Positions 1 to 64,000 of a stretch of 64,000 nt of DNA are shown one piece after another. How positions within the stretch are numbered: the stretch's first letter is position 1; each line of letters starts with the position of its first letter. A program made the position numbers and the translations under genes. Under the pieces are notes generated by a model. The model was given only the letters and a program-made list of their open reading frames with translations. It did no database searches and was not told the DNA's origin. The DNA is from Synechococcales cyanobacterium VAR_4_metabat_354 (GTDB taxonomy: Bacteria > Cyanobacteriota > Cyanobacteriia > Cyanobacteriales > Chamaesiphonaceae), in contig JANOQI010000057.1 of the NCBI GenBank assembly GCA_031414775.1, forward strand, positions 1 to 64,000. The letters are read 5' to 3'.

Positions 1-79
1 CGACAAGCACTCAATCATCATTTACTTGAGCGATTTATTTCCATGTTAGACCTTGACCTGACTTGGATTAAATCCCATC

Positions 80-505
80 CTAACTACGCCAGCCTTCTCC
101 AGTACGGTTCTTTGACACCATAAATCTGTCCGGACTATTGAGTAAGTAGCTACCAAATTCAAAATGATCGATCGTTGCAATTAAGATCTTATTCCCTGCG
201 GTGCTGGCAGCAGCTAGACTTGTAAAAACTACGGGACTAGTTGCACTAGGCTGAACAAGTTGACTTGTAAAAACTGCGGTACGCTGGCGCGGAAATGTCG
301 GTCCAGGTCTACTCAACGGGCGGCGTGGCGATCGACTAACTGGTCGCGATGAACGATTAGGCGATCGACTAGGAACACGGCTCGGACGACTGGCTGGTCG
401 TGATGCCGGGCGACTCGTGGCGCGACGGGGCGGGCGCACCTCCCATTCATATTCAGAATGATTGGCTGCTGGGGTTTCAAACAGCCAGGGGCTTGGTCTG
501 TTCAT
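80..505 (-). CDS. Hypothetical protein with LFETP...EYEWE N-terminal leader and Arg/Pro/Ser-rich linker; possibly truncated
   Basis: 141-aa ORF, last gene of the minus-strand operon in the window. N-terminus PWLFETPAANHSEYEWE resembles the leader of the 5829-6917 protein; RPASRPASRPSR low-complexity tract. Confidence 0.6.
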   Translation of the reverse strand: MNRPSPWLFETPAANHSEYEWEVRPPRRATSRPASRPASRPSRVPSRSPNRSSRPVSRSPRRPLSRPGPTFPRQRTAVFTSQLVQPSATSPVVFTSLAAASTAGNKILIATIDHFEFGSYLLNSPDRFMVSKNRTGEGWRS

Positions 506-545
506 TGCTTAAGTTCTCTATTATTCAAATATTGGAAATCAAAGG

Positions 546-1697
546 TTATCCCACTACTCTGGGAGCTGGCATTAACCCATTCGACCTGGCGAAAATGGGA
601 TCGCGGCGTTGGCCACTAGGCGGCGCTCCCGGCATATAAACATTGCGCGGTGGTGGTGTTGGCCGACTGATTCGCAGCGCTTCTTCGCTGGAAATCCACT
701 CTTCCGCTGGTTCAGCAATGCGATAGAGTAGCGCCTCAAAGTCGGTACGATTTTTTTGCAGTACAAACGGTTCAGCCAGCCAGCGAATAATGTCACGACC
801 ATTGACGGCCATCCGGTTCATGGTGCTGGCATTTACCGATTCATGGCAGTATTGCCACAACACTAATTCGATCAGTTCCCACTGATTGTCGGCACCAAAT
901 TGGGCACGTACATCCGGCGCGTTGAGTACTTTAAAAGCTTCGGCCAGAGCTTGACTGGTTTCCACCCGCAGGACGTTGATATAGCCATAGGAAGAGTTCT
1001 TCAGATTATTGCGCAGATCCAAACCCGATCGGCGGACGATCGCCACTGACCCAAAAGTTGGATCGGTGGCGCGTTCGCGGATTACTTCACTGATCCGCTT
1101 ATCGCGCCAGTACTTGGCAGTTTCCCCAATAAAGTGTGAAAACAGACCGTAGAACTGGGGATTAGCCCGAGCGCTGGCACCGGGATCGACTTTGGTGTAG
1201 CCAAAAACTCGGCTGTAAGCACGTAGTCGATCGAGTAAGTGGTAGCGCAAAATATTGCAATATAGCCCATAAGCTCCCTCCCCACTAGAAATCCGTAAGG
1301 TGCCTGCTCTAAATAGCTCCTGTAACTTATGCATCACGCGGAAAACTCCTAAGCGTTCGTGCATGTAGAGGTAATACAAATCGGCACTGGCCAGAATTCG
1401 ATCGCTAGTAACAGTGTCGTCGTAGTCGATCACCCCTTTAGAAATATGGGTATCGCCCAAATCCTTGGGTGAATCTTTGCCCAGACCTACTAAATCGGCC
1501 AGGCCGCCATCGGCGGGTTGTCCCTTGCCGTTGTGAGCAGCGTCGAATTGGTTCACTTGGTCATCCACGATCCGATTTAGGATGGCGGCTAGTTCGGGGT
1601 TGGCTACCAGCTCGGGACCAAGATTCTCAATAGTGTTTTGTAATAGTGCCGCAATTCGATCGTTTTGCTGGTCATAATCTTTTGTTTTCAAGTTCAT
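546..1697 (-). CDS. Uncharacterised 383-aa protein, probably mostly helical, of the acidic-leader operon
   Basis: Long ORF with AGGA RBS upstream, co-oriented in the operon; no catalytic motif recognised. Confidence 0.75.
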   Translation of the reverse strand: MNLKTKDYDQQNDRIAALLQNTIENLGPELVANPELAAILNRIVDDQVNQFDAAHNGKGQPADGGLADLVGLGKDSPKDLGDTHISKGVIDYDDTVTSDRILASADLYYLYMHERLGVFRVMHKLQELFRAGTLRISSGEGAYGLYCNILRYHLLDRLRAYSRVFGYTKVDPGASARANPQFYGLFSHFIGETAKYWRDKRISEVIRERATDPTFGSVAIVRRSGLDLRNNLKNSSYGYINVLRVETSQALAEAFKVLNAPDVRAQFGADNQWELIELVLWQYCHESVNASTMNRMAVNGRDIIRWLAEPFVLQKNRTDFEALLYRIAEPAEEWISSEEALRISRPTPPPRNVYMPGAPPSGQRRDPIFARSNGLMPAPRVVG

Positions 1698-2172
1698 GAG
1701 TTTTATCCTACTAATATCTGTAGTGACTACGAGATGCTTTTACTAAGGCTGGACGACTTGTGTCGTGATGGCTCCACTGCGAGGTTAAGACTACGGTCGG
1801 TCGTTAGTGCCTTTTTTCACACCAAAATCAGCCAAGGTATCTAATTGGAAAGCCAGCTCTAGCAGAGTTTGCTTTACCCGATCGAATGCTAGAATTCTCT
1901 CCAACAGAGTTTCTTTCACACCATTTTTATCGGATTGAATAAAGTCCAAGACAATGGCAATCACCCAAAAGAGGGTATCGGCTTGGTCGGTCACAAAATC
2001 TAGTCCAAAGCGTCCAGAGTCTGCTAGCACCGTCGGTGCTTCTAGAGTGGTAAAGCGATCGATCCAATCATTGAAATCATTGAGCGTGATATTGGGCAAT
2101 GAAACTAGATCTAAATCCAACTTAGAACCTTTTTTTTCTGGATCATCGACTTTTTTAGCAACATCATCATTA

Positions 2173-3346
2173 AGTAGAATGCCCACAATAAAAGTATGAT
2201 GAAGATAGAAAAACTAATTAAGTGTTATGCCAGCTCCACTCAGAATCAGTCTCACTTCAGAGCAAGAAAGAACCCTGCAAGAATTACGAGTTGCCTCTAA
2301 ATTACCGCAACGGACAAAAGATCGTGCGCAAATGTTACTAGCAAATGCTAATGGCTGTAATGCGCCAGCAATAGCACAATTCATGGGATGCCGAGAGCAT
2401 ACAGTACACGAAGCCATCAGACGCTGGCGAGTGTTCGGATTAGGAGGATTATGGGATGCAGAAAGATGTGGGTCAAAGCCTCGCTGGACAGAAGAAGACA
2501 TGGCATATCTAGAACAATATTTAGAAGAAGAGCAAAGAACATATAATTCTCCTCAATTAGCCCAAAAGTTGGAAAAGGAGCGTCATGTCCGCCTGAGTGA
2601 TCAACAAATTCGCAAGGTGCTAAAAAAAAGGGCTGGCGATGGAAAAGAACTAGGCATAGCCAGAAGCGGAAGCAAGACCTCATCAAAAGAGCGCTAAAAA
2701 TGGCGCATCTCAAGAAGCTAGAACTAATGATGTTAGATGGTTTTGTGGATTTAAAATATTTAGATGAGTCGGGATTTTGTGCTTGGAGTGGAGTCAGCTA
2801 TAGCTATAGTCGAACAGGTGAGCAAAAGAGATTAGAGCAACCCAAAAAAAGGGCGAAAAGGTTGAGTGTTATTGGATTACTAGGACAGGGTAAGGGCTTT
2901 GAGTATGGATTGATAGAAGGAAGTTTCAATAGCCAAGTCTACATTAAATTTATGGATATGGCAGCACACAGAGCTGCCCAACAATTCAAAAAAACTGGTC
3001 GCATCACAGTAATCATTCAGGATAATAGTTCTGTACACAGATCAAAATTGAGCCAAGCACAATGGAGTCGGTGGAATAAGATGGGGCTGTGGCTATTCTT
3101 CTTGCCACCCTACTGTTCTGAGCTAAATGCAATTGAGGGAGAATGGCACCAAATTAAAGCACATGAAATATGCGGTCGCATGTTTGCAGACGAAAGCGAG
3201 TTAAGGGAAGGAGTAATAGCTGCTATTGAGTCAAGAAATCAGAAAAACAAGATGCGTGTTGAACAGTTTTCATTAGTCTCATGAAGTATTATCTATCTTA
3301 ATTAGTATTGAAATATGCATACTCTTTTTGTCTTGTATGACCTACT
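2173..3346 (+). mobile_element. IS630-family insertion sequence with TA target duplication (2171-2172 and 3347-3348)
   Basis: Ends read TA|AGTAG... and ...CTACT|TA, with imperfect inverted repeats. The element carries an HTH ORF and a DDE ORF, and the empty site restores the host reading frame. Confidence 0.92.
2227..3284 (+). CDS. IS630 transposase, two ORFs joined by a -1 frameshift at A8G (2622-2630)
   Basis: ORF1 is HTH-like. The -1 frame reads KKGWRWKRTRHSQK into ORF2, which has the DDE motifs YLDESGF, IQDNSSVH and LPPYCSELNAIE. Confidence 0.92.
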
Positions 3347-4475
3347 TATCAATAGATAAATCAAAGGAAGTGGACAGGCCAGCCGCCAAAGTGGTAAATA
3401 AGGCGGCATCCGATCGACGTTCGCTTTCAGTAGCCAATCGAATCCAGAGCGGCCATAAAGCTGATGTTGCCATCGGCCACTACGGGTAATAGGATGCTAA
3501 CCTTCGCCAACCTCTCGCTGTAATGACCAGAGGTTTTTTCTGACTTACTTTCGCGCAAGAAGCGATTTGAGATGTTTTTTAAAGTATTGCGATAGTTTTT
3601 CAGCAGTTCTAATGCGGCCACTTGTGCCTCATCATCAAGAGTAACTGGGAAAATATTGCCAAAATTATTCTGGATCAATTTACCAGAGATAGTAGTAGAG
3701 ATATTGCTGAGCCGACCACGAATTCCTAGCTCATCAAGATTATCTTTTATGGTACATAAGTACAAATTGACCAAATCGTTACGTGGTTCGTCCAATCGGC
3801 CAAATTCGGCTACTAGTGAATCAATCTGGGTGCGAATTAGGGCTTTGAGGGCTTCCACCGCATCAATATCTGCTGTCGGATCAAATGGTTCGATCGATCC
3901 CAGCACCTGCAAAGCATCAGTAGCTACAATACTCGCTTGCCGATACAAATTGGCTTGTTCGATCGGCAGTTGACCCGCCAGACTAGCACCACTACTATCC
4001 GAAAGCACTTGATTCCCATCACCATAAGGGCTGTAGAGAGAAACAACACTCCGGGCTGGGGTAGACATTACCTGGCCATTCCTGGTCGTGGGGAAAGCAC
4101 TATTTAGAGCTTTCATGAAGCCAGTAGAACCTTTGCCAGGAGAACGTCCCAGTACTTGAGAGATAGCCCGCTCCACTTGGCGCGTCAATAAATTTGCGGT
4201 GCCAGTCGCACTGGTTCTAACTAAGCCATCTTCATAAGCTGTTGGTTCGTTAGTGGCCGATCGACTCAGAACCTGCACAATTTGAGCCAGCTGTTCGGGA
4301 ATACCCGGTCCTACCCTGGCAGGCTGGATGAAGAGATTAGCAATCAGGGATTGTCGCAAAAATTGCAATTGTTCAGGGCTTAGTGTTTTTTCTACATTAT
4401 TAATAAGAATCGGGACTGGAAAAGCCATGATTTATTACCTCGCAGGAGTTGAGAAAATGGGAAGGGAACTAAAAA

Positions 4476-5822
4476 CTAACGTCGCCCCAAGGTGCGATAA
4501 AAGTTATCAGTAATAGTCTGGGGAGTAGCTAGCTGTCGATCGACAGCAAAGCGAGCGGCGCTAATCATAAAGCGGAGCGGAATCGTCCCCGGATCTTGGC
4601 CAGCGGCTAGTCGTTGCCCAGCTAATTCGATCATCGCCATTTGAGCCGGGCCGAATTGAATAATTTGCGCCAAGGATTTATTCGCAAGTTGCCGGTAAGG
4701 CTGAAAAACCATCGTATCCACTACCATTTCAGCAGCAGGATAAAAGGTTTTCATAAACCACGGCGGAATATCAGCGGGAGTGATGCGCGGATACAGACGT
4801 TGCCACACCCGATGCAGATCGGCAGCCATGGAGCCACAGCCGAGCCGTTTGAGCAAAATCAGGTTAATCAGCACCCGCAAATAGGGAGTAGGATGCACCG
4901 AGTCGGGATCGAATTGCACCGTACTAGCCGGAGCACGACCGACCACATCCATCAAAGATTCGATCGCTGCCGCCCCCCCCCCAAATAAGCGCAAACATAT
5001 CGGCCATGGTCTCTTTGTGCCAGTTAGCCCAGACTTGGGCGATGGCGGCGGGTAGCCACCCCTCGCTAACTAAGCGCTGGTAAACCCGTTTCGGAATTTC
5101 TTCCCATAGTCCTAAATCGGCTTGCAGATTATGGGACACCTCATGCAACACGCTGGACAATGCCCAGACATTATCGAGGCGATGTTGGGGAATCACGATC
5201 AGCGGAAAAGGGTTGGGATTGCGCCGCAGTCGCATCATCGGTACGCCGCGCCGGAAAGTGACGGGGCTGAACCCACTGTTGGCATAGCTCATCGGGAGCA
5301 AGCTGGGGGTAGGTTGGGCGGTGCCGAGGCCGACATAAATGTCTTCGTAGCAGTTAGCCGCAATCCGATCGATCGCAACCGTTCCCCAAAACTAGATAGC
5401 CGTTGGACAAACAGATCGAAATAGAAGTCCCAGATTCCTTCGACGTAAAGAACTTGGTTCCCAATCATTTCTTTGCGTTCTAGTAACACCCGCCGTCTGG
5501 CGGCAGTTGGCTCCCGACGGGCAGCACTGGCAGCGGCCTCCACCCACCGTACTTGATCGACCACTTGGCTACGAAATCGATCGATCAAGCGGTTGACAGC
5601 TTCAATGTGCGCTTCACTAGGGGCAGCCGGGCTGGTGCCAAACTCATCCTTCGTAAATGGTCGTAGTGAACGGGCATGACGAGTTAAGTTAATAGCCTGG
5701 ATATTTAACCAGTTATCTAACAACTGTCGCTCACTGGCTGTTTTTGTCGCTGGCCAATTGCTGGTGGCTCCGGCTGGAGTAACTACAGACAATAATGTGG
5801 AAGATAACGATGCCGCTTTCAT
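4476..5822 (-). pseudogene. HEXXH zinc-metallopeptidase-like protein split by two frameshifts (~5370 and the G10 tract at 4973-4982)
   Basis: Three consecutive overlapping ORFs (5822-5289, 5301-4924, 4994-4476) form one protein with LHEVSH, WHKETMAD and HPTPYLR motifs. Confidence 0.8.
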
Positions 5823-5828
5823 AACTAC

Positions 5829-6917
5829 CTACATCATCCCAGCCGGTGCCCGCCGGGGGCTGGGCGGAGCTGTGCGTTGGCGCAGAGCGCCATTGCGTAC
5901 CATCGCCTGTTGGACTTTTTGGGGATTACCTAAAACCTGGTGGCTAGCGGCTGCCATGGCCTTGATGGCCATCGCTCCGGTAATGGGTTGACCAGAACGA
6001 GCGGCGGCTTTGAGCGTGGCGATCGCCCGGCGATGAATAGTTGGCATTATTCTGAGGAGTTGTTTGCCAACTAGACCTTGTTTCACTAAAGTTCCGGCTA
6101 CGGCCGCATTTGCTTGCGACAAAGTAGGGGTGATCGATCGGAGGGCTTTACTACCACCCATCGCCTTGATAGTAATGGGCAGAGCAGCACCGATGGCGGC
6201 TTGGGCCTCCGCTTCATTGGTAGCTTCAGCGGCTTGGGTAGCCAAAAACTCCGCAAGCGCAGCTTCATAGGCTACTTCGGTATTAGCGACTTCGGCGACA
6301 GCTTCATTCATGCCAAATAATGCTGCTTCCATTTGGGTAGCTTCCATTTCGCCTTCGCTGACTAGCTGGCTGGTTAGCTTAGCAGCTAATGGACCTGCTA
6401 TTAATCCAGCTCCCGGAATCATCCCAGCTAGCTTCCCCGCTATAATCGGAGCAAACTTTTTGGCCAGTGGGGCAGCCGCTTTTAATAATTTTTTAAAGCC
6501 CCTCCCAATTTTCTTCCAGAATTCGGCTTCATATTCATACTCTGGACTGCCATAGGGGTTTGCGCCTGCCATTTCCCACTCGTACTCTGGACTGCCACTG
6601 CCATAAGGATTTGCTCCTGACATTTCCCATTCATACTCTGGATTGCCGTAGGGATTAGCTCCCGGCATTTCCCATTCATTTTCTGGACTGCCATAGGGAT
6701 TAGCTCCTGGCATTTCCCACTCATATTCCATCGCTGGGGTGGAATACGAATTGCTGTAATGAGTTGCTTCTTGCATTTCCCACTCGCTTTCCATTTCTGG
6801 ATTGCTGTAGGGGTTATTAGCTTCTGGTGTTGTCCATTCATCCTCAAACTCTGGGGTGGAATAAGGATTTTGATTATAGTTAGCCGCGTGGGCTACGGGA
6901 GTTTCAAAAAGTGCCAT
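5829..6917 (-). CDS. Acidic-repeat-leader protein with a cationic amphipathic helix and an Ala-rich helical C-terminal domain
   Basis: AGGAG RBS 9 nt before ATG 6917 (MALFETP). Seven NPY..PE.EWE-type repeats are followed by FWKKIGRGFKKLLKAAAPLAKKF. Confidence 0.85.
   Translation of the reverse strand: MALFETPVAHAANYNQNPYSTPEFEDEWTTPEANNPYSNPEMESEWEMQEATHYSNSYSTPAMEYEWEMPGANPYGSPENEWEMPGANPYGNPEYEWEMSGANPYGSGSPEYEWEMAGANPYGSPEYEYEAEFWKKIGRGFKKLLKAAAPLAKKFAPIIAGKLAGMIPGAGLIAGPLAAKLTSQLVSEGEMEATQMEAALFGMNEAVAEVANTEVAYEAALAEFLATQAAEATNEAEAQAAIGAALPITIKAMGGSKALRSITPTLSQANAAVAGTLVKQGLVGKQLLRIMPTIHRRAIATLKAAARSGQPITGAMAIKAMAAASHQVLGNPQKVQQAMVRNGALRQRTAPPSPRRAPAGMM
6522..6869 (-). repeat. In-frame tandem peptide repeat, about 7 units of 14-23 aa (NPY[GS][STN]PE-x-EWEM-x-GA)
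   Basis: Recurring plus-strand blocks catttccca(c/t)tc and ctggactgcca/ctggattgc; visible in the translation. Confidence 0.9.
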
Positions 6918-6971
6918 GTTGGAATTCTCCTGATTGGTTAGATAAAACAATTGGTCTTGATCTGAACTTGA

Positions 6972-7796
6972 TCATCCGATCGAGGAGTTGGCCGTTGCTA
7001 CGGTCGAAAACCGGATCAGAGCATTGCGAGTCATAAACAACTTGACAGCTGCCGCAGTGCCCAACAACCGTCTAGTCTGCGCTGCCAACACACTACAAAC
7101 CAAAGCAGTAGTTAGCCGATAGCCCCACCGCCGTGCTGCTTGCAGACTAGCCACCGTCCAGCGCAAGATAGTAGGCAAGAGCCGCAACAAGCGCCGGCTC
7201 GCCGGACTATAACGATGCAAGCAGCGAATGAGACGGCCAGTTGCCTGGAGCATAAAAGGCAAGAAAGGACGCAGCAGTTGGGAGCTACCCATCACTCGCA
7301 ACGTTAGGGGTAACACCGCGCCAATTAAGGCTGCTGCTTCACTTTCACTGCCAGTGTGACTGGCTTCGGCAGCTAATACTTCCGCTAAGGCGGCTTCCTG
7401 AGCACGGCTGGTATTACTCACCACTACTGTTGTACTACGGTGGCTAAAAAATGCTGCTTCTTGTTGGTGGCTATTCTTTTCCCCACAACGGAGTAAGGGC
7501 AATAGTAGTTGATAGGTCAGTGAATTAAAACTCGATCGAGCAGCGGGTACCATATCGATCAAAATCCTCGCCAACAGCGGAGCTAAATCTAGAGCGAGTG
7601 GTACAACGCGCCTCGCCATTTGATTAATGCCCAATAATATTTGCTGACGCTCTAATGTCTGTTGATCGATCCGTTCTGGCTGAAAACCGTGAGCGATGGA
7701 AGAGCCTGACCTGTAATACTCGAATTGAGTAGGCAGCGGAGTCTCAACCTCCGGTAGAGTCATGCTTCTGCCGTTAGTATGAGCATAAATATTCAT
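6972..7796 (-). CDS. Paralogue of the 5829-6917 protein lacking the acidic repeats
   Basis: Collinear similarity: QEAALAEVLAAEA vs YEAALAEFLATQA, LIGAVLPLTLRVMG vs AIGAALPITIKAMG, LLRLLPTILR vs LLRIMPTIHR. GGAG RBS upstream. Confidence 0.8.
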   Translation of the reverse strand: MNIYAHTNGRSMTLPEVETPLPTQFEYYRSGSSIAHGFQPERIDQQTLERQQILLGINQMARRVVPLALDLAPLLARILIDMVPAARSSFNSLTYQLLLPLLRCGEKNSHQQEAAFFSHRSTTVVVSNTSRAQEAALAEVLAAEASHTGSESEAAALIGAVLPLTLRVMGSSQLLRPFLPFMLQATGRLIRCLHRYSPASRRLLRLLPTILRWTVASLQAARRWGYRLTTALVCSVLAAQTRRLLGTAAAVKLFMTRNALIRFSTVATANSSIG

Positions 7797-8000
7797 TGGT
7801 TTGCTCTCCCCGCTGATGGCTTGGTAAAATTCTGCTGTTCATCGTTATATTCACAAACACTAACGGTGAGAGCAGGTGCTGTGCTAGTCACATATTCTAG
7901 GTAGTCCAATTTGGGGAAGAAGAAGCTACTCTAAAGTACCGCTTCGTCTTTGATGAAAAGCGCTGAGGGCAAGCCTGAGATTTTAGCTAATTTTCGTTCC

Positions 8001-9689
8001 TTAAGATAAAGATCCAGCATAGGAAATCAGCTGCGAAATCCGATAGCGCAAGGTCTCTAGACCAATTCGCTCCGCTGCGGCGATAAAGATCGCTCGCGGA
8101 AACTCCTCCTCCGCCTGCGCCAGTCGCTCACTATCCACTTGATCGATTTTATTAAACACCACTATGGCTGGGCCTGCCGCGATCGGCATTCCTTCTAAAA
8201 TCGACATCACCGCCCGAATATGGCTGTGCCAAGCCGGATGGGACAGATCTACCAAATGAATCAGCGCATCCGCTTCAGTCACTTCTTCGAGAGTAGCGCG
8301 GAAAGAATCTACTAACGGCGGTGGCAGTTCGTGGATAAAACCCACCGTATCGGTTAGCAAAATTTGGCTGGTGTTGCCTTCGTTATCGATCGGAACCCGC
8401 ATCCGGCGAGTAGTAGGATCTAGCGTCGCGAACAATTTATCTGCCGCATAGACTTCGGCATTAGTCAGGGCATTGAGCAGCGTCGATTTACCAGCATTGG
8501 TATAACCAACGATCGCTACCGAGGGTACCTCTTTTTGCTGGCGCTGGAGACGCAGCCGCGACCGGTGGGCTTGAAGCTGATTAACTTCCTGCTGCAAGCG
8601 CGAAATCCGTTTCTGGATCGCCCGCCGCTCGGTTTCCAGCTTAGTTTCCCCCGGCCCTCTGGTTCCAATCCCACCACCCTGACGGGACAGAGCCTGACCC
8701 TTCCCCGTCAAGCGCGGTAGCTGATATTCTAACTGGGCTAGTTCTACTTGCAGTTTCCCGGCACCGGATTGCGCCCGTTGGGCAAAGATATCTAAAATCA
8801 CTTCCGTTCGATCGACCACCCGAATTCCAATCATCGTTTCCAGGTTCCGACACTGACTAGGGGAAAGATTGCAATCAAAAGCAATCAGATTGGCTCCCAC
8901 TTTTTGAGCCGCCAAGGCAATTTCTTGCACCTTGCCCTCACCTACCACCGTCTGGGGATGGGGCTTGGTGCGTTTTTGTTTGATGATCTGTAAGACTTCG
9001 CCCCCAGCGGTTTCCACTAGGCGAGTCAATTCATCCAAACCATCTTGAAAGCGTAAATCACCAACTGCCGTAGTTTTGAGACCAACAATCAGCACTCGAT
9101 CGGCTTGCACCCCGGCCTGATTGCCCGCAAATTCTTGGGAATATTCCTGCTCAATATTAGAAACCAGCTCAATCAAATCTTGATCGCTGACTACTTCTAG
9201 GGTCAGCGGCGGCGAAACTGTCCAATTCACCTCGGGGTGCGGCACCAAGTGCGATAGATAGACCTGTTGAACATAGCCAGTTACACCACCACCTCGTTTT
9301 TGAAAGCCGGTCGCTATTACATCTAAGCTGACCAGGGCATCAAGTCTTTGCAGCGCCATGGCCATTAAAGCCGCTTCACTGGGTGGCTCTACCTTTAATT
9401 GCGTGGTTACACACCTAATGCCGCTGAGACGCTCGGCACCATAGCGCGGTAACTCTAAGGGCGGAATTTGAGTTTGATGAGGTGTGCCCACTCCCACCCG
9501 CATGATTTGGCCACGCCGGTTCACATAGGCACAAATTGGTGACTTAATTTCACTACTAATGGCCGCTAGTTTTTGACTAAATTCTGGGGTAGTCAATCGA
9601 TCGACAGGCAGGCGTTCGTGATACAAGCGGCGCAACTGCTTGATTTGATTAGACTTGAGACCTTGTAATTTGCCGTAGATGATGTCGAT
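8001..9689 (-). CDS. hflX: GTPase HflX (long cyanobacterial form), probable ATC start
   Basis: GYTNAGKS, DTVG, NKID and GPGETKLE motifs. The frame extends upstream to ATC GAC ATC ATC TAC GGC at 9689, preceded by GGAGAG. Confidence 0.93.
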   Translation of the reverse strand: MDIIYGKLQGLKSNQIKQLRRLYHERLPVDRLTTPEFSQKLAAISSEIKSPICAYVNRRGQIMRVGVGTPHQTQIPPLELPRYGAERLSGIRCVTTQLKVEPPSEAALMAMALQRLDALVSLDVIATGFQKRGGGVTGYVQQVYLSHLVPHPEVNWTVSPPLTLEVVSDQDLIELVSNIEQEYSQEFAGNQAGVQADRVLIVGLKTTAVGDLRFQDGLDELTRLVETAGGEVLQIIKQKRTKPHPQTVVGEGKVQEIALAAQKVGANLIAFDCNLSPSQCRNLETMIGIRVVDRTEVILDIFAQRAQSGAGKLQVELAQLEYQLPRLTGKGQALSRQGGGIGTRGPGETKLETERRAIQKRISRLQQEVNQLQAHRSRLRLQRQQKEVPSVAIVGYTNAGKSTLLNALTNAEVYAADKLFATLDPTTRRMRVPIDNEGNTSQILLTDTVGFIHELPPPLVDSFRATLEEVTEADALIHLVDLSHPAWHSHIRAVMSILEGMPIAAGPAIVVFNKIDQVDSERLAQAEEEFPRAIFIAAAERIGLETLRYRISQLISYAGSLS

Positions 9690-9758
9690 ATCTTAATCTC
9701 TCCGCTGAAACCTGATTGATCACATTCTAGCAAGTAGGTGGAGAGCAGTCGAAAGCCA

Positions 9759-10484
9759 CTACCCAATCCCCTGTTTTTTTTCGTTTAGAGGTAGTTCCAA
9801 GCAATAACCCGCCCCATAAACGGTTTTAATATACTGCGGTCGGCGGGGTTCTGGCTCCATTTTGGTGCGTAAGTGACGGACATGCACCCGGATGGTTTCA
9901 ATATCATCGTTGGGGTCGTAGCCCCAGACTTCTTTAAGAATATCGCTGGGCGATACAGTCTGGCCGTGACGTTGCAACAGACAATGGAGCAGCTCAAATT
10001 CTAGGTGAGTAAGCTTAATAGTTTTGTCGAACCATACCACTTCAAAGCGCTCGGGTACTAGAATTAAAGGGCCATAGTTCAGAATCTCGGAGTGTTTGGC
10101 AGCTTGGGGGATGCGATCGGTACGGCGCAACAAAGCCCGCACCCGCGCCAGCATTTCTTCAATTTCAAATGGTTTGGTTAAATAGTCATCTGCTCCAGCA
10201 TTAAAACCATCTACTTTATTTTGAGTTTGACCCAAAGCGGTGAGCATCAAAATAGGAATATCGGAAGTGCGCTCGTCCCGGCGTAGCCGCTGACAAACGG
10301 TGTAGCCATCCACCTTCGGCAACATCAAGTCCAGCATCACGAGATCCGGTATCATCTGGATAGCCATCGCTTGACCTTGAATACCGTCAGGCGCTTGTTT
10401 GACTTCGTATCCAGCCATTTCGAGGTTAATACAGACTATTTCGGAAATCGCGGCATCGTCATCGACGACTAGTATCCGGGGCAT
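9759..10484 (-). CDS. rpaA: OmpR-family circadian output response regulator RpaA
   Basis: Receiver domain plus winged HTH; characteristic [21 protein letters not shown] and [14 protein letters not shown]. Confidence 0.93.
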
Positions 10485-10726
10485 GGTCAAAATTTACACT
10501 TTTAATAGATGATTTGTGGCAATCTCATACCAATTCTTAAGAAAGAATACGGATTCTTGTAAAGATTATAAACGGGTAATTCACTAAAGGAGCAAAAGAA
10601 GGTTTTTCTTTATATCTCTGGAGGTAAGCACACCCATATTCTGTGATTATTCTACATTGGGAAGCAGTTAGCTCCGTTATTGTTTTCTCATATTTTTCCT
10701 TATCAATTTTATTTTTACATTTTTAC

Positions 10727-11941
10727 ATGCCCAAACTCCCTGCCCAGGTCTGGATGCTGGCCATTGGCCGCTTATTGTCTCAGATTGGTTCGGGTCTAAC
10801 CCTGTTCTATGCACCAATTTTCTTTGTTAACCAGCTCGGTCTCTCGGCGACAGCAGTGGGGATGGCGATCGGATCCCAGTCGATTACCGGAGTAGTTGGT
10901 CGGTTGCTGAGTGGTTCTTTGGTCGATCGATTGGGGCGCAAGCCAATTTTGTTAAGCGCGATGGTGCTATCGGCGATCGGAGCGGGTATTTTTGCACTGG
11001 CTCATGATTTCTCCACCTTAGTAATTGGCAATCTTTGCTTTGGCCTGGGGGTTGGTTTGTATTGGCCAGCCAACGAATCACTGGTCGCTGACCTGACCAC
11101 TAGTTCCGAGGAACGCCGCACCGCCTACGCTTTTACCCGCTTGGCCGACAATCTGGGGATGGGTTTAGGAATTGTGGGGGGCGGCCTGATGATTCAGTTG
11201 GCTTTTAATTATCGGTGGTTGTTTGGCCTGGATGCCTTGTCATTTATCGTTTTTGCGGGGGTAATTTTCTGGGGAATTCGGGAAACCAAGCCGCAACACA
11301 CCAGTACGACATCGGCTTGGGGCGGTTATGCCCAAGCCCTCTGCGATCGGCGGTTACAGCTGTATTTGTTGGTGAATATTATTTTTACTACCTATATGGC
11401 GCAGCTAGAAACCACGATGCCGCTGTATATTACTAAATTTGCGGGGGGCACCACGGCGATTGTCACGGCTTTGTTTACGCTGAATTTGATTATGTTGGCC
11501 GCTGGTCAGCTACCCGTAATTAAATGGCTGCGACCTTACCGCCATGCTCATGCCCTAGGCATGGCAGCTAGCTTTTGCGGGATTGGATTTATTTGTACCG
11601 CCTTAGCGACGATCGACAGACCCCACAGTTTGGGCTGGCTGGTATTCACCATGATTTTTTGGGCGATCGCCATTGCCGCCTATAATCCGACGGCTTCAGC
11701 TTTAACAGCCGATATTGCCCCCGTCCAGCTGATGGGCGTTTACACTTCTCTCAACTCGCTGTGCTGGGCGGTCGGCTTTGCTATTGGGCCGCCTTTGGGT
11801 GGTTGGGCACTAGACCAGTCAGTGAGAGTGGTGCAAATTTTCTGGGGAATGCTGGCACTGGGTTCGCTGCTGATGTGGGTAATTTTACTAGCTCTCGATC
11901 GACTGCTGCTCCAGTCGCGGCCAGCTTCAGAGAATTTATAA
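10727..11941 (+). CDS. MFS transporter
   Basis: About 12 hydrophobic segments; motif A GSLVDRLGRKP. Confidence 0.88.
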   Translation: MPKLPAQVWMLAIGRLLSQIGSGLTLFYAPIFFVNQLGLSATAVGMAIGSQSITGVVGRLLSGSLVDRLGRKPILLSAMVLSAIGAGIFALAHDFSTLVIGNLCFGLGVGLYWPANESLVADLTTSSEERRTAYAFTRLADNLGMGLGIVGGGLMIQLAFNYRWLFGLDALSFIVFAGVIFWGIRETKPQHTSTTSAWGGYAQALCDRRLQLYLLVNIIFTTYMAQLETTMPLYITKFAGGTTAIVTALFTLNLIMLAAGQLPVIKWLRPYRHAHALGMAASFCGIGFICTALATIDRPHSLGWLVFTMIFWAIAIAAYNPTASALTADIAPVQLMGVYTSLNSLCWAVGFAIGPPLGGWALDQSVRVVQIFWGMLALGSLLMWVILLALDRLLLQSRPASENL

Positions 11942-12044
11942 TAGAAAAATGTGAATCAATTGATACATCAAGGTTTTTCCCTGGTAGCGTATTACTGGGA
12001 ATGTTTAAATTAAAGATTTTAGATTGGGGCTTAGGTATTGACAT

Positions 12045-13637
12045 ATGGATAACAACTTAGCGCTTTGGCAAAAATATCAGGACTGGCTCTACTACCATCC
12101 CGGCTTAGAGTTTTATTTAGATATCAGTCGGATTCAGTTTACAGACGCTGATGTTAGCAATCTTGCCCCCAAATTTGACCAGGCTTTTCAGGATATGGCC
12201 AAGCTGGAAGCCGGATCGATCGCTAACCCCGATGAGAATCGCATGGTTGGTCATTACTGGCTGCGCAATCCGGCTCTAGCTCCTAGCCCAGATATTGCCA
12301 AAGACATTGTGACCAACGTTGAGCACATTCAGGATTTTGTCCAAAAGATTCACAGCGGCGCGATCAAGCCACCCACCGCTCCCAAATTCACCGACATTAT
12401 CTCGATCGGGATTGGCGGATCGTCTTTGGGTCCACAATTTGTGGCCGAAGCCTTAGCACCGGATGTACCGCCGTTGGCTATTCATTTTATTGACAACTCC
12501 GATCCAGCTGGAGTCGATCGACTGATTCATCAAGTCGGTGATCGGTTGGCCAGCTCCTTGGTAATTGTGATTTCTAAATCAGGCAGCACCCCAGAACCTC
12601 AAAACGGCATGTTAGAAGTTGCGGCGGCTTTTCAAGCAGCTCAGCTCAACTTCGCCGCCCAGGCAATCGCGATTACCGGCTCCGGCAGCAAATTGGATAA
12701 ATATGCGGAATCCCAAAAGTGGATCGACAGATTTCCAATGGAAGATTGGGTGGGTGGCCGCACCTCGGAGCTTTCGGCGGTGGGCTTATTACCAGCCGCC
12801 CTGCAAGGAATTGATATCCAAGCAATGCTGGATGGGGCTAAAGAAATGGATATCGCCACCCGTCAACCAATATTTAAGCAAAATCCAGCCGCACTACTGG
12901 CTTTTTGCTGGTACGTAGAAGGCAAGGGTAAAGGTGCCAAAGACATGGTGGTCTTGCCTTACAAAGACAACCTCATGTTGTTTAGCCGCTACTTGCAACA
13001 GCTCGTTATGGAATCTTTGGGCAAAGAGTTAGATCTCGATGGCAATCAGGTCTACCAAGGAATTGCCGTCTATGGTAACAAAGGCTCTACTGACCAACAT
13101 GCCTATGTCCAACAGCTACGGGAAGGCGTACCCAACTTTTTCATGACCTTTATCGAGGTGTTACTCGATCGCACCGGACCATCTCTAGAACTAGAAGCCG
13201 GAGTAACCATGGGCGATTATCTCTCCGGTTTCCTCCAAGGTACCCGCACCGCCCTCTACGAAAAAGGCCGGGACTCCATTAGTATTACCATCCAAGCAGC
13301 CAATGCTCGGACGATTGGCGCGTTAATTGCTCTCTACGAGAGAGCTGTAGGCTTCTATGCTTCGTTGATCAATGTCAATGCCTACCATCAACCCGGCGTG
13401 GAAGCAGGCAAAAAAGCTGCTGCCGATGTGATTAAACTGCAAGCCCAGGTTTTAGAGGTGCTGAACCAAAACCCCTCACCGATTTCTTTGGTGGATTTAG
13501 CCACCAAGATGAACGCGGTCGATCGCATCGAAGAAGTCTACAAAATTGTCCGACATTTAGCCAGCAACGATCGGGTAGTGACCGAAGGCAGCAAAGGTGC
13601 CCCCGGCAAATTGTGGGTGAAAGGAGTTAAGCTCTAA
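12045..13637 (+). CDS. pgi: Glucose-6-phosphate isomerase
   Basis: [28 protein letters not shown] and HQPGVEAGK motifs. Confidence 0.96.
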
Positions 13638-14662
13638 GCCGGAATTCCCAGTAGTTGGCCAGTACCGGCTACTACTGCGCCGATTTGGTAAGCTCCCAAA
13701 TCTTGCTGCTGAAACCAATCGATCATCGTCTGAGCCTCGGCAGCGGGCACGATTACCACAAACCCAATTCCCATATTGAAGGTGTGATACATATCTCGAT
13801 CGGACACCCCGCCTTGCTCCGCTAGCCAAGTAAAAGCAGCGGGCACCGGCCAACTCCCTAAGTTAACTTGCACTGCCTGCCCTGCTCCCAAACAGCGCGG
13901 TAGGTTTTCGGGTAAACCACCACCAGTGATATGTGCCATGCCCCGAATCGGCAAGTTAGCTTTCTTGGCCGCCAAAATTGTCGATACATAAATGTGAGTC
14001 GGGGTCAGATACACTTCGCCCACCGTTTGGCCACCAAGAGCCGCCGGTCGATCGATCCATTCCACCCCCGCCGTTTCAATCACCTTGCGCACCAGACTAT
14101 AGCCATTACTGTGAATGCCACTACTCGCTAGTCCGATCGCCACATCCCCAACCTGAATCTGAGACCCATCCAGAATTTCGCTTTTTTCGACCACCCCGAC
14201 GGTGAAACCAGCTAAGTCATATTCACCAGACTGGTAAAAACCAGGCATTTCTGCTGTTTCCCCGCCCAGCAATGCACAACCAGCTTGCTTACAACCATCA
14301 GTAATCCCCGCGACCACCTGCACCAACTCGGCTGGTTCTAATTTGCCCGTTGCCAAATAATCCAGAAAGAACAGCGGTTCAGCGCCACAGGTTACGATGT
14401 CATTTACACACATCGCCACCAAGTCAATGCCAATTGTTTGATGCTGGTTCAGGGTTTGGGCAATTTTGAGCTTAGTTCCCACCCCATCAGTACCCGAAAC
14501 TAGCACCGGCTGTCGATAGCCCGCCGGTAACTCAAACCAACCACTAAAACCACCGAAACCACCCAATACTCCGGGACGATGGGTACTTTTCACCAGACTC
14601 TTGATCTGCTGCACAAATGCTCTACCAGCCTCAACATCTACTCCAGCTGCTTGATAGTCCAT
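13634..14662 (-). CDS. purM: Phosphoribosylformylglycinamidine cyclo-ligase (AIR synthetase)
   Basis: [29 protein letters not shown] and FNMGIG motifs. Confidence 0.97.
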
Positions 14663-14931
14663 ACTTTGAAATTAGGTATTGATGATGTGTCCACCAAATC
14701 CTAGCCTTTGCGATCGATCCAATTACGTGAGTATTACTTATATTTAGTGCCTAAAGTATATAAATTATTAATAATTGGCAACTATTAGTAATAATCTCAG
14801 TCTCTATTAACCATGAATCATAGACCATCTCCCATATTTCTTGGAAGTGGCCATGTTACACACGATCCTTACAAAACGCCTGATTTAGCGTGATGGTGTG
14901 TAGGCGAATAGTGTTCTTTAACTTGGTTATT

Positions 14932-15762
14932 ATGTATAAAATTTGGCTTAGTCTGACAACAATCTTGGTAGCAGCTGCAATGCAGCCTCTACAAATGGCA
15001 CTAGCAGCTAATCAAAACTTGCCAGTAGTGACAGCAATCACAAAATTGAATACCAGAGACGCATCATCTCATTTCTCCCGCAACAAAATAGTCGTTCGAC
15101 AATCGCAAAAGAAAATTGCGGCCATCCCTAGAGTTCAGCCCTTGCCAAACATCAAAAGCACGGCTCCGACTAGCTTAGATCTACCAGAAACAGTAGCTAG
15201 TAAAACACCATCAGTAGAGCCACTGCCATTATTAAAAAAATTCGCTGCTACCAGTCTAGATTTGCCAGCAAAATCTTCCCTTGTTAAGGCCATCCAACCC
15301 CTGCCCAGCAATTTTAAAGTTTCGCAACAGCAGCGGGCAGGTAATTCACTGGTAGCGCAAGTACAACCGTTACCAACCTTAAAAAATGTAGCAGCCACTA
15401 GCTTAGAACTAGAGCCAGACACGGGAGCACTCCCAACCAAAATCCTTTCGACCCAAACCGGTGGCGCTTCTTGGTATGGTCCCGAGGGTGGACCATTAAC
15501 AGCAACTGGTGAACGCTATATTCCCAGCGGTTTGACAGCGGCTCACCGGACATTACCTTTCGGCACCAAAGTTCAGGTTACGAATTTGCGCAATAACCAA
15601 TCAGTGGTTGTGCGGATCAATGATCGAGGACCCTTTATTGGTGGCCGGATTATTGATTTGTCTGATGCCGCTGCCGCCGAAGTTGGGATTAAGAGTTCAG
15701 GGGTGGGTAGAGTCCGCTTAGATATCTTGAGCTATGGCAATGGTCGCCGCGTGCGACGTTAG
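14932..15762 (+). CDS. rlpA: RlpA-family lytic transglycosylase with signal peptide and repetitive linker
   Basis: C-terminal ASWYG...TAAHRTLPFGT...RINDRGP...IIDLS double-psi beta-barrel domain. Confidence 0.88.
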   Translation: MYKIWLSLTTILVAAAMQPLQMALAANQNLPVVTAITKLNTRDASSHFSRNKIVVRQSQKKIAAIPRVQPLPNIKSTAPTSLDLPETVASKTPSVEPLPLLKKFAATSLDLPAKSSLVKAIQPLPSNFKVSQQQRAGNSLVAQVQPLPTLKNVAATSLELEPDTGALPTKILSTQTGGASWYGPEGGPLTATGERYIPSGLTAAHRTLPFGTKVQVTNLRNNQSVVVRINDRGPFIGGRIIDLSDAAAAEVGIKSSGVGRVRLDILSYGNGRRVRR

Positions 15763-15848
15763 ATTCTATTTTTGGTCGTTGCTGAATGTCGGAGAAAATC
15801 CTCATTCAGCAGCGCTTTTTATTCTCAATCATAAGGACATAACAGTAA

Positions 15849-16235
15849 GTGATTAATCAACATATTTCCGCTAGTTTAGTAGCTATGACTATCACGGTGA
15901 CATCATTTGCACCGGCAGCAATAGCTGGTCAAAGAGGTCAAGCCTCCTGGTATGGACATGAAGGTGGTAGTGTTACTGCCACCGGAGAAAGATACAATCC
16001 GAGTGGTTTAACTGCTGCTCACCGCACGCTGCCAATGGGTAGTAGAGTGCGCGTCACTAATAATCGCAACGGTCGATCGGTAGTAGTCCGGATTAATGAT
16101 CGGGGACCTTTTACTGGTGGTCGGGTTATTGACTTATCGGAAGGCGCGGCAGCAGCGATCGGCATTAAAAGCAGTGGTGTTGGGAATGTTACGATCGAAC
16201 CACTAGGTGGCGGTAGCCGTAGGGGCAAAAGTTAA
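15849..16235 (+). CDS. rlpA: Short RlpA-family protein (signal peptide plus DPBB domain)
   Basis: ASWYG, TAAHRTLP and RINDRGP motifs. Confidence 0.88.
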   Translation: MINQHISASLVAMTITVTSFAPAAIAGQRGQASWYGHEGGSVTATGERYNPSGLTAAHRTLPMGSRVRVTNNRNGRSVVVRINDRGPFTGGRVIDLSEGAAAAIGIKSSGVGNVTIEPLGGGSRRGKS

Positions 16236-16286
16236 TTTCCCATGATTACAATTCCATAGAATTCAAATAGAATTTCAATCTCAGTC

Positions 16287-16314
16287 TGAGGATGGGGAAC
16301 CATCCTCATTTTTT
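16287..16314 (+). terminator. Intrinsic terminator after the rlpA pair
   Basis: TGAGGATGG-GGAA-CCATCCTCA followed by T6. Confidence 0.85.
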
Positions 16315-16374
16315 AGATATTGATAACAGCGCTGTAAGATAATTACATTCTGATTTTCTAGCTGTGCATTACTC

Positions 16375-17205
16375 ATGACTAACTGGCAAGCTTGTGGCAA
16401 TTACACCGATATTCTTTATCACAAGCAGAACGGCATTGCCAAAATCACTATCAATCGCCCCCACAAACGCAATGCTTTTCGACCCCAAACAGTCAACGAA
16501 ATGTACGCCGCTTTTTGTGATGCCCGCGAAGATCTCCAAATTGGAGTGATTTTGTTAACCGGTGCTGGCCCTCACACCGATGGCAAATACGCCTTTTGTG
16601 CCGGTGGCGATCAATCAGTCCGCACTACTGGCGGCTATGCTGACGAGCAAGGTATTCCCCGTTTAAATGTCTTGGATCTGCAAAAGTTGATCCGATCGAT
16701 CCCCAAAGTGGTCATTGCTCTGGTGGGTGGCTATGCAATCGGCGGTGGACACGTTTTACACCTAGTTTGTGACTTATCGATTGCGGCGGATAATGCCATT
16801 TTTGGCCAAACTGGCCCCAAAGTAGGCAGCTTTGATGGTGGCTTTGGTGCCAGCTATCTCGCCCGAGTGGTTGGCCAAAAAAAAGCCCGCGAGATTTGGT
16901 TTCTCTGTCGGCAATACGACGCGGCAGCCGCTTTGGAGATGGGTTTAGTGAATTGCGTGGTGCCAATCGCTGAACTAGAAGGCACTGGCATCAGCTGGGC
17001 TGAAGAAATTTTGGCGAAAAGTCCTTTGGCGATTCGTTGCCTCAAGTCAGCATTCAATGCCGATTGTGATGGTCAAGCTGGTCTTCAAGAACTAGCTGGG
17101 AATGCAACCATGCTGTATTACATGACCGCAGAGGGTGCCGAAGGTAAACAAGCATTTCTAGATAAGAGAGAGCCAGACTTTCAACAATATCCCTGGTTAC
17201 CTTAA
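16375..17205 (+). CDS. menB: 1,4-dihydroxy-2-naphthoyl-CoA synthase
   Basis: Crotonase fold; AFCAGGDQ and [13 protein letters not shown] motifs. Confidence 0.96.
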
Positions 17206-17222
17206 GCCACATCAGTCTAGAT

Positions 17223-17504
17223 CTAAACCTTTCTACTGGTCTCGGCAACTTCAAAATGTAAAGGCATTTCGGTGGTCGCTACCGTCACTTCTTTTCTTAC
17301 TTCTTCTTGGACTGGTAAATCTTCCAAAATTTGCCAACTGTGAGCAAAGGCTGGTAGACCCAATTGGCAAGTTGGCCAACTGCCACCCACCGATACATTT
17401 AACTGTTGGCAAGAACCACCATTGTGGCCTTGAGGTTGATAGAAGCAACAGTTTCTACAAACAGAAGTGGCAGATTTATTTGCAGCGAATTCATATGTTT
17501 GCAT
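17223..17504 (-). CDS. Small Cys-rich hypothetical protein (CxxC-x12-C-x13-C)
   Basis: GAGG RBS before ATG 17504; CRNC...C...C pattern. Confidence 0.65.
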   Translation of the reverse strand: MQTYEFAANKSATSVCRNCCFYQPQGHNGGSCQQLNVSVGGSWPTCQLGLPAFAHSWQILEDLPVQEEVRKEVTVATTEMPLHFEVAETSRKV

Positions 17505-18121
17505 TGTGCACCTCATCTAAGGTCGGGTAAATCGGGAGCGGGGATATTCGTTTTTTATCGCTCCCCTATCATCCACCATCCAAAGATGGGGATCATTGCT
17601 GTATAAAGATTGTGCTGTCAGGCTTCGAGCGATCCCCAGACCACTTTTATGTTTAGATTGTCTTCATATTTGATTTACACATGGATACATTAGTTGATAT
17701 ATTTACCTATCTCATTAACGCCACAAAGACGCGCTCAGAAATCACTATTGTTTGGCGATCTAAACAAATTGATTAAACACTGGGGATCATGAGTAAATAT
17801 ACTGAGATACACAAATTTGATAACTTGAAATTACGAACCTCCGACACCAAAATCAACTCAAGCCTTAACCAAAGAAGCTTTTCGGCTAATTTTCCATCTT
17901 GAAGCTAAATAAAGCTCACTAACGTATTCACAAATTCTCAAGATATAATTGATTGTGGAAGTGGTGGCAGGTCGGCACTAGATCGCTCTGTCCAAGAAAA
18001 CTTTTAGGCGAGTGTGTCAGCACTTTATGAGAGGAAACCTCATTAAAGAACCTGTATCACTGTATGGGTTCAATACACTTAATTTAACTCCACTGTTGTA
18101 CTAGACTAAGGACAGATCATC

Positions 18122-18904
18122 ATGGGATTACTCGATCGAATTGGCAGAGTGATGCGCGCTAATGTTAACGACATGGTGAGCAAGGCGGAAGATCCAGAAA
18201 AGATTCTGGAACAGGCCGTCATGGATATGCAAGAAGACCTGCTGCAATTGCGTCAGGCTGTAGCCAGTGCCATTGCCAGCCAAAAGCGTAGCGAGCAACA
18301 ATACAACAAAGCTATTAATGACGAAAATAGCTGGCAGCAAAAAGCCCAGCTGGCTCTGCAAAAAGGTGATGAAAACCTGGCGCGGGAAGCACTGGTGCGG
18401 AAAAAGACTTACAGCGAAACGGCAGTAGCGCTGAAAGGTCAATTAGATGGGCAGTCTGGCCAAATCGAAACTTTAAAACGTAGCTTGATTCAGATCGAGA
18501 GCAAAATTTCTGAGGCCAAAACCAAAAAAGACATGCTCAAAGCGCGCTCTCAGGCTGCTAAAGCCCAAGAGCAATTACAGAGCGCTGTTGGTCGGGTGGG
18601 CAATAATAGCTCCATGGCAGCCTTTGAACGGATGGAAGAGAAGGTGCTGATGTCGGAAGCCCGGTCGCAAGCGGCGGCGGAAATTGCCGGATCTGATTTA
18701 GAGAGCAAGTTTATTGCCCTCGAAGCTGGCAGTGGTGTCGAAGACGAATTGGCAATGATGAAACAGCAAATGCTGGCTAGTGCCAATCCGCAACAGCAGA
18801 GTGCTCTGCCCGCAGCTGCTACCGGCTCAGTTCCCAGTAACCCGGCCAGTGAACCAGTAGATGCAGAAATTGAAGCTCTGCGCAAAAAGATCGATAATCT
18901 GTAA
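18122..18904 (+). CDS. vipp1: Vipp1/IM30 (PspA family)
   Basis: MGLLDRIGR...AEDPEKILEQ, long coiled coil, AFERMEEKV, and a Vipp1-type C-terminal extension. Confidence 0.92.
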   Translation: MGLLDRIGRVMRANVNDMVSKAEDPEKILEQAVMDMQEDLLQLRQAVASAIASQKRSEQQYNKAINDENSWQQKAQLALQKGDENLAREALVRKKTYSETAVALKGQLDGQSGQIETLKRSLIQIESKISEAKTKKDMLKARSQAAKAQEQLQSAVGRVGNNSSMAAFERMEEKVLMSEARSQAAAEIAGSDLESKFIALEAGSGVEDELAMMKQQMLASANPQQQSALPAAATGSVPSNPASEPVDAEIEALRKKIDNL

Positions 18905-18937
18905 ATTCAGATTGTTGCCAAATCACCACAGTAATTT

Positions 18938-18972
18938 AAGATTCCCGATCGCAATAGCAGATTGGGAATTTT
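18938..18972 (+). terminator. Stem-loop or terminator after vipp1
   Basis: AAGATTCCCGATC...GATTGGGAATTTT inverted repeat. Confidence 0.6.
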
Positions 18973-19015
18973 GGGTGTCAGCAGCTAAACTAAATAAAAA
19001 TTTGGATAAGATTTT

Positions 19016-19351
19016 ATGAGCGGCGTTAGTGTTATCAGCGATGATTTATTTGCCACCGAAGTATTAGCTAGTGAGCAGCCAGTGGTGGTCTATCTGTGGG
19101 CAGATTGGTGTGGGCCATGCAAGTTAGTCTCGCCTTCGATCGAATGGATTGCCCAGAATTATGCCGATCGACTAAAGGTGGTCAAAATGCCGGTGGATGA
19201 TAATCCCAGCACTGTCAAGACCTATAAGGTTGAAGGGGTACCAGCGATTCGCCTCTTTCAGAGTGGTAATCTGCTCCATTCCTGGGAAGGCGCAATTACT
19301 AAAGCGAAGCTGATTACGATGATTGATCAGTACTTTCCAGCTGCTAGCTAA
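19016..19351 (+). CDS. Thioredoxin
   Basis: WCGPC active site, 111 aa. Confidence 0.93.
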   Translation: MSGVSVISDDLFATEVLASEQPVVVYLWADWCGPCKLVSPSIEWIAQNYADRLKVVKMPVDDNPSTVKTYKVEGVPAIRLFQSGNLLHSWEGAITKAKLITMIDQYFPAAS

Positions 19352-19394
19352 ATTTGCCTAGTCTCTTTAGTTCTCTGAGTCACCCCCCCACATC

Positions 19395-20564
19395 ATGCAA
19401 TTTGCCCAGCGCCTGCAACCGATTAAAACCAACGTCTTTGCTGATATGGATCGGGCAAAAGGTCAGGCGCGAGCGGCTGGGCAAGAAATTATTGATTTGT
19501 CTTTGGGTTCTTCCGACTTACCGACCGCTCCCCATGTAATCCAGGCGATCGCCAATTCTTTGCAAGATCCGCAGACCCATGGCTACCTACTATTTAATGA
19601 CACCAGTTCTTTTCGGGTGGCCGCTGCTGACTGGTATACCAAGAAATATGGAGTATCGATCGATCCCGATACTGAAGTATTGCCCTTGATTGGCTCCCAG
19701 GAGGGCACCGCCCACCTGCCATTGGCAATTCTAGAAACAGGGGACTATGCTTTACTGGTGGACCCTGGTTATCCATCCCACATGGGCGGAGTTTATCTGG
19801 CTGGTGGCCAAATTCATCCGATGCCTTTGCGGCCAGAACAGAATTTTTTACCGGTGTTTAGCGAGATTCCAGCGACGGTTTTAGACCGGGCACGTTTGAT
19901 GGTCTTGAGTTATCCGCACAACCCGACGGCAGCGATTGCCACCTTAGAATTTTTTAAAACGGCTGTAGCCTTTTGCCAGCAGCACAATTTGGTGTTGGTG
20001 CATGATTTTCCCTATGGAGACATGGCTTTTGGTCGGCAACAAATGCCCTCAATTTTGCAAGCCGACCCAGCTAAAACTTGTTCGATCGAATTCTTCACCA
20101 TGTCGAAATCTTACAATATGGGCGGTTTTCGGGTGGGGTATGCGATCGGCAATGCCGAATTAATTAGTGCGCTACGCCAAATTAAAGCAGTGGTAGATTT
20201 TAATCAATATCGCGGCATTTTAAATGGGGCAATCGCCGCCCTGAGTGGTGATCAAGCTGCCGTCACGGCCACCGTCCAGACTTTTCAGCAACGACGCGAT
20301 GTATTTGTACAAGCTTTAGCGAACATTGGTTGGGCTGTCCCCACCCCCGCTGCCACTATGTATATCTGGGCAAAACTACCGCCCCAGTGGTCGGGGCGTT
20401 CGCTCGATTTTTGTACTAAGCTGGTGGCTACTACGGGGGTGGTGGCTTCGCCGGGGATTGGGTTTGGGGCTGCGGGGGAGGGTTATGTGCGGTTTGCCTT
20501 GGTACATCCGCCAGCTGTTCTTCAGGCGGCAGTCGATCGAATGGCTAAATTTTTGGTTACTTAG
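19395..20564 (+). CDS. Class I/II PLP aminotransferase (LL-diaminopimelate aminotransferase-like)
   Basis: YPHNPT and SKSYNMGGFRVG motifs. Confidence 0.88.
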   Translation: MQFAQRLQPIKTNVFADMDRAKGQARAAGQEIIDLSLGSSDLPTAPHVIQAIANSLQDPQTHGYLLFNDTSSFRVAAADWYTKKYGVSIDPDTEVLPLIGSQEGTAHLPLAILETGDYALLVDPGYPSHMGGVYLAGGQIHPMPLRPEQNFLPVFSEIPATVLDRARLMVLSYPHNPTAAIATLEFFKTAVAFCQQHNLVLVHDFPYGDMAFGRQQMPSILQADPAKTCSIEFFTMSKSYNMGGFRVGYAIGNAELISALRQIKAVVDFNQYRGILNGAIAALSGDQAAVTATVQTFQQRRDVFVQALANIGWAVPTPAATMYIWAKLPPQWSGRSLDFCTKLVATTGVVASPGIGFGAAGEGYVRFALVHPPAVLQAAVDRMAKFLVT

Positions 20565-21252
20565 TCAGGCCATGTTCCAGAGCATAACGGACTAGCTCAG
20601 TGCGGCTGTTCGTACCAGTTTTTCCAAACAGCCGACTAACATACTTTTCCACATTGCGGACACTGGTTTCCAGCTGTCTGGCAATTTCTTTATTCATCAG
20701 ACCCGCCGATACTAAATCTAAAACGCTTTGCTCGCGGGGAGTGAAGTCAATATTGATGGGGGGTGGGGTCGTCACAATCGCGCTGCCGCTGCTGTTCCCG
20801 CTCCCAAACATTCCTTTTAGCTCTGCCGCAATTTGTTTAGCGATGCCTTCCACTTCTGGATTGTTGTTACTAGTCGCAGTAGCGCGCCGCTGAAGTACAT
20901 TTTGGACAATCGCAATTAGTTCTTCGGGATCAAAAGGCTTAGAAAGATAGGCATCACAGCCAGCTTGATAACCAGTGATTCGATCGGACTTCATTCCTCG
21001 CGCCGTCAGAAACACCACTGGCAGTGCCACAAACTTGGGGTCTTCCCGTAATTGCTTTAAAAACTGGTAGCCATCGACCTGCGGCATCATCAGATCGGAG
21101 ATCACCAAGTCCGGCTGATTCTGTTGCAGCATATCCCAAGCATCTTTGGCATTACTAGCAACTTGCACCTGATAACCACTGTCTTCTAAGTAAGCCTGGA
21201 CAGACTCTCTCACGCCTGGCTCATCATCGACTAAAAGTAATTTTGCTGACAT
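20557..21252 (-). CDS. ycf29: NarL/LuxR-family response regulator (Ycf29/Rre1-like)
   Basis: Receiver domain plus LuxR HTH with RNVEKYVSRLFGKTGTNSRTELVRYALEHGL. Confidence 0.85.
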   Translation of the reverse strand: MSAKLLLVDDEPGVRESVQAYLEDSGYQVQVASNAKDAWDMLQQNQPDLVISDLMMPQVDGYQFLKQLREDPKFVALPVVFLTARGMKSDRITGYQAGCDAYLSKPFDPEELIAIVQNVLQRRATATSNNNPEVEGIAKQIAAELKGMFGSGNSSGSAIVTTPPPINIDFTPREQSVLDLVSAGLMNKEIARQLETSVRNVEKYVSRLFGKTGTNSRTELVRYALEHGLTK

Positions 21253-21386
21253 GGCTATTTCCTGGAATTATCTGGATGGGTCAAGCGGTAGAATCGTTAT
21301 TTTCCAGTCTAACACCCATCAGAAACGGCCTGATCAGGGTTGGTAGACTGTGAAAAAGTTAGTGGCTCCTCACGCACCAATACATT

Positions 21387-21740
21387 ATGGATAAAATTCC
21401 GCCTACTTTAACAGTGGCAATTTGGAGCCTCCGATCGGTACCAATAATTATGTCGCTGGGGCTACTGTTCAACATCTGGCAGGGCAATATTACTACGGCC
21501 GATTGGTCAGATCTACTGAGTGTACTGGGGGTGACTAGTACTGTCGTGATTTTTGGACTACTCATGGAAGCCCTAGTCAAAGAATTACAAAGGTTAAAAA
21601 AATGGGCGCTACGAGTAGCGATCGGACTCTCCCTATTCTATGTAGCAAGTATTATTTTCTTTTTGCCGGGGGCTTTGAGTTTATGGTGTCTGAACTATTA
21701 CGAAACTTTGGCGGCCTTCAAACAACGCGATCGATCCTAA
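21387..21740 (+). CDS. Small hypothetical membrane protein
   Basis: 117-aa ORF with 3-4 hydrophobic segments. Confidence 0.6.
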   Translation: MDKIPPTLTVAIWSLRSVPIIMSLGLLFNIWQGNITTADWSDLLSVLGVTSTVVIFGLLMEALVKELQRLKKWALRVAIGLSLFYVASIIFFLPGALSLWCLNYYETLAAFKQRDRS

Positions 21741-21834
21741 AACCAAAAGATAAAAATAAAAATTGTAAAATTGTGGACGATGGTACCAATCTCGTCAATT
21801 ACAGTAATTCCTAACCTTCTAACCAGCACCAACC

Positions 21835-22887
21835 ATGCAAATTGACTTCCATCATGGGGTGACTTATGTAGTCTCCAGGTTAGCGGGTTTCACCCATCCA
21901 GAGGCCGCGATCATTGCCTACAGCGCTCAGTATGTTGATGATGCCATCAATCAAGGGGTGGTGAGATTTAAAAATAGCAAAACCTTATTCCGGCGGATTA
22001 GTTCAGCACATCGGATGTTGGACTATCGCAACTTTGAAGCACTGGCTAAAAATCCGGTCTGGATTCCTTTTCATTTTTTGCCTAGTGGTGGTGAGCATCC
22101 CGATCAAGATTTAGTGGACAAACTAATCTGCCGCCCTAATAGCCCGGTGGCACAAGCAATGGTCAGGCATTGTATCCTGCAAAAAAACCATCTCCATGGT
22201 CTCCATCGGCTAGGTATTACCATGCACGTTTTTGCTGATACTTGGGCGCATCAAGGCTTTGCCGGGATCAATCACGAAATCAATAAAGTATCTGAGCTAG
22301 TGGATGCTGATGGTCAACCGGATCACCATTTGCGCGATCGATTAGCAGGCTATTTTGTCAGCAAAGCGCTACCCCTTGGTCACGGTGGCGCCTTGAGTCA
22401 TCCCGATCGACCTTATTTAATTTGGGGCTATACCAATGGGCGCAAAGAAACTGTCCGCCGCCACAATCCCAGCGATTTTTTTACTGCCGCTGACGAAATG
22501 TGTAAAACCATGCAACGCTATCGCTTAGGTGATCCCGATGCCCAGGTGCCGGGGTTGAGGGAACCAGACAGGTCACATATCGCTCATTTAATCAGTAATC
22601 TTACTAGTCCTAATAAACAAGAGCGCCACCAGCAGTGGTTGCAGCAGATTAGCCAAGGAAAATTCAGTTTTGGGGCTAGTCAGGTTAGCTATGTCGATAA
22701 AGGAATGGGATCTTGGAAACATACCGCCTTGGGCACCGACAGTACCGAAGATGCTACTGATGAAATTTTCACCTATCAAAACAGTTTTTTGGGTAGTGAT
22801 TGGAAACTTTTTCACGAGGCACTGCAAGTTCATCGACTTTTTATCTTGCAAGAGCTGCTCCCCCAATATGGAATTCGCCTGACCTAG
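21835..22887 (+). CDS. DUF6765-like hypothetical protein (putative metal-dependent hydrolase)
   Basis: MQIDFHH N-terminus; SAQYVDD, PFHFLP and HVFADTWAHQGF motifs. Confidence 0.65.
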   Translation: MQIDFHHGVTYVVSRLAGFTHPEAAIIAYSAQYVDDAINQGVVRFKNSKTLFRRISSAHRMLDYRNFEALAKNPVWIPFHFLPSGGEHPDQDLVDKLICRPNSPVAQAMVRHCILQKNHLHGLHRLGITMHVFADTWAHQGFAGINHEINKVSELVDADGQPDHHLRDRLAGYFVSKALPLGHGGALSHPDRPYLIWGYTNGRKETVRRHNPSDFFTAADEMCKTMQRYRLGDPDAQVPGLREPDRSHIAHLISNLTSPNKQERHQQWLQQISQGKFSFGASQVSYVDKGMGSWKHTALGTDSTEDATDEIFTYQNSFLGSDWKLFHEALQVHRLFILQELLPQYGIRLT

Positions 22888-23013
22888 GGACAAAAAACCG
22901 AAAAATCACCCTCTGCCAGCAAGCGAGTCTGTTGAAAGCTAGGATGAATGGTGTTGACCTGCTGATATTTTGTTGCAGAGCTGAGTAAATTATCTGCACC
23001 ACTGGTAAAAACA

Positions 23014-23787
23014 TTGACCCCAAAACCAGAGTCATCCCGATCGTGCTTAAGCAGCTTATGGTCCGCAGTTTTACTGTTTGGTCAAGTTTCGCTGCATCTA
23101 TGCCAAGGCAAAATTTATCGGCGACTGATTATCGAGCAAATTTTTAGAGCTGGTCCCATGTCCATTACGCCAGTGTTGCTGGTCAATGTTTTTGCTGGGA
23201 TGATTTTCACAATCCAAACTGCTCGGGAGCTGGCTAAATTTGGTGCCGCTGACGGGGTAGGAGGGCCTTTTGCTCTGGCTTTTTGTCGGGAACTCGCTCC
23301 CATTCTCACGGCTTGTATTCTGGCTGGACAAGTGGGTTCCGCTTTTACCGCCGAAATTGGAGCCATGCGGATTTCGGAGCAGATTGACGCGCTGTATGTG
23401 CTCCGCACTGATCCGATCGATTACCTAGTAATTCCGCGCGTGATTGGCTGTAGCCTCATGGTGCCAGTACTAACATTTTTTTCGTTAGTGATTGGGGTGT
23501 TAGGCGGCATGTTTGCCGCCGCCCAGCTTTACCATGTAGATCCCGAAAAATTTTTAGACTCTATTCAAAAAATTCTCAGCCTCACCGATTTAGTGGTGAT
23601 TTTAATCAAGGGGTTTGTTTTTGGAGTGATTGTAGCCGTCAATAGCTGTAGCTGGGGATTAAACGTGACGGGCGGAGTCCGGGGGGTCGGCAATGCTACC
23701 ACTTCCGCTGTGGTCACCACTTGGATTGCAATTTTTATTGTCGATCTAGTGATTTCTCTAGTTTTCTTTGAAAATCCTTTGCTGTAA
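23014..23787 (+). CDS. mlaE: MlaE/TGD1-family lipid ABC transporter permease
   Basis: RELAPILTA...GSAFTAEIGAMRISEQIDAL motif. Confidence 0.9.
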   Translation: MTPKPESSRSCLSSLWSAVLLFGQVSLHLCQGKIYRRLIIEQIFRAGPMSITPVLLVNVFAGMIFTIQTARELAKFGAADGVGGPFALAFCRELAPILTACILAGQVGSAFTAEIGAMRISEQIDALYVLRTDPIDYLVIPRVIGCSLMVPVLTFFSLVIGVLGGMFAAAQLYHVDPEKFLDSIQKILSLTDLVVILIKGFVFGVIVAVNSCSWGLNVTGGVRGVGNATTSAVVTTWIAIFIVDLVISLVFFENPLL

Positions 23788-23861
23788 TGTGCTGTGCATC
23801 ACGCTTGGCGAACATTGCCAAGCTGCTATAATGGCATCGTCGTTAAGTTGGTAAGACTTTT

Positions 23862-24356
23862 TTGGTTAACGTATCCAATATAGACACCCTAGCTCAGGAG
23901 CTAGCCAGCATCCAGCAGACTGGTTCCAAAAAGATTGCTTTACTAGGTTCCCGCCATGTACCCATCACTCATCAGCATTTAATTGAAATGATGAGCTATG
24001 CACTGGTGTTATCAGGAAATCGGATTATTACTTCGGGCGCAGCTGGTGCTAATGCAGCGGCGATCAAAGGAGCAATGCGCGCCGATCGCGACAGGTTAAC
24101 CGTGATCTTGCCTCAAAGCCTAGATCGGCAACCCTTAGAGTCGCAAGAACAATTGCAGCAAGTACTGCACTTAGTGGAAAGTCCTCAAAACGATGATTTA
24201 CCCCTCGGTGAAGCCAGCACCATCTGCAACCAAGAAATTATTTCGCGCTGCCAACAGCTCATTTGTTTTGCCTTTCATGACAGTCGCACGCTGCTCCAGA
24301 CTTGTCAGGAAGCTGAAGAACAGCGTAAGGTAGTTACGTTGTTCTACTTCGACTAA
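23862..24356 (+). CDS. Cyanobacterial DprA/SLOG-like Rossmann protein
   Basis: IALLGSRH, ITSGAAGANAA and FAFHDSRTL motifs. Confidence 0.75.
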   Translation: MVNVSNIDTLAQELASIQQTGSKKIALLGSRHVPITHQHLIEMMSYALVLSGNRIITSGAAGANAAAIKGAMRADRDRLTVILPQSLDRQPLESQEQLQQVLHLVESPQNDDLPLGEASTICNQEIISRCQQLICFAFHDSRTLLQTCQEAEEQRKVVTLFYFD

Positions 24357-24362
24357 GCTGGT

Positions 24363-24782
24363 ATGAATTTTTTGAATCTTCCCACCACGACTGTACTCTT
24401 GGGCGCGATCGGTTTGGCGGCTGCGCTGATTTATTTTCCTTATATTGTGGTGGCGATCGGTCGGTTTCAGGTAGGGTTTGATATGGGGGCACCTCGGGCT
24501 AGTTTTGACAAACTGCCAGACTATGCTAAGCGGGCTAACTGGGCACATCAAAACTCTTTTGAAACCTTTATCACCTTTGCCGCCGCTGCTTTGATGGCCT
24601 ATGCCACCAAGCAGGATTCAGCTTACGCCGCGAACTTGGCAATCGCCTTTGTGGTTTCCCGCTTTTTGTTCTCGATCTTTTATATTATTAATTTCCCCAT
24701 CGGGCGTTCCCTGATGTTTGGAGTTGGTTCATTTGCCACTGCCAGCCTCATGATTATGAGCATCCAGAGCGCTTTAACCTAG
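24363..24782 (+). CDS. MAPEG-family membrane protein
   Basis: [11 protein letters not shown] motif and about 4 TM helices. Confidence 0.88.
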
Positions 24783-24817
24783 CTTTGATTTGGCCAAAAA
24801 CACTTGAGGATAATATT

Positions 24818-25309
24818 ATGGCTTCTTCTTATTCATTTGATATCGTGAGCGATTTCGACAGGCAAGAACTGGTCAATGCGATCGATCAAGCCAGTCGTGA
24901 AATTAACAGTCGCTACGACCTGAAAGATACCAAAACCACCTTGGAATTGGGCGATGAAAATATCAAGGTCGAAACCGCCAGCGAAATGACTCTCACCGCC
25001 GTGCATGACATCATGCAAAGCAAGGCTGTGAAACGCAACCTGTCTTTGAAGATTTTTGATTATGGATCGATCGAATCGGCCAGCGGCAACCGCATCCGCC
25101 AAGAAATTACCCTTAAAAAAGGCATTAGCCAAGAACTGGGCAAACAAATTAGCAAGCTGATTCGGGAAGAAATCAAAAAAGTGCAACCCTCCATTCAAGG
25201 CGATGTGGTACGGGTAACAGCTAAGGACAAAGATGACTTACAGACCGTGATTCAGCGGCTAAAGCAAGAAGATTACCCGGTGTCATTGCAATTTACCAAT
25301 TATCGCTAG
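24818..25309 (+). CDS. yajQ: YajQ-family nucleotide-binding protein
   Basis: [19 protein letters not shown] and LQFTNYR motifs; GAGGA RBS. Confidence 0.93.
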
Positions 25310-25393
25310 TGGCGGTTTTTGCTACCGCTGGCACTGCACCAGCGCTGACTAATCAACGATAATTAAACATATCCTTAAAATAACGACTTCAAC

Positions 25394-25987
25394 ATGATAC
25401 CCACCGTCATTGAGCAATCAGGCAGAGGCGAAAGAGCCTTTGATATTTACTCGCGTTTGCTGCGCGAGCGGATCATTTTCCTTGGCCAACAGGTGGATTC
25501 GGATATTGCCAACTTAATTGTGGCGCAGCTTTTGTACCTGGAGTCGGAAGACCCCGAAAAAGACATTTTCCTCTACATCAACTCACCTGGTGGTTCAGTT
25601 TCCGCCGGCATGGGCATCTATGACACCATGAATCAGGTGCGTCCTGATATTTCGACTATTTGTGTTGGCTTCGCGGCCAGCATGGGGGCGTTTCTGCTCA
25701 GTGCGGGGACAAAAGGCAAGCGGATGAGTTTGCCGCACTCCCGCATTATGATTCACCAACCTTCCGGCGGTGCCCAAGGTCAGGCCACTGATATTACGAT
25801 TCAAGCTAAGGAAATTCTGTACATCAAGGATCGGCTGAATACGCTCTTGGCTGGTCACACCGGTCAACCGTTAGAGAAGATCCAAGACGATACCGAGCGA
25901 GATTTCTTTATGTCTGCGGCTGAAGCGACTGAGTATGGATTGATTGATAAAGTTCTAGACCGAAGACAGCTGACTGTTGTTCACTAA
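25394..25987 (+). CDS. clpP: ATP-dependent Clp protease proteolytic subunit
   Basis: [22 protein letters not shown] and MIHQP motifs. Confidence 0.96.
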
Positions 25988-26005
25988 TCAATTTAATTAT
26001 TCCGT

Positions 26006-26725
26006 TTATCCATCGGTAGCTGGTTGGGCTTGCAAGTAACGTAGCAAGCCTAACAATTCTTCGTCACTAAGCAACGAGCTAGAGCGCTTATTGTAGAGTT
26101 CAATAATGCAATCTCGGCCTTTTTCCCGCGACCAACCCAGCCGCTTGAGTTCCATATTAATTAGTGGAATCATATCAGTAACGCTGAGAGGCGGCTCCAC
26201 TGGTAAATTAGCCGAGATATCGTAAGTAGTAGCTTCAGCATTCTCTTGGACAATCGCTGTGGCACCAGCGGTGATTGCCGCTTTTTCCTTTCTATTCTTA
26301 GCTGATTGGGGTGCTAGCTCGATATTATCACTTGCGCCAAAATCGGTAGCTGCGCTTGCACCAGAGGCGATAATTTCACTTGTGCCTGCGGCGATCGATC
26401 CAATTTCATCAAAAATAATTGGCGATGCTGTCTTGGCGATGTCATTCAGTCTGGCATCAAGAATAGGCGGAACTAACTCCAATTTTGGTTGCCGATCCAG
26501 GGGTAACTCGGTCAGTGCTGACTCACCAAGATACAATGTTTGGAGCGCTTGGGCAGTGGCCTGGGCTTCAGCCACTTGGATTTGCTCATCGGCAGCCAAA
26601 GTCGTCGCCAAAACAACCCCATCAACCTTAATAGAAACACTAACGATATATCGATCGTTATGAATTTGGATTAGACTACTGGTGATACTGCCTTGCGGAT
26701 ATTTTTGCCGAAATCGATCGAACAT
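26006..26725 (-). CDS. Hypothetical protein (N-terminal domain reminiscent of a Rad52/Sak-type annealing fold)
   Basis: 239-aa ORF; FRQKYPQGSI...ATTLAA...AEAQA N-domain, low-complexity linker, small helical C-domain. Confidence 0.65.
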   Translation of the reverse strand: MFDRFRQKYPQGSITSSLIQIHNDRYIVSVSIKVDGVVLATTLAADEQIQVAEAQATAQALQTLYLGESALTELPLDRQPKLELVPPILDARLNDIAKTASPIIFDEIGSIAAGTSEIIASGASAATDFGASDNIELAPQSAKNRKEKAAITAGATAIVQENAEATTYDISANLPVEPPLSVTDMIPLINMELKRLGWSREKGRDCIIELYNKRSSSLLSDEELLGLLRYLQAQPATDG

Positions 26726-26773
26726 ATCTAATGGCTGGTGAAGCAGGGATTAACCATTGTACCGCGCTATTTT

Positions 26774-27490
26774 ATGGAAAATTCAGCCTCGAACATGAAC
26801 TCAATCGCCCTTGGCGCCAGCGAAGCCATCGACAACTGCCAAATCAACCCCGAACGCCTCAAGTCACTGACCGAATGCTTAGAGACCTATGGCATTAGGC
26901 GGGATCATCCTGATGAAAAAAACTGGCCGCATAATGTGCTTTCTACGCAGACGGTGGTTTACGACTGTGGTGCTTACGGCCAGTCAGGTGATGTGATTCC
27001 TCATCATCATGACCCAGTTGAATTCAAGCTCTGTCAAGACTTAGCCGCCAAAGCAGCTGAGATCATGCAAGGTATTTGCATTGGCATGGGCGATGAAAAC
27101 GACCATGAGCTGGCTGCTTTCTACGTAGTGGCTAATCAGGATCGCCCCGTTCCAACAAGTATTACCGAGCAAGAGATTCGATCGGCTTTTGGGGGCACTA
27201 TTTATCCCCAGGCTAGAATCGACATCTGTCCATTACAAACTGGCGCTGGCCAATGGTGGGAATATCTCAGCGATCCAGAATATACTGAGCCAGAGGTTAT
27301 GACAGCTTGGCAACAACTCATTGATTGGTATCGCGAACAGGCCGACTTCACCCAGGCTGTTTTTGTGGAAATTAATCTATGCACTGAGGATGGCCACGAA
27401 AATAATGGCTGTGTGTTTCCGCGCTTAGTCTTGGGATTAACCAAAGCTGGCAGCCTGGTAGGTTTGAGTAGTTGCGTGGTGCATACCTAG
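26774..27490 (+). CDS. Hypothetical protein
   Basis: Long ORF ending GCVFPRLVLGLTKAGSLVGLSSCVVHT; no family recognised. Confidence 0.65.
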   Translation: MENSASNMNSIALGASEAIDNCQINPERLKSLTECLETYGIRRDHPDEKNWPHNVLSTQTVVYDCGAYGQSGDVIPHHHDPVEFKLCQDLAAKAAEIMQGICIGMGDENDHELAAFYVVANQDRPVPTSITEQEIRSAFGGTIYPQARIDICPLQTGAGQWWEYLSDPEYTEPEVMTAWQQLIDWYREQADFTQAVFVEINLCTEDGHENNGCVFPRLVLGLTKAGSLVGLSSCVVHT

Positions 27491-27688
27491 TCTTATTAGA
27501 TATCATTGCTAGTGGATTAATTGTAGTCCTTGCGATATCGCTCAGGTAAAAATTTCTGTTGGAAGTAAAGGCTTCGGTAAAAGAGCTTCAAGCTATACTT
27601 AGAGATGAAAGGCTGGAGATAGTTTTGCTTTTCAGTTTTGATTCGAGCGACCAGCGATCGCAATATTCACAAGAAGGCTTGATTTAAG

Positions 27689-28759
27689 ATGGTTCAAAAA
27701 ATTGCCCTATTCAACCACAAGGGTGGGGTCAGCAAGACCACGACTACCTTCAATTTGGGCTGGATGCTTGCTTCAAAAGGAAAAAGAGTGATTCTTGTAG
27801 ATAGCGATCCGCAATGTAATCTTACAGGCATGGCTTTGGGAGAGGAAACGGAGAATGACGAGGCGAGAATTCAAGAAATCTATAGTACGACCTCAAATAT
27901 AAAGACAGGATTGGCTCCCGCGTTTGAGTCGCAACCAAGATCTATCGAAGCCGTCGATTGTATTCCAGTAAACGGTCGGGATGGTTTATTTCTATTGCCT
28001 GGACATGTTGGCTTTGCTGAGTATGAAGTACAACTAGGTATCGCGCAAGAGCTAAGTGGATCGCTTCAAGCCCTCAGAAACTTGCCAGGTGCTATCAATG
28101 ATTTACTTGAGAAAACAGCGGCTAAGTTTAATGCAGACTACATCTTGATTGATATGAGTCCTAGCTTGGGTTCCATTAATCAAAATATCCTCATGATCAG
28201 TGACTTTTTTTTAGTACCTACTACTGCTGATTTTTTCTCTGTGATGGCAATCGATTCTTTAGCCAGAGTTTTACCAAGATGGCGTGCTTGGGCTAAGTCA
28301 GCTAATTCACTTCAAATTCTAAAAGAAGCTAATTATCCTTTTCCTGATTCTAATCCACGTTTTTTAGGAATTATTATTCAGAATTACCGAATCAAAAGTG
28401 GTAAAGAGACAGCTGCTTTCCAAACTTGGATTAGGAAAATTGAGGAGGCGGTCATTTCTAAGCTAATTCCTAGTCTCTCCGACAGCAACATGATGCTATC
28501 GGAGAGAGCTTATGAAGAACAAGGAATGAACACTAGTTTGTGTTTGACAAAAATCCCTGACTTCAATAGTTTGATTGCCCTGTCCCAGCAAAATCAAACT
28601 CCAGTTTATGAATTGACAAATCGTCATTTGAAGCAGTCTGGTGTTGTTCTAGAAACTACCAAAAATAAGCAAGACGAGTTTAAGAAAACTTTTTCGGATT
28701 TGGCAGACAAAGTTATTGCACTAAGTGCTGAAAGCCCCGCTTATGCAATCAGCGCTTGA
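27689..28759 (+). CDS. ParA/Soj-family ATPase
   Basis: Deviant Walker A FNHKGGVSKTT; DSDPQCNLT and LIDMSPSLG motifs. Confidence 0.9.
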   Translation: MVQKIALFNHKGGVSKTTTTFNLGWMLASKGKRVILVDSDPQCNLTGMALGEETENDEARIQEIYSTTSNIKTGLAPAFESQPRSIEAVDCIPVNGRDGLFLLPGHVGFAEYEVQLGIAQELSGSLQALRNLPGAINDLLEKTAAKFNADYILIDMSPSLGSINQNILMISDFFLVPTTADFFSVMAIDSLARVLPRWRAWAKSANSLQILKEANYPFPDSNPRFLGIIIQNYRIKSGKETAAFQTWIRKIEEAVISKLIPSLSDSNMMLSERAYEEQGMNTSLCLTKIPDFNSLIALSQQNQTPVYELTNRHLKQSGVVLETTKNKQDEFKKTFSDLADKVIALSAESPAYAISA

Positions 28760-29507
28760 TCAATTTCGGATTAGCATTGATCGTGTCCGAGACTTAATTA
28801 CGCTTCATAATTCTGTCAAAGTTCAAACTACAGATGCACTTGATGTATCAGATATGTTGCGTGCGGCTCTAGTTCTCGCTGTTAGTGCATTAGATTATTA
28901 TGTGCATGAAGTTGTAACCTTGGGAATGTTAGAAATCCATCGAGGTCAACGAGTGGAGCCAATATCTTCAGCAAACACAACTCAGTCAGCATTCTCACGT
29001 TTTCAAGTATCATTGGGTGGCGCACGTCAAGATCGACTAACAGCAATCGATCTTACGTCTTGGCTTGAAGCTGAACTTCAGCAAACTTACGGGTATGATT
29101 TTCTCCAACAATCACACACTGTTTCAGCTTTGGTTCCTGCAATATCGAGCAGTATGCTGGATAGGCTTAATAATACTTCTTGGCTAGAGAGTGAAATTAG
29201 GGAGCGTTTAGGATATCAAAGCTTTCAGCAAGCAGACAAAATCGCTGAGGCAATCAGATACATATCAGACAAAAAATTGTGGGATGAGGTCGCTACCAAA
29301 ATGAATAACCCCACTAAAAATATTACCGCGCAAGGTATTAAGCAGCAACTAAACTCAATTGTCGATCGAAGAAATAAAATCGCTCATGAAGCTGACATAG
29401 ATCCGACTTTCAATATTGGAAGTCGATGGAATATTGATGAGCTGCTTGTTGGTGACGCAGTTGACTTTATTGAGAGACTTGTTGAAAATATTCATCAAGT
29501 GCTGTAG
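28743..29507 (+). CDS. HEPN-domain protein (RiboL-PSP/MAE_18760-like), putative RNase
   Basis: LRAALVLAVSALDYYVHE helix and Rx4H motif RRNKIAHE; start overlaps the ParA stop. Confidence 0.8.
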   Translation: MQSALDQFRISIDRVRDLITLHNSVKVQTTDALDVSDMLRAALVLAVSALDYYVHEVVTLGMLEIHRGQRVEPISSANTTQSAFSRFQVSLGGARQDRLTAIDLTSWLEAELQQTYGYDFLQQSHTVSALVPAISSSMLDRLNNTSWLESEIRERLGYQSFQQADKIAEAIRYISDKKLWDEVATKMNNPTKNITAQGIKQQLNSIVDRRNKIAHEADIDPTFNIGSRWNIDELLVGDAVDFIERLVENIHQVL

Positions 29508-29593
29508 GAATAGCAATGGTGTAAACCATCTAAAATCGTTGGGCTAAGATAATTGAAGCTAAAATTAGCAGTAATCATTTCTTTATCTCTGCC

Positions 29594-30526
29594 ATGATTC
29601 TTCCAGCTTTTCAGAAATACTCTCTGGCAGCAGTACTAAGCTCACTAATTATTGCTCTGACCCCCCAAATTATTTGGGGGCAGGTGCCCACCGAAAAAAC
29701 GCTGATGTGGGAAATCTCTGGCCCGGGAATCAAGAAACCGTCTTATTTATTTGGCACTATTCACAACGCCTGTATCGATCGACTAGTTCTCAAACCCAAG
29801 CAAAAAAAGGTCTTAGATAATGTTCAACAGCTTTATCTAGAGATTGATATTACTGATGCTAGTGTGCCGTTACTGGCCGGGGCGGGCATGTTATTACCCC
29901 GTGGCCAGAGCTTAAAAGATGTGATGACGGCTCAAGAATACCGCAAAGTCAGAACTTTCTTTGCCAAGGAAATAAAAGATGTGCCTTTTCGGAGCATTAG
30001 CAATCTGCGCCCGATGCTAGTGAGTGGCATCGTGGCTGGAGTCGCCGCCGATAAGTGCCAAACCAGTTCTTGGGAAGTCACTCTCGGCAAGCTAGCTCGC
30101 AAAAAAGACATTGCCATCAAAGGTTTAGAAACTCCCCAAGAACAATTATCGGTATTCGATCGCATCCCCGTCAAAGAGCAAGTAAAGCAGCTGATGGAAT
30201 CGATCGACAATCGTCAAAAAGTCCGCAAACAAAGTACCAAAGACTATCAAAATCTCCAAATTGCCTACAAAAATCAAGATATTGCCAAACTGTATGGATT
30301 GGTATCCAAGGGGGTCGAAACTGGCGTATCTAGCGACGTTAATAAACAGTTCTTGGCCGCTTTGCTAGATGAGCGCAATCGCAAGTGGATTCCAATTATT
30401 GGCCGCGTCGCTAAAGAGAAACCTACTTTCTTTGGGGTAGGAGCTGGACATTTGGGTGGTAAACAGGGAGTCATTGCTTTACTACGCACCGCTGGTTATA
30501 AAGTCAGTCCCATCTTTGAAAAATAG
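29594..30526 (+). CDS. TraB/GumN-family (TIKI-like) secreted protein
   Basis: Signal peptide; SYLFGTIH, GLET, ERNRKW and VGAGHL motifs. Confidence 0.9.
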   Translation: MILPAFQKYSLAAVLSSLIIALTPQIIWGQVPTEKTLMWEISGPGIKKPSYLFGTIHNACIDRLVLKPKQKKVLDNVQQLYLEIDITDASVPLLAGAGMLLPRGQSLKDVMTAQEYRKVRTFFAKEIKDVPFRSISNLRPMLVSGIVAGVAADKCQTSSWEVTLGKLARKKDIAIKGLETPQEQLSVFDRIPVKEQVKQLMESIDNRQKVRKQSTKDYQNLQIAYKNQDIAKLYGLVSKGVETGVSSDVNKQFLAALLDERNRKWIPIIGRVAKEKPTFFGVGAGHLGGKQGVIALLRTAGYKVSPIFEK

Positions 30527-30620
30527 CCCGCCACTTCCATAATTCTCTCGAATTTCCCCAATATTACTGAAATATGTACGGAAACGTTGGGGCAATAACT
30601 GTAAATAAAGACAGTTACCC

Positions 30621-30935
30621 ATGGAGAAGATTATGGAGGCCTCTAAATCAGAACACTTTGCGCCAGACGATTACAGCCATTCTTACCTCAGCCCCCTGCG
30701 TCAATGGATCGATCGACTGACCATCAACAATGAACTTCAAGCTAACCGTTTATGTCAGCTGATTCCGGCTCAATGTCCTTTCGAGCGCGATATTAAAATC
30801 TGGGGTCATACAGTGCTCCACATTCCATCACTATGTAAATTAAACCCCGTCTATACGGAAGTCGTTGCCCTCCGGTGGCGAGCCTTATGCTACTTAGCCG
30901 ATGAATGCGGCGCTGATATTAGCAAATATTATTGA
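30621..30935 (+). CDS. Mo-dependent nitrogenase C-terminal domain protein
   Basis: CQLIPAQCPFERDI...LCKLNPVY...LRWRALCYLADECG. Confidence 0.85.
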   Translation: MEKIMEASKSEHFAPDDYSHSYLSPLRQWIDRLTINNELQANRLCQLIPAQCPFERDIKIWGHTVLHIPSLCKLNPVYTEVVALRWRALCYLADECGADISKYY

Positions 30936-31100
30936 TCCCTCATCTTCCCAAGACATAAAATATCAGGCTACACTCCCCTGTTTTGCAGCAATCGCATGGG
31001 TATGTGCAGGAATTGCATGTAGACTAAAGCTAGTAAATATAAAATTGTTTCTGGAATGACAGCCATCTAGCTTTGACATTCCTAACGTGGAGGAATAGCC

Positions 31101-33200
31101 ATGTCTTTAGTCTCTACAAATATTGATTTAAAAACTGCAATTATTCATAAACCTCTGACCATCGCCTCTACAGCACCGATTACAGAGGCAATTACCTGGA
31201 TTAGCGAAAGTGGCTATGTTTTGGCATTAGACAATCACCGACTAATTGGTATTGTTACTAAGCACGATCTCGCCAAACATCATTCAGCTGGTCAAGATCT
31301 CCGCGATCTGTCGATCGCAGATGTAATGATATCGCCCGTCGTGACCTTACGAGACCAAGAATTTACCGATGTACTAGTGCCCCTGCATTTATTGCAACGG
31401 CATCAAATTAAACATTTGCCCTTGGTCGATGATGGCGGTGCCGTCGTAGGATTGCTCAAGCATACGAATCTGCTCCAGATCTTCAATTCACCAGAGATCT
31501 GTCGCTGGGTCGAAACTCTGGAGCAAAAAGTATTTCGTCTAGAGGCCGAGAAGCTAGCTCTTATCCAAACCCATCATACCGAAATGGCTCAGGCTGCGGC
31601 AGCAAAAGAACAAGCCACCATCGCTCTCGAACAATTGAACCAGGAACTAGAAATTGAAGTTGCGGGGCGAACGGTAGCACTCCAAGAAAGTCAAGAATTC
31701 ATTCAAAAAATTGCTGACGCATCGCCGAACATTTTGTATCTGTTTGATCTGCAAGAGCAGCGCAACGTTTATGCCAATCGCGAACTAACAGCGTTGCTAG
31801 GCTATACACCAGAGCAGATCCAAGCGATGGGTACCAACTTTGTCCAAGAGCTAATGCATCCCGATGATCAACGAGACTTGCTACCCACCTACTTTGAGAA
31901 ACTAAATACTAGTCAAGAAGGAGAGGTATTTGAATTTGAGTATCGGATGAAACAAGCCAATGGCCAATGGCGGTGGCTTTATAGTAGGGAATCAGTCTTT
32001 AGTCGCGATGCCCATGGGGTGGTAAAACAATCGATCGGCACAGCTCAAGACATTAGCGAACGTAAGCGTCTAGAAAAAGACCAGTCGCAACTAATTTCGA
32101 TCTTGGAGGCATCTACCGATTACATTGGCATGGCCGATGTCCAAGGCAATGTTATTTGGACTAATACCCAAGGCCGCCAGATTCATGGCTTGCAAAACAT
32201 CGATGTTGCAGTTTCACTCCAGCACTTTTCGGATTGCTACCCAGATTGGGCACTAGCAAAAATTCGCCAAGAAGGATTACCCACCGCGATTAAGACCGGT
32301 AGTTGGTTTGGTGAAACCGCTCTCCTCGATGCTGATGGTCAAGAAATTCCGACAGCACAGATGATTTTGGCTCACAAGTCGCCACAAGGGGAAGTGGAGT
32401 TATTTTCAACTATTTTGCGAGACATTCGTGCCAGCAAGGAATACGAAAAATGCCTGGAGCGATCGAATGCCGAGTTAACTCGCGCCACCCAGCTCAAAGA
32501 TGAATTTCTGGCTACCATGAGCCATGAACTACGCACGCCCCTCAACGCTATTTTGGGCATGTCCGAAAGTTTAGAAGAAGACGTTTATGGGCCGATTAGT
32601 GAACGGCAACGGCAGTCAATCGCGACCATCAGCCGCAGTGGCAATCATCTACTGGAGATGATTAACGACATTCTGGAAATATCAAATATTACTGCTGGTC
32701 GGCTCGAACTAAATATTGCAAGTGTAGAAATCAAGCAACTCTGTCAATCTATTTTGTCTGTTGTGCAACCACGAGCACGGCACAAACACATGACCATAGC
32801 CATGAATATCGCGGCCGATCTAGGAGAAATTGCTGTCGATCAGCGACGAATCCAACGGGTATTAATTAATTTGCTAGGAAACGCGATAAAGTTCACCACG
32901 AACCATGGTCAGATCAGCCTGAATGTCTATCGAGAAGAGCCAACCGATGCTCCCCAGCAATTTATCTGGTTTTCGGTAATGGACACTGGTATTGGCATTG
33001 CCGCCGCCGATTTGCCGAAACTCTTTCAGCCCTTTATCCAAATTGATAGCGACCTGAATCGCCAGTATGAAGGAACTGGTCTAGGACTGACGTTAGTCAA
33101 GCAAATTGTGGAATTACATGGCGGCGGTGTTAACGTGCAGAGTGAACTAGGGCAGGGTAGTTGTTTTGCCTTTAAGCTGCCGCTGATTGCTACTAATTAA
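31101..33200 (+). CDS. Sensor histidine kinase (CBS pair, PAS, PAS, HisKA, HATPase)
   Basis: CBS motifs, PAS/PAC segments, H-box FLATMSHELRTPL, NAIKFT, DTGIG and GTGLGL. Confidence 0.93.
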   Translation: MSLVSTNIDLKTAIIHKPLTIASTAPITEAITWISESGYVLALDNHRLIGIVTKHDLAKHHSAGQDLRDLSIADVMISPVVTLRDQEFTDVLVPLHLLQRHQIKHLPLVDDGGAVVGLLKHTNLLQIFNSPEICRWVETLEQKVFRLEAEKLALIQTHHTEMAQAAAAKEQATIALEQLNQELEIEVAGRTVALQESQEFIQKIADASPNILYLFDLQEQRNVYANRELTALLGYTPEQIQAMGTNFVQELMHPDDQRDLLPTYFEKLNTSQEGEVFEFEYRMKQANGQWRWLYSRESVFSRDAHGVVKQSIGTAQDISERKRLEKDQSQLISILEASTDYIGMADVQGNVIWTNTQGRQIHGLQNIDVAVSLQHFSDCYPDWALAKIRQEGLPTAIKTGSWFGETALLDADGQEIPTAQMILAHKSPQGEVELFSTILRDIRASKEYEKCLERSNAELTRATQLKDEFLATMSHELRTPLNAILGMSESLEEDVYGPISERQRQSIATISRSGNHLLEMINDILEISNITAGRLELNIASVEIKQLCQSILSVVQPRARHKHMTIAMNIAADLGEIAVDQRRIQRVLINLLGNAIKFTTNHGQISLNVYREEPTDAPQQFIWFSVMDTGIGIAAADLPKLFQPFIQIDSDLNRQYEGTGLGLTLVKQIVELHGGGVNVQSELGQGSCFAFKLPLIATN

Positions 33201-33267
33201 TGATCCAAAATCTCTGGGTACAGTCGATAATTTTAGATAACAACTAAACCTAAAACGGCTCCCAACA

Positions 33268-34998
33268 TTGCAACAAGTTGACTTCACCACCCTCACCGCC
33301 ACTTGCCAAGAATTAGCCGCCACCTGGATTCCAGCGCGGGTCGAAACCGTTTATCAGCTCGATCGACACACCATCGTTCTGGGACTACGTACTTTATCAG
33401 AGCGAGGCTGGCTGGCTGTATCTTGGCATCCCGAAGCCGCCCGCATTGTCCTCACCGACCCACCGCCGCGCCGCCCAGACACCTTCACTTTTAGTCAACA
33501 ACTTAAGCACCAGCTGGGAGGCTTGGCTTTAGTAGCCATTCAACCAGTGGCTCCCTGGGAACGGGTGATGGATTTGCAATTTGCGCCACGACCAGGGGAA
33601 TCGGCGGTTTATCATTTATTTGTAGAGGTGATGGGTAAATATAGCAACACCACGCTGACGGATGCCGATCGACTAATTATCGCCACTGCTCATCAAGTCA
33701 GTGGCAAACAATCTTCGGTACGCACAGTGCAAACTGGCCAACCCTATGAACTGCCACCCGGTTTGCTTACTAACATGCCTAGCCGCCAAGAAACGTTAAC
33801 TAGTTGGCAAGAGCGGGTTAGCCTCGTACCGGGGCTAGTTACCAAAAAATTGATCAGTAACTATCGGGGCTTAAGCACGGCGATTACCCAAGCAATGCTC
33901 ACCGCCGCTGCGATTAAAATTGATGCGACTACGACAGAGCTATCCGACTTGGACTGGCAGCGACTATTTCGGGTTTGGCAGCAATGGCAAAGCACCTTAG
34001 CTGATGGTCAAACTTGGCAACCGGGCTGGACAGCGGATGGCTACAACGTTCTAGGCTGGGGTACCTCTCGATCGGCTCCCTCGGTGAATCAGATGGTGAA
34101 TGAGTATTTCACCAACATCCTCAACCACACCAATTTTCAACAACTGCGCCACCAGCTCACCACCAAACTGGGCGGTGTAATTAGCAAGTTAGAAGTCAAA
34201 GCCCAAACCTTTCGATCGCGCTTGGCCGAATCACAAGATGCGGAAGAACTTCGTAGCCGCGCTGACTTGCTGATGGCTCATCTGCATCTATGGCAATCCG
34301 GCCTGTCGGAGATGGTGCTGACTGATTTTGAAACAGAACAGCCAGTGCGTATCACCCTTAATCCCGAAAAAAGCGGCAGTCAAAATGCCCAATCTATCTA
34401 CAAAAAATATCAAAAACTGAAACGGGCACAAACCTTGGTACTGCCGCTGTTAGCCGCCGTCCAAGCTGAGTTGGACTATCTCACTCAAATTGCGGCCAGC
34501 ATCAGCCAAATCGAATTTTATCAACAGTCGATCGATCTAGAAACCCTGACCGAAATCAAAGAGGAATTAATTCAAAGCGGCTATTTACCAGCCCCCGCCA
34601 ACCGCCCGAAATCGATCGTACTGCCGGAAACTCAACCGCGCAGTTTTACTAGTCCAAGTGGTTTTGAGGTGTTAGTTGGTCGCAATAATCGGCAGAATGA
34701 TCGATTGACTTTTAAAACCGCCACAGACTATGACTTATGGTTTCATGCTCAGGAAATTTCTGGTAGTCATGGCTTACTACGCCTACCAGCGGGGGCAGTA
34801 CCAGAAACTGTCGATTTACAGTACGTGGCGAATCTGATGGCTTATCACAGTCGCGGGCGGCAAAGTGAGGCAGTGCCAGTGGTTTATACTGCGACTAAGC
34901 ATGTTTATAAGCCCAAGGGAGCCAAGCTAGGGATGGTGATTTATAAACATGAGCAGATTATTTGGGGACACCCGCAATACTGTTCGGTTGATCCTTAA
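33268..34998 (+). CDS. rqcH: Rqc2/RqcH (NFACT, FbpA-like) ribosome quality-control protein
   Basis: EVMGKYSN, GRNNRQND and WFHAQEISGSH motifs. Confidence 0.88.
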   Translation: MQQVDFTTLTATCQELAATWIPARVETVYQLDRHTIVLGLRTLSERGWLAVSWHPEAARIVLTDPPPRRPDTFTFSQQLKHQLGGLALVAIQPVAPWERVMDLQFAPRPGESAVYHLFVEVMGKYSNTTLTDADRLIIATAHQVSGKQSSVRTVQTGQPYELPPGLLTNMPSRQETLTSWQERVSLVPGLVTKKLISNYRGLSTAITQAMLTAAAIKIDATTTELSDLDWQRLFRVWQQWQSTLADGQTWQPGWTADGYNVLGWGTSRSAPSVNQMVNEYFTNILNHTNFQQLRHQLTTKLGGVISKLEVKAQTFRSRLAESQDAEELRSRADLLMAHLHLWQSGLSEMVLTDFETEQPVRITLNPEKSGSQNAQSIYKKYQKLKRAQTLVLPLLAAVQAELDYLTQIAASISQIEFYQQSIDLETLTEIKEELIQSGYLPAPANRPKSIVLPETQPRSFTSPSGFEVLVGRNNRQNDRLTFKTATDYDLWFHAQEISGSHGLLRLPAGAVPETVDLQYVANLMAYHSRGRQSEAVPVVYTATKHVYKPKGAKLGMVIYKHEQIIWGHPQYCSVDP

Positions 34999-35108
34999 AC
35001 CGTGCTGTGAATGGCGAAAGTACGCTAGTCGCCGTTTGGTTTTTATTGTAACGGCTAGAATATCTGAAAGATCTCAGGAAAAATCAGTTTCATTATTAAG
35101 TCAAATTC

Positions 35109-35615
35109 ATGTCCTTTCTCGATCGCCATCGTCAAATTGTCCAAGATCCCCACTATCGCTTTCAATCCCTGGCCGAGTTAACCACTGCTGCCGAGCTAGG
35201 CGTGAAGATTGATGCCAATCGTGCCACTGTTGATGACTGGCTGCGCTTACCCGGAATTTCTATTCATCAAGCTAAATCTTTAGTCACCTTGCAAAATGCC
35301 GGTGTAGAGTTTTATGCGATCGAAGACGTAGCCGCCGCCTTGGGAATACCATTCCAACGGATTCAGGCTTGGAGCTTAGTTTTAAGCTTTCAATACCGTC
35401 ATCCCGATCTGCAAATTCTGCAATTTGATGTCAACCAAGCCACTGCCGCCGAACTCCAGCAACTCACTGACATTAGCCCCATACTCGCTCAAACCATTAT
35501 TGCTAATCGACTAACGCAAGGAAAGTACCAAGATTTAGTGAATTTTCAACAGCGATTAAATCTGCCCGGTACATTGCTCGCTAGCCTGATGCATCATCTC
35601 AAATTTATTCACTAG
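35109..35615 (+). CDS. ComEA-like helix-hairpin-helix protein
   Basis: IDANRATVDDWLRLPGI and DVNQATAAELQQL HhH repeats. Confidence 0.8.
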   Translation: MSFLDRHRQIVQDPHYRFQSLAELTTAAELGVKIDANRATVDDWLRLPGISIHQAKSLVTLQNAGVEFYAIEDVAAALGIPFQRIQAWSLVLSFQYRHPDLQILQFDVNQATAAELQQLTDISPILAQTIIANRLTQGKYQDLVNFQQRLNLPGTLLASLMHHLKFIH

Positions 35616-36325
35616 ATTGATAAATTTTGGCTACGGTCAGCATGATCAATAAATCTTTTCAGAAAATCTTGAATTAGTAGATCTAGAACAAAGGGATCTT
35701 TACAGGCATGATGCAATTTAGCCGCAAAAGGAATAAAAAGTTGATTGTTTTGCCAATAGCGTTTGCCAAAATAAAAATAAGGCTGACCAATAATTTCACT
35801 TTGTTGTGAATGTAAGGTTAATCCAGTGAATTGAAGATTAGGTAAATTTCCCAAAAAACAAGATAGCAAAAAGATTTCTGGGGTAGTTCTTTGACCTTGA
35901 TCGCTTCTAATGTGGTCTAGCTTTTGACGGTATTGAATAATAAATTCTGGGTAACTAATTTGACTGACATTCTCTAATGACATTTCTCGAAATCGTTCCT
36001 TACCACCAACTGCTACTGGAATTACTACCGGCGGATTATCGAGAATAAACCATTCGTTTTCTATGCGGCGGAGATTGAAGCAAAAATGGTTTTTGAGGGT
36101 GTGCAGCAAATGCCAAGTCAAGAAACTAAAGAAAGTTGCTCCTTCTATGAAATTGGCTTGATACAGTTTATAGGCATGAGTAACATTTAGTTGAATTGTG
36201 ATGTCTACATAAGGAACTGGAATGGTCTGTGGATCGGTAAAAAAATCCAAAGACCAGTTCAAATAACCTTCTTTCGCTATGTCGTCTAATAATCTGGGCT
36301 GATATTCACTAGGAATAGTCATCAA
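35612..36325 (-). CDS. CatA-like (chloramphenicol acetyltransferase fold) O-acetyltransferase
   Basis: ITIQLNVT, PYFYFGK and catalytic-type HHACKD (cf. HHAVCDG) motifs; AT-rich. Confidence 0.75.
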   Translation of the reverse strand: MMTIPSEYQPRLLDDIAKEGYLNWSLDFFTDPQTIPVPYVDITIQLNVTHAYKLYQANFIEGATFFSFLTWHLLHTLKNHFCFNLRRIENEWFILDNPPVVIPVAVGGKERFREMSLENVSQISYPEFIIQYRQKLDHIRSDQGQRTTPEIFLLSCFLGNLPNLQFTGLTLHSQQSEIIGQPYFYFGKRYWQNNQLFIPFAAKLHHACKDPFVLDLLIQDFLKRFIDHADRSQNLSI

Positions 36326-36405
36326 TAGCTACTCGTAAACGACAATAACAAATAACAGCGATTTCTATTTTCTCTAGCTCAGAAATTGTCTAAATCAATT
36401 CTAAT

Positions 36406-37236
36406 TTAGGGACTTAAAGCCAAAACCTTCGCTCTCGCCGCAATAGCTTCGGCGATCGATACCAATGCTTGAGCCGCCGCAGACTTCGGAGCCGCAACCA
36501 CAATCGGCTGACCAGCATCACCACCCACGCGCACTGGAATTTCTAGTGGAATACAACCCAGCAAAGGAATCTGCAATTCTGCCGCCAACTTCTGACCACC
36601 ATTCGAGCCGAAAATATCGTACTGGCGATCGGGCATATCCGGTGGGATAAAGTAGCTCATATTTTCGACCACACCCAGAATGGTCGTGAACTTCTCAAAC
36701 ATCCTCAGACCTTTGCGAGCATCAGCGATTGCTACATCTTGAGGTGTAGTTACAATCACCGCTCCGGCCATTGGTACCGCTTGTGCTAGAGTCAATTGCG
36801 CATCCCCAGTCCCCGGCGGCAGATCTACAATTAAGTAATCTAGCTCGCCCCAGTCCACTTCATACAAAAACTGCCTAATCACCCCATTCAGCATGGGGCC
36901 ACGCCAGGGCAAAGGCTGATCGGGTTCAATGAAAAAAGCCATCGATACCACTTTTACCCCGTGATTACTGGGGGGAATCAGCTTGCCACCTTCGGGCATT
37001 TTAGCCTTGGTGCCAGTTAATCCCAACATAATCGGAGCATTGGGGCCATAAATATCTGAATCAATCAAACCGACCCGCGCTCCTAACTGCGCCAGAGCCA
37101 CTGCTACATTGATTGAAACCGTACTTTTACCCACGCCGCCTTTACCACTGGAGATCGCGATGATATTTTTGACACCGTCAATACCCACGCGATCGGGTAC
37201 AGATTTTTGTGGGGGGATTTGCTTGGAATCTAACAT
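36406..37236 (-). CDS. mrp: Mrp/ApbC/NBP35 Fe-S carrier ATPase (short form)
   Basis: SGKGGVGKST, WRGPML, DLPPGTGD and VENMS motifs. Confidence 0.92.
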   Translation of the reverse strand: MLDSKQIPPQKSVPDRVGIDGVKNIIAISSGKGGVGKSTVSINVAVALAQLGARVGLIDSDIYGPNAPIMLGLTGTKAKMPEGGKLIPPSNHGVKVVSMAFFIEPDQPLPWRGPMLNGVIRQFLYEVDWGELDYLIVDLPPGTGDAQLTLAQAVPMAGAVIVTTPQDVAIADARKGLRMFEKFTTILGVVENMSYFIPPDMPDRQYDIFGSNGGQKLAAELQIPLLGCIPLEIPVRVGGDAGQPIVVAAPKSAAAQALVSIAEAIAARAKVLALSP

Positions 37237-37287
37237 GATTAAAGGTTTTTAATAAAAAATTGTGATATTGGCACTCAATAGCAAGAC

Positions 37288-37319
37288 GGAGAATTCCCCT
37301 TTGAACAAAGGGAATCTCC
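37288..37319 (-). terminator. Stem-loop between ndk and mrp
   Basis: GGAGAATTCCCCTTTG-AA-CAAAGGGAATCTCC inverted repeat; no clear U tract. Confidence 0.5.
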
Positions 37320-37334
37320 AGCCTCGTTCTATCT

Positions 37335-37784
37335 TTACTCGTACAACCAAGGAGTAATTGTTGGCTTCCAGGTAGACAATTCTTCCGGCTTAAACCACAG
37401 AGCTACTTCTTGTTGGGCTGTCTCGATCGCATCCGAACCATGAATCAAATTCCGACCAATGCTCACACCTAAGTCGCCGCGAATTGTCCCCGGCTCTGAA
37501 GTCAGCGGATTAGTGGCTCCAATTATTTTGCGCGCTGAGGCCACCACGCCGTCGCCTTCCCAAACCATTGCTACCACTGGCGCTGAAATAATAAAATCTA
37601 CCAAACCAGCAAAAAATGGTCTTTCCTTATGTACACCATAATGTTGCTCGGCTAATTCCCGGCTCACCATCATCAGCTTCATACCCACTAAGGTAAAACC
37701 TTTGCGCTCGAACCGACCAATAATTTCGCTAACTAAGCCGCGCTGTACACCATCTGGTTTGATCGCGATAAATGTCCGTTCCAC
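37335..37784 (-). CDS. ndk: Nucleoside diphosphate kinase
   Basis: [21 protein letters not shown] and NLIHGSD motifs. Confidence 0.97.
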
Positions 37785-37839
37785 TGTTAACTCCTAAAAT
37801 TTCACGGGTTGATAGCCAACAATCCAGGATAGCGGATTA

Positions 37840-38199
37840 TTAGCGCCGATTGAATAATCCGTTGAGGAGAGTAGAGACTAATGAAAGAATAAATGTCCCT
37901 AAAATGGCTGGCAGCCAGCCGTTAATTACAAAGTCTGGCCGATACCAATCTACGGCCAGCAAACAAGCCACATTCAACACGATCGCTGACAAACCCAGGG
38001 TCAGCAAGGTGAGGGGAAAAGTCAAAAGCTTTAGTACTGGCCGAATGAAAGTGTTAACCGCGCCCAAAAGTACCGCCGCCCCGATCACCGCAGTAGTATT
38101 CGCAAAACTGAACCCCTTGGGGATCAACTGGTTCACAATTTCGGCAGTAATGGGCAACGAAATCGCATTGAGTAGCCAGGTCATGAATAGTTTGATCAT
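37840..38199 (-). CDS. YvlD-like 4-TM membrane protein (phage holin 4_2 family)
   Basis: VNTFIRPVLKLLTFPLTLLTLGL motif. Confidence 0.85.
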   Translation of the reverse strand: MIKLFMTWLLNAISLPITAEIVNQLIPKGFSFANTTAVIGAAVLLGAVNTFIRPVLKLLTFPLTLLTLGLSAIVLNVACLLAVDWYRPDFVINGWLPAILGTFILSLVSTLLNGLFNRR

Positions 38200-38260
38200 A
38201 GGTAGCAAGTGATTCTGCCATACAATAGCAGAGGCATTATGAACTTTCCTTAATTATCTC

Positions 38261-38740
38261 ATGTCCCAAATTTTCGCTGTTATTTTGGCCTGTTGTTTGT
38301 GGCTAATTCCTACCACTGCTTGGGCACTACCCGCACCACCGCTATCTTTTAGCAATGCTGAGCTAGCCCGCAAAGACTTTTCTGGCCAAAAACTCCAAAA
38401 AGCCGAATTTTCTAATGCCAACCTCGAAAGTACTAACTTTGCGGGCGCAGACATGATTGGGGCAGTTTTGAGTACCTCATCGCTGGTTAATACCAATCTG
38501 CATGGCACCAACCTCACCCAAGCGCTGATCGATCAAGTAAAGTTCAATGGCGCTGATCTCAGCGATGCCATCTTGGTCGATAGTATTATGCTCAGATCGA
38601 GATTTAAGAATGTCAACATTCATGGCACCGATTTCAGCGGTGCGATTTTGGGGAAAGTGCAAGTCAAACAACTTTGTGAGCAAGCCGATGGCGTGAATCC
38701 GACCACTGGGGTGGCCACTCGTGATTCTTTGGGTTGTTAA
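38261..38740 (+). CDS. Pentapeptide-repeat protein with signal peptide
   Basis: A(D/N)LxG repeats; C-terminal ADGVNPTTGVATRDSLGC. Confidence 0.9.
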   Translation: MSQIFAVILACCLWLIPTTAWALPAPPLSFSNAELARKDFSGQKLQKAEFSNANLESTNFAGADMIGAVLSTSSLVNTNLHGTNLTQALIDQVKFNGADLSDAILVDSIMLRSRFKNVNIHGTDFSGAILGKVQVKQLCEQADGVNPTTGVATRDSLGC

Positions 38741-38747
38741 CTGAACT

Positions 38748-39866
38748 ATGAAACGTGTAGGAATTATTGGCGGTGGTCAACTGGCTTGGATGATGGCTAA
38801 GGAGGCAGCGGCGCTGGAGTTAGAGATCAATATTCAAACCCCAGATGCTACCGATGTGGCTGTTAGCTTAGCCCAGCACACGGTTTTAGCGGCGATCGAT
38901 GACGTGCCAGCCACCGCCAAATTAGCTCAGGACTGTGACTGGGTTACCTTTGAGAATGAATTTGTGGATTTAGCAGCGCTGGGTGCGCTGCCAGAGATCT
39001 GCTTCCGGCCACCCTTGGCAGCACTAGCTCCCCTGTTGGATAAATATGATCAACGGCAATACCTGAAGCAACTAGGGCTACCAGTGCCCAGATTCTGTGC
39101 TGGCTTAGATTACCAAGCCGCCGATTGGCAGTTTCCAATTGTCGTCAAAGCTAGGCGAAATGGTTACGATGGCCAAGGCACCCACATTGTCAAAGATGCC
39201 ACCGCCTTAGCCGCCCTGCCTTTAGAGCAGATGCTCATCGAAGAATTTGTACCCTTCACTTGTGAGTTGGCAGTGATGGCCGCTCGATCGATCACTGGCC
39301 AAATCGTAGTGTATCCAGTAGTGGAAACCCAACAGGTCGAACAGGTTTGTCGGCGGGTTTATACCACCATAGATATCAGCGATCAGTTGAAATTAGAGAT
39401 CGATCGATTGGCTCACCAGATTCTCGACAACTTAGCCACCGTCGGAGTAATGGGCATTGAACTGTTTTTGACAGCCGATGGTCGGGTGTTAATTAACGAA
39501 CTAGCGCCCCGCACCCATAACTCTGGGCATCTCACCATTGAAGCTTGCCATACTTCGCAGTTTGCCCAACACCTGCGAGCGGTAGCCGGGATGGAACTCG
39601 GCGATCCCAGCCTCCATTGTGCCGGAGCCGTGATGGTGAATTTATTAGGTTACGAAGCTACGACTAGCGATTATCTAGATCAGCGCCAGAAAATCGCGGC
39701 GTTACCCCACACTTATCTTCATTGGTATGAAAAAAATCAAGCCAGACCAGGCCGCAAGCTCGGCCATGTGACAGTCATTCTCGATCAGAACAATCGGGAA
39801 ATGGCAATTGCGATCGCTCAACAAATTGAAGACCTGTGGTACCCAGCTCATGACAAACATGTCTAA
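38748..39866 (+). CDS. purK: N5-carboxyaminoimidazole ribonucleotide synthase
   Basis: IIGGGQLA, GYDGQG, NELAPRTHNSGH and RPGRKLGH motifs. Confidence 0.96.
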   Translation: MKRVGIIGGGQLAWMMAKEAAALELEINIQTPDATDVAVSLAQHTVLAAIDDVPATAKLAQDCDWVTFENEFVDLAALGALPEICFRPPLAALAPLLDKYDQRQYLKQLGLPVPRFCAGLDYQAADWQFPIVVKARRNGYDGQGTHIVKDATALAALPLEQMLIEEFVPFTCELAVMAARSITGQIVVYPVVETQQVEQVCRRVYTTIDISDQLKLEIDRLAHQILDNLATVGVMGIELFLTADGRVLINELAPRTHNSGHLTIEACHTSQFAQHLRAVAGMELGDPSLHCAGAVMVNLLGYEATTSDYLDQRQKIAALPHTYLHWYEKNQARPGRKLGHVTVILDQNNREMAIAIAQQIEDLWYPAHDKHV

Positions 39867-40692
39867 ATCTGCGATCGGACGAAATATTGCTAACTATGCG
39901 CTCCTAGGTGGCTTAGCCACCTTAACTCTTGCTCCCTTATTGTGGCTTGGTAGCACTGCCCTCAAATCCAGCTCTGAAAATGTCTTTCAGTCGCCACCCC
40001 AGCTGTTACCCAGCGCCCCGACTCTCGATAATTTCGTAGAGGTGTTTCAGAGTAGCAATTTTGGACAGGCTTTGTGGAATAGCTTGGTGGTGGCCGTGCT
40101 CAGTGTTGGCTGTAATTTATTGTTTTGTAGCTTGGCGGCCTATCCTCTGGCCAGACTTCAGTTTTCTGGCAATAAAATTATCTGGGCAATGGTGCTGTCA
40201 ACCCTGATGATTCCTTTTCAAATTGTGATGATTCCGCTTTACATCATCACGGTGCAGCTAGGACTGGTCAATAGTTATCTGGGAATTGTATTACCCAACG
40301 TGGTCTCCGCTTTTGGAATTTATCTGTTGCGCCAAGCTTTTCAAGGGGTGCCCCAAGAACTAGAGGAAGCCGCGCGGCTAGATGGCTGTTCTGACTTGGG
40401 AATCTGGTGGCACATTATGCTACCCGCCATTCGCCCCGCCCTGATTACGCTCTCGATTTTTGTTTTCATTGGAGCCTGGAGCGATTTTCTGTGGCCATTG
40501 ATCGTAGCCAGCGATGAGAATTATTATACTTTGCCCCTAGCAGTCTCCAAGTTGGCAACTGGCGCTTTTGGTTCTAACTGGCGGCTCATAGCAGCAGGGG
40601 CGATCGTATCGATCGCCCCCGTGTTAATTCTTTTCCTGTTTGTCCAGAAATACATTGTGCCCACCGATATCAGCAGCGGGGTCAAAGGCTAA
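39859..40692 (+). CDS. Carbohydrate ABC transporter permease
   Basis: EAA loop ELEEAARLDG and WSDFLWPL. Confidence 0.92.
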   Translation: MSKSAIGRNIANYALLGGLATLTLAPLLWLGSTALKSSSENVFQSPPQLLPSAPTLDNFVEVFQSSNFGQALWNSLVVAVLSVGCNLLFCSLAAYPLARLQFSGNKIIWAMVLSTLMIPFQIVMIPLYIITVQLGLVNSYLGIVLPNVVSAFGIYLLRQAFQGVPQELEEAARLDGCSDLGIWWHIMLPAIRPALITLSIFVFIGAWSDFLWPLIVASDENYYTLPLAVSKLATGAFGSNWRLIAAGAIVSIAPVLILFLFVQKYIVPTDISSGVKG

Positions 40693-41489
40693 GCTGTTTC
40701 ATCCAAGTATTCTTGATTGATAGTATCTTCGCCATTGAGAGGCAATACATTAATAGTTCGAGTTACCATCACAGCTTCATGAGCGTGATAATTTCCCAGG
40801 GTGTTTTTGACCTGGGGCGAATAACGTTCCTGCAAGATATTTTCTAACTGATACAAATAAGCGGTGATCGTTAACCATAGCGCCCAGGTATAGAACTGGA
40901 AGTTATAAGCATCGATGCTAGCTGCCAAGTCCTGAATTCCTGTTGGTGCAAACTGACCCATACAAACATTGGACGAAGTGAACGATTGAACTATTTGACA
41001 GATAGAATTTTCAATTATAGTGGTAATGCTGACCGTGCCTGCAAAAGACAAAAAGATGATCGCTATAGTGGAGATCGCGAACCAAGCAGTTCGGTACGCC
41101 GAACGATTGGAACTCCTTCGCCAAGACATTACTAGCTGATAAAGACCAGCCAAAATCAGGACTGGAATAGCCACATGCATAGTCATGAACATCACAGCTG
41201 CCAATAGCCAACTAAAGGGAAAGCTCATCCAAGTAAACCAAGATAAACCCGATGCTACAACCCTCATGCCTGGCAGCACTAGTGGCAATAGACACAAAGC
41301 TCGAATCCAAGAGGTTTTGGTGGGTAACCAGGCGGTAGATAACTTGATAGGGGATCGACGACGGCGGGGCTGAGGCGAATCTATATCTGGCAGTACAGGC
41401 GAATTCATAAACTGAGAATTGTTTGTAGGCGGTAAACTTGAAGCTGGTAGTTTTATCATTCCCCGTTCCTGAAAATAAGAACACGCCAT
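40689..41489 (-). CDS. Hypothetical membrane protein
   Basis: ORF with about 4 hydrophobic segments; start uncertain. Confidence 0.6.
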   Translation of the reverse strand: MACSYFQERGMIKLPASSLPPTNNSQFMNSPVLPDIDSPQPRRRRSPIKLSTAWLPTKTSWIRALCLLPLVLPGMRVVASGLSWFTWMSFPFSWLLAAVMFMTMHVAIPVLILAGLYQLVMSWRRSSNRSAYRTAWFAISTIAIIFLSFAGTVSITTIIENSICQIVQSFTSSNVCMGQFAPTGIQDLAASIDAYNFQFYTWALWLTITAYLYQLENILQERYSPQVKNTLGNYHAHEAVMVTRTINVLPLNGEDTINQEYLDETA

Positions 41490-41596
41490 ATGTTGAGATT
41501 GTGATAGTTCACAAACCGCTCAATAGATTCTATTTATAAACGAGAGAGGATGTGGTTATGGAGACTACATCCGAGCAACTACTAGGAATTTCTTAT

Positions 41597-42853
41597 TCAA
41601 ATATAACAAGAACTTAATTTCTTTAAACTGGTCAGAGCATAGTTTACGGCTTCTGGCTTAGTACGAATTTTGTTACATACTTGAGCCAGCTGTAGTTCTT
41701 GTAATAACTGACCAACTAGGGGAGACGGTTGTAGAGCTAGGGCTTGCATTAACTCGGTACCATTCAGCAATGGGAGCGGATGAGCAAGGGGATCAGTAGG
41801 ATCTAGATATCGATCAATCAAATGGCTGATCTCTGACAGGGGCTGACCGCTGGCCAAACTCAAAATCACCACCAGGGGAAATACGGCGCCCACTTCTCGG
41901 AACAGGTGATATTGAGCCACCGGCTCCACTGATGATAATTTTGCCAGTTGGGGAAAGCATTTGAGAGCTGTCTGAATCGCTTTGATTTCGGTAATACTGG
42001 CCGTGAGATTAGTCAGCAACTGGCCACTACCGGCAGCGATGGGTTGCAGTAAATAAGCGAGTAAAGCTGCACCGGCACCGGTCATATTAATAGTAGGGCG
42101 CAAATTTTGGTGGAGAATATTGCTCAAGGCTGGATAGGTATGATCGATCAGTTGCAAGGCGGCAACCACCATGTTTAATTTATCTACCAATCTGGAGTCA
42201 CTATAGTTACTATTAATACCAGGTAGCCAACTATCGGATAGTCCAGTCTCCACCACGGCCGCTAATTGGCAGGGATCGCTGAGGCTGCTGCTGATCAAGT
42301 AGCGGATTTCGGCAAAAACTCGCTCGGCGGCGACCTGACTCAACAGCGGGGCTAGTTTTTGAATGGTTCTTTGAGTGGCTGGATCGATCGAGAAGCCCAA
42401 TTGAGCTGCTTGGCGATACCCCCGCAATAACCGCAGGGGATCAGCGGCCAGATTGTCCACCGCAATCATCCGTACCACCCGCTGTTCAATATCGGCCACG
42501 CCTCCCAGCGGATCAACTAGTTGCTGGGTGAGCAGATGGTAGGCAATCGCGTTCATCCGATAATCCCGGCGGTGGAGATCGGACTCTAAGCTACCCCCAA
42601 CCTGCTGAGCAAAGTCTACAGTCATTTCAGAAAATACCAGGCGGGCGATCGATCGATCAGCATCTAGAATCACAAATCCAGCATTATATTGGCTGGCAAT
42701 GGTGCGGGCCAGTTCGATCGCGTCTACCGGTACTACTAGATCTAGATCGATCGGATAACGCTGTCTATTTAATAGAGCATCCCGCACAGCCCCACCAACG
42801 AGGTAAGCATCGGTTGGTAAGAACGCCAAGCTAAAAGGTAAAGGGAATTCCAT
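41597..42853 (-). CDS. tRNA nucleotidyltransferase (class II CCA/poly(A) polymerase family)
   Basis: YLVGGAVRD..DLD, RRDYRMNA and DPLRLLR motifs. Confidence 0.9.
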   Translation of the reverse strand: MEFPLPFSLAFLPTDAYLVGGAVRDALLNRQRYPIDLDLVVPVDAIELARTIASQYNAGFVILDADRSIARLVFSEMTVDFAQQVGGSLESDLHRRDYRMNAIAYHLLTQQLVDPLGGVADIEQRVVRMIAVDNLAADPLRLLRGYRQAAQLGFSIDPATQRTIQKLAPLLSQVAAERVFAEIRYLISSSLSDPCQLAAVVETGLSDSWLPGINSNYSDSRLVDKLNMVVAALQLIDHTYPALSNILHQNLRPTINMTGAGAALLAYLLQPIAAGSGQLLTNLTASITEIKAIQTALKCFPQLAKLSSVEPVAQYHLFREVGAVFPLVVILSLASGQPLSEISHLIDRYLDPTDPLAHPLPLLNGTELMQALALQPSPLVGQLLQELQLAQVCNKIRTKPEAVNYALTSLKKLSSCYI

Positions 42854-43034
42854 AGAATGGCGTTGGAGTAGAATACTTTTAATATCTAGTGAATATTTAG
42901 TGCTAGCAAGGATGATCTGACTTAACTGCTAGCCCACTATACCAATATACAATTTCATCATACAGTCCATGAAAAGTGCATGAAATGATAGCCTTCATCG
43001 GCCACTTGTTCAGAAAATCGCTCTCCAAAACTAA

Positions 43035-43820
43035 TCAACTAGAAGCGCTGGTATAAAAACGCAAAGCAAAACGCCAAAAGCGATTGGCGAGGAACATCAA
43101 TAAAATTGCCAGTCCGATCGAACCACTCAAACTGGCCATATTGACCCGACCCAATAAAGTCTCCGCTGGCACCGTAGTAATAAAAGTCACTGGTACCACA
43201 AAAGTAAAAAAGAACCGATAAGCCACCGGATAAGCCACCAGCGGATAGCGACCGGCTTCCAACAACCCCCGCAACACCTCAGTAACGTTGTAGATTTTGA
43301 CAAACCAAATGCTAGTGGCACCGAGCATAAACCACAGACTATAGAGAATCAAAAAAGCCGCAGTGAGCGGAATCAAGCTCAAAAAGTAATTACTCACCGG
43401 CAAATGAAGTTGATTACCAGCATAAATGACCAACGCTATCCCCAGAAAGACATCCGGCAAACCCCAGGGCGAGATCGATCGAGTAGATAACCAAAACTGA
43501 CTACTCACCGGTTTTAATAGCACAAAATCTAGGGTGCCTTTTTGGATTTGTTCAATGATTTTGCTGAGGTTGGGACTAAGGAAAGCTGCCGACACACCCT
43601 GGAAAAAAGTGAACACTCCCACCACAATCAAGGCTGAAGACCAAGACCAGCCTGGAAACTGATAGCCCCGCTGATAAAACAAGTACAGCCCAAACAAACT
43701 GCCCACAAAGTTACCCACACTGGTGAAGGTTTCGATCCAAAAATTCAGACGGTATTCCATTTCAGCAGCGATCGCCGCTGTCCAAAACCGCTGGATAATC
43801 GAGAGGTATTTGGGAATCAT
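43035..43820 (-). CDS. ABC-2-type transporter permease (DUF990-like)
   Basis: GTLDFVLLKPVSSQF, GRYP and RFYTSASS motifs. Confidence 0.88.
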   Translation of the reverse strand: MIPKYLSIIQRFWTAAIAAEMEYRLNFWIETFTSVGNFVGSLFGLYLFYQRGYQFPGWSWSSALIVVGVFTFFQGVSAAFLSPNLSKIIEQIQKGTLDFVLLKPVSSQFWLSTRSISPWGLPDVFLGIALVIYAGNQLHLPVSNYFLSLIPLTAAFLILYSLWFMLGATSIWFVKIYNVTEVLRGLLEAGRYPLVAYPVAYRFFFTFVVPVTFITTVPAETLLGRVNMASLSGSIGLAILLMFLANRFWRFALRFYTSASS

Positions 43821-43909
43821 GGTAATTAATCGATTTTCGCGGCAGACAACTTAACTGACTACTAACATTGTGCCGGATTATTGTGAAAGCTTACCTCGAT
43901 CGTCATCTT

Positions 43910-43928
43910 ATTGATATTCTTTCTCATA
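43910..43928 (+). promoter_or_regulatory. Putative Fur box
   Basis: ATTGATATT-C-TTTCTCATA, an imperfect 9-1-9 inverted repeat resembling ATTGAGAATnATTCTCAAT, about 60 bp upstream of a feoB remnant. Confidence 0.5.
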
Positions 43929-43987
43929 AAAGTTAAGATACACACATCGCTAGCAACTTAGCAAGGCACTAAGTTAAGATGCCGAAT

Positions 43988-44213
43988 ATGGGCAAGTTAG
44001 CAGGCGTGATTGCTAAAGAAATTGACTGGGTGCAAGCCTTATAGCTTCATGCTATTCACTTTGCTCTACGTACCCTGTCTCTCAACGGTAGCTGTGATTA
44101 AAACAGAATCCAAGAGCATCAAATTTGCCCTGCTCTCAGTTTCTTGGTCGATCGGCTTAGCCTGGGTCGTAAGCTTTTTGTTCTATCAAGGTGCCAGAGC
44201 ATTGGGTTTTTAA
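43988..44213 (+). pseudogene. feoB: C-terminal remnant of ferrous iron transporter FeoB, frameshifted
   Basis: IDWVQA/YSFMLFTLLYVPCLSTVAVIKTES...SFLFYQG matches the FeoB C-terminus. One extra T at ~44039; GTPase domain and most TM segments absent. Confidence 0.8.
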
Positions 44214-44214
44214 A

Positions 44215-44625
44215 ATGGCGACTGTTGGCCAACAAGGTGAAGAATTAGTCGGAGCCTGGCTGCAAACTAAAAATGCTCAGGTTTTGTACTATCGCTGGCG
44301 CAGCCGTCGAGCGGAGATTGATCTGATCGCGCAAAAGCAAGATGGTACAGTGCTTTTTATTGAGGTCAAAACCCGCAGTAGGAGAAACTGGGATGCTAAT
44401 GGATTACTATCGATCGATCATCACAAGCAGTCTAAAATTATCCACGGTGCTCAGATGTTTTTGGGACTTAACCATGCTTTAGCCGAGTATCCCTGCCGTT
44501 TTGATGTCGCTTTAGTCAGCCTAGGCAAAGTAAAAACAGAGGCTTTGTACTCCATTCAGCTAGAGAATGGTAGTTACTTACATTTGCAAAAGTATTTGGT
44601 AAATGCTTTTGACGGAGATGGTTAG
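44215..44625 (+). CDS. yraN: YraN-family (UPF0102) nuclease-like protein
   Basis: GQQGEE, EIDLIA, FIEVKTR and CRFDV motifs. Confidence 0.9.
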   Translation: MATVGQQGEELVGAWLQTKNAQVLYYRWRSRRAEIDLIAQKQDGTVLFIEVKTRSRRNWDANGLLSIDHHKQSKIIHGAQMFLGLNHALAEYPCRFDVALVSLGKVKTEALYSIQLENGSYLHLQKYLVNAFDGDG

Positions 44626-44694
44626 AATCGGCCTAGAACTCAATTACCTAGAGATTAATGAGATACTGAATGTTTGCCCTCCGACTTACTATCC

Positions 44695-45513
44695 ATGCGT
44701 CGAGACACGATCTTTTTCCAACTATTCCAACAGTTACCGACCCTTTTATTTGAGCTACTGCCTCAGATGCCTGATCGGGCTAATGAATATACTTTTGATT
44801 CGGTGGAGGTGAAGGAAACTTCTTTTCGGATAGACGGGGTTTTTATTCCGCCTGATTCGGCAGGAATAGTTTATTTTTGCGAAGTACAATTTCAACCGGA
44901 TGAGTTGCTTTACGAGCGAATGGTCAGCGAGATTTCGATTTACGCTTATCGTCACCGTAGTTTGTTCTCAGATTGGCGAGCAGTAGCGATCTATCCATCA
45001 CGTAGTTTAGAGCAATCAAACAGAGAAATAGTTGCGGAGATACTAGCAAGTGGCAGAATCACGCCGATTTATCTTGATGAGTTAGAACGTGAAGAGGAAT
45101 TACCAATAGGATTGGGCTTAATGGTTTTGACTACGCTGGAAGGCGATCGAGCTACGGCTGAGGCCAGGAGGTTAATCGGACAGGCACAGGGTAGTAGAGA
45201 TATAATTAATCTGGTATCAACGATCGTCTTGTATAAGTTCAATACTCTGAGTAGGGATGAGGTAGATCTGATGTTAGGAATTGAATTGCAGCAAACAAGG
45301 GTTTATAGGGATGCCATAGCTGAGGGCGAGCTTAAAGGAGAACAAGCCCTGATTCTTCGTTTATTAAATCGACAGGTGGGGAATGTTTCGATCGAGGTGG
45401 AGGCTCAGGTGAGAGCGTTACCGTTGTTATTGTTGGAGGAGTTGGGTGAGGCTTTGTTAGATTTTAGTGAAATGTCGGATTTGTTGGCTTGGCTAGGTGC
45501 CGATCGATCGTGA
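44695..45513 (+). CDS. Rpn-family (DUF2887/DUF4351-type) PD-(D/E)XK protein
   Basis: MRRDTIFFQLF, FRIDGVF and EVQFQ motifs; C-terminal LEELGEALLDF. Confidence 0.85.
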   Translation: MRRDTIFFQLFQQLPTLLFELLPQMPDRANEYTFDSVEVKETSFRIDGVFIPPDSAGIVYFCEVQFQPDELLYERMVSEISIYAYRHRSLFSDWRAVAIYPSRSLEQSNREIVAEILASGRITPIYLDELEREEELPIGLGLMVLTTLEGDRATAEARRLIGQAQGSRDIINLVSTIVLYKFNTLSRDEVDLMLGIELQQTRVYRDAIAEGELKGEQALILRLLNRQVGNVSIEVEAQVRALPLLLLEELGEALLDFSEMSDLLAWLGADRS

Positions 45514-45540
45514 GTATATGCTTGTGGGCAATACCCACCG

Positions 45541-46209
45541 TTACTTTTCTACTCTCGCCATAATAAAGCCATCATAGCCTTTACAACCCACAGTTTGTAA
45601 GGCTGTAGCACTAACACGCGGTTCTGCTGCAAGCAATTCACTAAAACGGCGCACACCCTGAACCTTAGCATCTTTACTGTTTGGGTTAATAACCTCACCG
45701 TTACGAACTACGTTGTCTCCGATAATGATTGTACCTATGCGAGATAGCTTGAGCGCCCAAGCCAAATAGTCGGGGTTGCTGGGTTTGTCTGCATCGATAA
45801 AAATGAAATCGAATGACTCGCCACCCTCTGCATCAAGCTTCTGCAAGGATTCCAGTGCGTTGCCCAATCGAAGTTCGACCAAGTGACTAAGACCTGCCCG
45901 TGTGATGTTGGCCTGTGCAACTTCAGCATGTGTTGGATTGGATTCCAGCGTAACTAGGTGACCATTGGTAGGCAATGCGCGTGACAGCCAAATGGTACTG
46001 TAACCCGCCAAAGTTCCAATTTCGAGAATATTGCGTGCGCCTTGAACCTGTGCCAGTAATTGCAGCAATTTACCTTGATTGGGTGCTACATGATGAGAAG
46101 GTAAACCAGCTTCATCGCTGCTTTTAATGGCAGCATCTAATGCTGTATCAGATGGCACTAGCAAATCACAGAAATAGGTGTCAACATTTGTCCACTGCTG
46201 TTGGTTCAT
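45541..46209 (-). CDS. Class I SAM-dependent O-methyltransferase (caffeoyl-CoA OMT-like)
   Basis: LEIGTLAGYS, FIDADK, DNVVR and KGYDG motifs. Confidence 0.9.
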   Translation of the reverse strand: MNQQQWTNVDTYFCDLLVPSDTALDAAIKSSDEAGLPSHHVAPNQGKLLQLLAQVQGARNILEIGTLAGYSTIWLSRALPTNGHLVTLESNPTHAEVAQANITRAGLSHLVELRLGNALESLQKLDAEGGESFDFIFIDADKPSNPDYLAWALKLSRIGTIIIGDNVVRNGEVINPNSKDAKVQGVRRFSELLAAEPRVSATALQTVGCKGYDGFIMARVEK

Positions 46210-46393
46210 TGATACGGTCTCCTAATAACCATCTATGCTGACGGGTTCAGTCTAACATTTCACATAGGGTATTTATGCAGACAGACTCCCAATCTAAACT
46301 AATTTTTCAAGGTATTAAAGCGTCAATTTGGACACTCTAACTATGTATCAGATATTTGTAATCGTTGTGCCAAGCGATCGATCTCAACCAAAC

Positions 46394-47191
46394 TCAAACT
46401 ATTGGCTCCCCAGGCACCAAAATACCTTCCTCATCAAATTTCTTCTTAATCGCCTCTTGCGTCTCAAAATACACATCCCAATAGTCCGAAGTTTTCACCC
46501 AAGGACGCACCGCAAAGCGAATACCAACACTACCCCAATCCAAAATCCCAATCAAAGTCTTCGGCTCCTCTAAAACTCGCCGATCCTGTGCCAAAACATC
46601 TGAGATAACTTTTTTTACTCGATCGACATCATTTTCATACTTAGTCCCAAACACCAAATCGATCCGACGGTAGGGCTGAGCAGAATAATTGGTCAAACAA
46701 TCATCAAACAACTTGCGATTGGGAGCAATCACGGTGCGATTATCAGCGGTAAGTAAAGTAGTGGTAAGAGGATGAATTTTTTTAACTGTGCCTCCAATGC
46801 CCAAACCTTCAATGTAGTCGCCAACTTTAAAGGGTCGCAGCAAAATAATCAAAATTCCAGCAGCAAAGTTAGATAAAGAACCTTGCAAAGCCAGTCCGAT
46901 CGTTACCCCTACTGAACCCAAAATAGCGATAAATGACGCGGTCTGCACCCCTAACTGGCTCAGAGCTACAATCGCTGTCATCGTCACCACAGCGATATAC
47001 ACCAAATTGCTGGCGAATGAGGCCAAGGTGGCATCTATTCTGGCTTTTTGAACAGCTTTACTAACGATAGCTTGGAGAAAGTGGGCGAGCTGGATACCAA
47101 TCATCATGATCAGAAAAGCAGCAATTGCTTTCAAGCCTAAATCAGCAATCCAGGTCTGGAGTTGAGGAAGAATATCTGTTTTATTGTCCAT
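46394..47191 (-). CDS. mscS: Small-conductance mechanosensitive channel
   Basis: GLALQGSLSNFAAG and RPFKVGD motifs. Confidence 0.92.
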   Translation of the reverse strand: MDNKTDILPQLQTWIADLGLKAIAAFLIMMIGIQLAHFLQAIVSKAVQKARIDATLASFASNLVYIAVVTMTAIVALSQLGVQTASFIAILGSVGVTIGLALQGSLSNFAAGILIILLRPFKVGDYIEGLGIGGTVKKIHPLTTTLLTADNRTVIAPNRKLFDDCLTNYSAQPYRRIDLVFGTKYENDVDRVKKVISDVLAQDRRVLEEPKTLIGILDWGSVGIRFAVRPWVKTSDYWDVYFETQEAIKKKFDEEGILVPGEPIV

Positions 47192-47374
47192 AGAAAATGC
47201 AGTTCAAGGGCGAGTTGTCCCACTCTACCCCATACATGACAAATCCGGCAAAGCTGTTAGCTCAAAAGCCTATTCTAGTAAGCAGTTGAGGATTAAGGAA
47301 AGTATTTGTAGTACAAGTTTTAACCAAATCCACTAGAATAATGCAAATGCCATCTTCACCCCACCGCTAGTTTC

Positions 47375-48487
47375 ATGGCTCAGAAATCTGCTACTGCCAC
47401 AACTCGGAAAACCAAATCGGCCAGCACTCGACCGGTTGCTCATGAGGGTCTAGCCCTTTCTGACTTGCGAATTAGACTGGAGTTTCTAGAAAAAAATAAT
47501 GAAAAACTACTCAAGCAAATTAATAAAAAACGTACTGAGCTAGAGAATCTGATCGATCGAATTCAAGAGCTTGGCCGCGAATTAGCTCAGCGCAGTGCGC
47601 CGGTCTTACAACAGCTGTTTGAAATTGACCAACAGATCCATGCCGTTTTTGCCGAGATTTTCAATGGTAGGAAATTGGGTAAACAGACCCGGCAAAACAT
47701 CCAGCGCATCTATCAAAATATGCAGATTTCCGGTCTCATTAGCCCTAATTTGGATGACGCTGGCCAGCCAGATAAAGATGGGATGTTTGATTTTGACATG
47801 GATGATTTCCCTGATTTTGGAGAGGCCGATTCAGAGTGGCCGGGGAATCGATCGATCAATGATTTAGGTGATTCCGCGTCCAAGCCCGATCGAGATGAAC
47901 TGAAAAAAATTCGCCAGTTGTTTTTGCGCTTAGCTGATGTCTTTCACCCGGACAAGGCCGGAGTCGATGCCGATCAGGAATATCACGCCGAGGTGATGAA
48001 GGAAATTAACCAAGCTTACCAAAATGGTGATTTGGCAAAGCTACTGGCGATCGAAAAACAGCATCAGATGGGAGAAATGATCGATCGCGATAACGAAGAT
48101 GATCTAACGCGGCGTTGCGCTCGCGTCGAGCAAGAAAATGAATTTCTCCAAAGCCAGTTTGATAGCCTCAAACAAGAACTACGGCTAGCGAAGAATTCCC
48201 AGGAAGGAGCAATGGCCACAGAACATCGCCAACTAATCAAAGCTGGCATTGACCCGATTAGTGATGCGATTGCTGAAGCCGAAGAGCAATGCCAACTAGT
48301 AAAAGATGTTCACGAATTTGTAGTTAAATTTCGCGATAAACGGATCACCATTAAAGAGTTTTTGCTGGGACCACCCATACTTCAGCAGCCGGATGAAATT
48401 GATATAGAAGAATTATTGATGGAATATTTAGAGTTTTCGGATATGCCACGATACGCCAAAACCCAACCACCACGGCGTAAAAGGTAA
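47375..48487 (+). CDS. Coiled-coil protein with internal J-domain
   Basis: FLRLADVFHPDK...MKEINQAY motif. Confidence 0.8.
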   Translation: MAQKSATATTRKTKSASTRPVAHEGLALSDLRIRLEFLEKNNEKLLKQINKKRTELENLIDRIQELGRELAQRSAPVLQQLFEIDQQIHAVFAEIFNGRKLGKQTRQNIQRIYQNMQISGLISPNLDDAGQPDKDGMFDFDMDDFPDFGEADSEWPGNRSINDLGDSASKPDRDELKKIRQLFLRLADVFHPDKAGVDADQEYHAEVMKEINQAYQNGDLAKLLAIEKQHQMGEMIDRDNEDDLTRRCARVEQENEFLQSQFDSLKQELRLAKNSQEGAMATEHRQLIKAGIDPISDAIAEAEEQCQLVKDVHEFVVKFRDKRITIKEFLLGPPILQQPDEIDIEELLMEYLEFSDMPRYAKTQPPRRKR

Positions 48488-48541
48488 GTAAACGCTGTCG
48501 GTCTCAATATAGTTCTTTGTGACCAAATTGAGGATAACAAC

Positions 48542-50788
48542 ATGTCAGTAGATCCAAAGCTAAATAAATCGCCCGACAAGCCAACGATGGGAGGCGGCTT
48601 CCCCATTATTAGATATTGGGCTGAACAAACGATCACACCCACTGGCAGCAAACTATGGCAAATCCTCAATCACAAAAGTGCCTGTCTGTCTTGTGCCTGG
48701 GGCACCGGTGGCCAAAAAGGGGGCTTTGCCAACGAACTCGGTGAAACTCTCCAGCGTTGCGCGAAAAGTGTCGAAGCGATCGCGGCTGAATTGCAACCGG
48801 GGATTGAAAAACATTACTTCGATCGGCATAGTTTAAATGAACTTCAGAGCTTAACTTCCCTAGAGTCCGATCGTCTGGGAAGGCTGAGTTTTCCCGTAAT
48901 TAAACGAGCGGGTAGTAGTCACTATCAAAGAATTAGCTGGCCAGAAATTTATCAGATTGCCGCCACGGCCTTTCGTCAACCAGCCCATCGAGTGGCTTCC
49001 TATAGCTCTGGTCGTTCTTCCAACGAGGCCGCTTTTTTACTGCAGTTAATGATGCGATCGATCGGTTCTAATCACTTAGCCGATTGCTCCGATCTCTGTC
49101 ATGTCCCCTCCACCATTGGCTTACAGAATATGTTTGGCACTGGCACCTCGATGGTTAGCCTAGAGAGTCTCCGTCAAGCCGACTGTGTGGTGCTGATTGG
49201 TTCCAACGCCCCCGCGAACCATCCCCGCCTCATGAATGAACTAATTGCCTTGCGCGATCGCGGTGGTCAGGTGCTGGTGATCAATCCTATCGTTGAAGTA
49301 GGACTGGTAAAATTCGCCTCGCCCGCCCATCCACTCACTTCCCTATTAACCGGTTCAGAGATTTCTTCCCTCTATTTGCAGCCCATTCCCGGCAGCGATG
49401 TAGCATTGTTCGTCGGAATTCAAAAGGCTCTTATTGAACACAACCTCATTAAACCAAATTATTTGGAGGCTCATACGATCGACTGGCCAGCAGTAACCCA
49501 GCAAGCACAAGCCACCAGTTGGCAGCAAATTACTAGCACTTGTGGTGTGGAGCAGAGTGCCATCGAAGCAGCAGCACGAATGATTGGTCAAGCTCAGGCG
49601 GTAGTTTTTGCTTGGGCGATGGGGGTCACCCAGCAAACCAATGGAGTAGACAATGTCCATGCGATTGCTAACACGGCCTTGCTCACTGGTAACGCCGGTT
49701 GGAAAGGTACTGGCTTAATGCCCATTCGTGGCCACTCCAATGTCCAGGGCTTTGGTTCCATGGGAGTAACAGCGCATTTGCAACCCCGGATTTTGCAGGC
49801 GCTAGAAAAATTACTGGGTCGTCCGCTCAATTCCCAACCGGGCTACCGCACCCGGCAATTAATTGACGCCGCGAATGCCAACCAGGTGGATACCCTGATT
49901 TGTTTAGGCGGCAATCTCTACGGCGCGAATCCTAACCTAGCAGAAGCTCAAGCAGCGCTCGGCAAAATCGAGACGATTATCTACTTGGCCACCAAACCCA
50001 ATCCAGGACATTTCCACGGCCTAGCCAAACAAAACACGATTATTATTCCGGTCTTTAACCGCTTTGAAAATCCCCAGGCTACCACTACAGAATCTGGTAA
50101 CAATTTTGTGCGGCTCAACAATCCAGGAACTACGCATTTAGACCAAGCTGATTTAATTGCAGAAGTAGAATTTATTGCCCAGCTAGCCCACCAATTACAT
50201 GGAGAGCAACCAATTGATTGGCGGTTGTTGCAAGATCCAGTTTATGTTCGACAATTAATTTCCCAGACTATTCCAGGCTATGAAAAGATTGCGGAGATCG
50301 ATCGAACTAAAACGGAGTTCACCATCTCAGGCCGGATCTGCACCGCTGGCGAATTTCCGACCCCAACAGGCAAAGCCCAGATGTTTGTGACCCCGCTTCC
50401 CAATTTAGACTTACCAATACCCGCTCAACCGGGCGGTGATGGGACGGGCATTATGCTAGCACTAATTACTGGTCGTAGTTATTCTCAGCACAATACAGTG
50501 GTTTATAAAGAGGGCGATCGCTATCGCGGGATGCCCCATCGCAATTGTATTTTGATGAATGCTACAGATGCGCAGGCTGCTAATTTTGCAGAGCATCAAC
50601 GGGTGACAGTGCAAGGAGATGCCGGTCAGCTGGAGCAGGTGGAGATCATTTTGGGGGATGTGCGATCGGGAGCCGCTTTGATGTTTTATCCCGAAGTCAA
50701 TGTGATTTTCCAAGCACGTACCGATCCAAAGTCTAGGATTCCAGCATATAAGCGAGTACCAGTTTGGGTATATCCGACAGTCGGATAA
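48542..50788 (+). CDS. FdhF/YdeP-family molybdopterin oxidoreductase
   Basis: CLSCAW, SGRSSNE, DCSDLCH, PIRGHSNVQG and RSYSQHNT motifs. Confidence 0.9.
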   Translation: MSVDPKLNKSPDKPTMGGGFPIIRYWAEQTITPTGSKLWQILNHKSACLSCAWGTGGQKGGFANELGETLQRCAKSVEAIAAELQPGIEKHYFDRHSLNELQSLTSLESDRLGRLSFPVIKRAGSSHYQRISWPEIYQIAATAFRQPAHRVASYSSGRSSNEAAFLLQLMMRSIGSNHLADCSDLCHVPSTIGLQNMFGTGTSMVSLESLRQADCVVLIGSNAPANHPRLMNELIALRDRGGQVLVINPIVEVGLVKFASPAHPLTSLLTGSEISSLYLQPIPGSDVALFVGIQKALIEHNLIKPNYLEAHTIDWPAVTQQAQATSWQQITSTCGVEQSAIEAAARMIGQAQAVVFAWAMGVTQQTNGVDNVHAIANTALLTGNAGWKGTGLMPIRGHSNVQGFGSMGVTAHLQPRILQALEKLLGRPLNSQPGYRTRQLIDAANANQVDTLICLGGNLYGANPNLAEAQAALGKIETIIYLATKPNPGHFHGLAKQNTIIIPVFNRFENPQATTTESGNNFVRLNNPGTTHLDQADLIAEVEFIAQLAHQLHGEQPIDWRLLQDPVYVRQLISQTIPGYEKIAEIDRTKTEFTISGRICTAGEFPTPTGKAQMFVTPLPNLDLPIPAQPGGDGTGIMLALITGRSYSQHNTVVYKEGDRYRGMPHRNCILMNATDAQAANFAEHQRVTVQGDAGQLEQVEIILGDVRSGAALMFYPEVNVIFQARTDPKSRIPAYKRVPVWVYPTVG

Positions 50789-50986
50789 ATTTTTATAGTT
50801 AAAAGGAAAGATCTTAAATTGATTGCCAAATCTAGGTATTCTAGGTGTGCTGTGTAAGCTATGTAAATTTACTGAGTAAAAAATTGCTTATTTTGGGAAG
50901 TTCCGTAGATCAACCCTATTGACTCGATCGCCATTTAGGGAAAATGTGAATGTTCAAAACATCACATCTACTAGTTACCAACCCCG

Positions 50987-51787
50987 ATGGCCACTGCAAA
51001 CGCTGCTACCCCCGCTGCCGACAATCGCAACACGGAATCAATATCCTTATTGATGACCTATCACGAAAAACCGAGTGTCCCGGTTCGCAACAAATTAGTC
51101 CTACTCAATGCTGGTTTAGTTCGACAAGTAGCCCATCGTTTGAGTCGCCAGTGTGTAGAAAATTACCAAGATTTAGAACAAATTGGTTACTTAGGCTTGA
51201 TTCGAGCGATCGAGCGATTCAATCCTTATCAAGGCTGTGCCTTTAGCTCCTTTGCCATCCCCTACATTCGCGGCGAAATTCTGCACTTTTTACGGGATCG
51301 GAGCAGTGCCGTCAAGATTCCCCGCCGCTGGCAAGAACTAAAAAGAGAAGGCGAAAAAATGCGGCAACATCTCACCTTAATTCTCGATCGGAAGCCCAGC
51401 GATGTCGAAATTGCTGATGCCCTGCAAGTTACCATTGAAGAATGGTGCGCAGCCCAAGCCGCTGATCGCAACCGTCAAACTTTGAGCTTAGATGCCACGA
51501 TCGGTCACATGATGGATTATCCAGTAACTTTAGGTGATAGTCTTCCTGATATTTATGAACAGAATCGGCAACATGTAGAAGAAGAACGTCAACAGCTGGT
51601 AGGTATGATTAATCAGCTAGAGCGAAAAACGCAACAGGCGATCGAATGTGTCTATATCCAGGGGATGCCGCGAAAAGAAGCTGCCGAAAAAATTGGTGTT
51701 AGTCCCATGACTGTTACCCGCCACTTGCAAAAAGGAGTCAAACAGCTCTCCACCATGATGAATAACAATTGTAGTGTGGCAATCTAG
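50987..51787 (+). CDS. sigF: Group 3 RNA polymerase sigma factor SigF
   Basis: DLEQIGYLGLIRAIERF, IPYIRGEILHFLRD and GVSPMTVTR motifs. Confidence 0.9.
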   Translation: MATANAATPAADNRNTESISLLMTYHEKPSVPVRNKLVLLNAGLVRQVAHRLSRQCVENYQDLEQIGYLGLIRAIERFNPYQGCAFSSFAIPYIRGEILHFLRDRSSAVKIPRRWQELKREGEKMRQHLTLILDRKPSDVEIADALQVTIEEWCAAQAADRNRQTLSLDATIGHMMDYPVTLGDSLPDIYEQNRQHVEEERQQLVGMINQLERKTQQAIECVYIQGMPRKEAAEKIGVSPMTVTRHLQKGVKQLSTMMNNNCSVAI

Positions 51788-51794
51788 CAATTAG

Positions 51795-53879
51795 TTATTT
51801 TTCTGGCTGGAGATCATCCACTCGATCGATAATCGTCAGTTGTCCACCGCGCAAGTCTTGGTAATCAAATTCTACGCGGCGATCAAGAGCATAAGGCTGG
51901 TTTCCCTGTTCATTGCTACGGCGTTTGTTAAATCCAAAAGAACGCGTTGTCAACCGTTGGGAAGCAATACCCTGCTTCAGTAGATAGTTACGAACTGCTA
52001 CTACCCGGCGCATTCCTAAAGCTTGGTTATAGGCTTGGGAGGCACGAGGATCGGTATGACCAGACAAATCCACAGAAATGTAAGGATGGTCTTTTAGCAC
52101 CCGGGCAATTTCGATTAGTACTCGCGCCGAAGCTGGGCTAATAGTAGATTTGTTTAAGGCAAAATGCACATTGCGCGAAATGGTGAGCTTAGTCACAATC
52201 GAGGGTGACACAACTGCCAACGGTGGTGTAGGAACTTCATCTGGCGACTTCACTGTCAAAGAAGTCTCGGCCAGAGCACAATCGGCTGGAACCAGGTAAG
52301 TAGCTTTAGGCTTAACAGCAATACCCGGCATTGTAATCACGATATTATCAGCTGGTTCGGAAGTACCATATTTACGATCGCTGGCAATCGCACTTACAAC
52401 AGTACCAGGCAATAAATTTTGGAAAGTAGCTTGGAAGCGACCCTGGGAGTCGGCCATCACCTTTTTCAAGGGTTGAGATAGCGGCCCATTATTACTATCA
52501 TCGGGGTTGACTTGATAAATTTCCACTTCCGAGCCAGGATCAGCAACTCCATCTAAATTGACGCGATCGCCAATCAGATAAAATTCTGAGGCTAAAAAGC
52601 GGGGGGCATTAATGGCAGCATTCCCAGTATCGGAACGACGATTTTCGGTATTACGCGGCGGGTTAAGGCCATCACCATTTTGGAAGTCTTCGACAGCTTC
52701 GTTCCGATAAGTAATTAGATCAATACTTAAACCAGCGATTTTTTGAAAGCGATTGTTCGTAATCAGGTTGCGCCGGGATAAAGATTCTTCACTGGCAGCA
52801 AAAGCTGTAACGGCCACCCCAGAACCATTTTGGAATTCGATCGAGTTGTTAGTGACCTGGTGATCGTTGCCCATTAAGTAGATAGCCGCTCGCCGTAACC
52901 GCCGACCATTAGATTGCAGATGATTATTAGTAATTTTGACACTGCCAGCAGCAGGCTTAAAGACAAAAATTCCGCTACCATCGTTACCACAAATCAAATT
53001 ACCTTGAATTTTGTTTTGTCTCAAATTGCCTTCTAAGCGAATAGCATCAGGCATGCCTTGCGAGCCATTGCCGAAAATAGCGTTATTGGCAATTAATAAA
53101 TTGTTGGCATTGGCTTGGCTAATAATACCACTAGCACTATGGTATCCGATCGCATTGTGCCGAATCGTGGTGCCTTGGGAATTAAATACATACACCCCAA
53201 AATCGGAGGTTTGGTCAGGGATATTCCGATTAGGTAGAATACCTAGCCAGTTATTTTCAATTAGCACCCGCTGGGGAGCCGACCTGTCATCAAGCTGGGG
53301 GTAATTACTGGTACCGACAAAAATATCTGCAGCTGGGATGTTTTGGGTCGCAGCTTGGTTGCCGACCCGAAAGCCATAGATACTCAGACCAGTCACCGTA
53401 ATATCGTCAGCCATAATCGACAGACCACGATTAATTTGCTGGCCGGGAGCCGGAGTAATTTCCACCGACGGCGTAGCAAAAGTCAGATTTTGAATAGCTG
53501 CTTGGCTACGGCTCTTGCCACCATCGATCGTCACTTTACTCTTAATAATCGCCGGTAGTTCGGAGCGCAGAGCAATCTGGCTTTGGCCTTCAGATAATTG
53601 AAATTCCAGAAGATGACCGTTAGCGTTGGTCAGTACTTTTACTTGAAGTTGTTCAGCAGGGCTGAGTCGATCGAACTGAAGTTGGCCATTACTGATACTG
53701 ATGGCTTCTCTCAAAGTGAGAAATTGATCAGCAACAATTTCATCGCGATTACTGTTGATAGTAATTTTGAAATATTGCTCTGGAGCCGCGAGACTGACTG
53801 ATGGCCATAGTCCTACTAGACTAACCAGAAACAGCCGCGACAGGGAAGAATAACTAATCGGGAATAAAGTGTTTTTCAT
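51795..53879 (-). CDS. Secreted parallel beta-helix protein with C-terminal OmpA-like peptidoglycan-binding domain
   Basis: Signal peptide, LTLREAI motif, Asn/Gly beta-helix repeats, and GHTD...YNQALGMRR...DRRVEF. Confidence 0.85.
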   Translation of the reverse strand: MKNTLFPISYSSLSRLFLVSLVGLWPSVSLAAPEQYFKITINSNRDEIVADQFLTLREAISISNGQLQFDRLSPAEQLQVKVLTNANGHLLEFQLSEGQSQIALRSELPAIIKSKVTIDGGKSRSQAAIQNLTFATPSVEITPAPGQQINRGLSIMADDITVTGLSIYGFRVGNQAATQNIPAADIFVGTSNYPQLDDRSAPQRVLIENNWLGILPNRNIPDQTSDFGVYVFNSQGTTIRHNAIGYHSASGIISQANANNLLIANNAIFGNGSQGMPDAIRLEGNLRQNKIQGNLICGNDGSGIFVFKPAAGSVKITNNHLQSNGRRLRRAAIYLMGNDHQVTNNSIEFQNGSGVAVTAFAASEESLSRRNLITNNRFQKIAGLSIDLITYRNEAVEDFQNGDGLNPPRNTENRRSDTGNAAINAPRFLASEFYLIGDRVNLDGVADPGSEVEIYQVNPDDSNNGPLSQPLKKVMADSQGRFQATFQNLLPGTVVSAIASDRKYGTSEPADNIVITMPGIAVKPKATYLVPADCALAETSLTVKSPDEVPTPPLAVVSPSIVTKLTISRNVHFALNKSTISPASARVLIEIARVLKDHPYISVDLSGHTDPRASQAYNQALGMRRVVAVRNYLLKQGIASQRLTTRSFGFNKRRSNEQGNQPYALDRRVEFDYQDLRGGQLTIIDRVDDLQPEK

Positions 53880-56800
53880 GGCGCTGACGACTCCTGTTTT
53901 TGAACGGGGGTCAACGATGGTTGACTAACATCCCCAGTGACTTGTGACTCTTTCTTGGGAGGATTTAACGGTTGTTGTGAACTAGCATTCTTAGTCACTT
54001 GCGATTCCTGTTGTTGAACAGGGTTCAACTGTTGACGACCAAAGCCGCCAAATAATTCATTAACTTTGACAGTCAAGCCGACATATGGACCATTGGCATT
54101 CCGACCACCGCCATTCGGGTCATCAGATACCCCTAAGCTATAGCCAGCGGAGAGCCGCAAATCGGGAGTGAGATAGTAGCCAGCTTCGATCGCTGCACCA
54201 ACTTCACTTTGGCCAGTGGCGAATTGATTCAACCAGCGCACATCGCCAGTCAGATCCCAGTTGTAGCCGAGGCGGTAAGTAGCCCGCAGTTGACTGATGC
54301 CGATGGCACTTCCCGCTGTCAGGGACTCATCCAGATAACTGGTAGCGTTACGCAAAGCATATTTGCCTGCAAATTCCCATTGCCAGTTCGGGGCATAAAT
54401 TCCTTCTAAGGCTAAGGTGTGGTCTTCGGAGCCAGTACCGACACTGGTTAAGATACTAGTAGGCAACAAGGATGGATTTTTGCGATATTGATAACTGAGA
54501 AAGCCATTAAATTCATCGCTAACTGGATTGCGGAAGGCCATGCCCAGCTTGAGGTTAGTGGTAGCTCCCAATTGGCTAGTAGTTCCCGATCCAGCATCCC
54601 GAATAATCTGGTTGGCGGCACTGGATTGCTGGAATCTAAACAGAGCAGTCAATTCGGGTGTTAGCTTACCCGTGGCACCAGCCGAGATGTTGCTACTGCT
54701 TGCTAAATTAGAATTGCGGTATTCATAACGAGCATTAGCTTGGAAATTGGGGTTGTCGGTATAATTGACAGCCACACCATAACTATCGCCGCTAGTTACC
54801 CCTAATGAAGACGACGTTTGGCCTAAGCTATAGGGTTGAGAATATTGCTGACCAGCACCAGTAGAAACATTCACGCCACCACCAATCACTCGATCGTAAT
54901 TCAGGTCTAGCTTTAAACCAGGACTGAGGACAATCCCTTGCTGCATTCCTACTGATCCGATCGATTGAAACGGACTGAGTGAATAGCGGCCTGTCACCTT
55001 AGTACTAGGAGTCAAACTATAACTACTGTCGAAATCCAAACTCGTATAGCTAGTATCACCATACTGGGCACTGGAAATCAGGTTTTGACTGAGGCCAAGT
55101 TTGATGCCGGGGAAGACTGTCCAGTCAATGCCTAAGGCACTACGGTTCGGATAAACAACATCTTGCTGGCTGCTCAGGTTGGTTTCGTTTTGAGCACGTA
55201 AGGCCAGAGTATTAGTCAGTGGCCAGCTAAAGCGCGATCGAATCTGATCGGAAGACACATTGGCTTGATTTGGATCTAGTGTCAATCGGTCTTGACGATT
55301 ACGATTGACATAATCCACATCTAAAGTGGCGGTGCCAAACCGCTGCTGAACACCAGCTGTAATGGTTCTTAAGTCATTATCAACTAAGCCAGTTGCCGGA
55401 TTGACGGGAGTAAGTAGGTTGGCAATGTTGCCATTAACCAACGGTGGCGCACCCCGATTTTCTTCTCGATCGACCTGTAACTTTAAGCTAGTGCTGTCAC
55501 TCAGCCTGGTTAACAGATCGGCACCGTAGCGAGTTTGACCCGGTACAAAGCTGGTAGTAGCATTATTGGCAAAACCCGCTTCGCTACTGCGTAGATAAGC
55601 ACGACCGGTAGTAGCATCGCTAAATTTAAACTGGCCTTCCAGGCGCATCGCGCTGCCAGTAATGGGGCTACCAGCTCCGGTATTGTTAGAAGATCGAGCA
55701 TATTCAGCCACGATATTACTAGTGGAACCCAGAGAAATCAGGGCATCCGCACCAAGAATACTAAAGTCGCGAATACCTTGATTCTCTTGTGTCCAGCTGG
55801 CACCGATCCAACTTTCTTGACCAGCCGATCGATTGAGATTGTATTGAGCGCGACCACCATAAATATTGCTATTAGTACCGCTAGCATACTGATAAGTAGC
55901 CACTAAACGACGCACTAAGATAGTGCCATTATCAGCAACACTCGTCCGTAATAGAGGACGACGGAGTAAGATGGTACCTCGATCGTAATCTACCTCGTAG
56001 TCTAGACCTCGATTCAGAAACTCTTGTTTAACCACAGTGCCTGGTCGATCGAGTTCTTCTGATTCGATCATCAGGTTTTCGCTACCACCCAAAATCAGGC
56101 GCTGCGACAAGAAATAAATGCCACTGGTGCCATCGGGGGCAATATTGTCCCGCTGGAAGCCCTGGACATTATCACCATAGAAGCCACTTACTAAAAGGTC
56201 ACCAAAGTTGTAGTTTAGTTTAGCACCGTGCAAGTTGCGGTTGGTGGCGGTGAATTGCTGCGATCGATTAGCAAACTCGTTGGTGCCATAATCGCCCCAC
56301 ATGGCCATATTTGGCACATTTCCTAACACCCCAGTAGAGCTTTCTACTTTTAAGAAAACGCTATCGCGGGAAGGAGTCAACACGTCTACTTTAGAAGTAT
56401 CACCATAAACTGGATAAACTTCTTCGCAAGATTGACTACTGTAAGTATCACGAGAGAGTCGATCGTTAGTACCACACAGTTTATTAAGTGGCCGATCGGT
56501 ATTTAGAGCACCAGTTACCGCCCAGTCTCCAATGCGACTAGTGGCAAAAGCCTGGCCTCGTACTTGGAGTTGAGTACTATTATCTCGATCGATCGGCAAG
56601 AATTCGGTGAAAGGCCGATAGTAATCGGTACCCCGCGCTCCCAGGCGGAAGTCTACTACACCAGTAGCGATCGAACTGCGTAAGTTGGTTTCAAACTGTA
56701 CCTGGGCAAAGGCTTCCAGATTTAGGTTGGTGGCACGGACGCGGACTGTTTGGGCATCTAAGCCTGCTCGCAACTTGGCAGTGAATCTTCCTTTTTGGAC

Positions 56801-57496
56801 AGGTACCTGAAATCCCGGTTGATCCTTGTTAGTGTCAATACCGGCAAACTCACCAGCACTAGTATAGAGAGTAACGATGCCATCTTGTTTGGTAACGTTA
56901 CCATTGTCATCGAGTAGCTGACCATCTAAGTTAACTAGAGACCGACCATCAGCTGGAATGCGAGTTTCGGCGCTGTTCAGTTGGATCTTAGTTGGTGTCC
57001 CGGTTACTTGGATCGTAGTGGTGGATACTTCGCCTTGGCTGGTTTTGGCGGTAACAGTATTTTTACCAGCACCGAGGGATACCCCATACCAAGTCTGGGT
57101 AATTAGCTTAGTGCGGCTATCAGTTTCGGTACGACCAATTAGTTTACTATCGACTGGTTGATTGTTGACTTTTAGCTCAACTGTGCTACCAACTTGATAT
57201 TGTAAAACGACGGTAGTCGCTGGAATATCTAAGACACTATTGGGGGTAGGAGCCAGAATCTGGACGGCTGGCGAACGCTGATTTTCAGGAGCGGGCGGTG
57301 CTGGCGCTGTTCCTACAGGAACAACTATAGTAGGTGTAGCTGGTGAAATATTTTGTTCAGCTGGGGCTGACGATTTCACTGGTGCCACGGCATCAGTTTG
57401 AGCAAGGGCAGGGTTGACTAGTAGCAGTCCGAGGCTACTAATTGCTGTACCCAGGCATAAAGCTCTGAGCATTGTGACTATCAGTTGATGCTGCAT
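53876..57496 (-). CDS. Large outer-membrane protein (N-terminal Ig-like domains plus predicted large beta-barrel)
   Basis: Signal peptide, IPADGRS Ig-like motif, and a long region of alternating amphipathic strands ending YVGLTVKVNELF. Confidence 0.75.
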   Translation of the reverse strand: MQHQLIVTMLRALCLGTAISSLGLLLVNPALAQTDAVAPVKSSAPAEQNISPATPTIVVPVGTAPAPPAPENQRSPAVQILAPTPNSVLDIPATTVVLQYQVGSTVELKVNNQPVDSKLIGRTETDSRTKLITQTWYGVSLGAGKNTVTAKTSQGEVSTTTIQVTGTPTKIQLNSAETRIPADGRSLVNLDGQLLDDNGNVTKQDGIVTLYTSAGEFAGIDTNKDQPGFQVPVQKGRFTAKLRAGLDAQTVRVRATNLNLEAFAQVQFETNLRSSIATGVVDFRLGARGTDYYRPFTEFLPIDRDNSTQLQVRGQAFATSRIGDWAVTGALNTDRPLNKLCGTNDRLSRDTYSSQSCEEVYPVYGDTSKVDVLTPSRDSVFLKVESSTGVLGNVPNMAMWGDYGTNEFANRSQQFTATNRNLHGAKLNYNFGDLLVSGFYGDNVQGFQRDNIAPDGTSGIYFLSQRLILGGSENLMIESEELDRPGTVVKQEFLNRGLDYEVDYDRGTILLRRPLLRTSVADNGTILVRRLVATYQYASGTNSNIYGGRAQYNLNRSAGQESWIGASWTQENQGIRDFSILGADALISLGSTSNIVAEYARSSNNTGAGSPITGSAMRLEGQFKFSDATTGRAYLRSSEAGFANNATTSFVPGQTRYGADLLTRLSDSTSLKLQVDREENRGAPPLVNGNIANLLTPVNPATGLVDNDLRTITAGVQQRFGTATLDVDYVNRNRQDRLTLDPNQANVSSDQIRSRFSWPLTNTLALRAQNETNLSSQQDVVYPNRSALGIDWTVFPGIKLGLSQNLISSAQYGDTSYTSLDFDSSYSLTPSTKVTGRYSLSPFQSIGSVGMQQGIVLSPGLKLDLNYDRVIGGGVNVSTGAGQQYSQPYSLGQTSSSLGVTSGDSYGVAVNYTDNPNFQANARYEYRNSNLASSSNISAGATGKLTPELTALFRFQQSSAANQIIRDAGSGTTSQLGATTNLKLGMAFRNPVSDEFNGFLSYQYRKNPSLLPTSILTSVGTGSEDHTLALEGIYAPNWQWEFAGKYALRNATSYLDESLTAGSAIGISQLRATYRLGYNWDLTGDVRWLNQFATGQSEVGAAIEAGYYLTPDLRLSAGYSLGVSDDPNGGGRNANGPYVGLTVKVNELFGGFGRQQLNPVQQQESQVTKNASSQQPLNPPKKESQVTGDVSQPSLTPVQKQESSAP

Positions 57497-57499
57497 GAC

Positions 57500-59158
57500 T
57501 TATTTGACCTCACGCGCGGTAGGTGTAACGCCAAAGTTCATACGAGCTATTCCACCTGGTGCTAGTTTTACTAATCGCGATCGACTGTTTCGTTCGCTAA
57601 AATATAAGTTGGGAGCAGGGCTGTATCCGGGTAGGCTGCTGAGGTCTAGTGCGCCAGTCCGATAACCAGCGACGACTGATTGCACGGAGAACAGGCCATT
57701 GGGATCGGTAGTGATTCGGTTGCCATCATCCATGAAGATGACGGCGTTAGGAATACCGGGTTCGTTGCCCTGTTGTTGGCCATCGAAGTTTTTATCGACG
57801 AAGACACGGCCAATGAGGGTGCCGGTATCACGAATCAAACCTGGGCGAATACTCAATGTATGAGTAGCCGGACCATCAATTAGAACAGTAATATTGCTAT
57901 TATTATTGGCACTACTAACGTTATTGTAAGTACCGCTCAAGGTGGCAAGATTAAGACCAGTACCACGAATGGCATCTGTGCCTAAAGTGACGGCGTAGAC
58001 CAAATCAACAACCTTTCCAGCAGGAATGACAAATTTAGGTGCGCCGACACTACTACACAAACCATTAGCTATAGTTATCGGTACGAGCAGAGCTGTTACA
58101 GGAGTAGTCCCGATCTGGAAGCAAGCAATATTGCCTTCTTGCTTCAGAGTAACTGGCTCAGTCCTCAGACCAAAAGGAGTTGTACTACCAGGAAGAATCC
58201 TGTCATCGTACCATTGAGCCTTAATCGAATTCGGACGTATCGACATCCCGAGAGGTAAAGTATCTGTAACTATTGGGTTTAAAATATCATCAGGAGAATT
58301 ATTCTTGAGGGCAATGCGATAAACTACGGTATCACCTACTTCAGCAGTAGCTCGATCGGCACTTTTAGTAATCTTGGCAGGTTGGCTGTCACATACTCCA
58401 ATCCCAACCAAAGCGACTCTCGCCGCATCACTGACATCCACCACAACATTTTGGGTAACTCCCTCAGTAGTACTAAGCGGTTTGCCATCGAGAGAAGTAG
58501 CTCTGTAACTCAAGATACCGCCATTAAAGCCAGTAATATCTATCCGGACGCGACGTTCACCATAAGTGGAACCAGCTGGTGTTTTAACGATGAGAATATA
58601 GCTCTTGCCGATCGCAATTTGGCTCCGATTAAAAAGGAAGTTGTATCGACCTTCACCATCGGGATCGAGCGGGTATGGATTAATGTTGTCAAGGTTCGGT
58701 GGAATACGATCTTGCTGAGGAGAGCCGGCAGTGGAAGTAAGCTGTAATAAAGTAGTGGGGTCTAGATTGTTAGGTGCTACATTGTACAATCCAACAGAGA
58801 AGTCTTTATAACTAGATAAGCGTTCACCCTGACAGCCTGTGATAATACCCAGTGGATCGATTAATCCAGAAGGATCAGCGATAACTTTATTGCTAACACC
58901 CTCGATTAGGGTGTTTGGATTACCTGGATCGACGTATTGGTAATCAGCTTCGTTGATAATTTTTGGTGGTGGTGGCGGATCTACTATGGGTGGGTTATTT
59001 TGAGCGATCGAAGGCTGAGTAGAAACCAAAGTGGCCAGAACCAGCCCCGTGACACAATTTTTAAATAAATGAGATTTTGGCCGAAAGGGCTGGAATCTGG
59101 ACACGAGATTATTCCTGTAATAATTAATCGATGGGAGCTTTCGAGGGGAACCCCCCAT
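57500..59158 (-). CDS. Secreted DUF11 plus SdrD-B-like domain protein
   Basis: KITKSADRATAEVGDTVVYRI...IVTDTLP (DUF11) and GRVFVDKNFDG...EPGIPNA (SdrD B-like). True start probably downstream of 59158. Confidence 0.8.
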   Translation of the reverse strand: MGGSPRKLPSINYYRNNLVSRFQPFRPKSHLFKNCVTGLVLATLVSTQPSIAQNNPPIVDPPPPPKIINEADYQYVDPGNPNTLIEGVSNKVIADPSGLIDPLGIITGCQGERLSSYKDFSVGLYNVAPNNLDPTTLLQLTSTAGSPQQDRIPPNLDNINPYPLDPDGEGRYNFLFNRSQIAIGKSYILIVKTPAGSTYGERRVRIDITGFNGGILSYRATSLDGKPLSTTEGVTQNVVVDVSDAARVALVGIGVCDSQPAKITKSADRATAEVGDTVVYRIALKNNSPDDILNPIVTDTLPLGMSIRPNSIKAQWYDDRILPGSTTPFGLRTEPVTLKQEGNIACFQIGTTPVTALLVPITIANGLCSSVGAPKFVIPAGKVVDLVYAVTLGTDAIRGTGLNLATLSGTYNNVSSANNNSNITVLIDGPATHTLSIRPGLIRDTGTLIGRVFVDKNFDGQQQGNEPGIPNAVIFMDDGNRITTDPNGLFSVQSVVAGYRTGALDLSSLPGYSPAPNLYFSERNSRSRLVKLAPGGIARMNFGVTPTAREVK

Positions 59159-59164
59159 AAGTAA

Positions 59165-59671
59165 TTAGCGAATCCGAACTTCGTAGCTCAAATTGCTTTG
59201 AGACCGGGGTGCAACACTACTGGTAAAAGCCCAACGGACGTTGGTATAGTTGCCAGCAGCTGCTGGCTTTTTATCGAACATTGGTTGTGCGCTATAGCTT
59301 CTACCACCATCAGTACTAAAAGTCAGTTGTGCGCCTTTAACAGGAGTAGCAGAATTCAGGACGTAGGACGTGCCGGGGCGAATTTTCTGGTTGAGAATTA
59401 GTTTGTTCACTGGCTTGGTGCTAACGTTGTTGGCAGCAATTCGATAGACAATGACATCACCAGGCTTAGCACTAGCAACGGATACTAGCTTGAAGCCTTT
59501 TTTATCAGCAACTTTTTTGAATTGAGAAAGCTTCAGCTGAATAGATTTCTTGGCGGCTACTTGCGCTCCTACTGGCTGAGTGAATTGGCCGATAACTGGC
59601 AAATTACCGCTGACTAAAACAGTAGTGGATAGTGCCATCATGGCGATGGTGGTAGAAAGTAAACGTTTCAT
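59165..59671 (-). CDS. Small secreted DUF11-like single-domain protein
   Basis: Signal peptide from MKRLLST; AKPGDVIVYRI, IRPGTSYV and YTNVRW...LSYEVRIR. Confidence 0.8.
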   Translation of the reverse strand: MKRLLSTTIAMMALSTTVLVSGNLPVIGQFTQPVGAQVAAKKSIQLKLSQFKKVADKKGFKLVSVASAKPGDVIVYRIAANNVSTKPVNKLILNQKIRPGTSYVLNSATPVKGAQLTFSTDGGRSYSAQPMFDKKPAAAGNYTNVRWAFTSSVAPRSQSNLSYEVRIR

Positions 59672-59856
59672 ACGTGGGATTACTCCGGTATAGATGTAAA
59701 AGGTCGGGCACAGCCCATGCAAACTAGTATTCCCAGAGAGGATGCTAGACTTGCTATGGCTTAACGGGCAAGAATAAAAATATATTGGGGCTATGAGTAA
59801 TAGCCGTTTTATTTATGTACTTAATTAATTATTTACTGGTCTAGATCTAGAAGGCA

Positions 59857-59884
59857 GGAGATAGAAACCGTGGCTTCTATCTCC
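59857..59884 (-). terminator. Stem-loop immediately downstream of the large secreted gene
   Basis: GGAGATAGAA-N8-TTCTATCTCC perfect 10-bp stem. Confidence 0.7.
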
Positions 59885-59893
59885 CGTAAGTAT

Positions 59894-62362
59894 CTAGTTC
59901 AATTTACGTTTGAAGCTAAATGTACCAGTGCTACCAGGAGCAACTACAGTTGTGACAGTATCAACATATTTAGTGATGTCAGTAGCAGCAGTTGTACCAG
60001 ATTGGTCAACCGAAGTAGTACCACCAGCTGGGTCTTTAAACAAACCAATGGTGGAGGTAGTGTCTGGATCAACCGCTGAACCTACGACGTTACTAGTATC
60101 TAGCGCGCCGTTACTATCAGTATCTTTAGCCCAAGTATTAGTACCAGTAGTACCATTCTCAGTAATTACTAAATTGGCAGCCTTCATGACAGAGCTACCA
60201 GTACCAACTAACTTATCCGAAATATTTTCGTAAGTAATGCGATACTCAATGATATTGCCGGAAGCTGGCTTCTTATCGGCAGTGCTGAAGTTAACGTCAG
60301 CTGGTAAAACTGCTGGGCCGGTGCCTTGCAAAATACGAGTTTCTTTGGTCAGTTTGACGAAACCGGTGTAAACACGATCGATCGTTTTGTTAGTAGCTGT
60401 TGGTGCTGCCAGTGCAATATCCCCACCAGTAGGAGCAGTTACAGTACCACCAGTAAAGGCATTAATTACAACAGGGAAACTTTCTAGTGGCTTGGTGGTA
60501 GCATCTTGAGCCAGGTCAACGCTGACTTGGTATGCAGCAAGCGCATCAGGTGCCACAGCATTTAAGGTAACTGGGTTAGTAGCGCTAATGGGGCCATTGG
60601 CATTACTACCAACACCAGAAAGTGGCTTGAAAGTAAAACCAGTAGCAGTGGCTACATAAGTAGCTTCTTGACCATTAGCAGAAATTTTAACTTCAGTGCC
60701 TACTGGTAATGGATCACCAGCTAATAATTCTGGCAACAGAGAAATGTTAGCAGCAGCACCACCAGTATTTCTGACAGTATTGTTGAAGCCAGCAGCAGCT
60801 GGATCAAAAGTAGCCGTTGGTGCAGTACCAGCAGGTACGGTGGTGGACTTATTCGTAAAGTCATCGTTAGTGTTAGTTGGACCAATTGCTTCTGGTACAC
60901 CTACTGGACCATTCAACAGGGAATTTGTTGCTGCAGCAGTGAACGTATATTTGTATTCGTTGATTTCACCAGCAAGGCTACCAACAGCACTGTTGTCGTT
61001 AGCAGTATCAACCACAAACGCCGGATCAGCTACACCAGTGGTAATAGCACTGGAGCTAGGAGCAGCAGGCGTAATGGGAGTAGCCGAATCGAAGTTGTTA
61101 GGAGTTTGGTCACCAGATTCGTCATAAACAATCGCAGTTGGTGAACCACCAGCAGTAGTACCAAAAGCTTGTGCCATACTATCGATCGTGTAGGTAGTAG
61201 CAGTAGGCGCAACACCACTAGTGACAACCTTGAAGTTGAAACCAGTAACTTCGGCACCAGGCGCTACAACAGCAGCATTAGTATCGGTGATAAAGCCTAC
61301 GCGCTTGTAAACTGCTGCTGGATCAAAGGTTGTTACCCAGGCAGTAGTCGGATCGTTAGCAAATGTGCTGGTTGAAGTAGTTGTGTAAACTGCTGTCCAG
61401 CCAATTGGTGCAGTCGCTGCTGCGGCTAACTTAGTACCATCAGGAATTGCACTAGAAACCAAGATCCGGTTAACGGTGCTAGGGCCAGAGCCAGTGTCTA
61501 CTGTCAGAGCTGAACCGGCTAAAGCACTAGGAGTAATACCAGAGTTAGTAATATCTGTGCTCGCAACTTTCAAACCAAGGCCGTAGCTGATTACATCATC
61601 AGATAAGTTGGCTGGAGTAGCATTATCACTAACGCCAGTACGAGTTTCAGTGACAGTGGCCAAGGCAATATTCTTGACTACGGTACCAATATTAACTGAT
61701 TGAGTCGCACTACTTTCGCGTTGACCGTTGGCTGGAGCACCACCAGTAGTATTAACGTTATTGGGGTTACCATCAGCTACCAGGGGCTGGTTTGGTTGGT
61801 CACTAGGAGTGTTACCTAATTGAACGGCAATAGTAGAGCCAGTACCATTATTAACAGTCACTTCTGCGCGGACTTGGACAACACCACCGGCAGCAACGTT
61901 CGGTACATCTACACCAGCTGCTGGTACAGGCTTCCAGATATTATCAGCAGGGTCTAGGTACTCCAATTTGTTAAAAGTACCAGGACCGGTCACAGTGGGC
62001 TGACCAGGAATGCGTATAGTAGTGGAAGTGTTACCAACGTTGGTAACAGTGTAGTCAAACTCTAGCTTGTCGCCAACAGTAACAGCACCACCAGGGTTAG
62101 TTTTATTAACGATACCGCTACCGGAAACATCAATACCGGCAACATCAGCAACAATCACCTTAACTTCGTTAGAAGTAGCGTTGATGGGAGTACCGGGGTT
62201 ACCTGGATCATCATAGCTAGCAGTAGCCGTGTTGGAAATAGCAGTACCGGCAGCTGTCTCAGCCAACACTGGTGCCACTAACTGTAAAAGACCACCACTC
62301 ACCAAAAGAGTAACCAGAAGAGGGCGAGAGTATTTCATCATATTAATATTGTTTACTTTCAT
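59894..62362 (-). CDS. Large secreted Thr/Ala/Gly/Asn-rich multi-Ig (DUF11-related) protein, candidate major fibre subunit
   Basis: Signal peptide (PVLA|ET), AGTAISNTATASY N-terminus, and repeated Y-T-V-T-N-x-G-N / NTVRNTG / IIEYRITYEN Ig motifs. Confidence 0.8.
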   Translation of the reverse strand: MKVNNINMMKYSRPLLVTLLVSGGLLQLVAPVLAETAAGTAISNTATASYDDPGNPGTPINATSNEVKVIVADVAGIDVSGSGIVNKTNPGGAVTVGDKLEFDYTVTNVGNTSTTIRIPGQPTVTGPGTFNKLEYLDPADNIWKPVPAAGVDVPNVAAGGVVQVRAEVTVNNGTGSTIAVQLGNTPSDQPNQPLVADGNPNNVNTTGGAPANGQRESSATQSVNIGTVVKNIALATVTETRTGVSDNATPANLSDDVISYGLGLKVASTDITNSGITPSALAGSALTVDTGSGPSTVNRILVSSAIPDGTKLAAAATAPIGWTAVYTTTSTSTFANDPTTAWVTTFDPAAVYKRVGFITDTNAAVVAPGAEVTGFNFKVVTSGVAPTATTYTIDSMAQAFGTTAGGSPTAIVYDESGDQTPNNFDSATPITPAAPSSSAITTGVADPAFVVDTANDNSAVGSLAGEINEYKYTFTAAATNSLLNGPVGVPEAIGPTNTNDDFTNKSTTVPAGTAPTATFDPAAAGFNNTVRNTGGAAANISLLPELLAGDPLPVGTEVKISANGQEATYVATATGFTFKPLSGVGSNANGPISATNPVTLNAVAPDALAAYQVSVDLAQDATTKPLESFPVVINAFTGGTVTAPTGGDIALAAPTATNKTIDRVYTGFVKLTKETRILQGTGPAVLPADVNFSTADKKPASGNIIEYRITYENISDKLVGTGSSVMKAANLVITENGTTGTNTWAKDTDSNGALDTSNVVGSAVDPDTTSTIGLFKDPAGGTTSVDQSGTTAATDITKYVDTVTTVVAPGSTGTFSFKRKLN

Positions 62363-62724
62363 CGGGAGAAGAACTCGGGGTTTAAACTAGGCTTGTTTAA
62401 CTAATCGGCATCGCACAGACTAGCTTCAAATTCATGATTCACCCAAACTCAGTCAAAATTACTACACCTCTCACCTTTTTTCTAAAGTTCAGTGGAAATA
62501 GCAAAAACAACATTAGATAGTTTTGAAAAACCAGCTATAAATACGGAGCAGGCAATAAGAATACTGTAATTTAATCTTGTCTTCAGGGGCTTTCAGGCCG
62601 TTACTAAGTACCTTTACTGAATCAAGTAAATCCGGACGAAAATATATTTATCTTAGTGATATTAAGACTTGACAATCTAAATAAATATGATAATCCGGTC
62701 TTTTATTGCTATCTCTAAAAACCC

Positions 62725-62760
62725 AAAAAAAGGGGCACGTCCCTGCGGAAACGCACCCTT
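62725..62760 (-). terminator. Intrinsic terminator after the Rpn-like gene
   Basis: Minus strand reads AAGGGTGCGTTTC-CGCA-GGGACGTGCCCC followed by a T tract. Confidence 0.75.
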
Positions 62761-62785
62761 AGCAAAATTCATGAATCTATTTGAA

Positions 62786-63691
62786 CTATATTTCCTGAGA
62801 CTGGATGGCTTGGACTCGATCGTTAGCGAAGCGTTCCACCTCGGAAATTGATAGCTCTGTAATTGAGGCAACATCTTCTACAGACATACCCTTTTTCAAC
62901 ATTTTCAGTGCAATCTCTTTTTGAGTTTCCTGCTGGCCGCGCTTAAAACCAATTTTTTCAACACTGGTAACGTAAGTCATCTTTTTATCCTCTTCGTAAG
63001 CTTTAAAGTCATTCCAAAAACTGTTACTCAATCCTTCAGGCAAAACCAGAATCCAGTCAATGAACTTAAACAAATCTACTACCTGGCTTCTATTGTAGCC
63101 CCTTTCATAGAGTCCCCTCACCAGCTGAAACTTCCAATTCTTCCGCTCCTGATCCTTACTTTTCATCTCCTGCGCCTTTAGGTGAGCCATCACCACAACC
63201 GCAAACGGGTTGGCATTAGACTCCAATTCTTCCCATTGCTCTTGGTAATCTAGCAACTTCACTGCGGTGAAATTAAATTCCAACGAAGAGCCTGGAGCAG
63301 TTAATAAATGCTCTTTCGGTCGCCAGGTAGAATTAGAATCACACAAGATAGCTAAACTGCTGGGTAATTGATTGAACCTATCATAGATACGCATCGCATA
63401 GGTCAGCATCCTCTCTTCAAAGTTTTTCTCTTTGCTAGCTTGGATTTCCAAGTGCAAAAGTAGCATCAAAGACTTACCCCGCCTGAGCTTCACCTCCACC
63501 AACTGGTCGGCGTATCTCTTACCCACTTCAGCATTGGGCGAGAGCTGCTGAAACTCCTTGTCTAAAAAGACTGGCGGCGATTGCCAATCAATTAATTGTG
63601 CAATCATGGGAAAGAAGAATTCGATGGCTTCTGGAAAATATGCACGCAGCATCGACTTCCAAGGGGAATCTGCATCATTAAATTTAGCCAC
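62786..63691 (-). CDS. Rpn/YhgA-like putative transposase or nuclease (cyanobacterial multicopy family)
   Basis: DSPWK, FLDKEFQQ, HLEIQ, NPFAVVVMAHL and MTYVTSVE motifs. Confidence 0.82.
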   Translation of the reverse strand: MAKFNDADSPWKSMLRAYFPEAIEFFFPMIAQLIDWQSPPVFLDKEFQQLSPNAEVGKRYADQLVEVKLRRGKSLMLLLHLEIQASKEKNFEERMLTYAMRIYDRFNQLPSSLAILCDSNSTWRPKEHLLTAPGSSLEFNFTAVKLLDYQEQWEELESNANPFAVVVMAHLKAQEMKSKDQERKNWKFQLVRGLYERGYNRSQVVDLFKFIDWILVLPEGLSNSFWNDFKAYEEDKKMTYVTSVEKIGFKRGQQETQKEIALKMLKKGMSVEDVASITELSISEVERFANDRVQAIQSQEI

Positions 63692-63821
63692 GATACTTCA
63701 CTAAAAAACAAGCGCCCTGATTCTATCCCGTAATTGGTCGGTTGTTGAATTTCCCTTTAGCCACAAACCATTAGTCGATTGACAGCTCTGCAATTAGCTT
63801 GAAAGATTATATAATAGGAAA

Positions 63822-64000
63822 ATGACCCATACTTTTAATCGCGATCGATATAAAGATTTATTATCTGAATATCAGCCCAAACTAGTTAAAACAGAAGCCG
63901 AGAACGATCAAGCATTAGCCATGATAGAACGGTTGATGCATCTATCTCATCGTACTCCCGAACAGCAAGAACTTTATGAATTACTAATTGTTTTGGTTGA
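63822..64000 (+). CDS. HigA-like antitoxin / HTH regulator, partial (runs off the window)
   Basis: MTHTFNRDRYKDLLSEYQPKLVKTEAENDQALAMIERLMH...EQQELYELLIVLV; AGGA RBS. Confidence 0.65.
   Translation, partial: MTHTFNRDRYKDLLSEYQPKLVKTEAENDQALAMIERLMHLSHRTPEQQELYELLIVLV

What the first reader, a model, noticed from the sequence alone, without database searches (positions are those of the whole stretch)
80..7796. Six-gene operon of uncharacterised proteins built around acidic 'E-x-E-W-E' leaders: candidate undescribed secretion/toxin or assembly system
Seen: six tightly spaced minus-strand genes, most with a visible RBS. In order: an amphipathic protein (7796-6972), its paralogue with an acidic repeat leader (6917-5829), a HEXXH protein (5822-4476), a ~490-aa unknown (4428-1791), a 383-aa unknown (1697-546), and a small protein sharing the leader (505-80). 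None has a Sec signal peptide, and I recognise no described pathway. Inference: a dedicated protease and two unknown proteins process, load or export substrates tagged by an acidic Glu/Trp leader. The operon may continue beyond the left edge of the window.
Basis: partly seen in the sequence, partly recalled or inferred. Interest (0 to 1): 0.88.

Follow-up and report, generated by a model that had tools for sequence, protein, structure and literature searches.

The report
Unnamed tagged-cargo antibacterial toxin system
This is a broken copy of a widespread, unnamed gene cluster that appears to package wall-cutting and other attack enzymes marked by an acidic tag and release them against neighbouring bacteria, without using any secretion machine we could recognise.

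Summary
The six genes are real, but this copy is decaying. The HEXXH gene has two frameshifts, the '490-aa' gene a frameshift and an IS630, and the last gene is a cargo gene cut by a second IS. Intact relatives show a fixed cassette: A (1-3 acidic-leader, amphipathic proteins), H (zinc-peptidase motif), B, C, then a variable slot. The order A-H-B-C holds in 66 of 66 loci with enough upstream DNA, across at least seven phyla. The slot holds tagged, signal-less proteins: peptidoglycan hydrolases and binders (33 of 89 scanned), nucleases, phospholipases and trypsins. A distant type keeps A-H-C-cargo (30 of 31 loci have A and H) and occurs in Methanosarcina, an archaeon without peptidoglycan, with a lytic transglycosylase as cargo. 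That points to antagonism rather than self-remodelling. No core protein matched Pfam, NCBIfam, PHROGs, PADLOC or PDB sequences; the C and H models gave no clear fold match. The core has no channel or ATPase, and 23 of 56 carrier genomes lack a contractile-tail tube. Best reading: an undescribed polymorphic-toxin packaging and release system. Synteny, tag and cargo are shown; cleavage, assembly, export and killing are inferred.

The parts
6972..7796 (-). A1: paralogue of A with a short, degenerate leader and the conserved basic helical C-terminal domain; open frame, 274 aa
   Evidence: (48.5% to the first gene of the intact operon L010)
5829..6917 (-). A2: N-terminal tag, ~130-aa acidic repeat leader, cationic amphipathic helix, Gly/Ala-rich segment, second acidic stretch, basic helical domain; open frame, 362 aa
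6468..6521 (-). cationic amphipathic helix directly after the acidic leader of A2 (hydrophobic moment 0.88, net charge +6); candidate membrane-active segment, putative cleavage site at its start (inferred)
4476..5822 (-). H: zinc-peptidase-like gene (HExxH...ExxAD...HP), pseudogene in three pieces; intact relatives ~450 aa
1791..4428 (-). B: conserved protein of no known family; pseudogene here (frameshift near 3432, IS630 in the variable linker); intact relatives about 440-650 aa, some with an N-terminal transthyretin-like domain
2171..3348 (+). IS630-family insertion sequence (two-ORF transposase); ends found at other contig ends; absent from relatives
546..1697 (-). C: signature protein of the system, all-alpha model, no known family; open frame with an in-frame loss of four codons in a conserved stretch
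146..505 (-). truncated cargo gene: tag (505-471), acidic EWE motif, Arg/Ser/Pro linker, and a stretch resembling by eye the first strand of the OmpA-like domains of other cargo
1..145 (.). end of a multi-copy ~1.36-kb insertion sequence (13 such left ends and 9 right ends in the assembly; full copy on C30) that cuts the cargo gene and breaks the contig; IS701/IS4-like by my reading, family not tested

Best explanation
A degraded copy of an undescribed microbial-antagonism cassette, LuxR - A(1-3) - H - [X] - B - C - [variable tagged cargo] - M20 dipeptidase - amidohydrolase. SHOWN: the fixed gene order; a variable slot after C whose proteins share a short aromatic-acidic N-terminal tag with the A proteins, lack a hydrophobic signal core, and carry peptidoglycan-cutting or -binding, nuclease, phospholipase and protease domains; an invariant zinc-peptidase motif in H; no transmembrane or ATPase core gene. 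INFERRED: (1) The cassette is induced through its LuxR regulator. (2) C, the one protein seen in all three types, forms with B and X a soluble helical scaffold or particle that gathers proteins bearing the tag. (3) The acidic leader also keeps the cationic amphipathic helices of A inactive, as acidic propeptides do in membrane-lytic peptides (recalled analogy). (4) H cuts at the acid-to-amphipathic junction; the dipeptidase and amidohydrolase may clear the leader fragments. (5) Freed A helices breach a membrane, that of the producer for release, of the target for entry, or both, so that cargo reaches the wall, periplasm or cytoplasm of competing bacteria. The window's copy is probably inactive.
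For: Order A-H-B-C in 66 of 66 loci with at least 5.5 kb upstream of C, out of the best 80 of 360 genome hits. H and type-1 C occur in the same 7 of 401 genomes of the phylum; the eighth H hit is a distant type of the same cassette. Cargo: 33 of 89 hand-picked slot proteins hit peptidoglycan hydrolase or binding families, 3 nucleases, 2 Het-C, 1 PLD (within the 33), 7 trypsin (4 within the 33). Het-C is described as a polymorphic-toxin domain in PMC3482391 (passage). Tag: the first gene after C is tagged in 20 of 30 clade-1 loci, against 8 of 2681 ORFs of the own genome; none of 32 tagged cargo has a hydrophobic N-core. The tag pattern has only 2 of 27 matches outside the operon in 32 carrier genomes and is found in 3 of 392 genomes without C; its codons vary at silent sites. 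H motif complete in 68 of 68 type-1 and 41 of 41 type-3 proteins. A: 118 acid-to-amphipathic switches in 78 of 107 proteins, median moment 0.45 against 0.23 shuffled. Type 3 keeps A and H before C in 30 of 31 loci, with similar cargo (11 of 37 peptidoglycan-directed, 7 trypsin, 3 PLD). It lies in Methanosarcina thermophila and M. flavescens with an SLT plus PG_binding_1 cargo; Methanosarcina has no peptidoglycan (established knowledge).
Against: Nothing here shows expression, cleavage, binding, export or killing. No dedicated immunity gene was seen after nuclease cargo in the 18 loci printed. Cargo is not obligatory: M20 or the amidohydrolase follows C directly in 12 of 74 loci. In clade 2 only 9 of 34 first genes met my acidity rule and 25 did not; some of these are mis-called starts or shadow ORFs, and one cargo family begins with a globular domain. 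Conserved charges of C are balanced (10 basic, 12 acidic), so no basic tag-binding surface is indicated. Only a third of the amphipathic segments exceed the 95th percentile of shuffles. The H model did not match a solved zincin. The C homology between types 1 and 3 is moderate (65% probability, E 6e-5, 93 columns). The tag pattern was derived from the same cargo genes, so in-operon matches are by construction.
Confidence: 0.55

Rival explanations
1. Programmed self-lysis or abortive-infection cassette: H unmasks pore-forming A (protease plus autoinhibited pore former, as in bacterial gasdermin systems, recalled), and the tagged lysins destroy the producer's own wall.
For: Protease beside autoinhibited-looking amphipathic proteins; signal-less wall hydrolases; no immunity genes seen; cargo sometimes absent.
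Against: A lytic transglycosylase cargo in Methanosarcina, which has no peptidoglycan. Cargo differs between close relatives and reaches six genes in one locus, more than self-lysis needs. No PADLOC match better than E 0.001 for 12 representative proteins. No sensor domain in the core.
Confidence: 0.15
2. A cargo-loading or accessory module of extracellular contractile injection systems encoded elsewhere in the genome.
For: 33 of 56 carrier genomes have a T4-gp19-type tube gene, against 61 of 151 in the window's order. Signal-less archaeal hydrolases are weakly enriched with sheath genes (PMC12352652, passage). Het-C cargo is known from PVC systems (PMC3482391, passage).
Against: 23 of 56 carriers have no tube match, among them a single-contig, 100% complete genome with an intact operon (G017) and four 99% complete ones. 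No tail genes were recognised among the recurring neighbour families of the 80 loci. The baseline is from one cyanobacterial order only, and many carriers are MAGs.
Confidence: 0.12
3. A peptide-bacteriocin cluster: A is a polyprotein precursor whose amphipathic cores are cut out by H and trimmed by the dipeptidase and amidohydrolase; B and C are chaperones or maturases, and the lysins are helpers.
For: Several A proteins alternate acidic spacers with short amphipathic cores (36 of 107 have two or more switches). An M20 dipeptidase (NF006053 above cut-off) lies in 26 and an amidohydrolase in 32 of 80 loci.
Against: A keeps a conserved ~170-aa folded-looking C-terminal domain. No transporter or known RiPP maturase is among the recurring neighbours. 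Large enzymes carry the same tag. Type 3 lacks the two hydrolases in the loci mapped.
Confidence: 0.1
4. A developmental or structural system (resting-cell coat, sheath, cell separation or storage body) in which the hydrolases remodel the host's own envelope.
For: Many hosts are filamentous or soil bacteria; OmpA-like and PG_binding_1 anchors are common; basic C-terminal tails in A.
Against: Patchy presence (9 of 401 genomes), decay here, nuclease and phospholipase cargo, and presence in a peptidoglycan-free archaeon.
Confidence: 0.08

Closest known systems
Polymorphic toxin systems (Zhang et al. 2012, PMC3482391; 12 passages seen)
   Same: Conserved N-terminal trafficking mark with interchangeable C-terminal toxic domains; shared domain pool (Het-C, nucleases, wall hydrolases); associated protease.
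   Different: The mark and the core genes match none of the delivery routes named in the passages seen; no immunity genes evident; the protease is a separate gene.
Streptomyces umbrella (Umb) toxin particles (PMC11062931; 12 passages seen)
   Same: Possible free particle built from a few dedicated proteins that carries variable toxins; trypsin domains nearby; works without a contact machine.
   Different: Umb proteins use a TAT signal, ALF repeats, lectins and some immunity genes. No signal core or ALF match here; hosts include diderms, monoderms and archaea.
Extracellular contractile injection systems (PVC/Afp)
   Same: Envelope-independent, patchy across bacteria and Methanosarcina, signal-less cargo with N-terminal loading segments (recalled).
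   Different: No tube, sheath, baseplate or ATPase gene recognised in the cassette; 23 of 56 carrier genomes lack a tube match.
Zincin plus FxSxx/acidic-peptide processing systems of VMAP ternary loci (PMC7159879; 6 passages seen)
   Same: A zincin-like peptidase beside a substrate with acidic residues, in multicellular bacteria.
   Different: There the substrate is small and releases a C-terminal peptide, tied to NTPase ternary systems. Here substrates are 250-1500 aa with N-terminal acidic leaders, and there is no NTPase.
Acidic-propeptide membrane-lytic precursors and protease-activated pore formers (animal antimicrobial peptide precursors, viral membrane-penetration peptides, bacterial gasdermins; recalled, not from a call)
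   Same: An acidic segment precedes a cationic amphipathic helix that starts with Phe; a protease is encoded next door.
   Different: No sequence or fold relationship was found; analogy only.

Membership tests
Polymorphic toxin system (broad sense) | conserved N-terminal trafficking region with variable C-terminal toxic domains | tested here: met
Polymorphic toxin system (broad sense) | cognate immunity gene directly downstream | tested here: inconclusive
   none evident in 18 loci printed; one 50-aa ORF after a nuclease in L063; no immunity library scan of small ORFs
Polymorphic toxin system (broad sense) | toxicity to competing cells | not testable with these tools
   needs experiment
Extracellular contractile injection system | tube, sheath, baseplate and ATPase genes in the locus | tested here: not met
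   core proteins match no such Pfam or PHROG family; recurring neighbours listed
Extracellular contractile injection system | a tube gene somewhere in every carrier genome (if accessory) | tested here: not met
   33 of 56; none in complete genome G017; 48 of the 80 loci plus 8 handles were given
Umbrella (Umb) toxin particle | TAT signal on the toxin scaffold | tested here: not met
   hydrophobic N-core proxy only: 0 of 78 C, 0 of 77 B, 0 of 126 A, 1 of 69 H, 0 of 32 tagged cargo; SignalP not available
Umbrella (Umb) toxin particle | ALF-repeat ring scaffold | tested here: not met
   no ALF hit in the Pfam scans of core and cargo; no PDB sequence hit for A, B, C or H profiles
Trans-envelope secretion systems (types I-XI) or holin | membrane channel, transmembrane subunits or ATPase | tested here: not met
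   Kyte-Doolittle 19-mer of 1.9 or more in 0 of 91 C, 0 of 67 B, 0 of 107 A, 2 of 64 H; no NTPase family among core genes
Gluzincin-type metallopeptidase (protein H) | HExxH, distal Glu ligand (ExxAD) and downstream His-Pro | tested here: met
   invariant in 64 of 64 aligned; 68 of 68 and 41 of 41 by pattern. The comparison with M48-like motifs is recalled.
Gluzincin-type metallopeptidase (protein H) | zincin fold | tested here: inconclusive
   whole-model searches were filled by the N-terminal coiled coil; the catalytic part was not folded alone
Gluzincin-type metallopeptidase (protein H) | proteolytic activity on A or cargo | not testable with these tools
   needs assay
Gasdermin or ClyA-type multi-part pore toxin | fold of the pore subunit | tested here: inconclusive
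   C against ClyA: E 0.75, TM 0.17-0.20; A and B were not folded
RiPP cluster | short precursor plus recognisable maturase and transporter | tested here: not met
   A is 240-400 aa with a conserved C-terminal domain; no maturase or transporter among recurring neighbours

The most novel reading that the evidence does not exclude
A new class of protein-delivery particle shared by bacteria and archaea. An all-helical scaffold of unknown fold (C with B/X) reads an acidic-aromatic N-terminal tag and loads interchangeable effectors. It is armed by its own zinc protease, which frees virus-like membrane-penetrating helices from A, so that cargo leaves the producer and enters other species without any known secretion system. 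In Methanosarcina it would be an archaeal weapon against bacteria.
Probability: 0.3. Interest if true: 0.92.

Novelty: categorically new. Interest (0 to 1): 0.8.

Why it matters
Thousands of unannotated proteins (2444 type-1 and 1649 type-3 C relatives in two searches) belong to one conserved cassette that points to a route of effector release not found in the libraries and papers searched. It would give a candidate explanation for a set of signal-less peptidoglycan hydrolases, including archaeal ones. It defines a short tag that can be tested directly as a loading signal, and it names cultured carriers with intact operons (Nostoc sp. TCL26-01, Methanosarcina thermophila). The rating 'categorically new' rests on the machinery: in logic it works like a polymorphic toxin system, but it failed the membership tests of each delivery family considered. 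Function is still inferred.

Tried and rejected
Family scans: no Pfam or NCBIfam hit for window or intact core proteins; B only a weak TTR-52 in 8 of 67; PHROGs best E 0.004 and PADLOC best E 0.001 on 12 proteins, not credible. PDB sequence searches with A, B, C, H and type-3 C: nothing below E 0.07. Fold searches: C none at E 0.001 in PDB or BFVD, VIA best Z 6.2 on an N-terminal hairpin; H none, best Z 9.1 on the coiled coil. These absences do not prove a new fold. ESM Atlas gave no usable hit for C, and an unusable model of B (pLDDT 0.35). B-C complex prediction: no answer (score 0.20, mark 0.32), no evidence either way. B is not detectably related to C, nor to the 660-aa or 363-aa proteins of other types. 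No longer fused form of H among 8000 candidates, weak evidence. Not in viral contigs or 50,697 phage records; 5 plasmid records. No RNA holder listed. The rest of the cut cargo gene was not found beside the 9 right IS ends. Papers: ten searches by theme, domain names, six accessions or locus tags and five motifs listed no paper on this system. I read only 'find' passages of four papers and searched supplements of PMC12352652 for Methanosarcina without a match, two of 13 files not searched. Subscription journals, bioRxiv supplements and the supplements of PMC3482391 and PMC7159879 were not seen and could list these genes. Seven look-ups of earlier findings returned two notes; neither was used.
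Full report
Observation. The window is the start of contig C57 of a 3.56-Mb genome; its relatives and neighbouring genes are cyanobacterial. I call them A1, A2, H, B, C and cargo. A1, A2 and C are open frames. H is in three pieces and B in two, with an IS630 element at 2171-3348; the cargo gene is cut at about 146 by another multi-copy element. Contigs of a run that may be the source repeat the window without differences. Relatives about 90% alike from two other studies join across the IS630 site, run on past 146 into other sequence and have 12 more bases in C. The breaks are therefore recent decay of this lineage, not the design. Contig C13 begins with a homologue of a gene found behind the cargo in L023, a remnant of the M20 gene, an intact amidohydrolase and a LuxR gene. 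That it continues this operon is inferred from the order in relatives.

Distribution and synteny. C has 2444 relatives among 8000 candidates scored and 721 among 50%-cluster representatives. A scan of 185,579 species genomes confirmed 360 of 408 candidate stretches; the best 80 came from cyanobacteria, Chloroflexota, Acidobacteriota, Proteobacteria, Actinomycetota, Planctomycetota and Eremiobacterota. All 66 loci with at least 5.5 kb upstream of C have A, H and B in the order A-H-B-C. LuxR lies in 52, an amidohydrolase in 32 and an M20 dipeptidase in 26 of the 80. A helical ~190-230-aa gene often lies between H and B (22 and 11 loci, two families). Pairwise identities of C, H and B across 48 loci correlate (rho 0.83-0.89), as expected of a unit inherited whole; kin are not independent here. 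In 401 genomes of the phylum C is in 9 and H in 8, with 7 shared. Nine of ten intact proteins looked up were in the collection, all named 'hypothetical protein'.

The variable slot. Genes between C and the two hydrolases differ from locus to locus. I took 89 of 162 candidate ORFs for Pfam, dropping by eye shadow frames and unrelated genes. Of these, 33 hit peptidoglycan-cutting or -binding families (M74, GH25, SLT, Amidase_2, CHAP, DUF2272, M23, VanY, M15, Extensin-like, PG_binding_1, OmpA). Three hit nucleases, two Het-C, seven trypsin and one PLD; most of the rest hit nothing. In the window's clade these proteins start with a W-L-F-E-[AT]-P tag followed by acidic E-x-E-W-E stretches. The first gene after C is tagged in 20 of 30 loci, and 14 of 43 A proteins carry the tag core too. 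A DNA pattern for the tag matched 27 times in 17 of 32 carrier genomes; 25 matches lie in the slot by my arithmetic, and the reversed control gave none. In the phylum sample it matched the two clade-1 carriers and 3 of 392 genomes without C, with one control match. So the tag belongs to the cassette, and orphan cargo is rare. In the second clade the evidence is weaker: 9 of 34 first genes met my acidity rule, 25 did not, and 10 further loci have no cargo. No immunity genes were evident.

The core. A proteins alternate acidic runs with amphipathic segments that start E-x-F, and end in a conserved basic helical domain. H keeps HExxH, ExxAD and HP in every full-length copy examined. Its model is confident (pLDDT 85), with an N-terminal coiled coil. 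C folds as an all-alpha protein (pLDDT 79). Neither model found a clear structural neighbour. No core protein has a convincing transmembrane helix or signal core.

Related types. Long C homologues lie in operons with an S8 protease, other unnamed genes and acidic-leader EndoU or amidase-protease cargo (type 2: L020, L021, L103, L104). The one extra H hit led to type 3: A-like (about 800 aa), H, a small gene, a distant C, then acidic-leader cargo. Its C has 1649 relatives and aligns to type-1 C with 65% probability. Of the best 80 of 400 metagenome loci, 30 of 31 with enough upstream DNA have A and H; 54 of 81 A and cargo proteins carry an [ESD][SIT]PF tag, against 8 of 1416 background ORFs. 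Of 37 cargo scanned (of 40; three near-duplicates dropped), 11 are peptidoglycan-directed, 7 trypsin and 3 PLD; 2 were transposases. Three loci belong to Methanosarcina: two C proteins are identical to M. thermophila and M. flavescens records and the third clusters with them. Two of their cargo proteins were scanned, and both have SLT and PG_binding_1 domains. Since Methanosarcina makes no peptidoglycan, this cargo is best read as aimed at bacteria.

Mechanism. The cassette behaves like a polymorphic toxin locus with its own unrecognised delivery core. The most likely chain is: induction, tag-guided gathering of A and cargo on C/B, cleavage by H, membrane breach by freed A helices, and attack on neighbours (0.55). 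Self-lysis (0.15), an accessory of contractile tails (0.12; tube in 33 of 56 carriers against 61 of 151 in the order, absent from a complete carrier), a peptide-bacteriocin cluster (0.10) and a developmental role (0.08) remain open. No step after synteny, tag, cargo content and motif conservation is shown.

Novelty. Ten paper searches and passages of four papers gave no description (see Tried and rejected; the library lacks most subscription journals). The window's own copy is a ruin. The value lies in the family it exposes.

Noticed in passing
L020:1-14422, L021:7607-20000, L103:11590-21761, L104:6269-22426: Type-2 operons: S8 protease, long C homologue, a ~360-aa unnamed family (two copies in L104), Trypco2-like gene, DUF3467, and acidic-leader EndoU or amidase-C70-C92 cargo; some on plasmids.
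   Followed up: partly
L148:7276-15426; L162, L164, L165: Type-3 cassette (A-H-small-C-cargo), present in Methanosarcina thermophila and M. flavescens with a lytic transglycosylase cargo.
   Followed up: yes
L018:3369-12068, L019: A divergent type-1 operon (35% identity in C) in which B is replaced by a 660-aa protein and a collagen-repeat protein.
   Followed up: partly
L023:13467-14108; own genome C13:503-1000: A 165-aa untagged gene behind the cargo slot whose repeats look by eye like a fibre or beta-helix; no Pfam hit.
   Followed up: no
L063:7183-8259, L068:11135-12787, L073:13107-15670, L082:8920-10314, L085:11147-12052: A clade-2 cargo family with a conserved ~110-aa globular N-terminal domain in front of variable nuclease or protease-like tails; a possible second loading signal.
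   Followed up: no
L040:10657-11949, L057:11216-12145, L069:11174-12322, L074:2952-4139: Cargo genes that are A-domain proteins with an added variable C-terminal tail, linking A and cargo in one architecture.
   Followed up: no
L010:6880-7896, L018:11205-12068, L036:12391-13242, L059:12418-13329: An unnamed ~290-aa gene recurs beside the cassette in 7 of 80 loci, often near LuxR; no Pfam hit.
   Followed up: no
window 4972-4981: The second frameshift in H lies in a run of ten G; phase variation is conceivable, but the other breaks make plain decay likelier.
   Followed up: partly
window 8001-9635: HflX-family GTPase gene directly upstream; ordinary housekeeping border of the insertion.
   Followed up: no
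window 21835-22887: A 350-aa ORF elsewhere in the window whose start resembles by eye Het-C/phospholipase-C-like hydrolases; no tag; not scanned.
   Followed up: no

Follow-up and report, generated by a model that had tools for sequence, protein, structure and literature searches.

What kind of surface structure could be built by five secreted proteins rich in immunoglobulin-like (Ig-like) domains, if it is not a pilus of a known class? This question is raised by positions 51795..62362 of the window, i.e. the whole 64,000-nucleotide stretch of DNA from the Synechococcales cyanobacterium VAR_4_metabat_354 that was analysed. An initial annotation had described this locus as a self-contained, non-canonical system for the assembly of pili or fibres.

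Gene order and conservation of the locus

The five same-direction genes proposed in the initial annotation are real: all open reading frames lie on the minus strand, and we named them A to E. In each of the five proteins an N-terminal hydrophobic stretch is followed by an AxA-like site, which agrees with the claimed signal peptides as judged by a crude hydropathy check and not by a signal-peptide predictor. The last three genes abut or overlap as described (3 bases between C and D, a 4-base overlap between D and E), and the domain calls were reproduced: a DUF11-type domain in B, DUF11 together with a weak SdrD_B match in C, and a beta-helix with an OmpA domain in E. Among the Pfam and NCBIfam matches listed for the five proteins (for E in NCBIfam, the best 25 of 31) there is no PapD, usher or sortase family and no class III pilin, prepilin peptidase, ATPase or secretin as used by type IV pili; as claimed before, parts of type IV, chaperone-usher or curli systems were not matched.

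For a synteny survey 79 loci were fetched around D, 68 of which had at least 6 kb of upstream sequence. A, C and D occur in this order in 68/68, and B is present as well in 67/68; the co-occurrence of A, C and D exceeds chance by far. The description as a self-contained cluster had to be given up: E was found in only 27 of the 69 loci with enough downstream sequence, and likely tip or minor subunits are encoded on another contig (G000:C36). The core system consists of the four genes A-B-C-D, with E being optional. It was detected in 30 of 201 sampled cyanobacterial genomes and also in Thermus and Proteobacteria.

The locus is flanked by sigF and a transposase-like gene. We did not count sigF, which is convergent here, as a part of the cluster because it flanks the same side in only 3/79 loci, all from close relatives (two convergent pairs and one co-oriented pair). 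Rfam yielded no match within positions 50500-64000 at E ≤ 0.5, and promoter and terminator counts were no higher than in shuffled sequence.

The terminal domain of A is split between the chain ends

Gene A (59894..62362, minus strand) encodes the predicted major subunit of 822 aa, in which a signal peptide is followed by a donor segment, three Ig-like domains (residues ~76-225, 230-474 and 478-667) and an acceptor domain. It is Thr/Ala-rich and multi-Ig as noticed before (14.8% Thr, 12.9% Ala), contains no Cys and has a pI of ~4.3. The hairpin reported downstream of the gene is also present: 14 base pairs directly 3′ of A (59855..59886, minus strand) without a U tail. None of 200 shuffled sequences was equally stable as this RNA hairpin (z −4.9), which may lift the level of A over that of the downstream genes; hairpins with z ≤ −3 follow 41/79 A genes vs 26/72 B genes, only a modest excess. 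The codon bias of A (0.44) stays under the 95th percentile of the genome (0.46). A PDB sequence search with A found nothing, and Foldseek with the whole protein returned generic multi-Ig matches only (TM ≤ 0.17), with fold searches barely reaching its two ends. The second Ig-like domain (residues 230-474; 60941..61675, minus strand) is CLIPPER-like and matches the DUF7925 profile with an E-value of 1e-53. Comparison to the CLIPPER structure 9IFR gave Z 8.6 and rmsd 2.8 for 122 aligned residues, the closest folds being the pilin or adhesin domains BcpA, SpaD and CLIPPER. Its own K/D/N triad is intact in 157/191 A homologs and lost in this A, where the positions are E239, S304 and S395.

The initial annotation overlooked the mechanism: a DUF11/CLIPPER domain and its isopeptide triad are both split between the subunit ends. 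The C-terminal acceptor domain of A (residues 667-822; 59897..60364, minus strand) has DUF11-type strands with Lys673 and Glu735 and stops before the Asn-bearing strand, thereby lacking the last two strands. Two such strands are located at the N-terminus of A, as a donor hairpin with Asn44 (residues 39-68; 62159..62248, minus strand). The split triad N44, K673 and E/D735 is kept in 191/191 A homologs. In an alignment of 13 acceptor domains, taken from the C-termini of proteins of this genome, Thermus and Acinetobacter, all stopped before the Asn strand; the ten domains not belonging to B retain Lys and Asp/Glu, and three B proteins are devoid of the acid. The Thermus A acceptor matches DUF11 over profile positions 2-66 (E 8e-10). 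A sequence search of the PDB with the Thermus acceptor gave chance matches only. The donor hairpin opens A, C and two of the four C36 proteins tested, as well as Thermus and Acinetobacter proteins.

Several comparisons bear on the relation of donor and acceptor. In 8/30 internal segments a donor profile matched, at 5 bits or more, the two final strands of intact repeats, vs 3/600 shuffles; all eight matches are repeats of one protein. The donor couples most strongly with the acceptor (D51-G813, z 6.4), and the antiparallel register of this pair is the one that the fold predicts; the co-evolution signal is thin, with an effective depth of ~86, and the best couplings to other domains reached z 4.1-5.4 and row shuffles 2.9-4.3. 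Using hhalign, A's acceptor was aligned to the intact DUF11 of C with a probability of only 31%, and A's donor gave no match to it (probability 1.6%). C's internal DUF11 is complete, with the triad (K265/D299/N403) in one contiguous domain in 74/74 sequences, whereas the Asn of A's terminal domain is found at the opposite chain end. The AlphaFold model suggests that A's donor hairpin is docked, because its two strands (hairpin residues 41-63) show a pLDDT of 91-97; in this single-chain model docking in cis or in trans would look alike.

Since the last domain is devoid of two strands and those strands stand at the start of its partners, head-to-tail plugging of the last domain by a partner's N-terminal strands is likely. 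Judging from sequence, the lock between subunits is probably covalent: in DUF11/CLIPPER domains an Asp-catalysed Lys-Asn bond has been seen by crystallography (PMC12617251). Our preferred reading, which we hold to be fairly probable, is a donor-strand, isopeptide-locked pilus anchored via C to D.

Donors and acceptors in B, C and further subunits

Gene B (59165..59671, minus strand) encodes a lone acceptor domain that is predicted to cap donor hairpins reversibly or to act as their chaperone. The likeliest start is the ATG at 59671 behind GGAG, resulting in 168 aa and not 185. The protein is basic (pI ~10.6) and consists of a single DUF11-type domain (TIGR01451 repeat, E 2e-7) that hhalign matched to A's acceptor and C's DUF11 with 88-93%. 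In 74/74 sequences the acid position is Q or R, and in 74/74 the assigned Lys position carries no Lys. The acceptor of B is therefore devoid of both the catalytic acid and the Lys, and no donor was found in the protein. The ESM Atlas has no model of B or D, and the feature matches found there belong to clusters from Pseudomonadota, Cyanobacteriota and Acidobacteriota that are either unnamed or of DUF11 type. Contig C36 encodes five proteins that are likely tip or minor subunits, three of which have an acceptor without a detected donor; for the fifth protein a motif search showed no donor hairpin.

The 552-aa product of gene C (57500..59158, minus strand) is the predicted base or terminator. 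It comprises a donor hairpin (Asn69, kept in 70/74), an Ig-like region, the DUF11 domain (E 9e-10) and an SdrD-B-like C-terminus (weak, E 0.002), with no open acceptor. C is fused to D in 52/56 long D relatives: C's C-terminal module was found in 52/56 and the N-terminal donor in 34/56 of these long barrel relatives, vs 1/560 shuffles. The roles assigned earlier to A as major subunit and to C as base adaptor are supported, and the fibre itself is predicted. Gene E (51795..53879, minus strand) encodes an accessory protein of 694 aa with a beta-helix, an Ig-like domain and an OmpA-type peptidoglycan-binding domain, in which neither donor nor acceptor was found.

By the same chemistry, one or few subunits could form a short modular stalk that links C-D to a tip adhesin instead of a long shaft. 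Alternatively, A could mostly be self-closed, its own hairpin filling its own acceptor, and act as a monomeric ring-shaped surface protein; we consider this whole reading unlikely. The single-chain model of A is confident at both ends, and the GBS104 tip pilin has a discontinuous intramolecular CnaA-like isopeptide domain (PMC12617251 Table 1). Furthermore, Sinorhizobium and Eleftheria plasmids encode giant single-chain DUF11 adhesins that have C's module at their end and precede a D-family barrel; neither A nor B is annotated in the vicinity, and because such adhesins use this barrel family finite length is normal for it. However, no acceptor accompanies the donor of C and of the C-D fusions, and no donor was found beside the acceptors of B and three C36 proteins, so that interchain exchange must occur for those proteins. 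In A itself the donor joins domain 1 and the acceptor joins domain 3 directly, and without linkers closure in cis would need a tight ring. The tandem A copies (5/68 loci) and the hairpin after A also suit an abundant shaft subunit.

More doubtful still is an S-layer or envelope mesh, in which A would polymerise by strand exchange, either as an Ig lattice in two dimensions or as a brace within the periplasm; D would then serve for export and E as a tether to the wall. The acidic, Thr/Ala-rich, Cys-free and multi-Ig character of A would be compatible with such a role, interdigitated Ig arrays make up the Deinococcus HPI S-layer (PMC10120038), and OmpA-type domains recur next to or inside the barrel. 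Yet a single donor and a single acceptor per subunit should produce a line and not a sheet, and dedicated starters and a terminator typify polar fibres. HPI homologs are lipoproteins, mainly of Deinococcales (PMC10120038), whereas A has no Cys, and the best folds for its second domain are the pilin and adhesin domains named above.

D is predicted to form a very large barrel

Gene D (53876..57496, minus strand) encodes 1206 aa. The structure model, whose quality is moderate (mean pLDDT 70.7, pTM 0.56), displays two N-terminal Ig domains (~77-270), a predicted closed beta-barrel (~274-1145) and an inserted plug-like domain (~460-537). There are 39 strand elements outside the plug, which therefore translates to 38 or 40 strands. 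Porins align across model residues 242 to 1113, and the model points to one closed barrel. Of the 'usher-like barrel' proposed initially, the barrel, with a plug-like insertion, is supported by the model, and 'usher-like' is an analogy: ~38 strands are predicted vs 24, and the PF00577 usher profile gave no match in D or 11 D relatives (E ≤ 0.1-1) and none in the genome, while an E. coli control gave a match. FimD aligns to the first part of the D model only (Z 13.2, rmsd 12.3, 355 aligned; Z 11.7, rmsd 7.7), no better than unrelated porins do, and a distant relationship to ushers is conceivable. Foldseek listed no usher among the top matches; the best barrel matches were SprA and SlpA with TM-scores of only 0.17-0.21. 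SprA, which belongs to type IX secretion, and the 30-stranded SlpA are the largest outer-membrane barrels solved and, as predicted for D, very large single-chain barrels; three 38-stranded barrels have been predicted in Deinococcus radiodurans (PMC9388160). By sequence, D matched in the PDB the Ig domains of beta-galactosidase at the N-terminus only.

The barrel family of D comprises 2,469 clusters at E ≤ 1e-10, and its members are often named TonB-dependent receptors in NCBI and UniRef. TonB-dependent receptors have a 22-stranded barrel with an N-terminal plug. These names would make D such a receptor and its neighbours unrelated secreted proteins of an uptake locus, which is hardly credible given that the receptor profile matched neither D nor 11 relatives, that the model has ~38 strands with an internal insertion and that D is fused to C-type modules in most long relatives. 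OmpA-like C-termini of two giant adhesins were suspected by eye and rejected; NCBIfam gave nothing or E 0.07.

Comparison with known systems

The intramolecular isopeptide domains DUF11/CLIPPER (PF01345) and DUF7925 (PF25546; PDB 9IFR), known from fibrillar adhesins, share with the proteins described here a CnaA-like fold and a Lys/Asp-or-Glu/Asn triad (PMC12617251). In CLIPPER the bond forms inside one domain of one chain, whereas here the Asn is at the partners' N-terminus and the terminal domain stops two strands short; the word 'split' is absent from the main text of that paper (PMC12617251). A counterpart of the lock is BsaA of Clostridium perfringens, with an N-terminal Asn donor, an acceptor with Lys and catalytic Glu and a predicted autocatalytic intersubunit bond; donor-strand exchange and lock are supported by mutations (PMC11580942). 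However, BsaA belongs to the TasA/camelysin family, comes with a SipW peptidase and occurs mostly in monoderms (PMC11580942), whereas the system described here would use a donor of two strands and multi-domain CLIPPER subunits, together with a partner whose acceptor is dead, an anchor that has a donor only and a barrel in the outer membrane. A TasA/camelysin subunit or SipW was not among the Pfam/NCBIfam matches listed for the five proteins.

The predicted layout resembles that of chaperone-usher pili (Fim, Pap), which have an acceptor-only tip, a donor-plus-acceptor shaft, a terminator, a small periplasmic helper and a plugged outer-membrane barrel and no ATPase (PMC13721041). Their donor is a single, non-covalent strand, their PapD chaperone has two domains and donates a strand, and their usher is 24-stranded (PMC13721041). 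Here, an incomplete acceptor and an N-terminal donor are found, the donor having two strands and the fold being CnaA-like; interchain exchange and a covalent lock are predicted, the helper is itself an acceptor and the barrel would have ~38 strands. The lock resembles BsaA and the layout chaperone-usher pili, with parts that belong to neither.

Archaeal threads of Saci_0406 are also head-to-tail donor-strand filaments with isopeptide links and an adjoining putative cap gene; in contrast, their bond runs from Asn57 to the N-terminal amine of subunit n+2, and no outer-membrane barrel is involved in the archaeon (PMC9715654). Giant DUF11 adhesins (GhlA grappling hooks, Litorilinea) share the tandem-DUF11 stalks (10.1101/2025.08.19.671072), but there one polypeptide spans the fibre, whereas here the stalk would assemble from separate subunits. 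With regard to sortase pili, whose subunits end in an LPXTG sorting signal with a hydrophobic tail, A and B terminate in a beta-strand without such a tail, and no sortase was among the matches listed. For bacteria of the Candidate Phyla Radiation a preprint reportedly describes a new pilus (PMC13278184). A description of this operon was not found in open-licence PMC and bioRxiv texts.

Proposed assembly mechanism

The sequences display a split domain with an invariant split triad, a grammar of donors and acceptors among the genes, a conserved gene order and C-D fusions. The fibre, its passage through the barrel and the role of B are predictions. The N-terminal two-strand hairpin of each A subunit would fill the incomplete DUF11/CLIPPER domain at the C-terminus of the next subunit. 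This insertion should rebuild the Lys-Glu-Asn site, so that Lys673 could bond to the neighbour's Asn44 without an enzyme. Acceptor-only adhesins encoded on contig C36 would begin the tip, and donor-plus-acceptor minor subunits and many copies of A would extend the shaft until the donor-only C terminates it and links it to D's Ig domains in the periplasm. The barrel of D, wide and gated by a plug, may let the chain cross the outer membrane. B, as an acceptor unable to form the bond, likely protects the donor hairpins during their periplasmic passage to D, which is the weakest step of the scheme; the alternative is a tip cap. Where present, E likely tethers the apparatus to peptidoglycan. Assembly would be powered by the folding energy of strand complementation and not by ATP, with adhesion, aggregation or mat formation as the likely function.

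On a wider scale, the system may represent a distinct, widespread pilus class of two-membrane bacteria: enzyme-free, ATP-free and covalently locked split-CLIPPER chains, built from a natural pair of parts that click together and protected by an acceptor-type chaperone acting in the reverse sense to PapD, with a 38-40-stranded barrel as exporter and anchor, larger than any solved. The barrel family would also serve giant single-chain adhesins, fibrillar adhesins and pili being two forms of one secretion pathway; for this broader proposal we see the case as evenly balanced. If true, many cyanobacteria, Thermus and Proteobacteria would possess an undescribed pilus assembly pathway, and a function could be assigned to a barrel family of ~2,500 clusters often labelled TonB-dependent receptors. 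We know of no identified subunit of the non-type-IV fimbriae of cyanobacteria, for which the locus would provide testable candidates, as it would for adhesion in mats and lichens. Anabaena All3289 is perhaps linked to this system, as we presume from its locus tag. All3289 has 1289 aa and is a possible outer-membrane anchor (PMC9705863).

Identification and distribution of the operon

The operon is real and conserved. It occupies 51795–62362 on the minus strand, and its five genes lie where the initial annotation had placed them (window ORFs): A (62362–59894, 822 aa), B (59671–59165, 168 aa when read from the ATG at 59671), C (59158–57500, 552 aa), D (57496–53876, 1206 aa) and E (53879–51795, 694 aa). 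Pfam and NCBIfam yielded DUF7925 in A, a DUF11-type repeat in B, DUF11 and a weak SdrD_B match in C, one Ig-like match in D, and beta-helix and OmpA domains in E. Among the matches listed for A–E there was no ATPase, prepilin peptidase, sortase or PapD chaperone, as had been proposed, and no usher. Signal peptides had been assigned to all five proteins; by a crude check, each indeed bears a hydrophobic N-terminal stretch and an AxA-like site. The hairpin reported 3′ of A was also recovered (14 pairs, z −4.9). The host genome is cyanobacterial: a sigF gene adjoins the operon, and relatives agree.

When species-representative genomes were scanned with D, 331 related stretches emerged; the best 79 loci were kept, a set that leans to close relatives. 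The expected co-occurrence of the genes was borne out: among the 68 loci whose upstream sequence spans 6 kb or more, 60 show the order A-B-C-D and 5 the order A-A-B-C-D, the remaining orders being A-B-A-C-D, B-A-B-C-D and A-C-D (one each). E comes next after D in 27 of the 69 loci with enough downstream sequence. In a sample of 201 genomes of the phylum, 30 contain D, the host genome counted, and at E ≤ 1e-10 the D profile matched 2,469 clusters (50% identity). Furthermore, D relatives were found in 27 plasmid records, adding Thermus and several Proteobacteria; four of these were opened.

Protein A carries a split CLIPPER domain

CLIPPER is the new name of DUF11, an Ig-like domain in which Asp catalyses an internal Lys–Asn bond (crystal structure 9IFR; available text of PMC12617251). 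Domain 2 of A matches 9IFR (Z 8.6, rmsd 2.8, 122 aligned) and, in a fold search, also Gram-positive pilin domains. A further match to this domain is PDB 7WRK, the hypothetical protein TTHA1873 of Thermus thermophilus (Z 7.9, rmsd 2.6); T. thermophilus also gave a below-cut-off match for DUF7925. The last domain of A (residues 667–822) contains the early CLIPPER strands with Lys673 and Glu735 and ends before the Asn-bearing strand, and the mature N-terminus forms a two-strand hairpin with Asn44. Such N-terminal, Asn-bearing hairpins are subsequently called donors, and C-terminal CLIPPER domains without their last two strands acceptors. AlphaFold pLDDT values were 91–97 for the donor and >90 for the acceptor of A. 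We compared 191 A homologs (76 from the loci, the others being what remained of the best 120 of 330 database matches once redundancy was removed): Asn44, Lys673 and an acid at 735 are kept in 191/191. The isopeptide triad within the internal DUF7925 domain of A (60941–61675, minus strand) served as internal control; it is intact in 157/191 and absent from this A. It was lost as a set in 23 homologs, this A among them, the split triad in none.

The strongest coupling of the donor is to the acceptor (D51–G813, z 6.4), at low depth and with z 4.1–5.4 for other domains, and the expected strand pairs fit the best antiparallel registers, again at low depth. When the donor profile was run against 30 internal segments, 8 of them, all belonging to one protein, were matched at the two final strands of an intact repeat; the corresponding figure for shuffles was 3 of 600. 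Using hhalign, the donor of A gave no match to the intact domain of C, and only 31% was obtained for the acceptor of A. We infer that donor and acceptor pair between chains. The same parts could also yield a short stalk, or an A closed upon itself, which we regard as unlikely.

Proteins B and C and C-D fusions

C starts with a donor like that of A (hhalign, 94%), its Asn present in 70 of 74 sequences, followed by a complete triad (74/74) and an SdrD-B-like end; C should thus be able to give a strand but not to take one. B is a lone acceptor (hhalign, 88–93% to the other domains). In 74/74 sequences its acid position holds Gln or Arg, and there is no Lys at the assigned Lys position. The plasmid loci of Thermus brockianus and Acinetobacter haemolyticus each contain B, A, C and D together with a large acceptor-only protein; their B proteins also lack the acid, and that of Acinetobacter may keep the Lys. 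In the A. haemolyticus operon (L080:8701-22208), C and D are one 2008-aa chain. At this locus the annotation breaks the A-type gene into several short pieces, and there are transposase genes close by.

The best 150 barrel matches include 56 proteins of 1700 aa or more; 52 of these carry the C-terminal module of C and 34 an N-terminal donor (shuffles: 1/560). In Sinorhizobium and Eleftheria the barrel is preceded by a single DUF11 protein (3362 or 2647 aa) ending in C's module, and neither A nor B is annotated in the stretches opened around these barrels. This two-gene arrangement, with a giant DUF11 adhesin ahead of a D-family barrel, was seen at L081:746-14616 and L083:4311-16544; the Eleftheria barrel bears an OmpA domain. 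Some cyanobacterial D proteins have 500–700 extra residues matching neither C nor the donor (L018:7988-13360, L022:8333-13360 and proteins P0311, P0312, P0314 and P0317).

Protein D is modelled as a large barrel

In the model of D (residues 33–1206, mean pLDDT 70.7), two N-terminal Ig domains precede 39 strand elements, and roughly the eighth of these is followed by a small inserted beta domain. Porin alignments run over both the first and the last strands, the pattern expected of a single closed barrel; from these alignments and the 39 elements, the barrel would have 38 or 40 strands. Three 38-stranded barrels of unstated function were predicted in Deinococcus (available text of PMC9388160). 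Foldseek returned the barrels SprA, SlpA, MtrB and LptD at TM ≤ 0.21, and FimD aligned partially (Z 11.7–13.2), no better than porins. D had been annotated as an usher-like barrel. The barrel was retained in the model; usher profiles had no match in D or 11 relatives, and a profile search of the whole genome found no usher, though a distant relationship to ushers may exist. Databases name homologs of D 'TonB-dependent receptor', a name that looks wrong, since TonB-receptor profiles matched neither D nor the 11 relatives.

A putative self-locking fibre and its relation to known systems

We consider it probable that the operon builds a donor-strand, self-locking polar fibre anchored via C to D. 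As each subunit has one donor and one acceptor, subunits would join in a polar line. The tip would consist of acceptor-only adhesins and the shaft of minor subunits and A, and the base would be donor-only C, tied to D. Wherever two subunits meet, a CLIPPER domain would be restored and would lock unaided. B, unable to lock, would most likely shield donors in the periplasm, a tip cap being the alternative, and E is likely an optional wall tether. A lattice of A is improbable; HPI S-layers (available text of PMC10120038) are among the systems from which sequence tests for membership set the operon apart, together with chaperone-usher pili, BsaA, archaeal threads, sortase pili and type IV pili. 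A TonB receptor locus, as the database name of D homologs would imply, can be given almost no weight.

Going by the text available for each source, the layout of the proposed fibre system resembles that of chaperone-usher pili (PMC13721041) and its lock that of Clostridium BsaA (PMC11580942); archaeal threads are a looser parallel (PMC9715654). Within the accessible parts of two further sources, the DUF11 filaments so far recorded each consist of one giant chain (10.1101/2025.08.19.671072), and a cyanobacterial DUF11 protein serves only as signal-peptide source (PMC13297417). Searches of open-licence PMC and bioRxiv papers found no description of the operon. It probably encodes an undescribed system for pilus assembly that draws on known chemistry. 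The donor-strand kind of fibre is known, and the chances that experiments will make this system a class of its own are about even.

Genes on a second contig and neighbouring genes

Contig C36 of the same genome carries five large co-oriented secreted-type genes (L084:276-17522, corresponding to G000:C36:76276-93522; about 1317, 1179, 866, 681 and 1222 aa), each with a C-terminal acceptor bearing Lys and Asp. Two of them start with a donor, the other three with adhesin-like N-terminal regions (GEVED, beta-helix). These proteins are likely tip and minor subunits for the window operon.

Cyanobacterial SigF controls pilus and surface genes. Both fibre-related loci adjoin a sigF copy, at 50987–51787 (plus strand) in the window and at G000:C36:94716-95513; the latter is 82% identical to the former and lies 1.2 kb downstream of the C36 genes. 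This pairing could be fortuitous, as sigF occupies this place at few other loci. Two transposase-like genes of PD-(D/E)XK type were also noted near the operon, at 62786–63691 (minus strand, weak Pfam support) and at 44674–45513 (plus strand, judged by eye).

Follow-up and report, generated by a model that had tools for sequence, protein, structure and literature searches.

The window, a stretch of 64,000 nucleotides from Synechococcales cyanobacterium VAR_4_metabat_354 (contig JANOQI010000057.1), holds five neighbouring genes on the minus strand (Table 1). The first of them encodes a secreted protein of 822 aa, in which a signal peptide and a hairpin precede four domains (D1 to D4). Translation may start at M1, M8 or M9. 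By our own reading of the A-x-A site, the mature protein is predicted to start at E35 (62260), and the hairpin ends at V71 (62150). The stop codon follows directly after N822. The C-terminus is the last strand of D4, and it carries no LPxTG sorting signal with membrane anchor. A preliminary description of this DNA had reported the 822-aa reading frame on the minus strand together with a number of motifs, and all of them are present as stated.

Table 1. Coordinates of the genes and features at the locus, as positions in the window.
Feature	Position	Strand	Remarks
822-aa secreted protein (signal peptide, hairpin, D1, D2, D3, split D4)	59894..62362	-	proposed major shaft subunit
Signal peptide, residues 1-34	62261..62362	-	basic N-region, hydrophobic stretch, A-x-A; common to homologs
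Putative donor hairpin, residues 35-72	62147..62260	-	N44 at 62233-62231; last two strands of CLIPPER/CnaA fold
D1, complete CLIPPER-like Ig domain	61676..62146	-	structural alignment to 9IFR
D2, DUF7925 (PF25546), complete CnaA-like domain	60932..61675	-	Pfam and structural alignment
D3, complete Ig domain	60368..60931	-	structural alignment to 6KJK
D4, split acceptor without last two strands	59897..60367	-	K673 at 60346-60344; E735 at 60160-60158
RNA stem-loop, 14 pairs (predicted)	59855..59886	-	just past 822-aa stop codon; z -4.1, 0/200 shuffles
185-aa secreted acceptor-only split domain	59165..59722	-	Q67 and Q112 at Lys and acid sites
552-aa protein: donor hairpin (N69), complete CLIPPER domain, SdrD_B-like end	57500..59158	-	candidate base/terminator
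1206-aa protein: N-terminal Ig domains and probable large outer-membrane barrel	53876..57496	-	candidate export/anchor platform
694-aa beta-helix, Ig and OmpA peptidoglycan-binding protein	51795..53879	-	accessory

The only Pfam match above cut-off in the 822-aa protein is DUF7925 (residues 234-424, 182 bits compared with a gathering cut-off of 26.5). The nearest named homologs are cyanobacterial. Photosystem and RuBisCO proteins are encoded by the same genome. Three points go beyond the preliminary description: the assignment of D2 to DUF7925, the donor hairpin on the 552-aa neighbour and a second split acceptor in the 185-aa protein.

Conservation of the operon

The gene order 822-185-552-1206 is kept in 70 of the 72 loci whose downstream sequence extends over 7 kb or more, and both exceptions are fusion proteins. 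These loci come from the best 80 among 527 matches; most belong to Nostocales. The rule on flank length removed 7 of 79 loci, among them L009, which does have the genes. With Nostocales dominating the loci and a single origin possible for the fusions described below, the counts over loci and over fusions are not independent. Similarity to the 694-aa protein occurs within the 10-kb flank of 11 of 72 related loci.

The 1206-aa protein is likely an outer-membrane barrel. Its look-alikes in the Atlas (0.96-0.98) are unnamed and outer-membrane clusters, mostly from Pseudomonadota, with one of them named outer membrane protein. Pfam gives weak Ig matches, and a test of strand periodicity failed to separate the putative barrel from Ig domains. 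All3289 of Anabaena PCC 7120, described as having 1289 aa and a possible outer-membrane anchor (PMC9705863), may be the counterpart of this gene. For the five operon proteins, searches of the sequence families in Pfam and NCBIfam gave no usher or PapD family (E ≤ 0.1) and no match to Peptidase_M73/TasA or SipW. TasA is also absent from the 50 fold matches listed.

D4 stops before its last two strands

Three of the four domains are complete. D1 (model residues 38-192, equivalent to 72-226) aligns with 9IFR 18-140 when the hairpin is excluded (Z 9.4, rmsd 2.9, 113 residues aligned); judged by eye, it has no isopeptide Lys. The model of D2 spans 4HSS 182-325 in the structural alignment, and D3 (model residues 447-634) aligns with 6KJK 28-159 (Z 10.3, rmsd 3.1, 130 aligned).

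D4, by contrast, matches 9IFR only over residues 18-109 (Z 7.2, rmsd 2.4, 91 aligned). The alignments to three solved CnaA domains cover 3OPU 1329-1462, 2X9Z 187-307 and 4HSS 182-289 (Z 6.1-6.8, rmsd 2.1-2.8, 94-105 aligned), in which the isopeptide Asn is N1469, N318 and N299, respectively (PMC12617251). In 4HSS, 2X9Z and 3OPU the match ends 10, 11 and 7 residues short of this Asn. The C-terminal domain had been claimed to end where a hairpin should begin, and a stop 7-11 residues before the CnaA isopeptide Asn bears this out. At the other end, judging by where the ranges start, K673 is in register with K1334 (3OPU), K193 (2X9Z) and K187 (4HSS) if the first strand is ungapped.

The informative feature of these alignments is the point where the match stops rather than the Z-score. 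Many CnaA pilin domains are among the fold matches listed for D4, and the Z-scores (best 8.7, to an adaptin; 7.2 for CLIPPER) are ordinary for any Ig fold. Since they are middling, the reading of D4 as a CnaA-like sandwich leans mainly on the register and on the fusions. No Foldseek match was found with D4 at E ≤ 0.001, and the whole 822-aa model gave multi-Ig matches, which are uninformative. Sequence searches of the PDB with the 822-aa protein or the family profile found no match at E up to 5. D4 has no Pfam match to DUF11 (PF01345); HHalign relates it to the DUF11 domain of the 552-aa protein with 46% over 20 columns, and the Atlas returns look-alikes named DUF11 at 0.90. We also considered TTHA1873 (7WRK) as a split acceptor and rejected it: D1 covers TTHA1873 to residue 175, D4 only to 146.

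The end point itself is conserved. Among 136 diverse homologs, the protein ends exactly 3 residues past R819 in 92, and in the others the tail does not exceed 37 residues. Hence the split end of D4 is beyond chance. The isopeptide domain stops before its Asn strand and is unbroken only in seven fusion proteins. D4 of the 822-aa protein is split from its last two strands, and of this we are nearly certain. The preliminary description had also asked whether the C-terminal domain folds fully alone. The answer has two sides: D4 comes without its last two strands, but the remainder folded alone is modelled confidently (AlphaFold, pLDDT 94). An isolated D4 may therefore still fold.

The hairpin fits D4

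We modelled residues 35-229 together with residues 662-822. The complex scored 0.85 in three runs, compared with 0.00 for the best control. Of the solved complexes, 116 of 157 attain this mark, compared with 2 of 215 mismatched pairs; the halves of a split domain may pass such a test through likeness to solved CnaA domains. Contact agreement is at least 97% and the pLDDT of the partner at least 87. Nearly all of the interface is hairpin although D1 is present, and N44, K673 and E735 are part of it. The first hairpin strand pairs with 731-734, the second with 671-673 and 696-699. The docking of the hairpin into D4 that had been foreseen for such a model is what the model predicts.

Nature has joined the same two pieces. 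In seven distinct fusions the last Asn of D4 runs straight into a hairpin: P0125, P0128, P0130, P0163 (= L083), P0267 (= L075, Runella defluvii), L058 (Floridaenema evergladense) and L082. The hairpin Asn lies exactly 10 residues after the end of D4, which is the spacing from E35 to N44. The fused modules are 54-70% identical to each other and may be of common origin. The fusions are support for hairpin-D4 pairing that is independent of the complex model. HHalign of the hairpin with the complete DUF11 domain or with D1 to D4 gave no significant match, so that the identity of the hairpin rests on structure and on the fusions. At the level of computation, the fit of the hairpin into D4 is demonstrated.

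A hairpin belonging to D1, which would have undone the earlier proposal, is rejected. D1 is whole without the hairpin, three of the seven fusions (P0267, L058 and L082) have no D1 after the hairpin, the orders D3-D4-hairpin and hairpin-D3-D4 both occur naturally in the absence of D1, and the complex model puts the hairpin in D4.

A conserved triad shared by hairpin and D4

Together, D4 and the hairpin have the triad layout of CLIPPER/CnaA domains, with Lys in the first strand, the acid in the third and Asn in the penultimate one. All 99 rows of a close alignment (the mature protein and 98 of 119 listed homologs; one partial and 20 mostly near-identical homologs were omitted) contain N44, K673 and E735. 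In a diverse set of 150 representatives at 50% identity, of which 136 aligned over both ends, the triad is present in 133, as N/K/E in 124 and as N/K/D in 9. The three misses are two permuted fusions that the alignment misplaced and one homolog with Ser for Asn. Of all Lys columns, that of K673 is conserved best (0.99), and the isopeptide Lys of D2 comes next (0.82). The residues chosen earlier (the K of LTK, the E of VITE and the N of ISN) agree with both the structural register and the conservation.

Conservation does not single out N44 among the Asn residues, as N65, N108, N111, N658 and N713 are equally invariant. We chose N44 as the bonding Asn because of its register and because the hairpin of the 552-aa protein keeps only its first Asn (76 of 76 loci), whereas the second varies. 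N65 is disfavoured on both counts: it lies 31 residues past the end of D4, while N44 lies 10 past it and the solved domains have 7-11.

D2 serves as an internal comparison. Costa et al. (PMC12617251) count DUF7925 among the intramolecular Lys/Asp/Asn domains as a predicted case, with Q8YS00 as the type example. In the 822-aa protein this K/D/N triad is replaced by E239/S304/S395. Among the 99 close rows, 57 keep the whole D2 triad, 40 (including the 822-aa protein) have lost all of it and 2 are partial. The triad is present in 112 of 132 diverse homologs, and some homologs miss D2 altogether.

Alternatively, the same fibre could be held by strand complementation alone, with the triad kept for packing, or the bond could be slow or partial. 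In 3 of the 7 fusions, whose hairpin is already tethered, the Lys site is Thr; the bond is thus dispensable for the fold. Oligomers of the N35A mutant of BsaA still resist unheated SDS (PMC11580942). Furthermore, the complex was assessed at the level of residue contacts, and among the 25 best of these the partners of K673 are residues 64, 65 and 67, not N44. Against this reading stand a buried, near-invariant Lys plus an acid in isopeptide register and the all-or-none loss of the predicted D2 triad. The 185-aa acceptor argues in the same direction: its Lys site is Ala in 72 of 77 loci and Gln in the present copy, and its acid site is Gln in all 77. With both sites replaced, this acceptor is predicted to be unable to lock. 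We therefore consider a non-covalent fibre unlikely. Given pairing, a Lys-Asn isopeptide bond between K673 and N44 is predicted with good confidence.

Partners with one end

Other proteins carry only one half of the split domain. The 552-aa protein has no split acceptor, but its N-terminal hairpin resembles that of the 822-aa protein (HHalign 96%). The complete DUF11 domain that had been noticed in this neighbour is confirmed, with K265, D299 and N403 each present in 76 of 76 loci. The 185-aa protein is the opposite case. In all 77 loci it stops where D4 does, and it matches D4 with 89% in HHalign; the best match of its profile in the PDB has an E of only 0.57, to 9IFR.

Acceptors without a hairpin also occur in a second cluster (G000 C36:76267-93525). 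The products of all five genes have a related acceptor, with both Lys and Asp, at the C-terminus. In two of them a hairpin plus D1 forms the start, and the three without hairpin carry GEVED, DUF11 or beta-helix. The Pfam DUF11 match in one of these proteins, where it is the best stretch, stops at position 81 of 114. A profile of the five acceptors matches D4 weakly (probability 35%, 29 columns) and detects such a gene within the flank for 49 of the 79 related loci, usually directly behind the barrel gene. Of the complete reading frames with this minor-type acceptor (54, including the five seeds and one counted twice), all have Lys and Asp, all end within 1 residue of the profile end and 50 have no hairpin match. 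A protein that has the complete catalytic half of an acceptor but lacks a donor must receive one from another molecule. Thus the one-ended partners, hairpin-only and acceptor-only, indicate pairing between molecules. They point to an arrangement with acceptor-only adhesin-like proteins as the tip, the 822-aa protein as the shaft and the 552-aa protein as the base beside the probable barrel.

Alternatively, the hairpin may close on the D4 of its own chain, or two to three copies may swap hairpins into a closed ring, so that the envelope would contain cyclised monomers or small oligomers and no long fibre. The complex model is compatible with pairing in cis: it was built from two pieces of one protein, and cis and trans pairing look alike in such a test. 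The natural fusions also show the rebuilt domain working within one chain. Yet there is no linker between hairpin and D1, and the homolog P0288, which consists of hairpin, D3 and D4 without D1 and D2, could hardly close on itself. The AlphaFold2 monomer does not favour closure either. Its first 40 residues, the two-strand hairpin, have a pLDDT of 68-75 compared with a mean of 88, and residues 696-701 of D4, which pair with the hairpin in the complex, lie outside any strand (DSSP). Finally, the hairpin-only and acceptor-only partners require pairing in trans. A closed form is hence improbable, and pairing of hairpin and D4 between molecules into a linear fibre is very likely.

Expression and distribution

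The codon adaptation of the 822-aa gene ranks 15th of 2129, among photosynthesis and chaperonin genes. The barrel gene, the 552-aa gene and the minor genes of the second cluster rank between 636 and 1883, and the 694-aa gene ranks 173rd. This codon bias fits a role of the 822-aa protein as the major subunit. A stem-loop with z < -2 follows 40 of 77 homologs of the 822-aa gene, 26 of 77 homologs of the 185-aa gene and 3 of 75 homologs of the 552-aa gene. The predicted stem-loop may step down the expression of the downstream genes. The 822-aa family occurs in 30 of the 251 cyanobacterial genomes searched (partial matches counted), and 18 of 32 genomes in one family have it.

The 822-aa protein could also link just one tip adhesin to the 552-aa base as a lone adaptor, forming a short stalk and no homopolymer, a very improbable reading that draws on the one-ended partners known for both ends and on homo-pairing being a matter of the model, but that has against it the fit of the protein's own hairpin and D4 in that model, the fusion of the same pair in nature, the gap in codon adaptation and the stem-loop directly 3' of the gene.

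A proposed self-locking fibre

In our proposal, to which we give a probability of roughly 0.7, the 822-aa protein serves as the major subunit in the shaft of a self-locking, sortase-free pilus in a two-membrane bacterium. After Sec export and cleavage of the signal peptide, the N-terminal 38-residue hairpin of each subunit would be exposed as a donor. It would supply the two missing strands to D4 of the next subunit, so that a CLIPPER/CnaA domain would be rebuilt across two chains at every junction. K673 and E735 of the acceptor would there meet N44 of the donor, and a Lys-Asn isopeptide bond would form autocatalytically.

The ends of the fibre would be set by the one-ended partners. Adhesin-like proteins with an acceptor and without a hairpin would cap the far end, and minor subunits with both ends would act as adaptors between tip and shaft. 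At the base, the hairpin-only 552-aa protein would terminate the chain next to the probable barrel, the 1206-aa protein. The 185-aa protein, with an acceptor that has neither Lys nor acid, is a candidate chaperone or cap that would hold hairpins reversibly. The roles of the putative barrel and of the 185-aa protein, taken together, are somewhat better than an even bet.

Covalently linked pili are known chiefly in single-membrane bacteria and are joined there by sortase, with BsaA as an enzyme-free case. If our proposal is true, a covalent pilus that needs no enzyme and has assembly genes of its own also exists in two-membrane bacteria. It would explain what a conserved set of hypothetical proteins encoded in one operon is for, and in the cyanobacteria carrying these genes it could be tested as a factor in adhesion and the formation of mats. 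The hairpin and D4 would together make up a split-domain ligation system of natural origin, with many natural variants. Engineered tag-catcher pairs are comparable systems.

Relation to known systems

We found no published description of a split-CLIPPER pilus in a search that covered the main texts of mostly open-access papers. In PMC13297417, DUF11 figures only as the source of a signal peptide, and the CT pili of Microcystis are described as another fold (PMC12397347). Each of the two working principles of the proposed system has a precedent. Whether the system amounts to a new class of pilus, with an enzyme-free covalent split CLIPPER, a dead acceptor as chaperone, a barrel as usher and interchangeable tip adhesins of which some are encoded elsewhere, is an evenly balanced question.

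The closest precedent for the lock is BsaA of Clostridium perfringens, a member of the TasA family. Its biofilm fibres form an autocatalytic intermolecular isopeptide bond without sortase, termed "donor-strand exchange and lock", from the donor Asn N35 and the acceptor residues K74 and E56 (PMC11580942). By conservation and by our model, the 822-aa family appears to match this logic of a donor Asn and an acceptor Lys plus Glu. BsaA, however, is TasA/M73-like, comes from a single-membrane organism and is accompanied by a SipW peptidase (PMC11580942), whereas the 822-aa system has a CLIPPER/CnaA fold, a two-strand hairpin as donor, a four-domain subunit and a probable outer-membrane barrel in the operon. 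Sortase-assembled pili differ in that the 822-aa protein has no sorting signal.

CLIPPER domains (DUF11, PF01345; 9IFR) and DUF7925 domains (PF25546) share the fold and the Lys/acid/Asn layout (PMC12617251). Their bonds are treated as lying within one chain, and the word "donor" does not occur in the main text of that article. Here, in contrast, the domain is cut between chains, directly before the Asn strand.

Head-to-tail donor-strand polymers, as proposed here, are described for the archaeal Saci_0406 threads (PMC9715654), the tat-fimbriae (PMC11821415) and the TLP-1 fibrils (PMC11494351), all with single-strand donors, unlike our two-strand hairpin. The Saci_0406 threads also have an intermolecular isopeptide-like bond, which links Asn57 with the N-terminal amine on subunit n+2 and is not a Lys-Asn bond (PMC9715654). 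The chaperone-usher pili (Fim, Pap) complete an incomplete Ig fold with the N-terminal extension of a neighbour (PMC11821415, PMC9715654), and they combine a tip adhesin, adaptors, shaft, terminator, small periplasmic helper and outer-membrane platform in one cluster. The 822-aa system differs from them by its two-strand donor, by a link that is probably covalent and by the lack of a match to an usher or PapD family, and its pairing in trans is deduced. The helpers differ as well: PapD and FimC donate a strand, whereas the helper proposed for the 822-aa system is an acceptor-type domain.

Second cluster and neighbouring genes

The five genes of the second cluster likely code for tip subunits and adaptors of the fibre that the 822-aa protein, the proposed major subunit, would build. 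All five end in a split acceptor with Lys and Asp. Two start with the hairpin plus D1, while three are adhesin-like and carry no hairpin.

Each fibre cluster adjoins a sigma-70 family factor. The two factors are closely alike, and we take both to be SigF-like. This placement could reflect shared regulation. The Rpn/YhgA-like protein near the first operon belongs to a type ordinary in cyanobacteria.

Features of the fibre clusters and related loci (L, loci; P, homologous proteins; G000:C36, contig of the second cluster)
Feature	Position	Strand	Remark
Sigma-70 family factor	window 50987-51787	+	
Sigma-70 family factor	G000:C36:94641-95513	+	
Rpn/YhgA-like PD-(D/E)XK protein	window 62786-63691	-	weak Pfam matches; upstream of operon
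Five-gene cluster	G000:C36:76267-93525 = L081:2268-19523		secreted-type
Two major-subunit paralogs	L004:9902-14864		full-length, tandem, preceding 185-aa gene
Barrel-like frames, ~1700 codons	L011:14715-19832; L017:5943-11102; L021:5760-10979		Pseudanabaena
Permuted subunit pieces	L075:10001-11185; L058:10001-11130; L082; L083; P0125; P0128; P0130		

Subunit variants

Three Pseudanabaena loci have a barrel-like gene whose open frame includes a long C-terminal extension. The major subunit also occurs in shorter natural forms: homologs of ~570-610 aa in which D2 is apparently absent (P0151, P0182, P0184, P0187, P0194, P0200, P0221, P0229), a 441-aa form without D1 and D2 (P0288), and a 302-aa form lacking both hairpin and Lys (P0301). 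These are convenient constructs for modelling and bench work.

Giant adhesins carry circularly permuted subunit pieces (D3-D4-hairpin, with or without D1/D2) as stalk modules. One of them is a protein of Runella, a member of the Bacteroidota, and has a secretion-sorting C-terminal domain. The permuted D3-D4-hairpin modules of these adhesins, Runella included, are a case of domain capture across phyla.
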